Shown here piece by piece: positions 1 to 64,000 of a stretch of 64,000 bases of DNA; position 1 is the stretch's first letter; each line of letters begins with the position of its first letter. Made by a program: the position numbers and the translations under genes. The notes below the pieces were generated by a model. That model was not told where the DNA came from. It made no database searches and saw only the letters and a program-made list of their open reading frames with translations. Origin of the DNA: Thermoplasmata archaeon (GTDB taxonomy: Archaea > Thermoplasmatota > JASEFT01 > JBBABA01). The DNA is taken from contig JBBABA010000001.1 of assembly GCA_041657955.1 (NCBI GenBank), positions 40,578-104,577 on the forward strand, given 5' to 3'.

Positions 1-123
1 CTACGCCATTGCATTTTCTATAGTTTGTATTGGTATTAACAGTTTATATTAGTATCAGCAAACTATTAGCAAACTAAATAAGAAGATACGATATTCTGAT
101 GTATTGTTCAGAAGAGGCGCATT

Positions 124-1563
124 ATGTTAAAGACACCGGAGCAATACAAAGAAAGCTTAAGAAAGATGAGACCAAACGTCTACAAGTTTGGCGAGTTGAT
201 CGAGGACGTAACTACGCACCCAGCAACAAGGTCGACCATAGAAGGGCACGCCCAGATTTTTGCGGCGGCACAGAAACCGGAATACGAAAAAATGCTGACT
301 GCGATCTCGAGCTTAAACGGGGAAAAAATCTCCCGCTACCTGTCGATAATAGAAAGCCCCGATGACATGATCGCCAACTCCAAAATGAAACGTTTGATGT
401 TCAATCTTACAGGGACGTGTACGGGCGGCAGATGCGTCGGATGGAACTCCATAAACGCCATGTGGGCAACCACGTACGACGTGGATAAAGAATTCGGAAC
501 GGATTATCACAAGCGGTTGAAAAACTGGCTTACCCGCGCCCAATCCAACGACGTTACGCTGGCAGGTGCCCTCACGGACTCTAAGGGAAATCGCAGTTTA
601 ACGCCGTCACAGCAAAAGGATCCCGACATGAGCCTGCATATCGTAGAAGAAAGAAAGGACGGCATCGTTGTCAGGGGAGCCAAAGTCATGATCGCAGGCG
701 TTGCCGCATCCAACGAAATCTTTGTTTTACCTGGTACGGGATATAAAGAACCCGACAAAGATTATGCGATTTCATTTGTAGTGCCAAGAGATGCTGAAGG
801 TTTAACAATTATAGAGGCAAGGCGCCCGAGCGATACAAGAGAGCAGGAAGAGGGGTTCGATATACCTGTCAAGACAGGCGGAATTACGCAGGCATATCTT
901 TTCTTCGAGGATGTTTTTGTTCCAAAAGAAAGGGTGTTCATGTGCAGGGAGTATAAGTATTCCTTAAATGTTGTCCTAAACTTCATTAACCCATACAGGT
1001 CGGCAATCGGCGGCTGCGTTGCCGGACAGGGCGACGTAATGATGGGCGCCGCAGCCCTGCTCGCGAGGGCTAACGGGCTTTCGGAAAAGGCGTTTAGGGA
1101 GAAATTAACAAAGATGTGCATAAACAACGAAACCACTTTCGGCGTGGGAATAGCCGCGGCAGTTCTCGGAAAGAAGCACCCGTCGGGTGCGTGGTTGTGC
1201 GATCCTTTGCTCGCGAACGTGAACAAAATACATGTTGCTACGTTACCGTACGAAACCAAGATTTTGGCACAGGAGATAGGCGGAGGCATTGCGGAAACAG
1301 GTTGCATGCCTTCTTCCGAGGATCTGCACAACAAGAAATATGGACGCCTCATAGAGAAATATCTAAAGGCCGCTTCACCTGCGGAAACAAGAATGCGTTT
1401 GGCACGGCTTATCGAGTGGCTTACTATAGGTGCAGGCGTGCCGGGGTGCATGCACGGCGGAGGATCTCCGGAGGGTGCAAAACTAATGATATACTCAAAT
1501 ACAGATATAGAGCAATGTATAAAATTTGCGAAACAATTGGCAGGAATTAAGGAAGACATTTAA
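124..1563 (+). CDS. 4-hydroxybutyryl-CoA dehydratase / HpaB-family flavoenzyme (AbfD-like)
   Basis: 479-aa ORF; length and overall similarity to the HpaB/AbfD family; C-x3-C pair (CTGGRC) consistent with the AbfD Fe-S ligands. Confidence 0.7.
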   Translation: MLKTPEQYKESLRKMRPNVYKFGELIEDVTTHPATRSTIEGHAQIFAAAQKPEYEKMLTAISSLNGEKISRYLSIIESPDDMIANSKMKRLMFNLTGTCTGGRCVGWNSINAMWATTYDVDKEFGTDYHKRLKNWLTRAQSNDVTLAGALTDSKGNRSLTPSQQKDPDMSLHIVEERKDGIVVRGAKVMIAGVAASNEIFVLPGTGYKEPDKDYAISFVVPRDAEGLTIIEARRPSDTREQEEGFDIPVKTGGITQAYLFFEDVFVPKERVFMCREYKYSLNVVLNFINPYRSAIGGCVAGQGDVMMGAAALLARANGLSEKAFREKLTKMCINNETTFGVGIAAAVLGKKHPSGAWLCDPLLANVNKIHVATLPYETKILAQEIGGGIAETGCMPSSEDLHNKKYGRLIEKYLKAASPAETRMRLARLIEWLTIGAGVPGCMHGGGSPEGAKLMIYSNTDIEQCIKFAKQLAGIKEDI

Positions 1564-1713
1564 AGGTAGATTCTATACACTCTTCTATAAGCCAAATGGG
1601 TCGGGGGCTTAAGAAAACATTGTAAACTCTTAATTTTTGTAAGCCAAATGATTATATAATAATCAATAATATTTGTGTTTGGAGTGTATTCGAGTTTAGG
1701 GATTTGATAAAAT

Positions 1714-2151
1714 ATGGTAAAAAATGTTAGTGAATTAATGAAAGAGATAAAGAGAGAATACGATAAAAATGCAGAAAATTGGCGCATACTCAGAGGTAGG
1801 GATGATAGAGGCCATTACGATACATTTGTATTTGGTAACGAAAAGTTGTGGCATATGAAGACCGAATGGAAGACTCCGTACCAACCAGTAGGGGTGGGTA
1901 AAAAAATAGAAGATTTTTCTAACAAAGTAGAGAAGATACTTACTGAGAGAGGTGAATATTTCCCCTTCGGTGAAATTTATCCTCAAGCAAAAGACAGCGC
2001 AATTATCGCGATAGGTATAGGCAGGTATTCGCCAAGTTCTACAAAAGAATTAAAACACATAATCTCAGGACAAGAAGATCTTGAAAGGAAATTGAAGGAA
2101 GAACTAAATAGATTATTGAGAGAAGAAGAATTGATGAAAGAGTACTGCTGA
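1714..2151 (+). CDS. hypothetical protein
   Basis: 145-aa ORF in a coding-dense region; no recognisable motif. Confidence 0.4.
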   Translation: MVKNVSELMKEIKREYDKNAENWRILRGRDDRGHYDTFVFGNEKLWHMKTEWKTPYQPVGVGKKIEDFSNKVEKILTERGEYFPFGEIYPQAKDSAIIAIGIGRYSPSSTKELKHIISGQEDLERKLKEELNRLLREEELMKEYC

Positions 2152-2200
2152 GACCGCATTTAAATGTATATTTTAAACCGCACTATTTTCGATGAGTAAC

Positions 2201-2767
2201 CTATTCTACTTCTAATTTTGTCTCCTTTGGTTTTAATTTCTCGGGTATCTTGTCAGTGAATCTCCTAACCTTTGTCTTGCTCTCGTCAAGGAGTTTCTTC
2301 GAGAGCGGGTCCACATACTCCCCATCATAAACAATCTCGACAACGCTTGCATTAATCAGCATCTTCGCGCATATCACGCACGGATAAGTTGTGGAATAAA
2401 TGGTCGTGTCCTTTATGCTTGTTCCAAAGACTGCGGACTGGATAATCGCATTCTGCTCCGCATGCACGCCCCTGCACAATTCATGCCTGTAGCCGGACGG
2501 TATCGGTGTGTTGTATTCCGCAAATAATTTTTTGACTTCCTTAATCTCTTCTTCAGCATACAATTCGATATTCGGCCTGCCCATCCGCATGCACCCGACC
2601 TCTGAACAGTGTTTCAGTCCTTTCGGGGCGCCGTTATATCCGGTAGCCAGCACCCGCGTATCCTTCACGAGCACAGCCCCGACCTGCCTTCTCAAACAGG
2701 TAGAGCGTTGGCTCACCAGGTACGCCATGTTCATGAAGTATTGATCTAAGGATAATCTCTCGCTCAT
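2201..2767 (-). CDS. dCMP (deoxycytidylate) deaminase
   Basis: cytidine/dCMP deaminase zinc motifs H-A-E (HAEQNA) and PCxxC (PCVICAKM). Confidence 0.75.
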   Translation of the reverse strand: MSERLSLDQYFMNMAYLVSQRSTCLRRQVGAVLVKDTRVLATGYNGAPKGLKHCSEVGCMRMGRPNIELYAEEEIKEVKKLFAEYNTPIPSGYRHELCRGVHAEQNAIIQSAVFGTSIKDTTIYSTTYPCVICAKMLINASVVEIVYDGEYVDPLSKKLLDESKTKVRRFTDKIPEKLKPKETKLEVE

Positions 2768-2794
2768 CTGTGCTCTCTGCCTTCAAAAATAAAA

Positions 2795-2989
2795 TTATGC
2801 TTCGTATCTTGCTTTAAAACTTGTAACGTAACCAGCAACCCTGTTTCGCAATTTTTTCTTGCCATTCACGTCAGTAAGTTCTTCTACCATTTTTTTATTG
2901 TGCTGATAGTCGCTAGTAAACTCATTGGGAAATCTCTTAACCAACGCGATGGCGATGTTCTTTATGTGTGTAGATCGGATATTGCCCAT
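2795..2989 (-). CDS. rps17e: 30S ribosomal protein S17e
   Basis: 64-aa ORF; N-terminus MGNIRSTHIKNIA...FTSDYQHNKK typical of S17e. Confidence 0.85.
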   Translation of the reverse strand: MGNIRSTHIKNIAIALVKRFPNEFTSDYQHNKKMVEELTDVNGKKKLRNRVAGYVTSFKARYEA

Positions 2990-3127
2990 TTAGATACCGT
3001 ATGCCAAGAAAGATGCTTCCTGTAGATAAACGTTTCTTTTAATGATTCAGAGCATATGGGAGCATAACACACGATTTATTGGCGCCCCAAAAAACATTTA
3101 TGCGTCTAACAGCTACCTCGTTTTCAG

Positions 3128-6100
3128 ATGTTTAGGCGACCTGTTATTTTCGCAGCATTATGTGTCCTGTTGTGCCTCCTCCCAACCCCATCAGTGGCTG
3201 CTGTGAAAGCATATTCACCTCCTGCATCATATCATACTTTTTCCTCCATGGTCCAGGAACTTCAGAATCTGCAGGCAAGCCATCCGGACCTGGTGAAGAT
3301 GGAGAGCATAGGAAAGACTTGGGAAGGCCGGGATATTTGGGCTGTAAAAATTTCAGATGATGTGGCAACAAACGATTCTAGTGAGCCGGACGTGTTAATT
3401 TTCGGTGGTATCCACGCACGCGAAGTCATGGGAGTAGAGGTTCCCATGTATGTACTGAACTACCTGATAGACAAGTACGGCACGGACGAGGCGTGCACAA
3501 AATACGTCAACACAAGGGAGATATGGTTCGTGCCTATGATCAACCCTGACGGGCATGATTTTGTTGTCGTGCAGGATTACGACTGGCGCAAAAATCGGCG
3601 CCCGACAACAGGAGGAAACATCGGAGTGGACCTAAACCGAAACTGGGGGTATATGTGGGGCACGGACTCAGCTACCAGTTCGAATCCGGCGAGCGAGACC
3701 TACCACGGCCCGTATCCCTTCTCGGAGAGCGAGATAATAGCCCTACGCGATCTGTCACTCAGGCAGCGATTCGCCACATCCCTCTCATTCCATAGCTTTG
3801 GCGAATATGTACTGTTCCCCTGGGGGTATACCAACACCCATTGTCCGGACTATACCGAACTCAGCACGATGGCGAATGTGATGGCGGGCATGAACGGTTA
3901 CACCGCGATGCCAGCATATCAGCTATACGTCACGCATGGTGATTCGGACGACTGGTTATATGGTACCACCAGCACGAAGGCGTTCACAATCGAATTAGAC
4001 GACAGGTTCTATCCACCGGAAAGCTGGATAAGCGCCACCTGCATCCTAAACCGCGGACCGGTGCTATACCTCATAGGCTACCCGCATTCTCAGATTGCTG
4101 ATGCCGGAATATTCGGGCTTACCAGCCCCGCCAACGGAACGGCTATTGGATCAGACAGTGTTTTGAATGTCAACGCAAGGGTGATGAACTATGGCGATTC
4201 TGAAATTGATATTCCTGTAGAACTGGCGATCACCTCGCCGGAAGGCTATACCGATATAAACTCCACCACTGCACATTTGCGGGCGGGACAGGTGAAGGAT
4301 GTTGTTTTCTCATGGTCTCCCCCGTTCCCGGGAACAGAGAACTATACTTTGAGCGTTCGTACTAATCTTACGGGCGACGAATATTCCCGGAACGATTGGA
4401 AGAATTCTTCATTCAAAATCAAGGCAAAATACGGCGTAACCCTCAACGCCACAAATCTTTCACGCAGCGCGTTTCCAGGAGAATCCGTGAACTACTCTTT
4501 CCAGATGTTTAGCTCGAGCAATAGAGAAGACGACGTCCTATTAGCGAAGTCTGGCAACCATGCGGAATGGGTTTCAGCACCGTCTTCCATTCACATTCTG
4601 CCCGGCGGCCAAACCGAGATAAACATAAGCGTTTCCATTCCGAGAAACGCCTCCGCGGGGGGAACTGTTGTTGTTTCCATTGGGGCGCAATCTTCGACTG
4701 GAGAGGGTTCCCCTGCACTCCTCACCACTCGAACTACGATACTAGACGCCACCCCTACAGCCGATGCGGGGAATGACGTTCTAGCAAACATTAGTGAGTC
4801 ATTAGAGTTTGATGGTTCCGGTTCTTCTACGCCTATCGGCACAATATTGCGGTACGCCTGGGACTTTGGAGATGGCAACGGCAGCGAAGGCACAAAGGCG
4901 GCACATTCCTATGAAAAAGCAGGAGATTATACGGTCAAACTAATGGTGTTCAACGATTTGGATTTGCAGGGAAGCGATTATGTTAATGTCACTGTTCAGC
5001 AACTATTCAGGATAAATCTCTCTGCGGAATCCACAGATATAGCGATTGCACCTGACGAATCCGTCAAAGTTAATCTAAGTGTTGTGAACTCGGGTGATGG
5101 CTTGGATGCCGTTAATGTCGATTTAAGCGCTCTGATGTGGAACGCGTCTCTCGACACACGCTACACTTCACTGAACGCTGGGCAAAAGAAGATTATGACA
5201 TTAAACGTCACTGCTCCGGTCGATGCGTTAGCAAACGCTAAGGCACAATTCCAAATCACAACAACATCCGCGGGAAATCCTCTGGCGAAGAGTTCTGTTA
5301 CAATCACAGCTACAGTAAAAGAGACGCGAAACCTGGTGTCGAATATTTCAGAAAGCGCCATGACTGCAAATGCCGGAGACAACGCCACATTTTGGCTGAC
5401 GTTCAATAATTCGGGCAATGTCAAAGAGAAACTCCAGATGTCAGCCGAGGATTTGCCTAAAGACTGGAAGATACTGTTCTCTTCGGATGTGGCAACTGTA
5501 GGGCCGCGGAACACCACGAAAATAAAAGCAAACGTTTCCGTGCCGTCAGATGCTCTCGCAGGAAGATATGTGTTTGCGGTAAACGGCCAGCATCTGGAGG
5601 TAGTTATCAATCCAAAATATGGGTTTGAAGCCTCGGCAAAACAATCGGCAACTGCAGTTGTTTCCGGAGAGCGAGTCCTGTTCGAAGTCGTAGTAAAAAA
5701 CGCCGGCAACGCGCCTGACACCTATTTCTTAAACTTCACAGAATTGCCTGCGGGGTGGTCGATTGAAAATTCCGATGCGTTTATCGTGCCCCCTGGAGAA
5801 AATTATACAAAGAGTACAGGTGTCCGGATTCCGAGTGGCACAACGTCTGGCAAGTACAATTTGACGTTTCAAATCTGCTCAGCCAATTCTACCAATATCA
5901 TAAAAAATTTGACGTTCCAAATAGAAGTGTCTGAAACACCGGTGGATAATGAGATAGCAAGCGAGTCCGAGGGTTTCTTTTCATCTCCAATATTTATCAT
6001 GAGCGCGATAGCTATTTTAATCATCCTGTCTGCGGCGGGCATCGGAATATATTACGTTTCCTGGACTATCCGGAAGAGCGATTCGATGAGCCGACCGTCC

Positions 6101-6391
6101 GCGGGTAGGTCCGGCACACCACCCACGAACATAGCCGGTGCGCCACCGGCGAATATGCCCAGTACATCTGTGATGCCCCCGCCCGAAAAATATCAACCAG
6201 AGGGGCACCCACCAGGGCCCCCACAATCGCAGACCATACTCGTGCAGGATACATACGTACCGTGCTTCCAGTGCCGCATGCCTCTGAATAAAGGCGAGAG
6301 TGGAAGGCTCTGCCCATCATGCGGTGCTGTCTTCCATGAATACTGCGCACATGCTACCGAGAGGTGCCACAGGTGCGGATGGTTGTTTTGA
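3128..6391 (+). CDS. secreted multidomain M14 zinc carboxypeptidase with PKD domain, C-terminal TM helix and cytoplasmic zinc-ribbon tail
   Basis: signal peptide; M14 motifs (GGIHAREV, HSFG); PKD-like WDFGDGN segment; hydrophobic helix near C-terminus followed by Pro-rich stretch and Cys-rich ribbon (CFQC...CPSC...CHRC). Confidence 0.8.
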   Translation: MFRRPVIFAALCVLLCLLPTPSVAAVKAYSPPASYHTFSSMVQELQNLQASHPDLVKMESIGKTWEGRDIWAVKISDDVATNDSSEPDVLIFGGIHAREVMGVEVPMYVLNYLIDKYGTDEACTKYVNTREIWFVPMINPDGHDFVVVQDYDWRKNRRPTTGGNIGVDLNRNWGYMWGTDSATSSNPASETYHGPYPFSESEIIALRDLSLRQRFATSLSFHSFGEYVLFPWGYTNTHCPDYTELSTMANVMAGMNGYTAMPAYQLYVTHGDSDDWLYGTTSTKAFTIELDDRFYPPESWISATCILNRGPVLYLIGYPHSQIADAGIFGLTSPANGTAIGSDSVLNVNARVMNYGDSEIDIPVELAITSPEGYTDINSTTAHLRAGQVKDVVFSWSPPFPGTENYTLSVRTNLTGDEYSRNDWKNSSFKIKAKYGVTLNATNLSRSAFPGESVNYSFQMFSSSNREDDVLLAKSGNHAEWVSAPSSIHILPGGQTEINISVSIPRNASAGGTVVVSIGAQSSTGEGSPALLTTRTTILDATPTADAGNDVLANISESLEFDGSGSSTPIGTILRYAWDFGDGNGSEGTKAAHSYEKAGDYTVKLMVFNDLDLQGSDYVNVTVQQLFRINLSAESTDIAIAPDESVKVNLSVVNSGDGLDAVNVDLSALMWNASLDTRYTSLNAGQKKIMTLNVTAPVDALANAKAQFQITTTSAGNPLAKSSVTITATVKETRNLVSNISESAMTANAGDNATFWLTFNNSGNVKEKLQMSAEDLPKDWKILFSSDVATVGPRNTTKIKANVSVPSDALAGRYVFAVNGQHLEVVINPKYGFEASAKQSATAVVSGERVLFEVVVKNAGNAPDTYFLNFTELPAGWSIENSDAFIVPPGENYTKSTGVRIPSGTTSGKYNLTFQICSANSTNIIKNLTFQIEVSETPVDNEIASESEGFFSSPIFIMSAIAILIILSAAGIGIYYVSWTIRKSDSMSRPSAGRSGTPPTNIAGAPPANMPSTSVMPPPEKYQPEGHPPGPPQSQTILVQDTYVPCFQCRMPLNKGESGRLCPSCGAVFHEYCAHATERCHRCGWLF

Positions 6392-6526
6392 GAAGCGCTG
6401 TGTTTTGGTTGCGTCTACACTAAATTCTTCGAAATGTGTTGTTTAATGCTAAATAGTTCAGATTTTCAGTTTCCCAATAGATTAAATTATAAACCATGAT
6501 GCTATTTTACGAAGAGAATATAAAAC

Positions 6527-6611
6527 GCAGGGGTAGTCAAGCTTGGCCAAAGGCGCAGGACTTAAGATCCTGTCTCGCAGGAGTACATGGGTTCAAATCC
6601 CTTCCCCTGCA
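6527..6611 (+). tRNA. tRNA-Leu (anticodon TAA)
   Basis: cloverleaf folded by hand: acceptor GCAGGGG/CCCCTGC, anticodon loop CTTAAGA, long variable arm, T-loop GGTTCAAATCC. Confidence 0.85.
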
Positions 6612-6676
6612 CTAATTAATCAAGGTACTACAAGTTTTGAATGATAAAAATAAAATTTTTCAAATAAGGTGCTTGT

Positions 6677-7162
6677 ATGGGCGTATTCAGCAAAAGAAAA
6701 AAAGACGACAACAAAGAAACAAAAGACAGTAATAAAGAGGCAAAAGACATTAATAAAGAAACAAAAGAAGAAAAAGAAACTCCTCAAAGGCGCAGAGTCT
6801 GGGGGATCAAAGAAAAAACATTAAAATTAATATTAGAAGTCTCGAAAGAAAGTTACCCGAATGAGTTTGCAGGTTTGCTGCGAGTTAAAAAAGGAATCAT
6901 AAGTGAATTGATCCTCCTGCCAGGGACGTTTTCCGGCGAAGATAACGCTATTTACCATCTTCACATGCTGCCTATCGACCTGAGCATAATCGGCACTGTC
7001 CACAGCCACCCGTCCGGAAACAACAGGCCGTCTGGCGCGGACCTGGCCCTGTTCAGTCATTATGGCAGCACACACATTATAGTGGGCACACCCTACGATA
7101 CGAGGTCTTGGAAAGCGTACGATACTGCTGGGAATTTGATACAATTGGAAGTCGTTGCATAA
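6677..7162 (+). CDS. JAMM/MPN-family metalloprotease (Mov34-like) with lysine-rich N-terminal tail
   Basis: JAMM motif HSHPSGNNRPSGAD (HxHx7SxxD). Confidence 0.75.
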   Translation: MGVFSKRKKDDNKETKDSNKEAKDINKETKEEKETPQRRRVWGIKEKTLKLILEVSKESYPNEFAGLLRVKKGIISELILLPGTFSGEDNAIYHLHMLPIDLSIIGTVHSHPSGNNRPSGADLALFSHYGSTHIIVGTPYDTRSWKAYDTAGNLIQLEVVA

Positions 7163-7294
7163 ATTAGAACAAACAAATAATGAAAGCGCCTAAATTGTAA
7201 AGATTCTAGAAATATTCAATACCCCCATCAAATAACAATAATGAAAATGAATATTTTATTCTGCTTGTCCGCCGTCTTTTTTCTCTGATCCGTA

Positions 7295-9049
7295 TTAGGT
7301 TTTTCTCTTCCTTAACGCGCATGAACAGATACCGACAAGCGGCAAAAGCAACGCAAATTCAAATCCGGGTATGAAGAAACTATCTACCTGCCCGGTCTTT
7401 ACGACTATAGAATCCTTTCCTTCTTTGCCAGAATCGTCAATCACCCTGAATACTGCGCGGTAGACACCGTTTTTTGGATACGTGTAATACACTTCTCCCG
7501 TGGTTGTGGAGTTCCAATCATACATGCCGTCGCCGTCAAAGTCCCATTGATAGTAGATTATTTTTCCGTCGGTGTCCGTGCCTTCGCCGTAGAAATGTAT
7601 TGTTGTGTTTCCTCCGACCGCTATGTCTCTCCCTGCGTTTGCGACCGGCGGTTTCTTGTTCGGATCAAGGTCGCCTATGATTATAGGAATTTTTGATGTA
7701 TCCGCGCTTATTGTCCCTTCGTTGTCCATTACTCTCAGCGAGGCTTCGTATCTCCCGCTGCGGGTGTATGTGTAGCGCGCACTTGGTAAAGTGGTCCATC
7801 CGCTATCAGTGCCGTCGCCGAAAATAAAGATGTATTTTTCAACAGCGCCGTCATTGTCCGTAGATTCCAAGCCATAAAAAGTAACAGATTTTCCTACATC
7901 GGCAACTACCGTATTCACTGTCAGCACGGGTTTCGGTCTTTGATTTGGATACTTCAAGACTTTGCCGCTGGTGCCGACGATTAGGGCATAGCCATTGTAA
8001 TCGCCGCCATACTCGCCCGTATATGGCCTCCAGGATACGGAGTACAAATCCATGTCCATTTCCGTGGATAGTGTTTCGATCGAGCTCTCGTTGCCGTATC
8101 TCAGTACGGTTCCCTTTTCTCCGACAATAATCGCGTATTCGCCGTCCGGTTTCCAGGAAATCTTGGTTAACTGCGTATTTTTCCATGCTACATCCGCATA
8201 TTTTGTTGAATCTACAGCTGTTTTTGTCTTGTAAGTGTTGCCGTCGTATTTCAGTATAACACCCCTGCTGCCCACAATGATCCCGTAATCGTCGTTTGGC
8301 CTCCAGGATATGCTTTGCAGCCAACTGTAACCCGCGGCAGCATCTATATTATACGAAATGTCTGAAAAACTGCTGGAGTAGTATCTCAATACAGTTCCGG
8401 AGTAACCGACACAAACAGCGAACGTGCCTCTTCTGCTCCATGCGATGCCGTGTAAATCGTCTGTCGTACCACTCTTAAACGATAGGTTTTGCACTTCTAC
8501 ACCATTGTATGTAAGCACAGAGCCGCTGTAGCCTACAATCATAGCATAAGTGCCGTCAGGAGACCAGGTAATGCTTCGCAACATGCTGCTGGTTCCGTTT
8601 TTAATAAACTCGCTTGAAAGATTCGTTATAGTGTCTGTCGCATTATCGTATCTCAAGATTGCTCCAAGATAGCTCTTCGCCTTATAGTCACCTACAATCA
8701 GCGCATAATCTTCGTATGGCGACCATGCAACATCATACAAATCGAAGTTCGAGTAATTGACAGATCCGTTTACCGTGGTGAACGCGCTACCATCATATTT
8801 CAAAATCGTGCCGTTGTTGCCAACGACCAGCGCGCAACTGCCGTCGGGTTTCCATGAAACTCCCCGGAGTGTATTTGTTGTCCCCGTGGAGATGACTGCT
8901 TTGTTGTCATAATCTACGAACGCCAAATCATTGTTATCCGCACGAACTGGTACTGTACTCAATAGTGGTGTCAGTATGAAAGTAAGTACGATCGCCCCTG
9001 CGAGCAGTCTTTTTTTCATGTTAATTTCTTCAGCCGCTTCCTTTTTCAT
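7295..9049 (-). CDS. surface protein: PD40-like beta-propeller repeats + PKD domains + PGF-CTERM anchor
   Basis: signal peptide (probable start at M11, 9019); ~8 repeats of W-x-PDG-x-YA-x-IVG; two PKD-like segments; C-terminal ...IPGFEFALLLPLVGI...RKRKT. Confidence 0.7.
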   Translation of the reverse strand: MKKEAAEEINMKKRLLAGAIVLTFILTPLLSTVPVRADNNDLAFVDYDNKAVISTGTTNTLRGVSWKPDGSCALVVGNNGTILKYDGSAFTTVNGSVNYSNFDLYDVAWSPYEDYALIVGDYKAKSYLGAILRYDNATDTITNLSSEFIKNGTSSMLRSITWSPDGTYAMIVGYSGSVLTYNGVEVQNLSFKSGTTDDLHGIAWSRRGTFAVCVGYSGTVLRYYSSSFSDISYNIDAAAGYSWLQSISWRPNDDYGIIVGSRGVILKYDGNTYKTKTAVDSTKYADVAWKNTQLTKISWKPDGEYAIIVGEKGTVLRYGNESSIETLSTEMDMDLYSVSWRPYTGEYGGDYNGYALIVGTSGKVLKYPNQRPKPVLTVNTVVADVGKSVTFYGLESTDNDGAVEKYIFIFGDGTDSGWTTLPSARYTYTRSGRYEASLRVMDNEGTISADTSKIPIIIGDLDPNKKPPVANAGRDIAVGGNTTIHFYGEGTDTDGKIIYYQWDFDGDGMYDWNSTTTGEVYYTYPKNGVYRAVFRVIDDSGKEGKDSIVVKTGQVDSFFIPGFEFALLLPLVGICSCALRKRKT

Positions 9050-9110
9050 ATAGCGTCTCCTTTTTGCGCACTCCGATAAAGTTATGAACCGACGAAATAT
9101 TAAACTAACC

Positions 9111-10889
9111 TCATTCCCTTTTCATAAACGAACCCTTCGGGAGGATTTTGTGGATTCTGTTTTGGATTTTCTTTTTTGCCGCATCAACAAATAGAATCAG
9201 CGAAACAATGCATAAGAGCGCAAGAATATCAAAGGCGGGTAGGAACCATCCTCCAGTTTCGCCGGCCTCTACGATAACCGTGTCCTTTGCGATGCCCCCG
9301 TTGTTATCAGTTACTCTGAAAACAGCACGATATGTACCGTTCTTTGGATAAGTATATGCTGCATTTCCCGTAGTTGTAGAATTCCAATCATATTTGCCGT
9401 CGCCGTCGAAATCCCATTGGTAGTAAACAATTCTTCCATCGGCGTCTATTCCCTCACCATAAAATTGTAAGCTTTTGCCACTCATTACCTTAATGTCCGG
9501 TCCTGCCTTGGCGGAGGGAGGTTTGTTGGTCGAATCTACGACTCCGACGATGACGGGTATTACCGCAACATTTGTGCTATATACATCCTTGTCGTCCCTG
9601 ACCCTAAGCGACGCGTTGTATCTTCCGACTGTATCGTATGCGTGGGTGGTCGCTGGATTGGCCATCCATCCGCTGTCAGTACCGTCACCAAACTCAAAAC
9701 AATATTGCCGAACGGCTCCGTCCGGGTCTCTTGAGTTGTAGCCATAGAACGTAACTATTCGCCCCTGGTTTGTCACCACGTCGTCAATAGTAATTTCTGC
9801 GATTGGCCTCTGATCTGGATACCTAAGCACCAAACCGTCGGTACCTGCTATAACCGCATAGCTCCCATTATACTCCCAAGACACACTGTGTAGGTCGGAA
9901 CCTATCTGCGTAGAAAGAGTTTCAAATTGGACAGGAAGAGACTCGTTGTATTTTATGACGAGCCCGTTGTCTCCCACTATGAGGGCGTATCCTTGGTATC
10001 CGTCCAAATCCGGGCGTTCGTCGGGCTTCCAAGCGATATTTCTCAATGTAGTAAATCTCCCAGCGCCTGCGTATTTTGTTGTGAATATTGTGCCGTCATA
10101 CTTAAGGATTGTTTCGTGTGTGCCGAGTATAAGTGCATATTCCCCGTCCGGGGACCATGTTACAGCCAATAGATCTTGGTCCGTCCTTCCTAGTAGTTCT
10201 ACACCACTCGTGAGGTTTGTGAATTCCTTATTTTTATCGTCGAATTTTATGACAGTACCCTTGTTCCCGACAATTAGTGCATAGCTGCCGTCTGGTTTCC
10301 AAGCGACGCTGGACAAATAAACGGTTTTGTCTTTTATAAACGTGAATCTCGTCTGGTTGTTGTCTGTCCTCGATGGATCAAATGCGGAGATGTGCCCCTC
10401 ATCGCCGACAAGCAGGGCGTAGCTGCCGTCGGGTTTCCATGCGGCGCCACGAATCGTGTTCGGGGTGTCGTGGGTGATAGGCACGTAAGAAACATTTGTG
10501 AGATTGCTGCCATCGTATCGGTATATGGAACCGTACTCCCCAACAATTAGCGCGAAGTCGCCCTGCGGTCGCCATGCTACTGCGTGCCAGTTAAACGCGA
10601 CGCCGAGATCGACTGGGATAAATCCGTTGTCCGTGCATTTTAGCACAGTCCTATCTCCAACAATGAGCCCGTACCTTGCCTTCGGTTTCCAATCTACTGC
10701 ATTGAGTGTTCTGTTTGTATTTGTGGGTGGCAAGGTCGCATCCAGAGGTTGAACACTGTAATGCACAACAAATGCAGGTCCATTGTCGTTTTGGGCACAA
10801 TTATTTGTAGGCAAGAAATTCAAAATCAGCAAAAGCATAACGAAGACGGCAAATATCGACGGTGTTTTTATGAACTTTTCCATTTTCAA
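9111..10889 (-). CDS. surface protein paralog: PD40-like beta-propeller repeats + PKD domains + PGF-CTERM-like (PAF) anchor
   Basis: same architecture as 7295..9049; C-terminal LPAFDILALLCIVSLILF followed by basic tail. Confidence 0.7.
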   Translation of the reverse strand: MKMEKFIKTPSIFAVFVMLLLILNFLPTNNCAQNDNGPAFVVHYSVQPLDATLPPTNTNRTLNAVDWKPKARYGLIVGDRTVLKCTDNGFIPVDLGVAFNWHAVAWRPQGDFALIVGEYGSIYRYDGSNLTNVSYVPITHDTPNTIRGAAWKPDGSYALLVGDEGHISAFDPSRTDNNQTRFTFIKDKTVYLSSVAWKPDGSYALIVGNKGTVIKFDDKNKEFTNLTSGVELLGRTDQDLLAVTWSPDGEYALILGTHETILKYDGTIFTTKYAGAGRFTTLRNIAWKPDERPDLDGYQGYALIVGDNGLVIKYNESLPVQFETLSTQIGSDLHSVSWEYNGSYAVIAGTDGLVLRYPDQRPIAEITIDDVVTNQGRIVTFYGYNSRDPDGAVRQYCFEFGDGTDSGWMANPATTHAYDTVGRYNASLRVRDDKDVYSTNVAVIPVIVGVVDSTNKPPSAKAGPDIKVMSGKSLQFYGEGIDADGRIVYYQWDFDGDGKYDWNSTTTGNAAYTYPKNGTYRAVFRVTDNNGGIAKDTVIVEAGETGGWFLPAFDILALLCIVSLILFVDAAKKKIQNRIHKILPKGSFMKRE

Positions 10890-11023
10890 TCACTACTCAT
10901 CATGGATATCGAGGGGTTATCGTGATGTCCGTTCCAAAACTTGCAACAGTATTTCAATCACTATGCAGTTTTGATAGAGGGGGGAGATAAATAGACAGAG
11001 GTGTTTAAAAATATATCACTATA

Positions 11024-11857
11024 TCACTGCACGACTAACGCGCCGTAGCCAACAACATCATACATGGGTGCCACATCACCAGAGGTGGCATATTTTAACA
11101 ATGCCGCCTTCTCACCACCCACTGCGACGAGCATTGCCATCACCGGCCCATACCCACACATAGATATATCGTGCTGATGAACCACCGATTCGAGTTTTGC
11201 TGCGTCCCTTGATATAATCGCGTCTATTGCCAACTTGTCTTTCTTATACGCCTCATCATTAGGCACGTAATGTGAAAAATCTGTGCTGGCTATAACTACG
11301 GCGTCCTTGCCCTTTATGACATTTGAAATTATTTTACCTAATTCTACAGCAGTTTCATAACTTTGATCCATCATACAGATTGGTACAAACTTGATGTCTT
11401 GTTTTATATACTGGAGAAATGGAAGTTGAACTTCGATAGAGTGCTCGTGCACGTGTGCTCTTTGGTCCTCTTTAATGATGCCTTTTGTCAGTTTCTCTGC
11501 AAGGCCAGTATCTACTGTTACTTCACCCAACGGTGTTTGAAAAGTCTCTGTTGTGACGCTTACGCTACTTCCATATCCAGTATGGTTTGGGCCTATGATG
11601 ATAAATACTTCTGGGAAACCGTCCTCTGCAAGTGCATGATATAAATGAGATGCTACTGGACCAGAATAGATATACCCCGCATGCGGCGCAACTCCTCCTT
11701 TGATGCTTCTCTTCCCTTTTTTTAGGGCAGGAAGCGTTCCTGCTCCAAGTCTGTGCCGAAAACAATTTTCTATTTCATACCTCAGTGTCTTTGGGTCGCT
11801 CGGGTAAAATGTGCCTGCAACAACAGGCTTCCGTATACTCGCCGTACTTTCCTTCAT
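11024..11857 (-). CDS. MEMO1-family protein (AmmeMemoRadiSam system protein B)
   Basis: N-terminal VAGTFYP motif and His/Asp pattern of the Memo family; start overlaps the rps2 stop by 1 nt. Confidence 0.8.
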   Translation of the reverse strand: MKESTASIRKPVVAGTFYPSDPKTLRYEIENCFRHRLGAGTLPALKKGKRSIKGGVAPHAGYIYSGPVASHLYHALAEDGFPEVFIIIGPNHTGYGSSVSVTTETFQTPLGEVTVDTGLAEKLTKGIIKEDQRAHVHEHSIEVQLPFLQYIKQDIKFVPICMMDQSYETAVELGKIISNVIKGKDAVVIASTDFSHYVPNDEAYKKDKLAIDAIISRDAAKLESVVHQHDISMCGYGPVMAMLVAVGGEKAALLKYATSGDVAPMYDVVGYGALVVQ

Positions 11858-12480
11858 CAGAGTGTTGCCTCAAAATCTTCTATGGTCAGCGTGTATTCGC
11901 TATTTTCTTTTATTGAACCCTTTACTTTTAATGTCTCTCTCGCCAAAAGCCAATAAATAACAGCCAATGCACGCCTCCCCTTGTTGTTTGTAGGGATAAC
12001 GAGGTCGACGTTTCTTGTTTCGTTGTTGACGTCGCACAAGCCGAGAATAGGTATGCCGATGTCTATCGCTTCCTTCTGCGGCTGCGCGTCAGCGGCAGGG
12101 TCTGTCACCATAATCACTTCCGGCTCACAAAAATCCTCAAGATGCGGATTGGTTAGCGTCCCTGGCACAAATCGCCCAGCGAACGATTTTGCACCTATCG
12201 TCTTACTAAACACCCGGGCAGGTTTCTGCCCATACTGGCGGGCGGATGTGATGATTATCGTCTCTGGTGAAAACTTCGATAAAAATTTAGCAGCTATGCG
12301 GATTCTTTCATCTGTCTGGTTTATGTCCAATACATACAATCCGTCGCTTCTTACCTTATAAATAAATTGTTTCATGTCCGCGCACTTTTGCTGTGTTCCG
12401 ATGTGTACGCCTGACGTGAGATAAACATCCTCAGGAATAAGAAGCTCCCCCTGATTTTTAATTTGAACGTCCGATAACAT
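11857..12480 (-). CDS. rps2: 30S ribosomal protein S2
   Basis: 207-aa ORF with archaeal S2 signature ([10 protein letters not shown]...). Confidence 0.9.
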
Positions 12481-12547
12481 TTTATGACCTTCCCGATTAT
12501 TTTCATATCTTTCGGATAATCGTGTCTCTGACTATCATCATATACTC

Positions 12548-12730
12548 TTACCCCTTAGATATGTTTTTCTTCGGTGCGATCGGTATCACGTTTGCGTCAT
12601 ACTCTAAAATCGCAATCCGGAGAGGATCTATTAACTCCTTGGGTTTTTCTACTAATACCGGAGCACCGAGTGATATTTGCAGTGCCCTTGCGCCGACAAC
12701 TCTAGCTTTTTCAAAACGTGTGTATCTCAA
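12548..12730 (-). CDS. rpoK: DNA-directed RNA polymerase subunit K (Rpo6)
   Basis: [22 protein letters not shown] motif; adjacent to rps2 as in the conserved archaeal cluster. Confidence 0.8.
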
Positions 12731-12993
12731 GAAACGCCCCCGTTATATGTGGGAAATCCCATATACAATTCTTGTCTATAAAGGTTGTGTTTATATACTT
12801 TGCTGAATAACTTAGGCGCGTTGGCTGTATTTTGACGTGTATCCCACGATTTGCCATCAAATAATCGCAATTTCATCGCCTGGAAGATTGAAGATATAAA
12901 ATATCACAATCAGAGCAACCCATTGGCAGCGAGATATCAACGCAAGAATACAAGATATCGACAAATGGTTGCTCTTTTTATATATAACCTGAG

Positions 12994-14775
12994 TTAATGT
13001 CTTTTAGAGAATGAATCCTGTAATTTCTTCTTTAATTCTTTAATGCGCACCCTTTCCTGTTTTGTTGTGTCCCGGTCCCTAATCGTTACGCTTTCGTTTT
13101 CCAGTGTCTCATAATCTATCGTAACACAATACGGTGTTCCGATCTCGTCCATCCTTGCATAGCGCCTTCCGATCGATCCTGAATCGTCGTAATAAGTAAC
13201 GAGCCCGTGCTCTCTTAATTCCTTGTTTATTTCTTCTGCTTTTTCGTCAATTTTGTCCTTTGAAACGAGCGGAAAAACGCCTACCTGGATCGGCGCTATG
13301 TGCGGCGGGAGATTGAGCGTGACATATTTCTCGTTTTCCTTTGTTTGTTCATTATAAGAATGCTCGAGTATTGTGTAAAATATCCTGTCAATTCCATAGG
13401 ATGGTTCTATCACGTGCGGCACGATTTTGTTTTGTTCTTTTTTCTTAACAACTTCGTAACAGTCACTATTCACAACAATGTTCCTGCCGTCCTTGTGTTT
13501 ACCCAGCCGCACATCATTATCCAGTATGTTGAAGGTGATTTCGCCTTTTTCCTTTGCTGCCTTTACGACATCTTCCGTGGACCCGAACTTTTCTAACCCG
13601 CCCTTTACGAAGTTTGCGTCCCTTTTGTATCTTGGGCCGATTGTTCCCGCTTTTGGAACGACGGTTTCTCTTTCAACTTCAGTGCTGCCATCAGATACCC
13701 TGAGATCCGCCTTAGATTGGTCCATATGCGACTGTAAATCATAGCAAGTCCTGTCCGCGATCCCGACAATCTCTATCCAGCCAAACCCCATAAGCGCTTC
13801 CGCGTCCCAGCAATCTGCGGCATAATGCGCCATCTCTGTGGCGAGGTGTTGTCTGAATCTCAGTTTTTCAGGAGAGACTCCGCATTCTGTTAAGAATCGA
13901 TTGGTTATTGCGACGTGATAGGCGAGCATTTCATTTGCAATAATGTTCTTTGCGGCCGCATCTCCAATAGTTGTTTTCAATGTTTCCCCATTCCTTGGAA
14001 CGAGTGTGATCTTGTCATGTTTTACTTTCTCGAAGTTGGGTGCATTTTTCTTCTTCGGGTTTACAAAAATCTCCGCTTCCGCCATTGTAAATTCCCTAAG
14101 CCGTATTACTCCCTGGCGGGGGGCGATTTCGTTGCGGAATCCCTTGCCTATCTGCACGACGCCGAAAGGAAGTTTTTCCCTGAAAAACCTGTAAAGAAGA
14201 CCGAAATTTACGAACATTCCCTGAGCGGTTTCGGGCCTTAAGTAACCAACTCGTTTAGAGCCGGGGCCGATGTTCGTCTTGAACATGAGATTGAATGGAT
14301 GGGGTGTTCCGAGTTCTGCCCCGCATGTTGAACATTTAACGCCGCATTCGTTGAAAATTTTTGTAATGTCCTCGGTTGTTGCCTCGCAGTTTATCACACG
14401 ATCGAGGCTTGCAAGTTTATTATGATCTGCATCTTTTTTAGTAGAATGTTTGTCTTTAAAAAATTTCGCGAGGTGGTCTGTGCGGTAATATTCGGAACAT
14501 TTTATGCACTCCACCATTGTATCTAAGAATTTCGTAAGGTGTCCTGACGCCTTAAACACCTCTTCAGGTGCGACAAGCGGGCTTTCGATTTCAACAAATC
14601 CTTCTTGCGAGATGTAATACTTCCTCCATAATTTTTCTATGTTTCTTTTCATGCTTGCGCCGAGAGGGCCGTAATCATATAGACCTGCAACGCCGCCGTA
14701 AATTTCATATGCTGGCCAGAGGAAACCGCGCCTCTTGGCCAAGGCCATGACTTTTGTGGATAATCCTTCATCCAT
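12994..14775 (-). CDS. glyS: glycine--tRNA ligase (archaeal/eukaryotic type)
   Basis: 593-aa ORF; FLWPAYEIYGGVAGLYDYGPLG N-terminal signature and class II synthetase core. Confidence 0.9.
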   Translation of the reverse strand: MDEGLSTKVMALAKRRGFLWPAYEIYGGVAGLYDYGPLGASMKRNIEKLWRKYYISQEGFVEIESPLVAPEEVFKASGHLTKFLDTMVECIKCSEYYRTDHLAKFFKDKHSTKKDADHNKLASLDRVINCEATTEDITKIFNECGVKCSTCGAELGTPHPFNLMFKTNIGPGSKRVGYLRPETAQGMFVNFGLLYRFFREKLPFGVVQIGKGFRNEIAPRQGVIRLREFTMAEAEIFVNPKKKNAPNFEKVKHDKITLVPRNGETLKTTIGDAAAKNIIANEMLAYHVAITNRFLTECGVSPEKLRFRQHLATEMAHYAADCWDAEALMGFGWIEIVGIADRTCYDLQSHMDQSKADLRVSDGSTEVERETVVPKAGTIGPRYKRDANFVKGGLEKFGSTEDVVKAAKEKGEITFNILDNDVRLGKHKDGRNIVVNSDCYEVVKKKEQNKIVPHVIEPSYGIDRIFYTILEHSYNEQTKENEKYVTLNLPPHIAPIQVGVFPLVSKDKIDEKAEEINKELREHGLVTYYDDSGSIGRRYARMDEIGTPYCVTIDYETLENESVTIRDRDTTKQERVRIKELKKKLQDSFSKRH

Positions 14776-14938
14776 GTATTATTTCACCGTCTTTTTTCAC
14801 CGTCTTTTTGAATTTATAAATTTAATAAATTATGTTTTTAACAGTTATATTTATATTAATATTCGTATTAAGAGTTATAGTAACATGCATATTAGAATTT
14901 ATATTTACTATCCCCGAGAGTCGTTCTATTATATTCCA

Positions 14939-15745
14939 TTAGTGTTTCTTTTTTAACTCGTTGAGTGCGTCCTCTACTGAAGCGTCGTTTAGAACAATTT
15001 TCGATATTGCACGAGTAACGGCAACGACGTCCTTGTGCTGGAATACGTTTCTTCCGATAGATACGCCGGAAGCGCCGGCATCCATCGCGCCCCTCACCAT
15101 GACAAATAACGCTTTGTCGGAGTCTATTTTCGGCCCGCCTGCAATCAACACTGGCACTGGGCACGATCTGACTACCTCTTTAAACGATTCTTCACTTCCA
15201 GTGTAGTTTGTTTTTACAATGTCCGCTCCAAGTTCTGCTGCAGCCCTTGCGGCGTGTTTTACGTTTTCAACATTATATTCATCCTTGACCTTCGGGCCGC
15301 GCGGATAAGCCATAGCCAGAAGAGGCATTCCCCAATTGTTGCACGCTTCAGAAACAGCGCCGAGATCGAACAGCATCTCGCTCTCGGTCTCCGCACCGAC
15401 ATTTATATGAACAGAAACACCGTCGCCGCCCAATTTTATCACTTCCTCCACAGTGGAAACTAGCACTTTTTTATGCGTGGTGTTGCCTAATGCGGTGCTT
15501 GCGGAAATGTGGACGACCAGGCCGATATTTCTCCCGCCGCCCCCGTATCCTGGCGCGACCAAACCCTTATGAAGAACAACGGCTGTGGCGCCGCCTTCAG
15601 CCACCAGGTCGATCGTCTGCTTCGTGTTAACGATTCCTGCGATTGGGCCGACAGTAACGCCGTGGTCTATCGGAATCAATACGAATTTCTTTGTATTTTT
15701 ATCTGCTATTCGCGTTAATCTGACTTGCTTTCCTATGCTTAACAT
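14939..15745 (-). CDS. class I fructose-bisphosphate aldolase / ADH synthase family (DhnA-type)
   Basis: TIM-barrel DhnA-like motifs; start set at internal Met64 (MLSIGKQV) because the upstream 63 codons are Cys/Arg-rich non-protein-like. Confidence 0.7.
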   Translation of the reverse strand: MLSIGKQVRLTRIADKNTKKFVLIPIDHGVTVGPIAGIVNTKQTIDLVAEGGATAVVLHKGLVAPGYGGGGRNIGLVVHISASTALGNTTHKKVLVSTVEEVIKLGGDGVSVHINVGAETESEMLFDLGAVSEACNNWGMPLLAMAYPRGPKVKDEYNVENVKHAARAAAELGADIVKTNYTGSEESFKEVVRSCPVPVLIAGGPKIDSDKALFVMVRGAMDAGASGVSIGRNVFQHKDVVAVTRAISKIVLNDASVEDALNELKKKH

Positions 15746-16056
15746 ATGAATCTTCCCGAATGAATCTTCGCGAATTGTTGCCGTCGAGATAAACAGTATG
15801 TGTTGCGTCAATGTGTGTGGCGCACAATCGCTGTTAACTCGACGTCTTCTCAATACACAACATATTTTACATATTTTAAGGTTTGTCGGGGTTTTTGTAG
15901 GGTGTGAAGTCGGTGATAACGTGCCGTGCATCACACTTACAACAGGATTAGATTTATTGTTATGATGTTCATTATTTATACATTACATACGATATTTACA
16001 TAGAATATGATTTTATTGAAGCAAAAAATAAATATTGTGACGTTGTTGTGGAGTTG

Positions 16057-16185
16057 CCCGGCTTAGCTCAGACTGGTGGAGCGGGGGACTGTAGTTGGTT
16101 CTCGGAAGCCACAGATCGCATGGTCGAAGGCTTCCGATTCCCCGTTGACATCCTCAGGTCGTTGGTTCAAATCCGACAGCCGGGA
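16057..16185 (+). tRNA. tRNA-Tyr (anticodon GTA) with ~55-nt intron after position 37
   Basis: C1-G72 and A73 (archaeal Tyr identity); anticodon loop CTGTAG|intron; intron has internal helix CGGAAGCC/GGCTTCCG; exon 2 A-TCCTC-AGGTC-GTTGGTTCAAATCCGAC-AGCCGGG-A. Confidence 0.7.
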
Positions 16186-16670
16186 CCACATTATTATGAG
16201 TCTGTCGCGTTTATGATGCGATCGGGTAACTGGAATCTTAAAAGAATTGTTTTGAGGCGTTTTTGCAATATAAGCATATGATTACGAAAATCGCACGTAT
16301 TGCTTCAAATTAATGTATATATTAATAATTTATATCTTAAGTATAGTTTACTAATATATCGTAATTTAATGCTGGTTTTTATAAATAAAAATAAATAATT
16401 TCCTACCCTGGCACCCCTTGGTTTCGTGTGGAAGTGTATTTGTTTGTAGTATAGTAGGGCAACATTCATGAAATATGTGCTTTGGTATAGAAAGAGATAG
16501 TGATGATGTGTGTAGAGGGTGTGTGTTAAAAATCGAAACTGTTTTAAATTTTAATGATAGTTTTTGACATAAGTAACATCATCGATCGTTTTTCCCCAAA
16601 TTGAGATAATACAGATCACACAATCTAAATATACATATGTTGTTCTTGCGTTATAGTAAAGTGTGATTGA

Positions 16671-17870
16671 ATGGATGCTGTCTCTGCAGGTATGGTTGCA
16701 GCCATTGGCGGTGTGGCTGGAAAATTAGTTGAGAGAACGTGGACATCTGGTGAAAAATGGTTGAAATCTTTTTTTAAAGATCATCAGCCAGCAGCACAGC
16801 AAAAGGCACAGCAGAACGCATTAGATTTCTTAAACGAACTCGCCAATCGAGTACATGAAATTGAAAGCACGATAAAAGACAACTCTAGATATAAAAAATT
16901 TGTTGACGATGCATTATCCGATCCTGATTTCTCTGCATTATTAAAAGATGCTATGATTCATTCTAGCCGTACAGATTCAAACGAAAAACATAAATTACTT
17001 GCCCAACTTGTTTCGGAAAGATTGCACACATCACAAGGGTCGATGGTTGCAGCAGCGTGTAATTTAGCGTGTTCCACAATCCCTTATCTTACATCAGATC
17101 AACTTCGTTGTTTGGGTGTTATGTGTATATTGTATGAAGTTCGACCGCACCCTCGTCACCATATACATATAAAAACAAACCGTTTAGAGAAATCAACACA
17201 AACAACACAAGAAGAACAAGACATTGAATATTGGACGAACTGGCTCTCGAAAACATTGGGTCCAATGCTTCCTATCAAAAAAATGGGAAGAATTGATTAC
17301 GCTCACCTAGAATCGTTCTCATGCATCCGCCGTACAGTCTCTACTGGAAACAATACACAAACAATAGACGAATTTATAGAATCGACGATTCCGTCATTGC
17401 GTCTGGAGACGACACTGAAAGTATTCGGTGGTGTTGATAAAGCTACAAAAGAAAATCGCATCTTTAGAAAATATTTACACGAGAAACTTCCACAATATCA
17501 CAACTTATCTGAGATATGGAAAAGTGGTATACGCTTTGCGAGACTCTCAACAACCGGTATGATGATTGGTGCAAGCGTGATTGAAATGCTCGCTAACACC
17601 AAAGTCTATATTAAATGGGACGACGACGAACATGGTACGACTGAACAAAATGAACCGATCATTAACAACCAAAGATCTGAAATAGCGACCGACGTGTTGA
17701 TCAAAAAGCCTGTACTAGAACTAAAAGAATATCAAAACGCAGGTCGGGTAACCTCACAATACATGCACGATGGGGGGTTCGCCACAGGTAAACTATTAAA
17801 AACAACTCGAAAGAAACAAAGAAGCCACCAATATAAAAATAAAATCTCCACCCGAAACCAAGGGGTCTAG
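16671..17870 (+). CDS. orphan protein, function unknown (candidate accessory/defence-type protein)
   Basis: 399-aa ORF; no motif of a known enzyme family; AT-rich flanks; next to tRNA-Tyr; bracketed by an 18/19 inverted repeat. Confidence 0.55.
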   Translation: MDAVSAGMVAAIGGVAGKLVERTWTSGEKWLKSFFKDHQPAAQQKAQQNALDFLNELANRVHEIESTIKDNSRYKKFVDDALSDPDFSALLKDAMIHSSRTDSNEKHKLLAQLVSERLHTSQGSMVAAACNLACSTIPYLTSDQLRCLGVMCILYEVRPHPRHHIHIKTNRLEKSTQTTQEEQDIEYWTNWLSKTLGPMLPIKKMGRIDYAHLESFSCIRRTVSTGNNTQTIDEFIESTIPSLRLETTLKVFGGVDKATKENRIFRKYLHEKLPQYHNLSEIWKSGIRFARLSTTGMMIGASVIEMLANTKVYIKWDDDEHGTTEQNEPIINNQRSEIATDVLIKKPVLELKEYQNAGRVTSQYMHDGGFATGKLLKTTRKKQRSHQYKNKISTRNQGV

Positions 17871-17896
17871 GGGTAACACCCCCAACCCAGACGCAA

Positions 17897-18550
17897 TTAC
17901 TTCTTTACCCACATCCCACCAGTCTCTTTAACTACCTTCTTCTCTTTAAGAACTTCCAGCACTGGTTCGAGGATATTCTCGTTCACATCTATCTGGAACT
18001 GCCTAAAAAGGGCGTTTCTTATCTTTTTGGTAGATTTAGGGGCATCCAGCGTCTTTGGAATGAGAGATTGGAGATCTTCGTTGATATTCCATGGAAATAT
18101 AAACCAAGCCCAGTCCTTCTCGGGAACGATCTCGCCATAGAAGTCAGGGATTATCTTTGAATGTGTGATGTGCAGCAATGTGGCAGATTTCGCGCTCTTT
18201 GGCTTGAGACCTTTCACATGGTTGATCGCGAGCATTAAGCTCTGACCAGTATCTGTGATATCGTCCACGACAAGCACGTTCTTGCCTTTGATGTTCGCGG
18301 TCAGCGGTTGGGCGATCTTTGCTGTGCCGTCCGGCGTGGCAGTCACGCCCCAATGCTCGGTTTTGACGCTGTACAAATTCTTTATAACTAGGTGATCGCA
18401 AACAAGTCTTGCAGGTGCCCAGCCGCCTCTCGTAATTCCGATTACCGCATCTAAATTGAGTTTCGCGATCTTGATTTTTTTTACCAAATTGCTCGTCCAC
18501 TCATGGACTTCATCCCAAGAAACAAGCGTACATTTGAAGGATTCGATCAT
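17897..18550 (-). CDS. phosphoribosyltransferase (type I PRT, purine PRT-like)
   Basis: PRPP-binding motif VLVVDDITDTGQS. Confidence 0.75.
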   Translation of the reverse strand: MIESFKCTLVSWDEVHEWTSNLVKKIKIAKLNLDAVIGITRGGWAPARLVCDHLVIKNLYSVKTEHWGVTATPDGTAKIAQPLTANIKGKNVLVVDDITDTGQSLMLAINHVKGLKPKSAKSATLLHITHSKIIPDFYGEIVPEKDWAWFIFPWNINEDLQSLIPKTLDAPKSTKKIRNALFRQFQIDVNENILEPVLEVLKEKKVVKETGGMWVKK

Positions 18551-18930
18551 TTTTCTACACTCCTATTTTATTTTATCCCTTGTTCTGTTCTTTTATCCTT
18601 TGTTGTATTGATGCAGATAACTCGCCACCCAATAAATTTTTTGTTTTACGCAAAACGACACAAAATCAACGCGATCTGCTACCTATAATAATAAATCATA
18701 ACACAATTCCGCATCTGTTTGCCTCAGGGAATTTCTGTGCAAATTCAAACGCCAGTAATAAAATTACAACAGAACAGTTTTTATAAAATTCACATATTTT
18801 AACCAATGGAATTTAACTCCCGAAACTATAAAAAGTCAATATATATTCTGTTTATCAATAAAACGATACTGTACTCGATAAACAACATTATGCGACACCT
18901 GAAAAAAAACCAGGAGCGAAGAACACCAAT

Positions 18931-20232
18931 ATGGCAAAACAAAATTATGAAGATATGCAACGCAAGCGCGCGAACATGCAAAATCAAGCCCGAAACCGCC
19001 TGACGCATCCAGTAAACGACATATGGGAAACAAAAAGCCAAAAACTGTCTGGAAAAGCCATCGTATTGGGAGTAACTGGAAGCATCGCCGCTGTCGAAAC
19101 AGTAAAGCTGGCGCACGAGCTCGCAAGACACGGCGCAGACGTATGGTGCGTGATGAGCCGCCCGACTGCAAACATCATACACCCGGACGCGCTGGAATTC
19201 GCGACAGGGCACCCCGTGATTTTGGAAATCACAGGTCAGACCGAGCACATATCTTTGTGCGGCGACACAAAAAGAAAGGCAGATATACTTCTTATCGCCC
19301 CCTGTACCGCAAACACGCTGTCAAAAATCGCGTGCGGGATTGACGACACGCCTGTAACGACATTCGCGACAACCGCGATAGGATCCGACATACCGATTCT
19401 CATCGTGCCTGCCATGCACGCATCCATGTATCGCCATCCGATTGTAAAAGAGAACATGGAAAAACTGCGAAAGTACGGGGTAACAATAATAGAACCAAAA
19501 ATCGAGGAAAACAAGGCAAAGATGATGGATGTTGATGAGATTGTTGCAAACGTCTTTAGACGCATCGGAAAAAATGACATGGCTGGAAAAAAAACACTGA
19601 TAATCTCGGGGTCGACCGAAGAGGAAATCGACGACGTCAGGGTGATAACGAACCGGAGCACGGGAAAGACGGGGATTGAAATCGCAAAGGTTGTCTTCGA
19701 ACGCGGCGGCAATGTCACGCTTCTATGCGGGGCAAGCTCAGAAAAACCGCCGAGGTATATTCAGACAGAGAGGTTTTCCTCAGTAAAAAATTTAATGGAT
19801 ACACTAAAAAAGACGGATTTGCATAAATATGATATAATAATCATTCCCGCCGCAATATCCGATTATACTGCAAAGAAGCAAAAAGGAAAAATATCCTCTA
19901 CGAAAAAGAAAATTTCATTGGAGCTAACACAAACGCCAAAGGTTGTGGACTTCATAAGAAAAACATCGACGGCATACCTCGTTGGGTTTAAGGCAGAGCA
20001 CGGGATACCCGAGAAGGAACTGATCGACCGCGCATACGGGCGGTTAAAAGATATGGGCATGGACTTGATAGTAGCCAACGATATTTCGCTTACGACACCA
20101 GACGAAAACGTGGTTTTCATAATAGACAAAACCAAAAAAACCAAAAAAGTTGAGGGCAAAAAACAAAAAATCGCGGAAGAGATAATCGACACCATAGTCG
20201 AAAATGTAAAAAGTATCGGTGGTGGGAGCTGA
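18931..20232 (+). CDS. coaBC: bifunctional phosphopantothenoylcysteine decarboxylase / phosphopantothenate-cysteine ligase
   Basis: flavoprotein N-domain (IVLGVTGSIAA) and CoaB C-domain; start may be a downstream Met. Confidence 0.85.
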   Translation: MAKQNYEDMQRKRANMQNQARNRLTHPVNDIWETKSQKLSGKAIVLGVTGSIAAVETVKLAHELARHGADVWCVMSRPTANIIHPDALEFATGHPVILEITGQTEHISLCGDTKRKADILLIAPCTANTLSKIACGIDDTPVTTFATTAIGSDIPILIVPAMHASMYRHPIVKENMEKLRKYGVTIIEPKIEENKAKMMDVDEIVANVFRRIGKNDMAGKKTLIISGSTEEEIDDVRVITNRSTGKTGIEIAKVVFERGGNVTLLCGASSEKPPRYIQTERFSSVKNLMDTLKKTDLHKYDIIIIPAAISDYTAKKQKGKISSTKKKISLELTQTPKVVDFIRKTSTAYLVGFKAEHGIPEKELIDRAYGRLKDMGMDLIVANDISLTTPDENVVFIIDKTKKTKKVEGKKQKIAEEIIDTIVENVKSIGGGS

Positions 20233-20233
20233 A

Positions 20234-21172
20234 ATGACGACTATGCGACGCAAGGCGTTTGCACCCGGCCACATCAGCGGTTTTTTCCAGATATGCAGAA
20301 ATTCCAGGAATTTAGAAAAATACGGCTCCCGTGGAGCAGGCATCTGCATTAATAAGGGGGTAACTTCTGCCGTGGAAATTAAAGAGAGCGACGCTCAAGC
20401 AATCCGTGTATTTATAAATGGAAAGGAAAGTGCCGCCGAGGTCACCAAACAGGCAATAAAAAATCTCATCTCTGCAGGATCAGCATATAATAAAAAAACG
20501 AAGCAGAAGGGCACAAAAACCCAACCGCCCGACTCGAAATACAGCATCACGATCAACACCGCTCTCGAACTGCCGGTCAGCCAAGGGTTCGGCTTGAGTG
20601 CAGCCGGTGCTTTAAGCGCCGCACTCGCGACAGCATATGCACTCGAACTGAAATATCCAAAGACCGAAGCAGTATCTGCCGCGCACAAAGCAGAGATAGC
20701 ATGCGGAACTGGTTTGGGTGACGTGGTTGCCGAAGCCACCGGGGGTGTAGTGTTCAGGCGGGAACCAGGCATACCGCCGCACGGTGTTGTAGATAGGATA
20801 GACAGCGACAGTGATGTTGTCCTTTGTGTGGTTGGCGAGGAGATATTGACAAAAGACATAATCCTCAACGCAAAGCACATAGAACGCATCAACGACAGCG
20901 GCGAGAGGTGTATGATTGAGTTCCTTGCAGATCCAACAATCGCAAACTTCTTTGAGGTTGCGTATAAATTTACCTTGGAAATCAAATTGATGTCTTCGCC
21001 AGTCATAAACGCGATAAACGAGGCGCGCAAATACGGCGCGGCAAGCGCGTGCATGCTCGGAAACTCTGTTTTTGCGATGGGGGACGTCGATAAAATGACA
21101 AACACCCTCAAAGAATACGGCGAAGTCTATCTGTGCGAGATAGACAAGGACGGAATGAGGGTTTTGACATAA
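20234..21172 (+). CDS. pantoate kinase (archaeal CoA pathway, GHMP-kinase family)
   Basis: AFAPGHISGFF N-terminal signature; ATG 2 nt after the coaBC stop. Confidence 0.7.
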   Translation: MTTMRRKAFAPGHISGFFQICRNSRNLEKYGSRGAGICINKGVTSAVEIKESDAQAIRVFINGKESAAEVTKQAIKNLISAGSAYNKKTKQKGTKTQPPDSKYSITINTALELPVSQGFGLSAAGALSAALATAYALELKYPKTEAVSAAHKAEIACGTGLGDVVAEATGGVVFRREPGIPPHGVVDRIDSDSDVVLCVVGEEILTKDIILNAKHIERINDSGERCMIEFLADPTIANFFEVAYKFTLEIKLMSSPVINAINEARKYGAASACMLGNSVFAMGDVDKMTNTLKEYGEVYLCEIDKDGMRVLT

Positions 21173-21333
21173 GAAGTCACTATCAAATGAGGGTTTTGGC
21201 CTAAGAAATCATTGTCAGACCAGAGCCCAAACATTTGGCGAAGCACGCTTCAAATTACGCATAGAAACAGATAGAACCGCTTTTCCTGGCAATATAAGGG
21301 TGAAACAAAATCTTCTACCTCTCAGTTATACAT

Positions 21334-21500
21334 TTTTATCTCTGTATATATTTTTGTCTCTACCCGTCTGTTTTTATCTCAGTATGTGTTTTTATCTCTA
21401 TCTGTGTGTTTTTATTTCTATATGTGTTTTTTTTTATCTCTATCTGTGTGTTTTTATTTCTATATGTGTTTTTTTTTATCTCTGTCTATGTTTTTATCTA
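21334..21500. repeat. intergenic tandem repeat, ~8 copies of a ~21-bp unit (TTTTTATCTCTATCTGTGTG-like), including an exact 42-bp duplication
   Basis: direct reading: 21394-21435 is identical to 21436-21477; degenerate copies on both sides. Confidence 0.85.
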
Positions 21501-21572
21501 TTACGACCGTCGAGACTGGTGGTCGGTTGATCTTACTGGTGAAATGTTGAAATATCCTTAACATGGCAATCT

Positions 21573-22328
21573 TTGTCTATCGGAGAATACCTTTATAAAC
21601 GGCCATTTCCTTATGTTTTTTCGATGTTCAGAGAAACAATCGAAGGACTCGACCAAATCTTTGAAACTGATATTAAGACAAGAAAGACACTCCTGGTGCT
21701 GGGTGGCGGCGGGACGCTTAAAACAAGTTTTGTATACAATCTTCTATCGCTCCATCTCGCGAAGACAGGAGAGGTCGCATTATATATCACGCTGGAAGAA
21801 AGCGAGGAAAGCATACTGGAGAATATCAGATCTATAAACGCGCCTATTAGCAACAACATTCATATTGTGGATTACAACATTCTTAGATCGCAGTTCAAGG
21901 ATAAGGAAAAGGACCTGGAATTCGCGTATGTTTTGGAAACATTAATGAACTCGTTTAAAAAAGAGTACCCCGACAAATTCAGGTACTTGGCGTTAGACTC
22001 GCTCGGTGCGTTATATTCGTTGATAAAAATTTCAGACGCCAGGTCAGACATATACCACTTCTTTAATACATTAAAGGATTTGAGCTTAACCGGATTCATA
22101 ATCGCAGAAGAAACAGTTGCCGAACAGGGCAAGTTCGGTTATGAGGATTTCCTAACCGATGGAGTAATCACGCTGGGCTTGGTGGAAATAGAGGGACAGG
22201 TAAAACGATACATGCAGGTGAAAAAGATGCGCACCGTAAAGCACCAGATGGACAAATTTGAGATGGCAATCGGAGACAACGGGCTCACGATTGTCGGGCC
22301 ACTTTTCTCTGAAGCGGGATCTTCGTAG
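21573..22328 (+). CDS. KaiC/RadA-like RecA-superfamily ATPase domain protein with atypical P-loop
   Basis: single KaiC-like domain; Walker A region reads LGGGGTLKTS (no Gly before the Lys). Confidence 0.65.
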   Translation: MSIGEYLYKRPFPYVFSMFRETIEGLDQIFETDIKTRKTLLVLGGGGTLKTSFVYNLLSLHLAKTGEVALYITLEESEESILENIRSINAPISNNIHIVDYNILRSQFKDKEKDLEFAYVLETLMNSFKKEYPDKFRYLALDSLGALYSLIKISDARSDIYHFFNTLKDLSLTGFIIAEETVAEQGKFGYEDFLTDGVITLGLVEIEGQVKRYMQVKKMRTVKHQMDKFEMAIGDNGLTIVGPLFSEAGSS

Positions 22329-22582
22329 ATTAATAGCAATTAATTTTTTCAGAAATCAAACAACAATAACCGGCCATATGTTTTGAAAGTCTCAAAGCGC
22401 CCAATGTGAAAAAGGCATTAAACAGATAATAATAAATAAACAAAATAAATTATAGATAAAATACTATTATTAAAAAGTAAGAAAAACTAAAAATACGGCA
22501 AATAAACAATTTATTGCAGTAATCACAAAATCATTGAAACGCAATGTAATAAAAAATAAGATATTAAAAAACAGAAAATTAT

Positions 22583-22654
22583 GCGGCTGTAGTCTAGTGG
22601 TTAGGACTGGAGCTTCCCAAGCTTCAAACTCGGGTTCAAATCCCGGCAGCCGCA
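22583..22654 (+). tRNA. tRNA-Gly (anticodon CCC)
   Basis: acceptor GCGGCTG/CAGCCGC; anticodon loop TTCCCAA; T-loop GGTTCAAATCC. Confidence 0.85.
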
Positions 22655-22960
22655 CATCAACCAACAGAACCAATTAACAGTGATAGGATTTGAACCGAAG
22701 GTGTTGGAAAATTTTTAACTAATTATATTGAAATTTTTTAACTGAGTGGTATAAAGCACCTCTACATCAAATCCCGACAACCGCACATTGGCTGATAGAA
22801 CTAATTTTAACAGTGGCGGGATTTGAAAATGCGACGAACAAATATCATAACATCGCATGGCTCTGAAAAATTTTAATACACATTGTAGAAATTTTTCACT
22901 CCGAAGGAGAAACCCCGGCAGCCGCACATAAAACTCGGGGCAGCGCATACCCCGCGCATA
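22655..22960. repeat. degenerate copies of the tRNA-Gly 3' half (T-arm + acceptor), direct and inverted; att-site-like remnants
   Basis: TCAAATCCCGGCAGCCGCACAT (tRNA end) recurs as CATCAAATCCCGACAACCGCACATTGGCT (~22768) and CCCCGGCAGCCGCACAT (~22913); inverted GGATTTGAA arms at ~22686 and ~22816. Confidence 0.6.
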
Positions 22961-22976
22961 AAATCAGCCGGATGTA

Positions 22977-23543
22977 TCAGAGCGAATCGCCGCGCAACGA
23001 TACCCTTCTTGTAATTTCGCGAAGCAAACGCGAAACCTCTTTTTTTACATAACACGATTCGAGTATCCCAAATATCTTGTCGGCATTGCCCTTGTCGGTT
23101 TTGATTGTGCCGACATACGAGTTGTCCCCCAATTTCGCCCAAATGAGATATGTATCGTCAACAACAATGATCGGGACAGATAAGCGATAAATTGAGGACA
23201 ACCTATAGTTCGAATGCTCCTTCCAGAGTTTCTCCTCCTCCACCAAATTTTGCTCAAATATTGTTAACCGACCCTCGAATCCTATTGTTTTATCTTCAAA
23301 AAACTCGTCTCGTGTGTATGTATACGAATATAATAACAAACACGAACCTCCTTTTCCAACAACACGGCGGATACTATCCTTAGATATCTCCGCAAACTGT
23401 TCTCTATGTTTTTTGTCGGGAGACCGCGTGTCGCAGAGGAGTGATAACGAATTTTGAAATGCCCCTATCCTTTTTTGTGCTTTTTGTACTTCTGCACCAA
23501 TATATTTGTAAACTTCCTCTTCACAATCGATAAACTCAACCAT
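22977..23543 (-). CDS. hypothetical protein
   Basis: 188-aa ORF between the tRNA-derived repeats and the SRP RNA; no motif recognised. Confidence 0.5.
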   Translation of the reverse strand: MVEFIDCEEEVYKYIGAEVQKAQKRIGAFQNSLSLLCDTRSPDKKHREQFAEISKDSIRRVVGKGGSCLLLYSYTYTRDEFFEDKTIGFEGRLTIFEQNLVEEEKLWKEHSNYRLSSIYRLSVPIIVVDDTYLIWAKLGDNSYVGTIKTDKGNADKIFGILESCYVKKEVSRLLREITRRVSLRGDSL

Positions 23544-23794
23544 GTTTACACCAGTTTATCATATGCGCGGTTGTATATTAAAAGTTTCTATACTGGGTAT
23601 AAAACCTTCAACTTATGGAATATTTGGTCCGAATCATCCTTTGATGGGCGAGAATGCTCCGATAAGGCACAGCACCTAAGTCGAAGACATCCAGAGATAT
23701 TCCAAAAAGATTAAAAAGACCGAGAATATAACGAGTATAGGCGCATCGCAGGGCGTACAAATCCTGCAGAGATCGAAAAACCAAGAACCTGGCG

Positions 23795-24118
23795 AAAGAC
23801 GTTGAGATATACCGGGGTGTTAGGCGTACCCTGTGACCTATAAACCGTCTACAGTAGGGGCGAAGTTTGGGGGCAGTGATTCTGCTTGATATTGGACCAA
23901 ATGCTGCCGTTGAGACCACGTCCCTCGGGGGCTTGGGTGAATTTGGTTGCAGCCGGAGGGTTGCAGCCGTTTACTTCATCAGGGGAACCGGGTCAGGTCC
24001 GGAAGGAAGCAGCCTTATCCTGAACTATTGTCGCTCGAGGGGGTGCGGGGTTGAGAAGGTATTTGGAGCACCCAACTATTGAGCAGAGCACCCACCTCAC
24101 ACGCTCTCAGCGTCCGCT
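23795..24118 (+). ncRNA. signal recognition particle RNA (7S/SRP RNA)
   Basis: conserved helix-8 motif GGTCAGGTCCGGAAGGAAGCAGCC at ~23990-24014; GC-rich structured region; candidate terminal helix 23797-23806 / 24105-24114; exact ends uncertain. Confidence 0.65.
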
Positions 24119-24251
24119 AAAATAAATTAATAACCAAGTTAAACTGATATGGAGAGCATTAGCTGTATAATCGAGAGCATTATTTGCCTATTCACACACA
24201 GTTCAACACGCAGCTACTCATAGAAACAGATCGGATGAAAAAAAAAGAGGA

Positions 24252-25373
24252 ATGATTATGAACGACATAAGAATGAACAAACTGGCAAAAAACCTGATCA
24301 ACTACTCGGTTAGATTGAAAAAAGGCGAAAAAATATTGATAGAAACTTTTGACATACCGCCCGAATTCGTGAACGAATTGATAAAAGAAACGGTTGCGGT
24401 CGGCGGCACACCTATAGTCGAGTTGAAAAACAATTTGGTGTTAAGAGAACTTTACAAGAACGCTACCGAGAAAGGCATGAAGATTATCGGCGACTATGAA
24501 TTATATCGAATGAAGAAGGTAGACGCATATATAGGCGCGAGAGGGAGCTTCAACATCTCCGAGATGTCGGATGTTCCAATGGAAAAAATGAAGTTGTACC
24601 AAACACACTGGCTTAAACCCGTGCACCTCCAGCAGCGTGTTCCGCACACAAAATGGGTGGTCCTCAGATGGCCGACGTCTTCAATGGCGCAGCAGGCAGG
24701 CATGAGCACGGAAGCGTTTGAGAATTTCTATTTCGACGTCTGCACCATGAATTACAGCAAGATGTCAAAGGCCATGGACTCGTTAAAATCCTTAATGGAA
24801 GAAACAGACAAAGTACAAATAAAGGGCCCGGGCACAGACCTCAGATTTTCGATAAAAGGCATACCTGTGATAAAATGCGACGGGAAGCTGAACATTCCGG
24901 ACGGCGAAATATTCACAGCACCGGTTAAGAACTCCGTAAACGGCGTTATGACATACAACACACCCACCATATACCAGGGCACGGCGTTTGAAAACATAAA
25001 ACTGAAGTTCAAGAACGGGAAAATAATTGAAGCGACAGCGTCGGACACGGCAAAGCTGAATAAAATACTCGACTCTGACAGCGGAGCCCGCTATATCGGC
25101 GAGTTCGCACTCGGGGTAAACCCGTACATAACCCGCGCAATGAAGGACATACTGTTCGACGAGAAGATAATGGGGTCTTTCCATCTGACGCCCGGCAACT
25201 CATACGACGAGGCAGATAACGGAAATAAATCAGAAATACACTGGGACATGGTCTGCATCCAGACAAAAGAGTTCGGCGGCGGAGAGATATATTTCGACGA
25301 CATGCTTGTAAGGAAAGACGGAATGTTTGTCGGAAAGAAATTGGAATGCTTGAACCCAAAGAATCTGAAATGA
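24252..25373 (+). CDS. M29-family aminopeptidase (aminopeptidase T / AmpS-like)
   Basis: 373-aa ORF; family-typical C-terminal segment HLTPGNSYDE...EIHWDMV. Confidence 0.8.
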   Translation: MIMNDIRMNKLAKNLINYSVRLKKGEKILIETFDIPPEFVNELIKETVAVGGTPIVELKNNLVLRELYKNATEKGMKIIGDYELYRMKKVDAYIGARGSFNISEMSDVPMEKMKLYQTHWLKPVHLQQRVPHTKWVVLRWPTSSMAQQAGMSTEAFENFYFDVCTMNYSKMSKAMDSLKSLMEETDKVQIKGPGTDLRFSIKGIPVIKCDGKLNIPDGEIFTAPVKNSVNGVMTYNTPTIYQGTAFENIKLKFKNGKIIEATASDTAKLNKILDSDSGARYIGEFALGVNPYITRAMKDILFDEKIMGSFHLTPGNSYDEADNGNKSEIHWDMVCIQTKEFGGGEIYFDDMLVRKDGMFVGKKLECLNPKNLK

Positions 25374-25536
25374 TTTCTTTCCTATGTTTTACATGTTCGT
25401 GCATTGAATCGTCGTCGGCTCATTTCTAATAGATGCTAGACAGTATAGTTTAGAAAATGCACCCGATCTATTTACGATGTTCAAAAGAAAAAACAAGAAC
25501 CCCATTTAGGGGCCAAATTGGGCGTACTTGGAATAT

Positions 25537-26148
25537 CTACTCGCTCTTCTTCGGCTTGAACGTCATTATCGGTTTTCCCAGCGGAAGGATCTCAACTCCC
25601 GTGTGTTTGTTCAGCAGTGCTCCTGCAGCTCCGTAGAACGCGGAGAAAGAGGTACCGAGTAATGTAGCCCCGGTGATTCTAGAGTCGAATGGGTAGTATG
25701 AATTTACTATAAGCGCTATCAGCGCCAAGTCAATGAATATCAGGACGACAAACAGCATTTTGTTGGTGTTAAGCGACCCAAAGGTCAGGTATATGCTGAA
25801 TACCAGATAACCTATGAACGCGAATGTTAGGTGCTTAGGTTCTACGGCAACGCCTCCCCACAACATAATGACATATGTTAATGTGAGACCATACCAGAGC
25901 AGTGCGTATCCCGTGAACGCGGTTGCACCAAACAAGTTATTCCTGCGAAAATCTATACTGCCGGCGATAAGCTGTGCAGTTGCACCTAGGAACAAAGTCC
26001 ACGGTATTATGAGTGCCTTTTGAGCGCCTGTCCAACCAAAATCTGCGGAGGCAAGTACTAACGCGGCTACAGCGAGCCCAAATAACCCCAGGCTTGTCGG
26101 GTCCGCAATCGTGGGGCTATTTTGTGTTGTTGTCTCTGACATATCCAC
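25537..26148 (-). CDS. GPR1/FUN34/YaaH-family membrane protein (acetate/succinate channel-like)
   Basis: six hydrophobic helices; N-terminal DPTSLGLFGLAV motif. Confidence 0.7.
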   Translation of the reverse strand: MDMSETTTQNSPTIADPTSLGLFGLAVAALVLASADFGWTGAQKALIIPWTLFLGATAQLIAGSIDFRRNNLFGATAFTGYALLWYGLTLTYVIMLWGGVAVEPKHLTFAFIGYLVFSIYLTFGSLNTNKMLFVVLIFIDLALIALIVNSYYPFDSRITGATLLGTSFSAFYGAAGALLNKHTGVEILPLGKPIMTFKPKKSE

Positions 26149-26276
26149 CTCACCTTGAAATCGGGAAAGGCACGCTATTATTTAATGTTTTCTTGATGCT
26201 TTATATGATTTAGCTCGATATCAGGGTTCAATTTTCTTATACCAGCATATAACAAAATTTCAATTTTAGAAATCAC

Positions 26277-29200
26277 ATGGCAGGCAAATCATTGTGCCAA
26301 AAGCATTATATCTCAGTAGCAGCGTATTTTATAAGTGGCATGCACGAATCAAAAATAAAGACGCAATTAAGCGCAATGTTTGTTGCATCGATACTAGCTA
26401 TATCTGTGCTTGTTGTTAGCGTTAGCTATATCTCCATATCTATGTCTATAAAAAATAGCGATGAGAAAAGAATTGATTTTTATGATGTAAACGGAAACAA
26501 GATAGAAGACGTGTTGGAGAATGTTGTTGCAAACAAACAGGAGAACGAAACCGTAAAAGCGATAGTTTCATTCAACAACAAGGACAACAACCATCACTTG
26601 AACGATTTTGAAGCTATAGGCGCAAAAATTTTGTTTGATTATCAGATAATAAACGGAATTGCCATAGAGCTTCCTTGCAATAACCTGACAAAGATACCAA
26701 ATATTGGGGATGTAGAATACGTCGAGCTCGACCGTGAGTATCGCATCCAATATAATGAAAATGATGCCGAGCTAGACCGCGAATACCGCACCCTGCTTAA
26801 TGACAAAGTCCAGTTGATAGACGCTGACCCGCCCACACTTCAAAAGTATGGTTATGGAGATATCACGGGATGGGGCGTAACAATCGCAGTCATAGACACC
26901 GGAATAGATCCAACCCACGAATCACTAGATGATATGGACGATAACCCTGCTACAACTGACCCAAAAGTTATCGGCTGGTATGATAATGTAAACCATAGGA
27001 CATCTGCTTATGACGACCAAGGGCATGGAACACATTGCGCTGGGATATGTGCGGGCACAGGAGGGCCATCACATACATACCGGGGTGTAGCTCCGGGGGC
27101 GAAATTGGTCGGCGTTAAAGTCATGAACAGCCAGGGTGGTGGCACAGAAAGCACGATGATTGACGGCCTAAACTGGATTATAAACAATAAAGGCAAGTAT
27201 AACATAAGAGTAATCTCGATGAGCTTGGGGCTGCCTTATTATATGGCGGCTATGGCTGGGATGCCATTAAACGGAAAGTCGACCATCGACAAGGCCGCAA
27301 CTGCCGCAGTAAACGCGGGGTTAATATTTGCCGTGGCTGCGGGTAATTCTGGCCATATGGATGTGCAGGGAAACCGCCTAATAGTTACAGAACCGCTTAA
27401 AGAAACCATAGGCCCGCCCGCTACATGCGAAGATGTGATAACTGTTGGAAGCAATTTTCTTTCCGGGAGTGACACGGGCGTAGATTTTTATTCCAGTAGG
27501 GGGCCGACATCGGACGGCAGAACAAAGCCCGACGTCGCGGCACCTGGTACAGACGTAATGGCTCCAAACGTCAACACCAAGACCGGTTATGTAAGGCACT
27601 CTGGCACCTCGATGGCCTGCCCAATGGTTGCTGGTTCTGCAGCGCTTGTTATAAATTATTATCTGAATGCTACGAAAGGGTATGAAAATTACTATCCGCA
27701 AACGACGGGGGGGCTCCCAATGCCTACAAACGCACAGGTAAAAAAACTTCTAGGAGAACTCACGGCAATCGACCTTTTTCCATACAGCGAACCAGGTAAG
27801 GATAACGACACAGGCTGGGGGTTGATAGATGTAAGCGAGGCAATGAACGCAATAAACTTTTTACCTATCGCAAAGGCAACAGCTAACACCACAACCGCGG
27901 TTGCCGGTGAAACAATAACTTTTACGGCTAAGGACACAACAGACATAAACGGTCCAAGGTCACGAGCTGTTTATATGTGGGATTTCGGAGACCAGTATGC
28001 GGACCCGGCAACAAACCCGAATAAGGATTGGTACATGAACACGAGCCACAAATTTACGCGCGGCGGCACGTACACAATAACACTGACAATCACAAACATC
28101 AAGGAAGCCACCTACAGCGAACCAGACGATTTTAAAAAGGCCAACACATGGGACGTCGGGGTTTCAGGCATCAACACCAAATCGATTCAAATAACGATTC
28201 TAAACAGCCCTCCGGTCGCTGTTATAAACAAAGTGAATTTCGCAAGCGACATTGTTCCGACAAATCAGCAGACTTCTTTCGACGCATCGCAATCCTATGA
28301 TAATGACACGAGCACTCCAAACAATCCTCTGCAGTATAAGTGGGCATTTGGGGACGGTTCATCTACTGATTGGGCAAGTTCGCCTACTGCACAGCACACG
28401 TATGTGACCAAAGGCACATACAACGTCGTCTTAACAGTGAAGGATGATGCCGACGCCACGGCCACAGACACCATGACACTAAAGGCGACGAGTCCTCCAG
28501 CCGCAGTACCCGGGCCTAGTCAAACCGTTAAGACAAACGAAGTTGTTTATTTTAACGGTACAGGAACAGACAGCGACGGCTCGATCGCCAAATATTTGTG
28601 GGATTTCGACGGCGACGGCACGTATGATTGGGAGTCTACAACCACAGGAAAGACAACGCATACTTACCAGCACAAAGGAGCGTATGACGCCGCCTTTAAG
28701 ACAATAGACGACATGGGCGCAGAAACAATCACCAAGGTAAAAATAAACATCGAAAACACGCTGCCTGTGCCGATAGTTAAAATAACGAAATCGAACGTTA
28801 CTTACCCAGGCGACACCGTACGTTTTGATGCATCCAGCTCTTACGACACAGACACCCACACACAGCAAAACCCAATATCATTCAAATGGATATTTGGCGA
28901 CGGTGCGACCTCTACCGACGCAGCCACCAACCACATCTATCAGGACAACGGCATATATAATTTGACACTCCAAATAACCGATGACGATTTTGGAATTACA
29001 ATTTATCGACAAAATTTAACAATACTGAACAAAAAACCCATAGCGACAATAGACGAGAATACGCGCCTGACAAACATAACAACAGCAAACAGCGGAGAAG
29101 AGATTTTATTTACATCGCCTAGCGCGTACGACCCTGACACCCATACGCCAAGCGCCCCGATAACTTACCAATGGGACTTCGGCGATGGGAATATCGGATA

Positions 29201-31058
29201 TGGCAAAAATGCAAGACATATTTTTGCGCACAAGGGCAACTATCTCATCAACCTGACAATACTTGACGATGACAACGAAAGCGCAGAAGTCAACCTCACA
29301 ATAAATATCACAATAAATAATAGAAAACCAGCTGTCGACACAGCAAACATCACACAGATGGCGAACATCACCGAAATAACAAGCGGTCAATCAATATCTT
29401 TTACGGCTCCAAACGCAACAGATATAGATACCCACGCATCAGGCAATCCGATAATTTACCAATGGAACTTCGGCGACGGGTGCATAGAGATTGGTAAAGA
29501 AATCGCACACACTTTTGCGCACGGCGGCAATTACAATGTTGTTCTAACAATACTTGACGATGACAACGAAAGCGCAGAAGGCAATTTCACAACGAATGTT
29601 ATTGTAAATAATAGAAAACCAATAGTTAATGTGACTGATACCACGCAGATAGTGAGCGCAAGCGAAACAAAAAGCGGACAATCGATAGCATTTACAGCGC
29701 CGAACGCAACAGACCCCGACACTAACACATCAGATAATCCAGTAACTTACCTATGGGATTTCGGCGATGGAAGTACTAGTGCGGAGAAAACCCCAAATCA
29801 CACCTACAATAAAAGCGGCTTCTTTAATGTGACATTGAAGATAATCGACGATAGTAACGAAACCGTAGTTAAATACATACCAATCCAGATATTAAACACG
29901 CCCCCGCTAGTCAGTAATGTGAGCGCGCCGAAGGCGGGGGACGCAGGCAAAGGACTTTCTTTTGCCGCAAATTGTGCGGATGCCGACGGGGCGATCGTGG
30001 ATTACATATGGGATTTCGGCGACGGCACAACCGAAAAAGGTTCCGAAGTTACCCACGTGTATAAGCGAGGAGGCGCGTACACGGTTACGTTAATCGTTAC
30101 AGATAACGAAGGGGGCGTGACGAACACAACCACAACAGTCAACGTCAGCGGGACGATTGGGGATGTTATCGGTATACCTCTAGATGGAGTCACACTCATT
30201 CTGTTTATTGTGCCGATTATTGTCCTGGTGTGTGTAGCAGTAGTCTATTCTAGAAGACGGGGAAAACGAAAAGAGAAGGAAGCACCGGAAGAAGAGAAAC
30301 CAAAAGAAACACCGGAATCAACAAAAGGAACTGCAGCAACACAAATGTTGGGTGGTGTAGATGGGCACAATGAAAGTTTACCACTTCCAGGGTACCCCGC
30401 GGGAGAGCGGCAGCAAACAGGATATCCCGCATACGGACAGACTGATGCCCAAGCGGCGGATGCTGGGTGGCGGCCGCAGCATATACCGCCGGCACAACCA
30501 GGATATGGAAGTGAAGAAGCAATAGGAAGAGAAACGCAACAGGCACCGGTAGGGCCAGAAGGAAGAAAATCTGTTTATGATGCATACGGCCAGCAGCTAG
30601 ACGCGAGAAAATCCGCGAAACCTGCGGCAACGGCTACACAGACAAGATGCCCCAAATGCCGTTACTCCATATTGGTCACATCGCCCGAGAGGCCAATCAA
30701 GGTGCACTGCCCGAAGTGTGGCACAGTGGGCATATTAAAACAAAAACCAACACAAAAAACACCCGTACCAGAGCAACGCTACGAAACGCCTCCGAGAAAA
30801 CCCGCGCTGGGGACGGTGCAGAAACAGGCAGAAAGACAGCATGGCTATGAACAGCCGCCCGCAAAAAAATCCATACTGGATGGGATGAAGAAAGGGCCGG
30901 AAGGAAAACCTCTTGTAAAAAAACAATCACAAACTAGCACCAAAAACTGTCCAAGATGCCAAACACCAATAGTTATAACCCAGAGCACAAGACCGCTTAC
31001 TATAACCTGCCCGAGTTGCGGGCTTTCATGCGTTCTGCGCAAACAAAAAACCTTATAA
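26277..31058 (+). CDS. secreted subtilisin-like serine protease (S8) with ~8 PKD-like domains, C-terminal TM helix and cytoplasmic tail with two zinc ribbons
   Basis: catalytic triad motifs VIDTGID, HGTHCAG, GTSMACPMVAG; repeated WDFGDG PKD cores; TM LILFIVPIIVLVCVAVV; tail with two CPxC-x17-CPxC ribbons; start may be Met22 or Met34. Confidence 0.85.
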   Translation: MAGKSLCQKHYISVAAYFISGMHESKIKTQLSAMFVASILAISVLVVSVSYISISMSIKNSDEKRIDFYDVNGNKIEDVLENVVANKQENETVKAIVSFNNKDNNHHLNDFEAIGAKILFDYQIINGIAIELPCNNLTKIPNIGDVEYVELDREYRIQYNENDAELDREYRTLLNDKVQLIDADPPTLQKYGYGDITGWGVTIAVIDTGIDPTHESLDDMDDNPATTDPKVIGWYDNVNHRTSAYDDQGHGTHCAGICAGTGGPSHTYRGVAPGAKLVGVKVMNSQGGGTESTMIDGLNWIINNKGKYNIRVISMSLGLPYYMAAMAGMPLNGKSTIDKAATAAVNAGLIFAVAAGNSGHMDVQGNRLIVTEPLKETIGPPATCEDVITVGSNFLSGSDTGVDFYSSRGPTSDGRTKPDVAAPGTDVMAPNVNTKTGYVRHSGTSMACPMVAGSAALVINYYLNATKGYENYYPQTTGGLPMPTNAQVKKLLGELTAIDLFPYSEPGKDNDTGWGLIDVSEAMNAINFLPIAKATANTTTAVAGETITFTAKDTTDINGPRSRAVYMWDFGDQYADPATNPNKDWYMNTSHKFTRGGTYTITLTITNIKEATYSEPDDFKKANTWDVGVSGINTKSIQITILNSPPVAVINKVNFASDIVPTNQQTSFDASQSYDNDTSTPNNPLQYKWAFGDGSSTDWASSPTAQHTYVTKGTYNVVLTVKDDADATATDTMTLKATSPPAAVPGPSQTVKTNEVVYFNGTGTDSDGSIAKYLWDFDGDGTYDWESTTTGKTTHTYQHKGAYDAAFKTIDDMGAETITKVKINIENTLPVPIVKITKSNVTYPGDTVRFDASSSYDTDTHTQQNPISFKWIFGDGATSTDAATNHIYQDNGIYNLTLQITDDDFGITIYRQNLTILNKKPIATIDENTRLTNITTANSGEEILFTSPSAYDPDTHTPSAPITYQWDFGDGNIGYGKNARHIFAHKGNYLINLTILDDDNESAEVNLTINITINNRKPAVDTANITQMANITEITSGQSISFTAPNATDIDTHASGNPIIYQWNFGDGCIEIGKEIAHTFAHGGNYNVVLTILDDDNESAEGNFTTNVIVNNRKPIVNVTDTTQIVSASETKSGQSIAFTAPNATDPDTNTSDNPVTYLWDFGDGSTSAEKTPNHTYNKSGFFNVTLKIIDDSNETVVKYIPIQILNTPPLVSNVSAPKAGDAGKGLSFAANCADADGAIVDYIWDFGDGTTEKGSEVTHVYKRGGAYTVTLIVTDNEGGVTNTTTTVNVSGTIGDVIGIPLDGVTLILFIVPIIVLVCVAVVYSRRRGKRKEKEAPEEEKPKETPESTKGTAATQMLGGVDGHNESLPLPGYPAGERQQTGYPAYGQTDAQAADAGWRPQHIPPAQPGYGSEEAIGRETQQAPVGPEGRKSVYDAYGQQLDARKSAKPAATATQTRCPKCRYSILVTSPERPIKVHCPKCGTVGILKQKPTQKTPVPEQRYETPPRKPALGTVQKQAERQHGYEQPPAKKSILDGMKKGPEGKPLVKKQSQTSTKNCPRCQTPIVITQSTRPLTITCPSCGLSCVLRKQKTL

Positions 31059-31110
31059 ACACATAATATATTAAAGCGGACTCTATATAAATAAAAATAG
31101 GAGAATTGTT

Positions 31111-31884
31111 ATGGATGAAATATCACTAGCAGTTGGAGTAATAGGGCTAGTCGTGGGGCTAGTTGCGTTGTTGATAGTCTATCTCCAAGTTATACAAAAA
31201 GCCCTGCCTTCCTTGAGAAATAACCTGACCACAACTAACGAAAGACTCGACAGGTTCGAAGCGGTCCTTACGCAAAAGACTGACTTTACGATAGATGAAT
31301 TGTTTGAATCGATAAAAACATCCACTATAATCAGGGAAAGAATCGCCGAGGGGCTGGAAGAGAACACATATACGATCGAGGGCGGAGACCAGATTTTCCA
31401 GAAAGCGCTCTCCATGTTGAGGGACGCAAAGAAGAGCATATTGTCAATCTGGTGTTTGCCGAGCGAGGAGCCGCCGAAATGGTATAGCGAAACCATAGAA
31501 GAAAAAATCAAAGAAGGCGTGCAGATCACCCGCCTGATGAACCTCAGAAATCCTGCGATACGGGCCAATGCTATAGAGTTGATGAAGAAATTCTACAATG
31601 TAAAGAATTTCGCCATATATCACACAGATCAAACAAGTTCGGAAACAATGATAGTGGACGACAGGCAGGCGATTATTACATTCCCGACCGCGGAACAGAT
31701 CTCGAACATCAATTCTGCAGTATACACCGACAACCAAAAGTTCGTAAACGCAATCAGGGCATGGTACCAGCAGTACATATATACAGAAAAGAACAGGATC
31801 AAGAGCGTAAACGACATAATGAAGTATTCTGAGCAGGCGAGCAAAACAGCAGAAGCAACAACAGAGACAAAACCGGCAGAGTAA
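31111..31884 (+). CDS. membrane-anchored hypothetical protein
   Basis: N-terminal TM helix; 257 aa; immediately downstream of the S8 protease. Confidence 0.45.
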   Translation: MDEISLAVGVIGLVVGLVALLIVYLQVIQKALPSLRNNLTTTNERLDRFEAVLTQKTDFTIDELFESIKTSTIIRERIAEGLEENTYTIEGGDQIFQKALSMLRDAKKSILSIWCLPSEEPPKWYSETIEEKIKEGVQITRLMNLRNPAIRANAIELMKKFYNVKNFAIYHTDQTSSETMIVDDRQAIITFPTAEQISNINSAVYTDNQKFVNAIRAWYQQYIYTEKNRIKSVNDIMKYSEQASKTAEATTETKPAE

Positions 31885-31978
31885 ATGTGCTATGTTATTT
31901 TGTGTACTGGTGTCTGTATCGGGTAGGCTATAGCATCAATAATTTTTGTATTAATCTTGTTAGTAGTTGTTAGTAAAT

Positions 31979-33220
31979 CTAGCCAATTAGCAGTGCGGCA
32001 TATACCTTCGCATCGTTTAGCATGTTTTCAATAACACAATATTCATTCGGCGTGTGCGGCACTTCGTCGAGCTTCGACCAGACAACAGCATCAAATCCGG
32101 CTTTTCTAAACATTGCGGCGCATGTGCCCCCTCCTATGCCGCCGACATAGGGCTCGTTTTTGTAAACTGTTTTAATCGCGGTCTTCAGGTTGGTCACAAT
32201 CCATGAGTTTTGGCTTGTGGGCGGCGCCGCAGGCTCGTGATTTGCGGCTCCTATTTTCATCTTTACATTGAACTGCTTTTCATATTTGGATGCGAGGTCT
32301 GTCACAGTCTTCAAGACGTCGTCGGTTTTGTATTCGGGAAGGATCCTCATGTCCATATAGAATACGTCGTCTCCTGGTATTGTGTTAACGTTCGGTACGT
32401 TAGCCTCTTTTTTCGTAGGCTCGAATGTAGATACTGGGGGGTCGAACAGCGTGTTTTTTGCATTATACTTCGAGTACAACAAGGTATCAAGTTCGTTTGC
32501 AAATTTTATTGCTGTCTTAAACGCATTTATGCCCTTCTCAGGCGTGCTGCCGTGCGTCTGCTTCCCCTCTGTAGTCACTTTCAGCCACATGATCGATTTT
32601 TCCGCAATCTCGATTAATGTGCCTTGTTCGTTCCCGCCGTCAGGCACTATAAAGAAATCCCGGTTATGCTCGAATATTCCCTTGTTCACGATATGCTTTA
32701 TTCCATATTTGCTGCCTGTCTCCTCATCAGCAACAAGCGCGAGGCCGACGTCATACTTCGGCGTTATTCCCATGTCCTTCAGGATTTTTAGGGCATACAT
32801 CGCGGCAACCATTTCCTGGTTGTTGTCCTCAGTGCCTCTGCCATATACCTTCCCGTCCTTTACCACAGGTTTAAACGGGTCGCTGTTCCATTTTTTCATA
32901 TCGCCTGGAGGAACTACATCAGTGTGGCAGGCTATCCAGATCGTCTTTTCGCTGCTCTTTCCCTTCATCTTTACAACAATATTTGGTCTTATCTTCGTCG
33001 GGGATTTATCGTCAGGAGCGTCGAAATGCTGGATGTCCGTGAAACCGAACGACTTCAGCATTTTCTCCAATAAAATGACTTTTTTAGTCTCCCCTTCTCC
33101 GCCTGATCGCGGGTCTATCGCAGGGATTTTTACAAGCTCGCAAAGCGAGGAAACTATCTCGTCCTTAGATTCCTCGATCTTCGCAAAAACATCCTCTAAA
33201 TTATGCTCTGTCTTCGTCAT
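31979..33220 (-). CDS. M20-family metallopeptidase (ArgE/DapE/ACY1-like)
   Basis: His/Asp/Glu metal-site motifs (ACHTDVV, ADEETG) and dimerisation domain. Confidence 0.8.
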   Translation of the reverse strand: MTKTEHNLEDVFAKIEESKDEIVSSLCELVKIPAIDPRSGGEGETKKVILLEKMLKSFGFTDIQHFDAPDDKSPTKIRPNIVVKMKGKSSEKTIWIACHTDVVPPGDMKKWNSDPFKPVVKDGKVYGRGTEDNNQEMVAAMYALKILKDMGITPKYDVGLALVADEETGSKYGIKHIVNKGIFEHNRDFFIVPDGGNEQGTLIEIAEKSIMWLKVTTEGKQTHGSTPEKGINAFKTAIKFANELDTLLYSKYNAKNTLFDPPVSTFEPTKKEANVPNVNTIPGDDVFYMDMRILPEYKTDDVLKTVTDLASKYEKQFNVKMKIGAANHEPAAPPTSQNSWIVTNLKTAIKTVYKNEPYVGGIGGGTCAAMFRKAGFDAVVWSKLDEVPHTPNEYCVIENMLNDAKVYAALLIG

Positions 33221-33344
33221 AGGCCTTCGATGGATAAGACGAATGCGGATATATTAAAATATCCTAAATGTTGACTTTTAACCGCGATGGGCAGGCGATT
33301 CCTTTTTGAAATATTTGAGACAACCAATATTTCTATTCACAGTC

Positions 33345-33833
33345 TCAAACCTCTCCCACCTCAATATACGGAATCACAGTATTTGACGTCACGTGAGTCA
33401 ATTTTAAATTATGTGCGCCGGCAGACAACGTAAACGTGGCGTTATCGTTTGATGCAAGTCTCAGATCGCTCTTCAAAATATATCTCTGCTCATCGCTTCC
33501 AGAAAACTTGTACCTGATTACGCTGCCGTACGTGCCGTTTATTGCGTCACCGATCTTCACGTATTCGATGGTGCTGAACGCATTGTTCTTGAATTCCACA
33601 GTCACTGGTAGGGATGTTCCGCCCCCGCCGTTGGATACTTGCCTTGCTGTTGTCTCTATCCTGCTGAATTCGTTTATCAGCATGGTTTCAGCCTGTGTTT
33701 TCGAATAAGTGGAAAGCCCGTATAACGCTATAGGGATTGTCATGCCAGCGACGATAACAACTAATATCAATCTAAGGGGAAGACCTTCAATACCATCATT
33801 ATTTTTGTAAAAGTTCAAGAGATCACCATACAC
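33345..33833 (-). CDS. pilin-like protein with N-terminal GIEGLPL + hydrophobic segment (class III signal-peptide-like)
   Basis: N-terminus NNDGIEGLPLRLILVVIVAGM, then Ser/Thr-rich beta-type domain; paralog at 54370..54819. Confidence 0.5.
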   Translation of the reverse strand: MYGDLLNFYKNNDGIEGLPLRLILVVIVAGMTIPIALYGLSTYSKTQAETMLINEFSRIETTARQVSNGGGGTSLPVTVEFKNNAFSTIEYVKIGDAINGTYGSVIRYKFSGSDEQRYILKSDLRLASNDNATFTLSAGAHNLKLTHVTSNTVIPYIEVGEV

Positions 33834-33946
33834 TTTTACTTTAAATATAATTATATTTTATTATTATGCCTCATCATGCTTTTAATTTAATCAATTTAAT
33901 GCTGGACTGTTTAACGCCGCGATTCACAAACACTCGGGGCAACGTG

Positions 33947-34585
33947 TTATTTACGTTCCTCCAACTTTTCCTCCTCCACCTCTCCCCGTGGAGATTTCTC
34001 TACGAATATCTGGGCGGAAAAGCTGTAGAATTTTGTTTTTGGGTTCTTCCAGGAGTCGATGTTCAGGCCTGCCTTCATGCATGTGTGCCCCAGGAATTCC
34101 TCTACACCCCATTTCCATTCGACAGGCACCTGGGGGAGAAGAAGCCCGCGGCCGTAGCCCAGCGAGACGATAAGACCGTCCCGCCCGATCTTTATCTTCT
34201 TCAGGTATTCCTTCGGCTCTTTGACTTCCACTAATTTCGGAACGCTGAGCAGGCTTACCTCGATAACGATATTTCCGAGTTCGCCCTTGTCTACAGGCGG
34301 GAATCTGGGATCCTCTGTTGAAGCGTTTATTGCGGAATCCGTGAGTGCGTCTATAAGCTCCATTATCGGCTCGGGATAGCCGATGCAACCGCGAAGTTCC
34401 TTGCCCGGATAGGTGTTTATGGTCACGAACACACCTGATTTCTGCTTAAACGACTCAGGAATATTTGGGTGCTTCGGGAGTGTTTTTCCGGCAACGTGGT
34501 TTTCGACTGTTTCCCTTGCGATTTTAATCGCGAGTTTTCCTTCTTCGAGAGAGAACATACTGATCAATACGGAATAAATATGCAT
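33947..34585 (-). CDS. AMMECR1-domain protein (AmmeMemoRadiSam system protein A)
   Basis: AMMECR1 core with conserved CIGY motif (RGCIGYPEP). Confidence 0.8.
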   Translation of the reverse strand: MHIYSVLISMFSLEEGKLAIKIARETVENHVAGKTLPKHPNIPESFKQKSGVFVTINTYPGKELRGCIGYPEPIMELIDALTDSAINASTEDPRFPPVDKGELGNIVIEVSLLSVPKLVEVKEPKEYLKKIKIGRDGLIVSLGYGRGLLLPQVPVEWKWGVEEFLGHTCMKAGLNIDSWKNPKTKFYSFSAQIFVEKSPRGEVEEEKLEERK

Positions 34586-34721
34586 TCTATAAAGAGTTTG
34601 GGTTTATCGGCAAAAATTTCAACTAGAACCTGTCTGAAAATCCCTTTGTGCGAGTTCGTTCGATTGCACTACTATGCAGGCTGCACTGATGATGGATATT
34701 TGCAAGATGGGGTTTGCTCGG

Positions 34722-36038
34722 CTACTCCCGCACTCTGCCCCTTATCCACTTTTTTATCTTTTCTTTCTTCAATATTGCCAATCTTGCGGCGCGCTCTATG
34801 TCGTCTTTAGCATCTTCAAAGCGTCTTGATGTACCCTTATCCACAACTTTTTTTATCGGCGTATACGGAGATTCTCTAAACAACTTTGGCAGCGGCTTTA
34901 TTTTGTTTTTGGATTTAATGAACACTCCTCTGCCCTTTTCCACTCTGCCTACAACTTCGACCTTCATTTTCTTTTTATTCATAAATTTCATTAAATCGCT
35001 GACATGAATTTGCGGAAGAATGAAAACAAAAGAATCTAGGGAAACTCCCAAGAAATCTATGTCTAGTTTCTCAAGCATCCTGAGGACTTTAGGGTTCACT
35101 ACGCTTCTTATCTTTTCCTCATCTAGTATTATCCTGACGCCTGCCCCTTCAGAGGTTTCGTGCGCGTCGCCCCTTATCCCGCCGTTGGTCACATCAAGCA
35201 TCGCATGTACGTTTTTTATGTGCGGGGATTTAAGAAGTGCAATGCCTGTTTGTATGTTATCTACATTAAGCGTTTCCTTAACCGCCGCATGATAGTTGTT
35301 GTAAAGCGCGGTTGTTGTGATAGTGCCTCCGCCGCACCCCTCGGTCATAAGAATGACATCTCCCGGAACCGCATCTTTTCTCGGGGTTATGTTCTTGGAA
35401 TGGCCTACCGCGCCCACGCAGCCTGTCAATCTGTCGCCCAAAACCAAATCGCCGCCGATTCTCAGTGTGCTTCCTGTCACCAGCGGAACATTCGACAGCT
35501 CGCTGACAGCAACAATCCCCGCAGTATAATCAAAGACCTTCCCCACGTCACCGTCGTTGGCAAGGTGTATGTCAGAAAACATTGATATCGGAACTGAACC
35601 CATCACTATGATATCCCTCAAGGCAGCCCTTGCTGCATGGAAACCCGCAAGGAACGGAAAACAGCTCAATCTTGAATGCATCCCGTCTACGGCAACTGAA
35701 ATATAATCGTCGTCAACAAACACGACGCCCGCATCGTCCTGGTGCGTCGGATCGATGACCGCAGAGGTTCTTCCTATAATGTCTGCGATCTTGCGGTGAA
35801 TAAAGAAGTCTCCGGTTCCCCTGCAGCCTAGACCTGAATCGTTTGCGCTGATCTTTGCCTCAGGGCATTCGCACAAAAATTTTGTAAATTTGTCTGAGAT
35901 GTTTCGCATCGATTTTATCTCTTCTATAATCGCCTTTGCTTTTGCGGCCGACGTGTATTTTTTTCCTTCGGAGAGGATTTTCTCCTCATCTCCTTTGTAT
36001 CTGACGTACAATTTTCGAAACTGTTCTTCTAGGTCCAA
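34722..36038 (-). CDS. AIR synthase-related (PurM-like superfamily) protein
   Basis: PurM-like N and C domains with Gly-rich nucleotide-binding segments; exact function not assignable. Confidence 0.6.
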   Translation of the reverse strand: MDLEEQFRKLYVRYKGDEEKILSEGKKYTSAAKAKAIIEEIKSMRNISDKFTKFLCECPEAKISANDSGLGCRGTGDFFIHRKIADIIGRTSAVIDPTHQDDAGVVFVDDDYISVAVDGMHSRLSCFPFLAGFHAARAALRDIIVMGSVPISMFSDIHLANDGDVGKVFDYTAGIVAVSELSNVPLVTGSTLRIGGDLVLGDRLTGCVGAVGHSKNITPRKDAVPGDVILMTEGCGGGTITTTALYNNYHAAVKETLNVDNIQTGIALLKSPHIKNVHAMLDVTNGGIRGDAHETSEGAGVRIILDEEKIRSVVNPKVLRMLEKLDIDFLGVSLDSFVFILPQIHVSDLMKFMNKKKMKVEVVGRVEKGRGVFIKSKNKIKPLPKLFRESPYTPIKKVVDKGTSRRFEDAKDDIERAARLAILKKEKIKKWIRGRVRE

Positions 36039-36042
36039 AATT

Positions 36043-37983
36043 TCACCGTTTACCTTTAGGTTTTCTTAACACAACATATGCGAGGATTAGGATAATTATG
36101 AGGAATACGAAAATACTTAGAATGCCCTTGGGGCTGTCAATCATACACAACTCTTCGCTGACACCTATAATTCCGGCGGCAACCAACGCGGCCACCACTA
36201 CACCGGTTATCGCCTCGCCTGCAATCAAGCCCGAGCTGAAAAGAACACCGCGGCTATAGGTCTCATCCTTTTCTGCGTTGCATTTTTCGAGCTCCTTTGT
36301 TTCAGCGCGGGTCATCCTTTCTTTCTGGGTTGTGGTGGTAAATCCAGTTTCTATCTTCCTATCCACGAAGTGTTTTATGCCGCCGCCTATCAGGATAGGT
36401 ATGGATAAGGTAAAAGGAAGGTACATGCCCACAGCTATTGCCATTACTGGTTTTCTGAGTATTATAAACAAGATTCCGAGCTCTACACCCATCAGGAAAT
36501 ACGGCCAATTCATCGTGCCTCCGAATATGCCGTTTGTCACCATTGCCATAAGACCTGCCTGGGGGGCGGGTAGGGCTTTGCTTCCAAATGTGTAAGCTGC
36601 GCTTAAGACACCGAGAACAGGGGGTATGATAATCGCGGAGACTATGACGCCGATCATCAGGGCTATCTGCAGGTTTCTGGGAGTGGAGCCCAAAAGATAC
36701 CCGGTTTTAAGATTCTGAAGGTTGTCGCCTGCTATTGATGCTGCACAACAAACTATCGCGGCTACAAGAATAGTTGCCGACGCGCCTACCGCGCTCGGCA
36801 CCCCCAGCGCTACAAGCAAAAGTGCGGTAAATATCAGCGTTGCGATTGTTACGCCAGATATTGGGTTGTTTGAACTGCCTATGATCCCTGCCATATACCC
36901 CGCTATCGCCGAGAAAAAGAATGCGGCGATGACCATGATGATCGATGTTACGAGAGCTACTGCGAAAGTCTGCAGTACATACCAATACATCAAAAAGATG
37001 CAGACACTTATCAAGCCCGCGAGAATAAACGTAAATGCAGTCGGAAGGTCCAGTTCAGTCCTGATAACCTTTTCCTTATCCTTGGACTTGCTGCCGCCTA
37101 TTACGCCTCGGACGCCTTTTGTTATTGCGTTTCTCATGCTCCATATCGCAGAAAGGCCGCCGACAATCATAGCGCCTATGCCTACATAACGTACCCGATC
37201 ACTCCACACAATTGTAAGCGCGTCTACGGGATTGTCTGCAAGCGGAAGGCCGTTAGCTAAGACTACCAACGGAACCAGGAGCATCCAAGCGATTACGCCG
37301 CCCAAAAAAACGAAAAACGCTATGCTGGGCCCCACTATGTAGCCCACGCCCAGCAGCGCAGGGGACAGGTCGCTTCCAAAATAGAAATATGCCCTGCCCG
37401 CGCCTATCGCTTGTTCGACTTTGCCGGAAAGAGCTTTCATTCCTGAAGATATAAACTTAAAAACAACCCCGATGACTAGCGCCGAAAGGACGTATGTTAT
37501 CTGCTTTCCGCCCCGCTCTCCTGCCTTAAGTATCTCTGCGCACGCTATACCCTCAGGATAAGGCAGCTTCATTTCTTGTATGAGTATCTTCCGAAGCGAG
37601 ATAGTGAAAAGTACGCCTAAAAGTCCGCCCAGCGCGGCCACAACAGATACTGTAATGTAGTCAATCTCATGCCATACTCCCATTATGAGAAGCGCGGGAA
37701 TAGTGAATATGATGCCTGCAGCGAGTGCTTCTCCGGATGATGCTATAGTCTGGGCGATGTTATTTTCGAGTATGGTACCTGTCTTAAACAATCCTTTGAG
37801 TATCGCCATGGATATTACAGCTGCCGGTATCGTCGCCGCCACTGTCATGCCCGCATAAAGCCCAAGATAGGCGTTTGCAGCAGCCATGACAACCGCTAAA
37901 ATTACGCCGAGAAGAATGGCACGTACAGTCAATTCAGGTATGGTTTTTCCTGGAGGTATATAAGGAACAAACTTCACCATCAC
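36043..37983 (-). CDS. OPT-family oligopeptide transporter
   Basis: 646 aa, ~16 predicted TM helices, OPT-family organisation. Confidence 0.8.
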   Translation of the reverse strand: MMVKFVPYIPPGKTIPELTVRAILLGVILAVVMAAANAYLGLYAGMTVAATIPAAVISMAILKGLFKTGTILENNIAQTIASSGEALAAGIIFTIPALLIMGVWHEIDYITVSVVAALGGLLGVLFTISLRKILIQEMKLPYPEGIACAEILKAGERGGKQITYVLSALVIGVVFKFISSGMKALSGKVEQAIGAGRAYFYFGSDLSPALLGVGYIVGPSIAFFVFLGGVIAWMLLVPLVVLANGLPLADNPVDALTIVWSDRVRYVGIGAMIVGGLSAIWSMRNAITKGVRGVIGGSKSKDKEKVIRTELDLPTAFTFILAGLISVCIFLMYWYVLQTFAVALVTSIIMVIAAFFFSAIAGYMAGIIGSSNNPISGVTIATLIFTALLLVALGVPSAVGASATILVAAIVCCAASIAGDNLQNLKTGYLLGSTPRNLQIALMIGVIVSAIIIPPVLGVLSAAYTFGSKALPAPQAGLMAMVTNGIFGGTMNWPYFLMGVELGILFIILRKPVMAIAVGMYLPFTLSIPILIGGGIKHFVDRKIETGFTTTTQKERMTRAETKELEKCNAEKDETYSRGVLFSSGLIAGEAITGVVVAALVAAGIIGVSEELCMIDSPKGILSIFVFLIIILILAYVVLRKPKGKR

Positions 37984-38098
37984 AAAACCTTGAAGGAGGA
38001 TTGCAGCGAGGGAATATAATGTTACCGCAGTTACAATGCTTTATTTGTTAGTTATCTTTTTTTATTAAAAGCATCATCTTGTTATGAAGGTGTAATTA

Positions 38099-38896
38099 AT
38101 GAACAATAAAAAAATCATTGCAAGCATCGGAATCATCGGAGGCACTGGAATGTACGATCAAAGCCTCTTTAAAAATGTGAAGGAAGTAAAACTCTCTACG
38201 CCCTACGGAGAAACGTCGAGCCTTATCGAGGTCGGCGACTTTGTCGGCAAAAAGGCGGCATTCATCCCGCGCCATGGAAAGCATCACACTATACCTCCCC
38301 ACGAGGTGAACTATCGGGCGAACATCTGGGCGATGAAAGAGCTCGGGGTTACAAGAATAATATCTCCGTGCGCTGTCGGCTCCCTGAAAAAGGAGTACAA
38401 ACCGGGCGAGATAGCCATAGCGGATCAATTCATAGACTTCACAAAGAATAGGGAATATACATTTTACGACAGCGGAAAGGCAATGCACATTTCAACAGCA
38501 GATCCTTTCTGCGAAGAACTCCGGGATATTTTTTACAGGGAAGCAAAAAAACTGAAAATACCGGTGCACAACGATGGAACGTATATCTGCATAGAGGGCC
38601 CAAGATTTTCCACCCGTGCAGAGAGTAAAATGTTTAGAAACTTTGCAGATATTATAGGAATGACGCTAGTACCCGAAGCACAATTGGCAAGGGAATTGGA
38701 GATATGCTACGTCTCACTTGCCATGATAACGGATTATGATGTTTGGATGGAAAAGCCAGTAGACGCAAGAGAGATAATCGAAACGATGCGGGCGAATACC
38801 GAGAATGTTAGGAAATTACTGAGGAACGGCATAGAAAAAATACCGACAAAAAGAACATGCGAATGCAAGGATGCGCTCAGATTTGCGGCGATCTAA
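38099..38896 (+). CDS. mtnP: S-methyl-5'-thioadenosine phosphorylase
   Basis: PNP/MTAP motifs [24 protein letters not shown]. Confidence 0.85.
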
Positions 38897-49632: not shown

Positions 49633-50448
49633 TTATTGCGGTTCGTCCCTTTTTCCCAGACTCTTGGACCTTGTAGTCGCAATCTCCACTGCGTCCATAA
49701 GAAGCGCCCTCATGCCCGACTTCTCTATTGTGTGGAGAGCGGATATTGCGGTGCCTGCAGGCGACGTTACCATGTCCTTTAGGTAGCTCGTGTGCTTCGT
49801 GGTTTCCCTCACCATCTTGGCGGATCCAAGGACGGTTTGGGTGGAGAGTATATTTGCCACATCCCTGGGCAGCCCCATTCTTACGCCCGCATCCGACAGC
49901 GCCTCGATTATGACGAATATATACATCGGACCCGTGCCAGAGAGTCCCGTGACAGCATCCATCAGTTCCTCATCGACTTCTACGCAATGACCAACAGCTT
50001 CAAACAGCTTTTTAGCGTACTCCGCATCCTTCTTCGTGGCCGTGTCGCTGTGGCATATCGCGGTGGCGCCTTCGCAAACCTGGATTGGAAGATTGGGCAT
50101 GGCTCTTATTACTCTTGCATCCCGCATCATTTTTTCCACGTGCTTTGTCGGCACTCCCGCGGCAAAAGAGATAACGAGTTTATTTTTGCAGCCGCCTGCA
50201 ATTGTTTTCATAATGCCATCCATATCCTGCGGTTTTACGGCAAGAACCACAGTCTCTGCAGATATGGCTGCGGCGAGATTGTCAGTGGTGGTTGTTATCT
50301 CGTACTCCTTCTCCAGCATCTTAAGTTTCTTTGGGGTGCGGCCGGTCCCGATAATGTCGCCAGGATCGAAATAGCCGGATGCCAATAGACCTTTAATCAT
50401 AGACTGGGCTATATTGCCAGTACCTATAAATCCTATTTTTTTCTTCAT
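49633..50448 (-). CDS. proC: pyrroline-5-carboxylate reductase
   Basis: NADP-binding IGFIGTGNIAQ and ProC C-terminal dimerisation domain. Confidence 0.85.
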   Translation of the reverse strand: MKKKIGFIGTGNIAQSMIKGLLASGYFDPGDIIGTGRTPKKLKMLEKEYEITTTTDNLAAAISAETVVLAVKPQDMDGIMKTIAGGCKNKLVISFAAGVPTKHVEKMMRDARVIRAMPNLPIQVCEGATAICHSDTATKKDAEYAKKLFEAVGHCVEVDEELMDAVTGLSGTGPMYIFVIIEALSDAGVRMGLPRDVANILSTQTVLGSAKMVRETTKHTSYLKDMVTSPAGTAISALHTIEKSGMRALLMDAVEIATTRSKSLGKRDEPQ

Positions 50449-50542
50449 ATGTTCACATCACATAGAGCATCAAAACCGTATTTTATCTTTATGGTTTATG
50501 ATTTTTTATAACATTTGGATTAATTCGCACATTTCCATTACT

Positions 50543-51565
50543 TCATACAATGTACAGAATGTCGTTATATCGTATTACCTTCACGGTTTTTCCCTTCACG
50601 TTAAACTTTTTCGGTTTCTCTATCTCTACCTCTGTGCGGGTTTCCGGATCCAAAATCTTTATCAGTTTATCCCCTGTCGAAACCACCGCCGCATTCGATA
50701 TCAGACCCTCATCACCCAATACCTCTGCATTGGAGATAGATTCCATATCTGTAACGCGTGTTTCTCTCATAGACAGGTCGAATAGTTTTATCACGGATTT
50801 TCGAACATCGAGGATGCGCGACACGTTTTCATCAATGGCTATAAAGTCTCCCTCTTTGTATTTCGGGATCCTGATAAGAATCGTCGTACGATAAATGTCC
50901 ACACCGTCCTTTCTGCCCGCAATGCTTGCGGTCTCAAACGTTCTGGTGTTAAACTTATCGCGGAGGATCGCCGCAACGGCGCGTGCGGCGGTCGTACTGC
51001 TTAAATAAAAATCCACGCCGCCCCTGACAGCTTCTTGTTTTGTGATAAATTCCTTCTCGTTTCTTTCCTTGCTGAAGTAATCTGCAATTATGATACTCGC
51101 CTCGCGGACATCCTTTTCTCTTATCTTGTTGCTCTCGTATCCGCGAATCTGGATTATCGCTTCGTAGTATCCCCTGAATGCCCTGCTGCACTGCTTGCAA
51201 ACGCTGTATTTTATTCTGACATCTCTTTGGTACTGCTCTTTGATTACCAGCTTGCCCACCATAAGCGTTATCTCGATTTTTGCGGTCAGGGTTCTTTTAT
51301 CCTTGTAATTGAGCGCGGAGCTGACTTCAACGACCTCTGCATTTTTGTTTACAGATACGCTGTCGTTTATTACCTTTTTTACGGATGCATCTGTTGAATC
51401 CGTCATTATCCATCTGGCGCCTATATTGACTGCGTTGCAATATGTGCATACGGGCGCATCTATTATTTCCGGCAATTTTACGAACGTCTTTTTTTTTCTG
51501 AAACAATCCTCGCACAAATGCTCGTAAAGTTCGCATTCCTTGCCGCATTCTACACAGAATTCCAT
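50543..51565 (-). CDS. NMD3-family ribosomal export/assembly protein homolog
   Basis: N-terminal Cys4 cluster (CVECGK...CEDC...CTYC) and NMD3 core. Confidence 0.75.
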   Translation of the reverse strand: MEFCVECGKECELYEHLCEDCFRKKKTFVKLPEIIDAPVCTYCNAVNIGARWIMTDSTDASVKKVINDSVSVNKNAEVVEVSSALNYKDKRTLTAKIEITLMVGKLVIKEQYQRDVRIKYSVCKQCSRAFRGYYEAIIQIRGYESNKIREKDVREASIIIADYFSKERNEKEFITKQEAVRGGVDFYLSSTTAARAVAAILRDKFNTRTFETASIAGRKDGVDIYRTTILIRIPKYKEGDFIAIDENVSRILDVRKSVIKLFDLSMRETRVTDMESISNAEVLGDEGLISNAAVVSTGDKLIKILDPETRTEVEIEKPKKFNVKGKTVKVIRYNDILYIV

Positions 51566-51596
51566 AATTCCATCACTTCGTTTAAGTCGTATATGC

Positions 51597-51893
51597 TCAA
51601 AACTTTACTATCTGGACGTGCGGTATGCCGGCGACGGTCATAACGTCTTTCTCGCCAATAAATCCCGCCCTTTTAGTGCAATCTATTACAAATTTCCCGA
51701 GGAGGTTGGATATCATGGATTGATGAAGTGCACTTATGAAAGTTTCCTCATTCACTTGCATATCGCCGTAAAATGACGAGGACACGTCAAGTTTGAGTTT
51801 TCCTTCTTTAAACGTCTTGCCTACCAAATCTGTATCGCACGCGGCAACCAGACATTCACCACTCGCGGTACGGTGTATTTTCATGGTGATCAT
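51597..51893 (-). CDS. DUF424-family archaeal protein
   Basis: 98-aa conserved small archaeal protein pattern. Confidence 0.5.
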   Translation of the reverse strand: MITMKIHRTASGECLVAACDTDLVGKTFKEGKLKLDVSSSFYGDMQVNEETFISALHQSMISNLLGKFVIDCTKRAGFIGEKDVMTVAGIPHVQIVKF

Positions 51894-52118
51894 TCAACAA
51901 CTCCAATCTCTATTGGATGGCATTATGTGGTTCATTTATTAAAACTCATCTTTGACAAGATGGTATACTGGACATCTTGTCCCATTTTCATCGAGATGGG
52001 AACTTCATTTTACTACCACATCTTCCGAATGCTGTTTGGGGGTGTCAAAGACGAGTTAAAACGGTTCTGTATTGACTGCTAGTGGGCATATCAAAAACAT
52101 CGATGCCGTAATTGTGGC

Positions 52119-54266
52119 TTATTCAGAAGTACGCCTATAGCCGCCGCCGCTTTTCGGCTCGTATATGCTCCCGTCCCTTAACAGTCTATTCAAGTTTTCC
52201 TCTATCTTGCTTCTGGGCATGCCCGCCTCTTCAGCGGCATTTATTATATCGTTTCTCGGGGCCACTCCTTCCCCTCCGCTTTCTTTTGACTTTTTACACA
52301 GGTCCTTTATTATGTCGTATATCTTGCTGATAATGTCGCGCTGGGAATGGCTTATGCCGCTTGTGATCATGTCTATATCCCACACGCCAGTTTCAGACAT
52401 CGCTATCCTGTTCATGTATTTGACAATAATATCGTCCGCGCGATTAACATCCTCTATGGCCACCTCGTCGCTCAATCTGGCTTTTGCGCTTGCTTCGGCT
52501 AGGCGGACAAATCCTTCAAGGTATCTCGGCGTAATGGGAACTGGTGTATTTTCCCCCCCGCCTCTCTTTCTGATATTGACGTAAGTTTCCTTAATCTTCT
52601 CAAGAGTGTCTGGAGTCATTACTGGAATCACGTTTTTCTTGGCATATGCAACGTATTTTCGAAGGAGTTCGCGGTCTATGACAGGCATTACTCCGGTCGC
52701 AGATTCGATTTCGTCCTTTTCTTTAAACTTTTCGTCCCCTTTTAATGCCCTGTGTTTCTTTATCTCTCCGAATAGGTGTGCCTTCAAAACATGCTCAGCC
52801 AGCTCGCCGTCTATGGCCTCATTCGGTTTGTCCCGTATCGAGAATATGATGTCGAATCTGGAAAGCAGGGCCGGGGGCAGGTCTATCTGGTCGGCTATTG
52901 ATTTATTCTCTTCAAATCTCCCAAATTTTGGGTTTGCAGCCGCTAATAACGAACATCGCGCATGAAGCGATGCCGTGATGCCTGCCTTTGCAACGCTTAT
53001 TGTTTGCTGCTCCATTGCCTCGTGGAGGGCGCTCCTGTCCTGTTCTGTCATCTTGTCCATTTCATCAATGCAGGCGACGCCATGATCCGCCATTACAAGG
53101 GCTCCTGCTTCCAACGTCCATCTGCCGCCACCCCATGGCGAAGTATCCTTTACAGCGGCCGCTGTCAGGCCAGCAGCAGAACTTGATTTTCCAGAAGCAT
53201 ATATCCCTCTTGGCGCCAAATCCGAGATATACCGGAGGAGTTGGGATTTTGCTGTGCCTGGGTCTCCAACCAATATTACGTGTATGTCGCCGCGTATCCT
53301 CGTCTTGTCAGGCATCTCTTTCGGGACACCGCCGAACAACTGAAGGGCAAGCGCGCTTTTTTCCACATCCATTCCGTATATTGTTGGTGCTATAGAATGA
53401 ATAATCTTATCATAGCAATCCGGATCCCTGCTCAGCTTTTTAATCGCTTTCTCTTCTGCCGGCGAGATGGATATCTCCTCGAATTCCTGCTCTATCGGTT
53501 CAATACTGTTCACATCTAAGAATATGTCAAACCTGGTTAGTTTTCTCAAACCACTTACGTGCACATGGCTTCGGAGTATGCCGTTTATCACTACCCTGTC
53601 GCCGGGAGAAACTATGCTGGCTACGTCGTCCTCGGCGTACGCGGTCAGGCTTTGCGGCTGTTCGCCGCCGCGAAGGCCTTCCGGACTCTCCTGTATGCCT
53701 ATCGACTGCGTATCTGTAAATTTAGAGTCTTCGGTAATCAGTTTAAATCTTGTTGCCGGTGGAATCTTTCCGCACCCGCCGTTTTCTTTACTGCATTCCA
53801 GCGGCTCTTTTAAATCCATCTCCAATTGTTGGATTTTATGGAATGTGTGGCATCTCGTACACTCAAATATCCCTTCTTGCACTTTAGGTCTAACTTCGCT
53901 TGCACTTCTAACAAGTCCTTCTATCGCTACAAATTTGCCTTGGTGCGCACTTCTCAGGTTCTTAATCGGAATCTTGGATATGTTTGCTGGAAGCCCCCTA
54001 ACCCTAAAACGTATAGGCACCTTTTTATCCGGCGGCATAAGAGAGGCGATAGTTTTTTCTGCGGCATAGATGGCCTTGCTGGGATGATCCAACAGATACT
54101 CCGCTAGCTCCGAATCATACCTATCTATCTCTTCGTAACTAACAATAATGCTTCTCTCGGAGGGGTATATATCAACGACTTTTGTGATCTTTGGCTTATA
54201 GTCGTATTCTACGAAGAACTCCTCCCATTTTGCGAGGAGCGTCTCTTTAGTAAATGGTACTGGCAT
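52119..54266 (-). CDS. mcm: minichromosome maintenance (MCM) replicative helicase
   Basis: Walker A GDPGTAKSQ, Walker B CIDEMDKM, zinc finger, arginine finger. Confidence 0.95.
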   Translation of the reverse strand: MPVPFTKETLLAKWEEFFVEYDYKPKITKVVDIYPSERSIIVSYEEIDRYDSELAEYLLDHPSKAIYAAEKTIASLMPPDKKVPIRFRVRGLPANISKIPIKNLRSAHQGKFVAIEGLVRSASEVRPKVQEGIFECTRCHTFHKIQQLEMDLKEPLECSKENGGCGKIPPATRFKLITEDSKFTDTQSIGIQESPEGLRGGEQPQSLTAYAEDDVASIVSPGDRVVINGILRSHVHVSGLRKLTRFDIFLDVNSIEPIEQEFEEISISPAEEKAIKKLSRDPDCYDKIIHSIAPTIYGMDVEKSALALQLFGGVPKEMPDKTRIRGDIHVILVGDPGTAKSQLLRYISDLAPRGIYASGKSSSAAGLTAAAVKDTSPWGGGRWTLEAGALVMADHGVACIDEMDKMTEQDRSALHEAMEQQTISVAKAGITASLHARCSLLAAANPKFGRFEENKSIADQIDLPPALLSRFDIIFSIRDKPNEAIDGELAEHVLKAHLFGEIKKHRALKGDEKFKEKDEIESATGVMPVIDRELLRKYVAYAKKNVIPVMTPDTLEKIKETYVNIRKRGGGENTPVPITPRYLEGFVRLAEASAKARLSDEVAIEDVNRADDIIVKYMNRIAMSETGVWDIDMITSGISHSQRDIISKIYDIIKDLCKKSKESGGEGVAPRNDIINAAEEAGMPRSKIEENLNRLLRDGSIYEPKSGGGYRRTSE

Positions 54267-54369
54267 ACAATTTCTCCGAAAGGGGGAAGCGTTATCTATC
54301 TGCGATTATATCAACTTTTTTAAAGAAGATAACAACTAACAATAAAAATAAAGGAAAGGGGTAGTGAAA

Positions 54370-54819
54370 TTAAGTACTAGATCTCACAACCAATATTGTA
54401 GTCGTCTTAGTGGTTTTCCCCCAGGTGCTGTCATACTGCGCTTCCACAGTTATCGTTCCTGTGTTTATATTCGCAGGTAATGTGGAGGTCACAACAAAGT
54501 ATGCTGAGCCGTTACTCTCTGTTCTCTTCGCAGTGTCTGAACCACAACCAGTCAATGTGATTATCGCATTGTTAAGTGCCTTTCCGTTCTGGTCTAGTAC
54601 TGTCACAATGAAACTATCTGTCGAGTTGCCGACAACTTTCGACACGGTTATTGTATCTGGTTTTACAGTAATGCTTCCAACTTCCGTCTTGCTAAAACTC
54701 ATCCAACCTACAACAATCCCGATTCCTACGCCCGCTATGATTACCATTATCAGTAGTTGCAATGGCAAGCCCTCGATAGCACCGCTATCGTTCGCTCTAA
54801 ATTTCATTAATTTTTTCAT
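54370..54819 (-). CDS. pilin-like protein with N-terminal GIEGLPL + hydrophobic segment (paralog of 33345..33833)
   Basis: N-terminus DSGAIEGLPLQLLIMVIIAGVGIG; Thr-rich beta-type domain. Confidence 0.5.
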   Translation of the reverse strand: MKKLMKFRANDSGAIEGLPLQLLIMVIIAGVGIGIVVGWMSFSKTEVGSITVKPDTITVSKVVGNSTDSFIVTVLDQNGKALNNAIITLTGCGSDTAKRTESNGSAYFVVTSTLPANINTGTITVEAQYDSTWGKTTKTTTILVVRSST

Positions 54820-54883
54820 AATTCACCTTGCGAGAGTATTATCAAATTGATATTTAAATATAACCACACTTTTAGTATGTTCA

Positions 54884-55516
54884 TCACACACCTCTCCTTT
54901 CATTTCCCCATATAATCTTATGCAGTTGTGGGAGGACTCGCACCTCTAAGCCATCCTTCAAAACCTTCTCTACAAGCGATTTTAGGTTTGTGCCGTCGAC
55001 GGGTGTGAATATGATATTGCAGACCGGGCTGTGCTTTCCTATTATCTCTTTTGCATATTCGTAGTCGGTTTCGTCTGCAATAATAAATTTCAATTGGTCG
55101 TTGCTGCCAAGGAGTTCGATATTCGAAAAATCCATCTTTTGATGCATGCCAGACGATGGGCATTTGATATCAAGGCATGTTAGCAGGTCTTCAGTGCAAC
55201 TTAATTCCCTTATGGAGACAGAACCGTTTGTCTCGACACACATATTGTACCCTCTATCTAATAATTTATTGATAATCGCGGTGGTTTCCTTCTGAAGTAA
55301 AGGTTCGCCGCCAGTGACACAGACGTGTTTTGTCGGATATTTTTCAACAGCACGTATTAACTGTTCAACACTCATCTCTTTGCCCTCAGAGAACGCATAC
55401 TGCGTATCACACCAAGCACAACGAAGATTGCAACCTGTTGTTCTGATGAAAACTGTCGGGATACCCATCCATATGCCTTCTCCCTGGATCGAGAAGAAAA
55501 TCTCGTTGATTTTCAT
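54884..55516 (-). CDS. queE: 7-carboxy-7-deazaguanine synthase (radical SAM)
   Basis: INEIFFSIQGEG ... GCNLRCAWCDT signature. Confidence 0.8.
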   Translation of the reverse strand: MKINEIFFSIQGEGIWMGIPTVFIRTTGCNLRCAWCDTQYAFSEGKEMSVEQLIRAVEKYPTKHVCVTGGEPLLQKETTAIINKLLDRGYNMCVETNGSVSIRELSCTEDLLTCLDIKCPSSGMHQKMDFSNIELLGSNDQLKFIIADETDYEYAKEIIGKHSPVCNIIFTPVDGTNLKSLVEKVLKDGLEVRVLPQLHKIIWGNERRGV

Positions 55517-55544
55517 ATGTTGTTAGATACATCATCATCAATAT

Positions 55545-56639
55545 ATGAAAATTCCTATCGAGAATCAGAAAAATACTTATCGCAAACCACACATGCCAAT
55601 AACAGAGAACGTGACGTCTAATATTATAATCGGGAACTACGAACTCAAAATGAGTGCGGTCTGCAGTCGTATCAAGAAAAGCAGATACAAATATGTCGGG
55701 ATTCAACTGCCAGATGGACTGCGGAGACACCACCAACAGATTATGGATTTTATTAAAAAACGAACCGGGGCAGAAACCATTACGTTTGTGGAACATTGTT
55801 ACGGTGCTTGTGATATTGCAGATAATGATTTTGAAAGCATAGGCGTAGATTGTCTGCTGCACTTCGGGCATGCTGAATTACATGGTAAACACAGATACAA
55901 AATACATACATTGTTCGTCGAAATACAATCGAGGATAGACGTGCTCAGTTCCGTAGCAAAGGCTTGCAGTTACATAACCGGAAACGTGGGCATAGTAACG
56001 ACAGTGCAGCACATCCACACTTTACCCGCTGTAAAAAAATTCCTTAAAGAAAAGAAAATCAAGGCATTCGTCGGTCGTGGCGACTCTAGGATAAAATATC
56101 CCGGACAGGTTTTGGGGTGTAACCTTACGGCTGCCATTAATATTATTGATAAGGTAGATAATTTCCTTTTTATAGGAACTGGGAATTTCCACCCGCTTAG
56201 CATAGCATTGGCGACAGACAAAGAGGTAATAATCGCAGATCCAGAGAAGAACGAAGCGAGAAAAGTGTCCGATATTAAAGAGACCATTTTAAAACAGAGA
56301 TATGGGGCAATTCAACGCGCCTTTGATGCAAACTCTTTTGGCATATTGATAGGAACGATGACCTTTCAACGAAGGATCGACCTCGCTAAAAGATTAAAAG
56401 AGAAGATTGAAAGGCATAACAAAAAAGCGTTTCTGATGGCGGGGAGGGATTTCAAGCCTGAAGATGTTGCGTATATGGGCATAGACGCAGCAGTTTCTAC
56501 GGCATGCCCGAGAATTGCTATAGATGATTATTTAAGGTACCCTATCCCGATAATTACACCGATAGAATTAGAAATTATACTCAAAGAGAGAAAATTAGAA
56601 GACTACACCATGGATCAGATATTCGGAAATGAAGTGTAG
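55545..56639 (+). CDS. dph2: 2-(3-amino-3-carboxypropyl)histidine synthase (diphthamide biosynthesis)
   Basis: three-domain Dph2 pattern with conserved Cys; start may be Met17 or Met36. Confidence 0.8.
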   Translation: MKIPIENQKNTYRKPHMPITENVTSNIIIGNYELKMSAVCSRIKKSRYKYVGIQLPDGLRRHHQQIMDFIKKRTGAETITFVEHCYGACDIADNDFESIGVDCLLHFGHAELHGKHRYKIHTLFVEIQSRIDVLSSVAKACSYITGNVGIVTTVQHIHTLPAVKKFLKEKKIKAFVGRGDSRIKYPGQVLGCNLTAAINIIDKVDNFLFIGTGNFHPLSIALATDKEVIIADPEKNEARKVSDIKETILKQRYGAIQRAFDANSFGILIGTMTFQRRIDLAKRLKEKIERHNKKAFLMAGRDFKPEDVAYMGIDAAVSTACPRIAIDDYLRYPIPIITPIELEIILKERKLEDYTMDQIFGNEV

Positions 56640-56640
56640 T

Positions 56641-56952
56641 CTAGCCGAACAATGCGCTAAGCCCTGATGCTGCTTCTTCCTCAGAGACTTTCGGCTCTTT
56701 TGGCGTCTCTTCCTTTTTGGCCTCTTTTCTCTCTCCTGCTGCGGGTTGTTGTGTTGCTGCTGGTGCGGCTGCTACCACTGCCGGCGTTGCTATGGCCTCT
56801 GTTATGTTTATGCCCTGTAGGGAAGCGGTTAATGCTTTTATTCTCGCGGCATCAGCCTCTACGCCCACTGCTTTAAGTATGCTTTCTACGTTCTTTTCGT
56901 TAATCTCCTTCTTAGCAGAATGGAGAAGTAGTGCTGCGTATATGTATTCCAT
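56641..56952 (-). CDS. rpl12: 50S ribosomal protein L12 (P1 stalk protein)
   Basis: [12 protein letters not shown]-terminus, Ala/Pro hinge, acidic C-terminus ending GLSALFG. Confidence 0.85.
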
Positions 56953-57840
56953 TTATTTCACCTCCTCGTTGGTTGTTTTATTCTTCTCTTCTGATTTTGG
57001 TAAGCGCGATGATAGCGAGAGCATGTGTCCGTGCCCGATTCTGAGTATTGTTTCTATCGTTTCTTTTGTTGGGACATCTGCGTTTACGGATAAATTAAAT
57101 GCATTTCTGTGTGCTTTCTGGATTAATGGGACAATTGACAGTTTGGTCGGATATGAAATGAAGACTCCGAGATTAAGCGCGGCAGTGGCCGCAGTCATTA
57201 TGTTGTTCTTTACGGCGGCATCATCAATCTTCAGAACGTCTGGTTTGTAAATTATACCGTCCTCATAAGCCGCAAGCAAGTCTAAACCTACAATCAGCGG
57301 GTATATCTCTAGACGACTGAGCATCGGTGCCAATTCTCTTGGGATTCTGTCTCCGCATTTTACCAACAGTTTGTCTTCTTTTATGACTACCTTGCCCCTA
57401 TCTATGCCCGCGGGTATGCCTGCCTTCTGCAGTTCACTGACAATCGGTCCTGGTTTAAACGAGGTTTCGCCCTTGGATACTGCGATATCAATGGGCGATA
57501 TTTCTCCGCCCTTTGCTGGTGATTTTGCTTTTGTACCATCTACCTCTCTGAACAATTTAAACGGATTTTCCTTTGTGGCGATTATGGCAACTTGATCGTC
57601 TATGTCGGCCACCAGTTTGTCAATGTTTTTCTTTGTTTTTGCGGCCTCTTTCAACGCGAGGGCGAATAGCGTATTTTTCGAAACCTTCATCTGCATTTTG
57701 CTTCTTAGGTTTCTTTTCATTATCTGAAGGTTTGATGCTGGGATGCTCCTTATTTTTGCTATGCCTATGACTGGATAGTTGGACATCATCTGAATAAGTT
57801 CGTTCAAATCGTCTTTTTTCCATTGTGCAACATGTGCCAA
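56953..57840 (-). CDS. rpl10: 50S ribosomal protein L10 (P0)
   Basis: 295-aa ORF with archaeal P0 N-terminal signature; conserved position between rpl1 and rpl12. Confidence 0.9.
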   Translation of the reverse strand: MAHVAQWKKDDLNELIQMMSNYPVIGIAKIRSIPASNLQIMKRNLRSKMQMKVSKNTLFALALKEAAKTKKNIDKLVADIDDQVAIIATKENPFKLFREVDGTKAKSPAKGGEISPIDIAVSKGETSFKPGPIVSELQKAGIPAGIDRGKVVIKEDKLLVKCGDRIPRELAPMLSRLEIYPLIVGLDLLAAYEDGIIYKPDVLKIDDAAVKNNIMTAATAALNLGVFISYPTKLSIVPLIQKAHRNAFNLSVNADVPTKETIETILRIGHGHMLSLSSRLPKSEEKNKTTNEEVK

Positions 57841-57850
57841 TCAGATCACC

Positions 57851-58489
57851 TTAAAATAGTTTTATCGGCGTGCCCATCGTGGTTTTTACATACACGGATT
57901 TTATGTTCATTTTCCCTCGCTCTAATCTATTTTCGAGGCGTTTCATCACAACTTCAATGTTTTCTGCAATTTTTTCTGGCGGAATTTCCCTTGTACCGAC
58001 GGGTATATGAAATGTAGTTTTATCTTTCGTCCTCATCCTCACGCTTGTTCTGAGCGATTCTACAATCGACTTTGGATCCGCACCCAGCGGTATCGGCTTC
58101 GGCATTTTTCCCCGCGGGCCTAGCACTGAACCCATCTGTTTACCAATCGCTAGCATAAGTGGCGCTTCTGCCACAAGGAAATCATATTCGTTTGCCAATT
58201 TTTTCACACTCTTTTTGTTGCCCGCTATTTCATTCAACTCGTTTGGCTGGATAACTCGGTCTGCCACTCCTTTTGCCTTTGCAGCAAGCTCGCTAGAACC
58301 AAAAACAAGCACTTTTACACCCCTGCCTCTTCCATTTGGCAGTTGGATTTCTTCCTCGATCCTGTTCTTTGGGTTGGACATGTCGATATCTTTTAGATTG
58401 ATCGCTAATTCTATGCTCTCTTTAAAATTCCTTTTTTTTGAAGTTTCAAGTAAGGTCTTTACGTTTTTTAATACATCTTCGTTTACCAC
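57851..58489 (-). CDS. rpl1: 50S ribosomal protein L1
   Basis: 212-aa ORF with L1 signature; conserved cluster position. Confidence 0.9.
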   Translation of the reverse strand: MVNEDVLKNVKTLLETSKKRNFKESIELAINLKDIDMSNPKNRIEEEIQLPNGRGRGVKVLVFGSSELAAKAKGVADRVIQPNELNEIAGNKKSVKKLANEYDFLVAEAPLMLAIGKQMGSVLGPRGKMPKPIPLGADPKSIVESLRTSVRMRTKDKTTFHIPVGTREIPPEKIAENIEVVMKRLENRLERGKMNIKSVYVKTTMGTPIKLF

Positions 58490-58546
58490 AAAGCATCACC
58501 TGATGTAGTATTAGCGAGTTTCCTCTCCTACATATGTTGATATTAA

Positions 58547-59026
58547 CTAATGGAGTATCTCGGTATATCCTCCCTCATTTATCAATCTTTGCACTTCTCT
58601 CGGATCTTTCCCGGCCACAGTTACGCCCATAGATACGCACGTTCCCAGCACTTCATTTACTGCTTTTCTTATGTTTTTTCCGAGAACATTGTCAGCCTTC
58701 ATTTCAGCAATCTTCTTTGCCTGCTCTATGGTTAGATCTCCCTTCTTGTCGGTTTTTGGGTTTCCAGAGCCCTTTTCTATGCCAATCTCCTTCATAATCA
58801 ATGCGGAGGTGGGCGGCGTTCCTACCTCAACGTCGAATCCGGTTTTCAGTTTTGGATTTATAATAACCTTGACTGGAACCTTCATGCCTTCAAATTGCTT
58901 TGTTTTCTCGTTTATCATCTGGACTACCTGGACGACATTCACACCTGTCGGGCCGAGTGCCGGTCCCAATGGCGGCCCTGGTGTCGCTTTTCCGCCCTCA
59001 ACTAGTACACTAATCGTTTCTGGCAT
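58547..59026 (-). CDS. rpl11: 50S ribosomal protein L11
   Basis: [15 protein letters not shown] motif. Confidence 0.9.
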
Positions 59027-59709
59027 TATCTCTCTCCCTTCTCCTCCTTCTCTTTCTCTAGTACTCTTACATGTTCGGCTCGAACGGTAACGGGTATGGG
59101 TACCATGGATTCAAACATTTCTACAGTGATCTCCTCTTTTGTTTTATCTATATGCTTTACCCTCGCTTTTTCTCCTTTAAACGGACCAGATATCAGTTCT
59201 ACGATGCTCCCTTCGGTAATGCCCGATACTGTGGGTTTGGGTGTTAGAAAATGGTTGATTTCGGAGAATGGAGTGGTTCCCTGCACAACACCCCGCACAT
59301 GCTGGACATTCTTCACGAGCTTCTGTACGGTTACGATGCTTGAGGATTCCATTAAAAGATAACCTCGAAGTTTGGTCGGTACCAGTATTGAATATATCTC
59401 GATGCCCAGTCTTTTGGCCTTGTTTGCTATGATGTCCGCGACAATTTTTTCATGTCCGACCGCAACTTTTACGGCGAAGATGTGCACTACTGTTTTCTTT
59501 TCCGTTTTCTTAGGGAGTTCTCCAGAGGGTACCGCCTCTTTTGTTTCGACAAGAACGGCTTTCTCCCCAACATCTAAGGGTGCTGTTAAAGGCGTTTTGT
59601 CGATATTTGGCACTATGGAAATTTCCTCCTTTTTTTCGATAGCGGGGGAATCCTTTACATCCCCCAAGTCGTTTGTAGTCGTGTCTTTTTGTTCGGAATC
59701 AAAATTCAT
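59026..59709 (-). CDS. spt5: transcription elongation factor Spt5 (NusG homolog); ORF carries a ~74-aa low-complexity N-terminal extension, true start may be GTG at 59487
   Basis: NGN domain ([12 protein letters not shown]) and KOW motif ([18 protein letters not shown]); secE-spt5-rpl11 order. Confidence 0.8.
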
Positions 59710-59726
59710 TTAGCAACCTCCTAATT

Positions 59727-59966
59727 TTACAACCCCAGAATACCCCTAAGGTATCCAGGTAAAAAATTCCACATCAAATATATCAAGAAACCTATGGCTC
59801 CAATCAAGATTATCCCTATACCCGTAATCTGCAGTACTTTGCCGTATTCTTCATTGTCTGGTTTCCTCGCCATCCTCATTACTCGGCCATATCTTCCTTT
59901 ACCGAGATGCTTGACGAAGTCCTCTAATCTTCTCTCGTATTTCCATGAAATTTCAATTATGTCCAT
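59727..59966 (-). CDS. secE: protein translocase subunit SecE (Sec61 gamma)
   Basis: 79 aa, single C-terminal TM helix; conserved position upstream of spt5. Confidence 0.8.
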   Translation of the reverse strand: MDIIEISWKYERRLEDFVKHLGKGRYGRVMRMARKPDNEEYGKVLQITGIGIILIGAIGFLIYLMWNFLPGYLRGILGL

Positions 59967-60222
59967 AATTTCACCGATTTGTTATGTATGGCTAGCACTA
60001 CATCTAAGGAGATTGCTCAACTACAACACATTCAATACTATAAAATATTTTGCCTGATACAATTTGCACATTTAATGCCGACCAATTTGGGCCGCAGTCC
60101 AAGTTTTGTTAAGATAAGTTTATCTATCACCCAAACATTATATTTCCCACCGCCACTCTATGGTGGTCGTAGTGAGAAACACATTACCTGTTTCAAAGAA
60201 AAGGGTGGTCTTTCTGAAAATA

Positions 60223-64000: not shown

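Follow-up and report, generated by a model that had tools for sequence, protein, structure and literature searches.

The 64-kb stretch of DNA analysed here, in the following called the window, is archaeal, has a GC content of 44.5% and is rich in housekeeping genes. It carries two genes, A and B, which an initial annotation had singled out for a common N-terminal motif; both reading frames and the motif are indeed present, and both genes lie on the minus strand. Gene A is flanked by an M20 peptidase and an AMMECR1 gene, and gene B by MCM and a radical-SAM gene.

The mechanical open reading frame of A (33345..33833, minus strand) codes for 162 aa from a GTG at 33833. The closest homologs of A are 157 aa long, and two of them (P0002 and P0003) start at the equivalent of position 33818, five codons after this GTG. 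In addition, a Shine-Dalgarno-like sequence, GGTGATC (33821..33827, minus strand), was read 2 nt upstream of a TTG at 33818 and is a good match to an archaeal Shine-Dalgarno site. Because the homologs begin at this position and GGTGATC precedes it, we take 33345..33818 (minus strand, 157 aa) as gene A, and TTG 33818 is probably its start, being the likelier of the two. For gene B (54370..54819, minus strand, 149 aa) the reading frame call was kept, with ATG 54819 as start and a Shine-Dalgarno-like GGTGA (54823..54827, minus strand) read from the sequence 3 nt upstream of it. Both genes are preceded on their strand by the identical TATA-like element TTATATTTAAA, at 33840..33850 for A and at 54853..54863 for B. 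The window contains two exact copies of TTATATTTAAA against 0.18 expected, for an element picked post hoc; with one mismatch tolerated, the window shows no enrichment (6 copies against 3.1 expected). Co-regulation of A and B through this element was therefore dropped as an explanation; since the enrichment vanishes at one mismatch, TTATATTTAAA is probably a generic TATA-like promoter box.

The N-terminus of protein A reads MNFYKNNDG-IEGLPLRLILVVIVAGMTIPIALYGL. Its first nine residues form a putative class III-type leader, MNFYKNNDG (33792..33818, minus strand), with a net charge of 0, Asp at position -2 and Gly at position -1 relative to the putative cleavage point. The putative mature part starts with IEGLPLRL, which together with the hydrophobic helix makes up the conserved N-terminal module (residues 10-36; 33711..33791, minus strand). 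Within this module, the alignment of A-type proteins (alignment A2) shows an invariant E and P and a near-invariant L. The remainder of the protein (33348..33710, minus strand) comprises an amphipathic continuation of the helix, an invariant G-x-G and an external β-domain of eight strands, as delimited by alignment A2 and by the AF2 model, where this part has pLDDT values of 84-93. Taken as a whole (pLDDT 80), the model consists of a disordered leader, a single continuous helix from residue 13 to 64 (52 residues) and the eight-stranded β-domain. The ectodomain part holds two N-x-S/T sequons and has an S+T content of 19.8%; Cys is absent from the entire protein. Against Pfam, A matches DUF7311 (PF23993) with 32.1 bits over residues 20-151 and thus passes the curated gathering threshold of 27 bits; close homologs of A also carry a precomputed DUF7311 match. 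DUF7311 is a domain of unknown function, for which our literature search found no publications. It covers A but neither the B-type nor the C-type proteins described below, and the assignment is silent on the N-terminal module common to A and B.

Protein B begins with MKKLMKFRANDSGA-IEGLPLQLLIMVIIAGVGIGIVVGWM. Here the putative leader, MKKLMKFRANDSGA (54778..54819, minus strand), has 14 residues and a net charge of +3, with Ala at -1 and an uncharged Gly at -2, and the putative mature part starts with IEGLPLQL. The conserved N-terminal module, i.e., this motif and the following hydrophobic helix (residues 15-42; 54694..54777, minus strand), is supported by the alignment of B-type proteins (alignment A5), by AF2 and by the profile comparison with A. 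Nine of its positions are invariant in alignment A5, namely E16, G17, L18, P19, L20, L22, I24, V26 and A29. The AF2 model (pLDDT 82) shows a helix of 23 residues (20-42) followed by an Ig-like domain, the S/T-rich β-sandwich ectodomain of residues 47-146 (54382..54681, minus strand), which is a generic Ig fold, has an S+T content of 31.1% and contains the single Cys of the protein. No Pfam family reaches its threshold for B; the matches to Ig-like families remain below it (Big_1: 22.8 versus 34.9 bits), and DUF7311 gives no match. An NCBIfam search of A and B found nothing.

The two proteins resemble each other at the N-terminus only. BLASTP aligns just the first ~50 residues (42% identity, E = 1e-9), and hhalign relates the two families with a probability of 96% (E = 3e-9) over just 41 N-terminal columns. 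After the putative cleavage point, 14 of 30 residues are identical. A six-frame scan of the 64 kb for E-[GAS]-[LIVMF]-P-[LIVMF] gave six matches, and a hydrophobic stretch follows the motif only in A and B. The N-terminal similarity is far beyond chance. The description of both genes as paralogous thus holds for the N-terminal ~41 residues but not for the ectodomains, which are unrelated. The description as secreted proteins has to be replaced: the sequence argues for membrane-anchored proteins with an external domain. A hydrophobic stretch followed by a Thr/Ser-rich β-type domain, as had been noted, is in good agreement with the AF2 models, which place one helix before a β-rich C-terminal domain in both proteins.

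A pattern scan with one genome per species yielded 67 loci with relatives of A and B, all of them from Thermoplasmata, Methanomassiliicoccales or related MAGs. Clustering of their open reading frames finds the B-type gene in 67 of 67 loci, and in 63 of them the next gene downstream, on the same strand, is of the A-type; in divergent sub-groups, too, B lies directly upstream of A. A third gene of ~155 aa, the C-type (M-D-F-V-V-S-K-V-A-M-S-I-C-A-L-L...), was recovered in 38 loci by clustering. By inspection, Methanomassiliicoccus-type loci were found to carry a divergent C-type gene (M-I-E-F-V-M-S-R... or M-E-F-F-L-S-K...) that overlaps the stop codon of A. One annotated example (L069) has B without a Pfam match, A with a weak DUF7311 match and C without a Pfam match. 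The conserved neighbours of this triad are sufS/nifS, iscU, pyrD and pyrK, and its neighbourhood is one of vertical synteny. As judged by their scores, the window proteins are clear orthologs of the locus proteins: A reaches 114 bits against the A-type HMM (built from 58 genome loci) and B reaches 106 bits against the B-type HMM (built from 65 genome loci). In the window the A-B pair is split by 20 kb, and neither the HMM nor a relaxed regular expression found a C-type gene there. Word-indexed homolog searches returned close relatives only (3, 12 and 62 proteins).

The C-type protein has no leader. A Shine-Dalgarno-like GGAGGTG lies upstream, a canonical start codon stands right before D-F in 28 of 37 loci, and in four loci in-frame stops occur 2-4 codons upstream. 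Its start, M-D-F-V-V-S-K, carries an acidic residue at +2 and a basic one at +7, as do the predicted mature forms of A and B; this likeness of charge pattern is suggestive only. A comparison of the A and C families by hhalign detected no homology, and on this null result C as a paralog of A was rejected. As homology to A is not detectable, it is gene order that suggests a place for the C-type protein in one complex with A and B.

Across the family, the consensus of the N-terminal module is a basic leader, D-x-x-[G/A], then [I/L/V]-[E]-[G/S/A/D]-[L/I/M/F]-P-[L/M/F]-[K/R/Q]-L and a hydrophobic helix; for the B-type it reads D-x-x-G-G↓I-E-G-L-P-L-Q-L, the arrow marking the putative cleavage point. 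The module is conserved across proteins that are only ~35% identical elsewhere. Leaders have a median length of 9 aa (interquartile range 9-11, n = 188). The homolog alignment, which had been proposed as a check on the motif, shows the small residue at -1 to be conserved, with G/A/S in 117 of 124 representatives and, in the genome loci, in 58 of 58 A-type and 65 of 65 B-type proteins. Glu occupies +2 in 88 and K/R/Q occupies +7 in 116 of the 124 representatives. Taken together, the module looks like an archaeal class III (prepilin-type) signal in its layout, and the resemblance seen in the initial annotation is borne out by the short leader, the G/A/S at -1, the hydrophobic residue at +1 and the hydrophobic helix of ~20 residues.

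The archaeal prepilin rule asks for G/A/S at -1, preceded at -2 by a charged residue, where Asp is allowed (PMC4371748, review by Pohlschroder & Esquivel); the site of Haloferax PilA1, for instance, is D-A↓V-S (PMC4371748). The charged -2 is said to be critical for archaeal prepilin peptidases. Charged residues (K/R/D/E) at -2 are found in 41-48% of the A-type and 3% of the B-type proteins, the latter value rising to 51% with a register shift of one residue. It had been held that the window proteins do not match the classic cleavage context. This is not so for A, where D-G↓I-E with its charged Asp at -2 fits the published rule, but it is correct for B, where S-G-A↓I-E breaks it, with Gly at -2, or Ser in the alternative register S-G↓A-I. 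The hydrophobic domain follows right after the putative site in both proteins, but with Glu at +2 and Lys/Arg/Gln at +7 in its first turn or turns. A further group of A-type calls appears leaderless (M-E-G-x-P-L..., ~12 representatives) and was considered as proof that +1 is correctly placed. As evidence it was dropped, since the starts of these calls are probably wrong: the one such case that was checked (L078) has an in-frame ATG with an AGAGGT site 23 codons upstream. A twin-arginine motif of Tat signals, a lipobox Cys or an A-x-A site is not conserved in alignments A1, A2 and A5, and Tat, lipoprotein and Sec-SPI signals were rejected on these alignments.

The A module also occurs outside of small proteins. 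An exhaustive HMMER search with the A-type profile matched 260 representative clusters among 1.84 billion, and several of the matches are surface proteins of 723-2201 aa from other lineages, in which the A module forms the very N-terminus and FG-GAP or CARDB regions come after it. Two loci (L073 and L074) show three genes in a row: B-type, A-type and a giant with the A module. The position of the module at the base of these giant proteins suggests that its role is to anchor proteins for surface display and to serve as a base for their assembly. A metagenome scan contributed two short loci only.

In a divergent sub-group of A-type-like proteins (G-[VI]-[SA]-D-[IM]-P-M-R-L-L...), the A-type-like gene has a divergent FtsZ homolog as its immediate upstream neighbour (4 of 4 loci). 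The FtsZ-like protein matches M. jannaschii FtsZ1 in phmmer (E = 1.3e-8), all of its 49 PDB matches are FtsZ, and its T4 signature is degenerate. This pairing is kept despite an identity of just 38% among the FtsZ-like proteins and despite differing outer flanks. No FtsZ-like gene was found near the triad in the 67 main loci, nor in the window.

Similarity to pilins was sought at the level of sequence and of fold. No Pfam pilin or class III family matched even at E <= 10, a Foldseek search of the A model against the PDB gave no match at E <= 0.001, and no significant structural match to solved pilins was obtained, including the Thermoplasmatales pilus of 2025. In a search of PDB sequences with the A profile, six of the ten best matches, all sub-threshold, are α1 helices of type IV pilins (best E = 0.016). 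In the register of these sub-threshold alignments, the Lys/Arg at +7 of the family stands opposite Glu5 of the pilins, and an A-Y motif opposite Tyr27 of geopilin. The layout of an α1 helix with a β-head is seen in A, and in B the short helix is followed by the Ig-like domain. We take this for an architecture common to A and the pilins, with a possibly remote homology in α1, and not for proof.

Several known systems may be compared. Archaeal class III and type IV pilins (FlaFind substrates such as Haloferax PilA1-6, Sulfolobus Aap/Ups and Methanococcus Epd) have the same short basic leader, likewise have G/A at -1 directly before the hydrophobic helix, and likewise combine a conserved N-terminal helix with differing β-rich ectodomains in a helix-plus-β-domain architecture; their genes, too, lie in small clusters, sometimes distant from the machinery. 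The motif of A and B, [ILV]-E-G-L-P-L-[KRQ]-L with its acidic +2, Pro at +5 and basic +7, is however unlike PF07790, PF04021 and PF01917, none of which matched; the charge at -2 is inconsistent, a significant fold match to solved pilins is lacking, and there is no linked TFF ATPase, which according to the literature is absent in much of the host lineage. From bacterial modular and minor pilins and T2SS pseudopilins (S. sanguinis PilB, PilE1, FimU, EpsI/J) the family differs in being archaeal, in having no N-methylation-type motif (G↓F-T-L-I-E) and in that a GspE/PilB partner was not found. The ArlF/ArlG (FlaF/FlaG) stator of the archaellum is likewise an adjacent pair of bitopic proteins of ~150 aa with a hydrophobic helix at the N-terminus and an ectodomain of the β-sandwich type, and is thought to form a short membrane-anchored assembly rather than the main filament. 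A and B, in contrast, are outside any archaellum operon and have no Pfam or fold match to this pair, and their hosts are non-motile and without arl genes (M. alvi). Finally, the binding proteins of the Sulfolobus bindosome type likewise place a class III-like N-terminus on proteins for surface display, but there the ectodomains are solute-binding, whereas those of A and B are small Ig-like or DUF7311 domains, and the motif is different. Class III surface proteins without a dedicated filament have been reported in genomes with a peptidase and without a TFF locus (bioRxiv 10.64898/2026.04.22.720090); many such proteins were counted in this 2026 census.

The initial annotation had proposed to look for a prepilin peptidase and a pilus assembly ATPase. 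In the 64-kb window, neither an A24 prepilin peptidase, nor a PilB/ArlI (T2SSE-type) ATPase, nor a T2SSF/TadC/ArlJ platform was found, and the same machinery genes were absent from the annotated contexts of the homologs. Six-frame translations of 79 loci (1.17 Mb) contained no T2SSE Walker A motif (TGSGKTT-type). Canonical PF07790-like class III proteins, an uninformative proxy for the peptidase, did not occur in the homolog loci. According to published data, the Methanomassiliicoccus genomes analysed have no secretion ATPases (VirB11-family/T4P; Makarova et al. 2016), and Ca. M. intestinalis counts 0 in every ATPase clade (Makarova et al. 2016, supplementary file 9). M. alvi is without archaellum genes or an S-layer and has no reported pili, just unexplained fibrillar appendices. 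Distance from the machinery has precedents, as the pilins of Cuniculiplasma (Thermoplasmatales) are encoded ~500 kb from theirs (PMC12448462) and Haloferax pilins are supplied in trans (Makarova et al. 2016; PMC4371748). As no machinery was found in the window and the homolog loci and the fold similarity to pilins is weak, the filament is the unsupported part of the proposal that A and B could form a pilin or surface-filament family, and the class III-like module is the supported one.

Implementing all facts, we regard A and B as the leader-bearing members of a conserved three-gene set of small bitopic surface proteins of the Thermoplasmata, in the order B-A-C. The sequence implies a topology in which the short basic leader of each protein stays in the cytoplasm and the β-rich domain lies outside. 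The leader would then probably be cut by a class III signal peptidase between [G/A] and [I/L/V], which would leave a mature N-terminus [ILV]-E-G-L-P-L-[K/R/Q]-L followed by the hydrophobic helix. The N-terminal helices of A and B, which are almost identical, may pack within or just above the membrane, perhaps together with that of the leaderless C-type protein, and the product would be a pseudopilus-like stub or an anchored hetero-oligomer that presents the Ig-like domain of B and the DUF7311 domain of A on a cell without wall or S-layer. A uniformly short leader, a small -1 residue and a helix that is almost the same on unrelated ectodomains and recurs at the base of giant proteins would be expected of class III substrates that interact via their N-terminal helices. 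The charged residues at +2 and +7, which break the start of the hydrophobic domain, speak against this reading, as do the inconsistent charge at -2, the absence of a Pfam pilin match and, in B, the short helix with its generic Ig fold. Overall, this processed, pilin-like and membrane-anchored assembly on a naked cell is our tentative preference, with a probability that falls a little short of one half. A long, ATPase-driven pilus is neither required nor supported by the data.

Such a pilus would make A and B true type IV pilus (TFF) subunits, cleaved by PibD/ArlK and polymerised by a PilB/ArlI-type ATPase with a TadC/ArlJ-type platform, all encoded elsewhere; either A or B would serve as major pilin and the remaining proteins as minor ones, with the giant A-fusions acting as modular adhesins at the tip. 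Both proteins agree with this in their class III-like and lollipop features, as do the paralog clusters with a common N-terminus and one giant member, which resemble pilin gene clusters, and the distant pilin genes of Cuniculiplasma and the pilins supplied in trans in Haloferax are precedents. The machinery missing from the window and the homolog loci, the core-gene behaviour of the family (single copy, syntenic and conserved, where typical major pilins evolve fast) and the lack of a pilin fold match, even to the Thermoplasmatales pilus, nevertheless disfavour a conventional extended pilus. Moreover, no VirB11-family ATPase was found in the Methanomassiliicoccus genomes analysed (Makarova et al. 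2016), yet the triad is present across the Methanomassiliicoccales, and for M. alvi neither archaellum genes nor pili are on record. We therefore consider true pilus subunits unlikely. Slightly less unlikely, and still well behind an even chance, are signal-anchor proteins (N-in, C-out) that stay uncleaved and are unrelated to pilins, in which D-x-x-G-[ILV]-E-G-L-P-L-[KRQ] would serve as a cytoplasmic juxtamembrane motif on which a conserved partner docks, and B-A-C would form a housekeeping envelope complex, for example in division or shape, with an architecture analogous to bacterial bitopic trios such as FtsQ/L/B.

What recommends such anchors is that the cassette occurs nearly everywhere in the lineage, as a single copy and in synteny with housekeeping genes (sufS, iscU, pyrD/K), that the motif is far better conserved than known class III cleavage contexts while the -2 rule is often broken, and that these lineages have no TFF ATPases according to the literature (Makarova et al. 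2016). The FtsZ homolog upstream of the A-type-like gene would fit as well, but this linkage is confined to one small sub-group and does not extend to the main loci or the window. A generic anchor would, however, not be expected to have a uniform leader of nine residues and a near-invariant small residue at -1, and the leaderless C-type begins at the very position where mature A and B would start, with the same +2/+7 charge pattern. The last reading, ordinary secretion by a cleavable Sec (signal peptidase I), Tat or lipoprotein signal with an incidental likeness of the motif, could draw on the basic N-terminus with its hydrophobic segment and on one A-type sub-family with small residues (P-A-A-x-A-L) where the helix ends. 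The hydrophobic stretch is of transmembrane length, though, and in A it runs as one helix into the ectodomain; A-x-A is not conserved across the family, window proteins included, nor is a twin arginine, and a lipobox Cys is not available, with no Cys in A and the sole Cys of B in its ectodomain. Furthermore, the n-region motif is the best-conserved part of these proteins, which a discarded Sec signal leaves unexplained, and we consider ordinary secretion very improbable.

A more far-reaching proposal is that the triad represents an orphan pilin-derived system whose members are core genes in wall-less archaea without a known TFF ATPase or platform. We hold this to be rather doubtful. If true, it would have one of two consequences. 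Pilin-like subunits may be assembled, by a novel route independent of an ATPase, into a structure close to the membrane that gives order to the naked surface and holds giant adhesins. Alternatively, an envelope or division complex may have recruited the pilin module, at which the A-type-like/FtsZ pairing in one sub-group hints.

Class III and pilin-like surface proteins as such are already known; what is new here is the motif, along with the conservation of the triad and the machinery that is apparently absent. As far as the literature shows, the B-type and C-type families, the common module, the B-A-C order and the giant fusions are undescribed. The findings would be really surprising only if processing occurs in genomes devoid of any TFF component, or if the link to FtsZ proves general. 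Should cleavage at [GA]↓[ILV]-E-G-L-P-L be confirmed, the recognised repertoire of class III signals widens; FlaFind-type rules would overlook the B-type and over half of the A-type proteins. DUF7311 would gain its first functional hypothesis, and two partner families outside Pfam would be defined.

From a biological point of view, the Methanomassiliicoccales and related Thermoplasmata possess neither a wall nor an archaellum, an S-layer is often missing too, and the published census lists no ATPases of type IV pili for them. How these archaea organise and decorate their surface matters for the colonisation of the gut by methanogens such as Methanomethylophilus, and the triad, together with the giant carriers of the module, offers a concrete candidate for a complex that organises the surface or anchors adhesins.

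In one divergent sub-group, each of the four loci has a divergent FtsZ homolog immediately before an A-type/DUF7311-like gene (FtsZ homologs at L082:1685-2698, L076:9015-9944, L083:730-1629 and L077:3-452, all on the plus strand and numbered within the respective homolog locus). The protein matches M. jannaschii FtsZ1 with an E-value of 1.3e-8, carries a degenerate T4 loop (EGSTGVAG) and has no Pfam match at 0.01. The FtsZ-like copies share just 38% identity and the outer flanks differ among the four loci. The pair formed with the A-type-like gene is followed by a conserved minus-strand gene (58% identity).

In other homolog loci, the pilin-like A-type module is found at the extreme N-terminus of giant surface proteins of 1087-2201 aa with FG-GAP_3 or CARDB domains (L073:1651-6903, L074:3089-9694, L075:6677-12109 and L078:725-3988, the last with a probable start at 656). 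In L073 and L074 the giant is preceded by two genes, one B-type and one small A-type. The B-type gene of L069 has a divergently oriented gene upstream of it (L069:8734-9813, minus strand) whose 359-aa product contains several DZR-type zinc ribbons; equivalents of this gene also occur upstream of the B-A-C triad. P0102, a Cys-rich protein of 641 aa with eight tandem repeats from the representative search, aligns only with the hydrophobic part of the A-type family profile (PLPLRLLVVCCV), and is almost certainly a spurious, compositionally driven match.

Within the window, identical copies of the 11-mer TTATATTTAAA lie upstream of genes A and B (33840-33850 and 54853-54863, minus strand), with no other exact copy. 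The motif shows no enrichment in the window when one mismatch is permitted and so probably represents a generic TATA-like box. On the strand opposite to gene A and 1.5 kb from it, a 257-aa protein is encoded (31111-31884) that has a hydrophobic helix from residue 3 (MDEISLAVGVIGLVV...); it has no Pfam match, and the C-type HMM does not pick it up.

At 21573-22328 on the plus strand lies the gene of a KaiC-family ATPase (PF06745, 120 bits) that has a single domain and stands alone. This family also includes the archaellum protein ArlH; no arl or pil genes adjoin the ATPase. The minus-strand HEPN (PF05168, 48161-48553) and nucleotidyltransferase (PF01909, 48540-48857) genes overlap, which is the usual layout of an MNT-HEPN toxin-antitoxin module.

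The window is densely populated with genes for large secreted or anchored proteins (3128-6391 and 26277-31058 on the plus strand; 7295-9049, 9111-10889, 36043-37983 and 38897-41647 on the minus strand). Among them are an M14 carboxypeptidase with PKD/NEW3 domains, two paralogous β-propeller and PKD proteins, an S8 subtilase with eight PKD domains and a C25-like peptidase. Together with the OPT oligopeptide transporter and the M20/M29 peptidases that are also encoded here, this set suggests a protein-degrading lifestyle of the organism.
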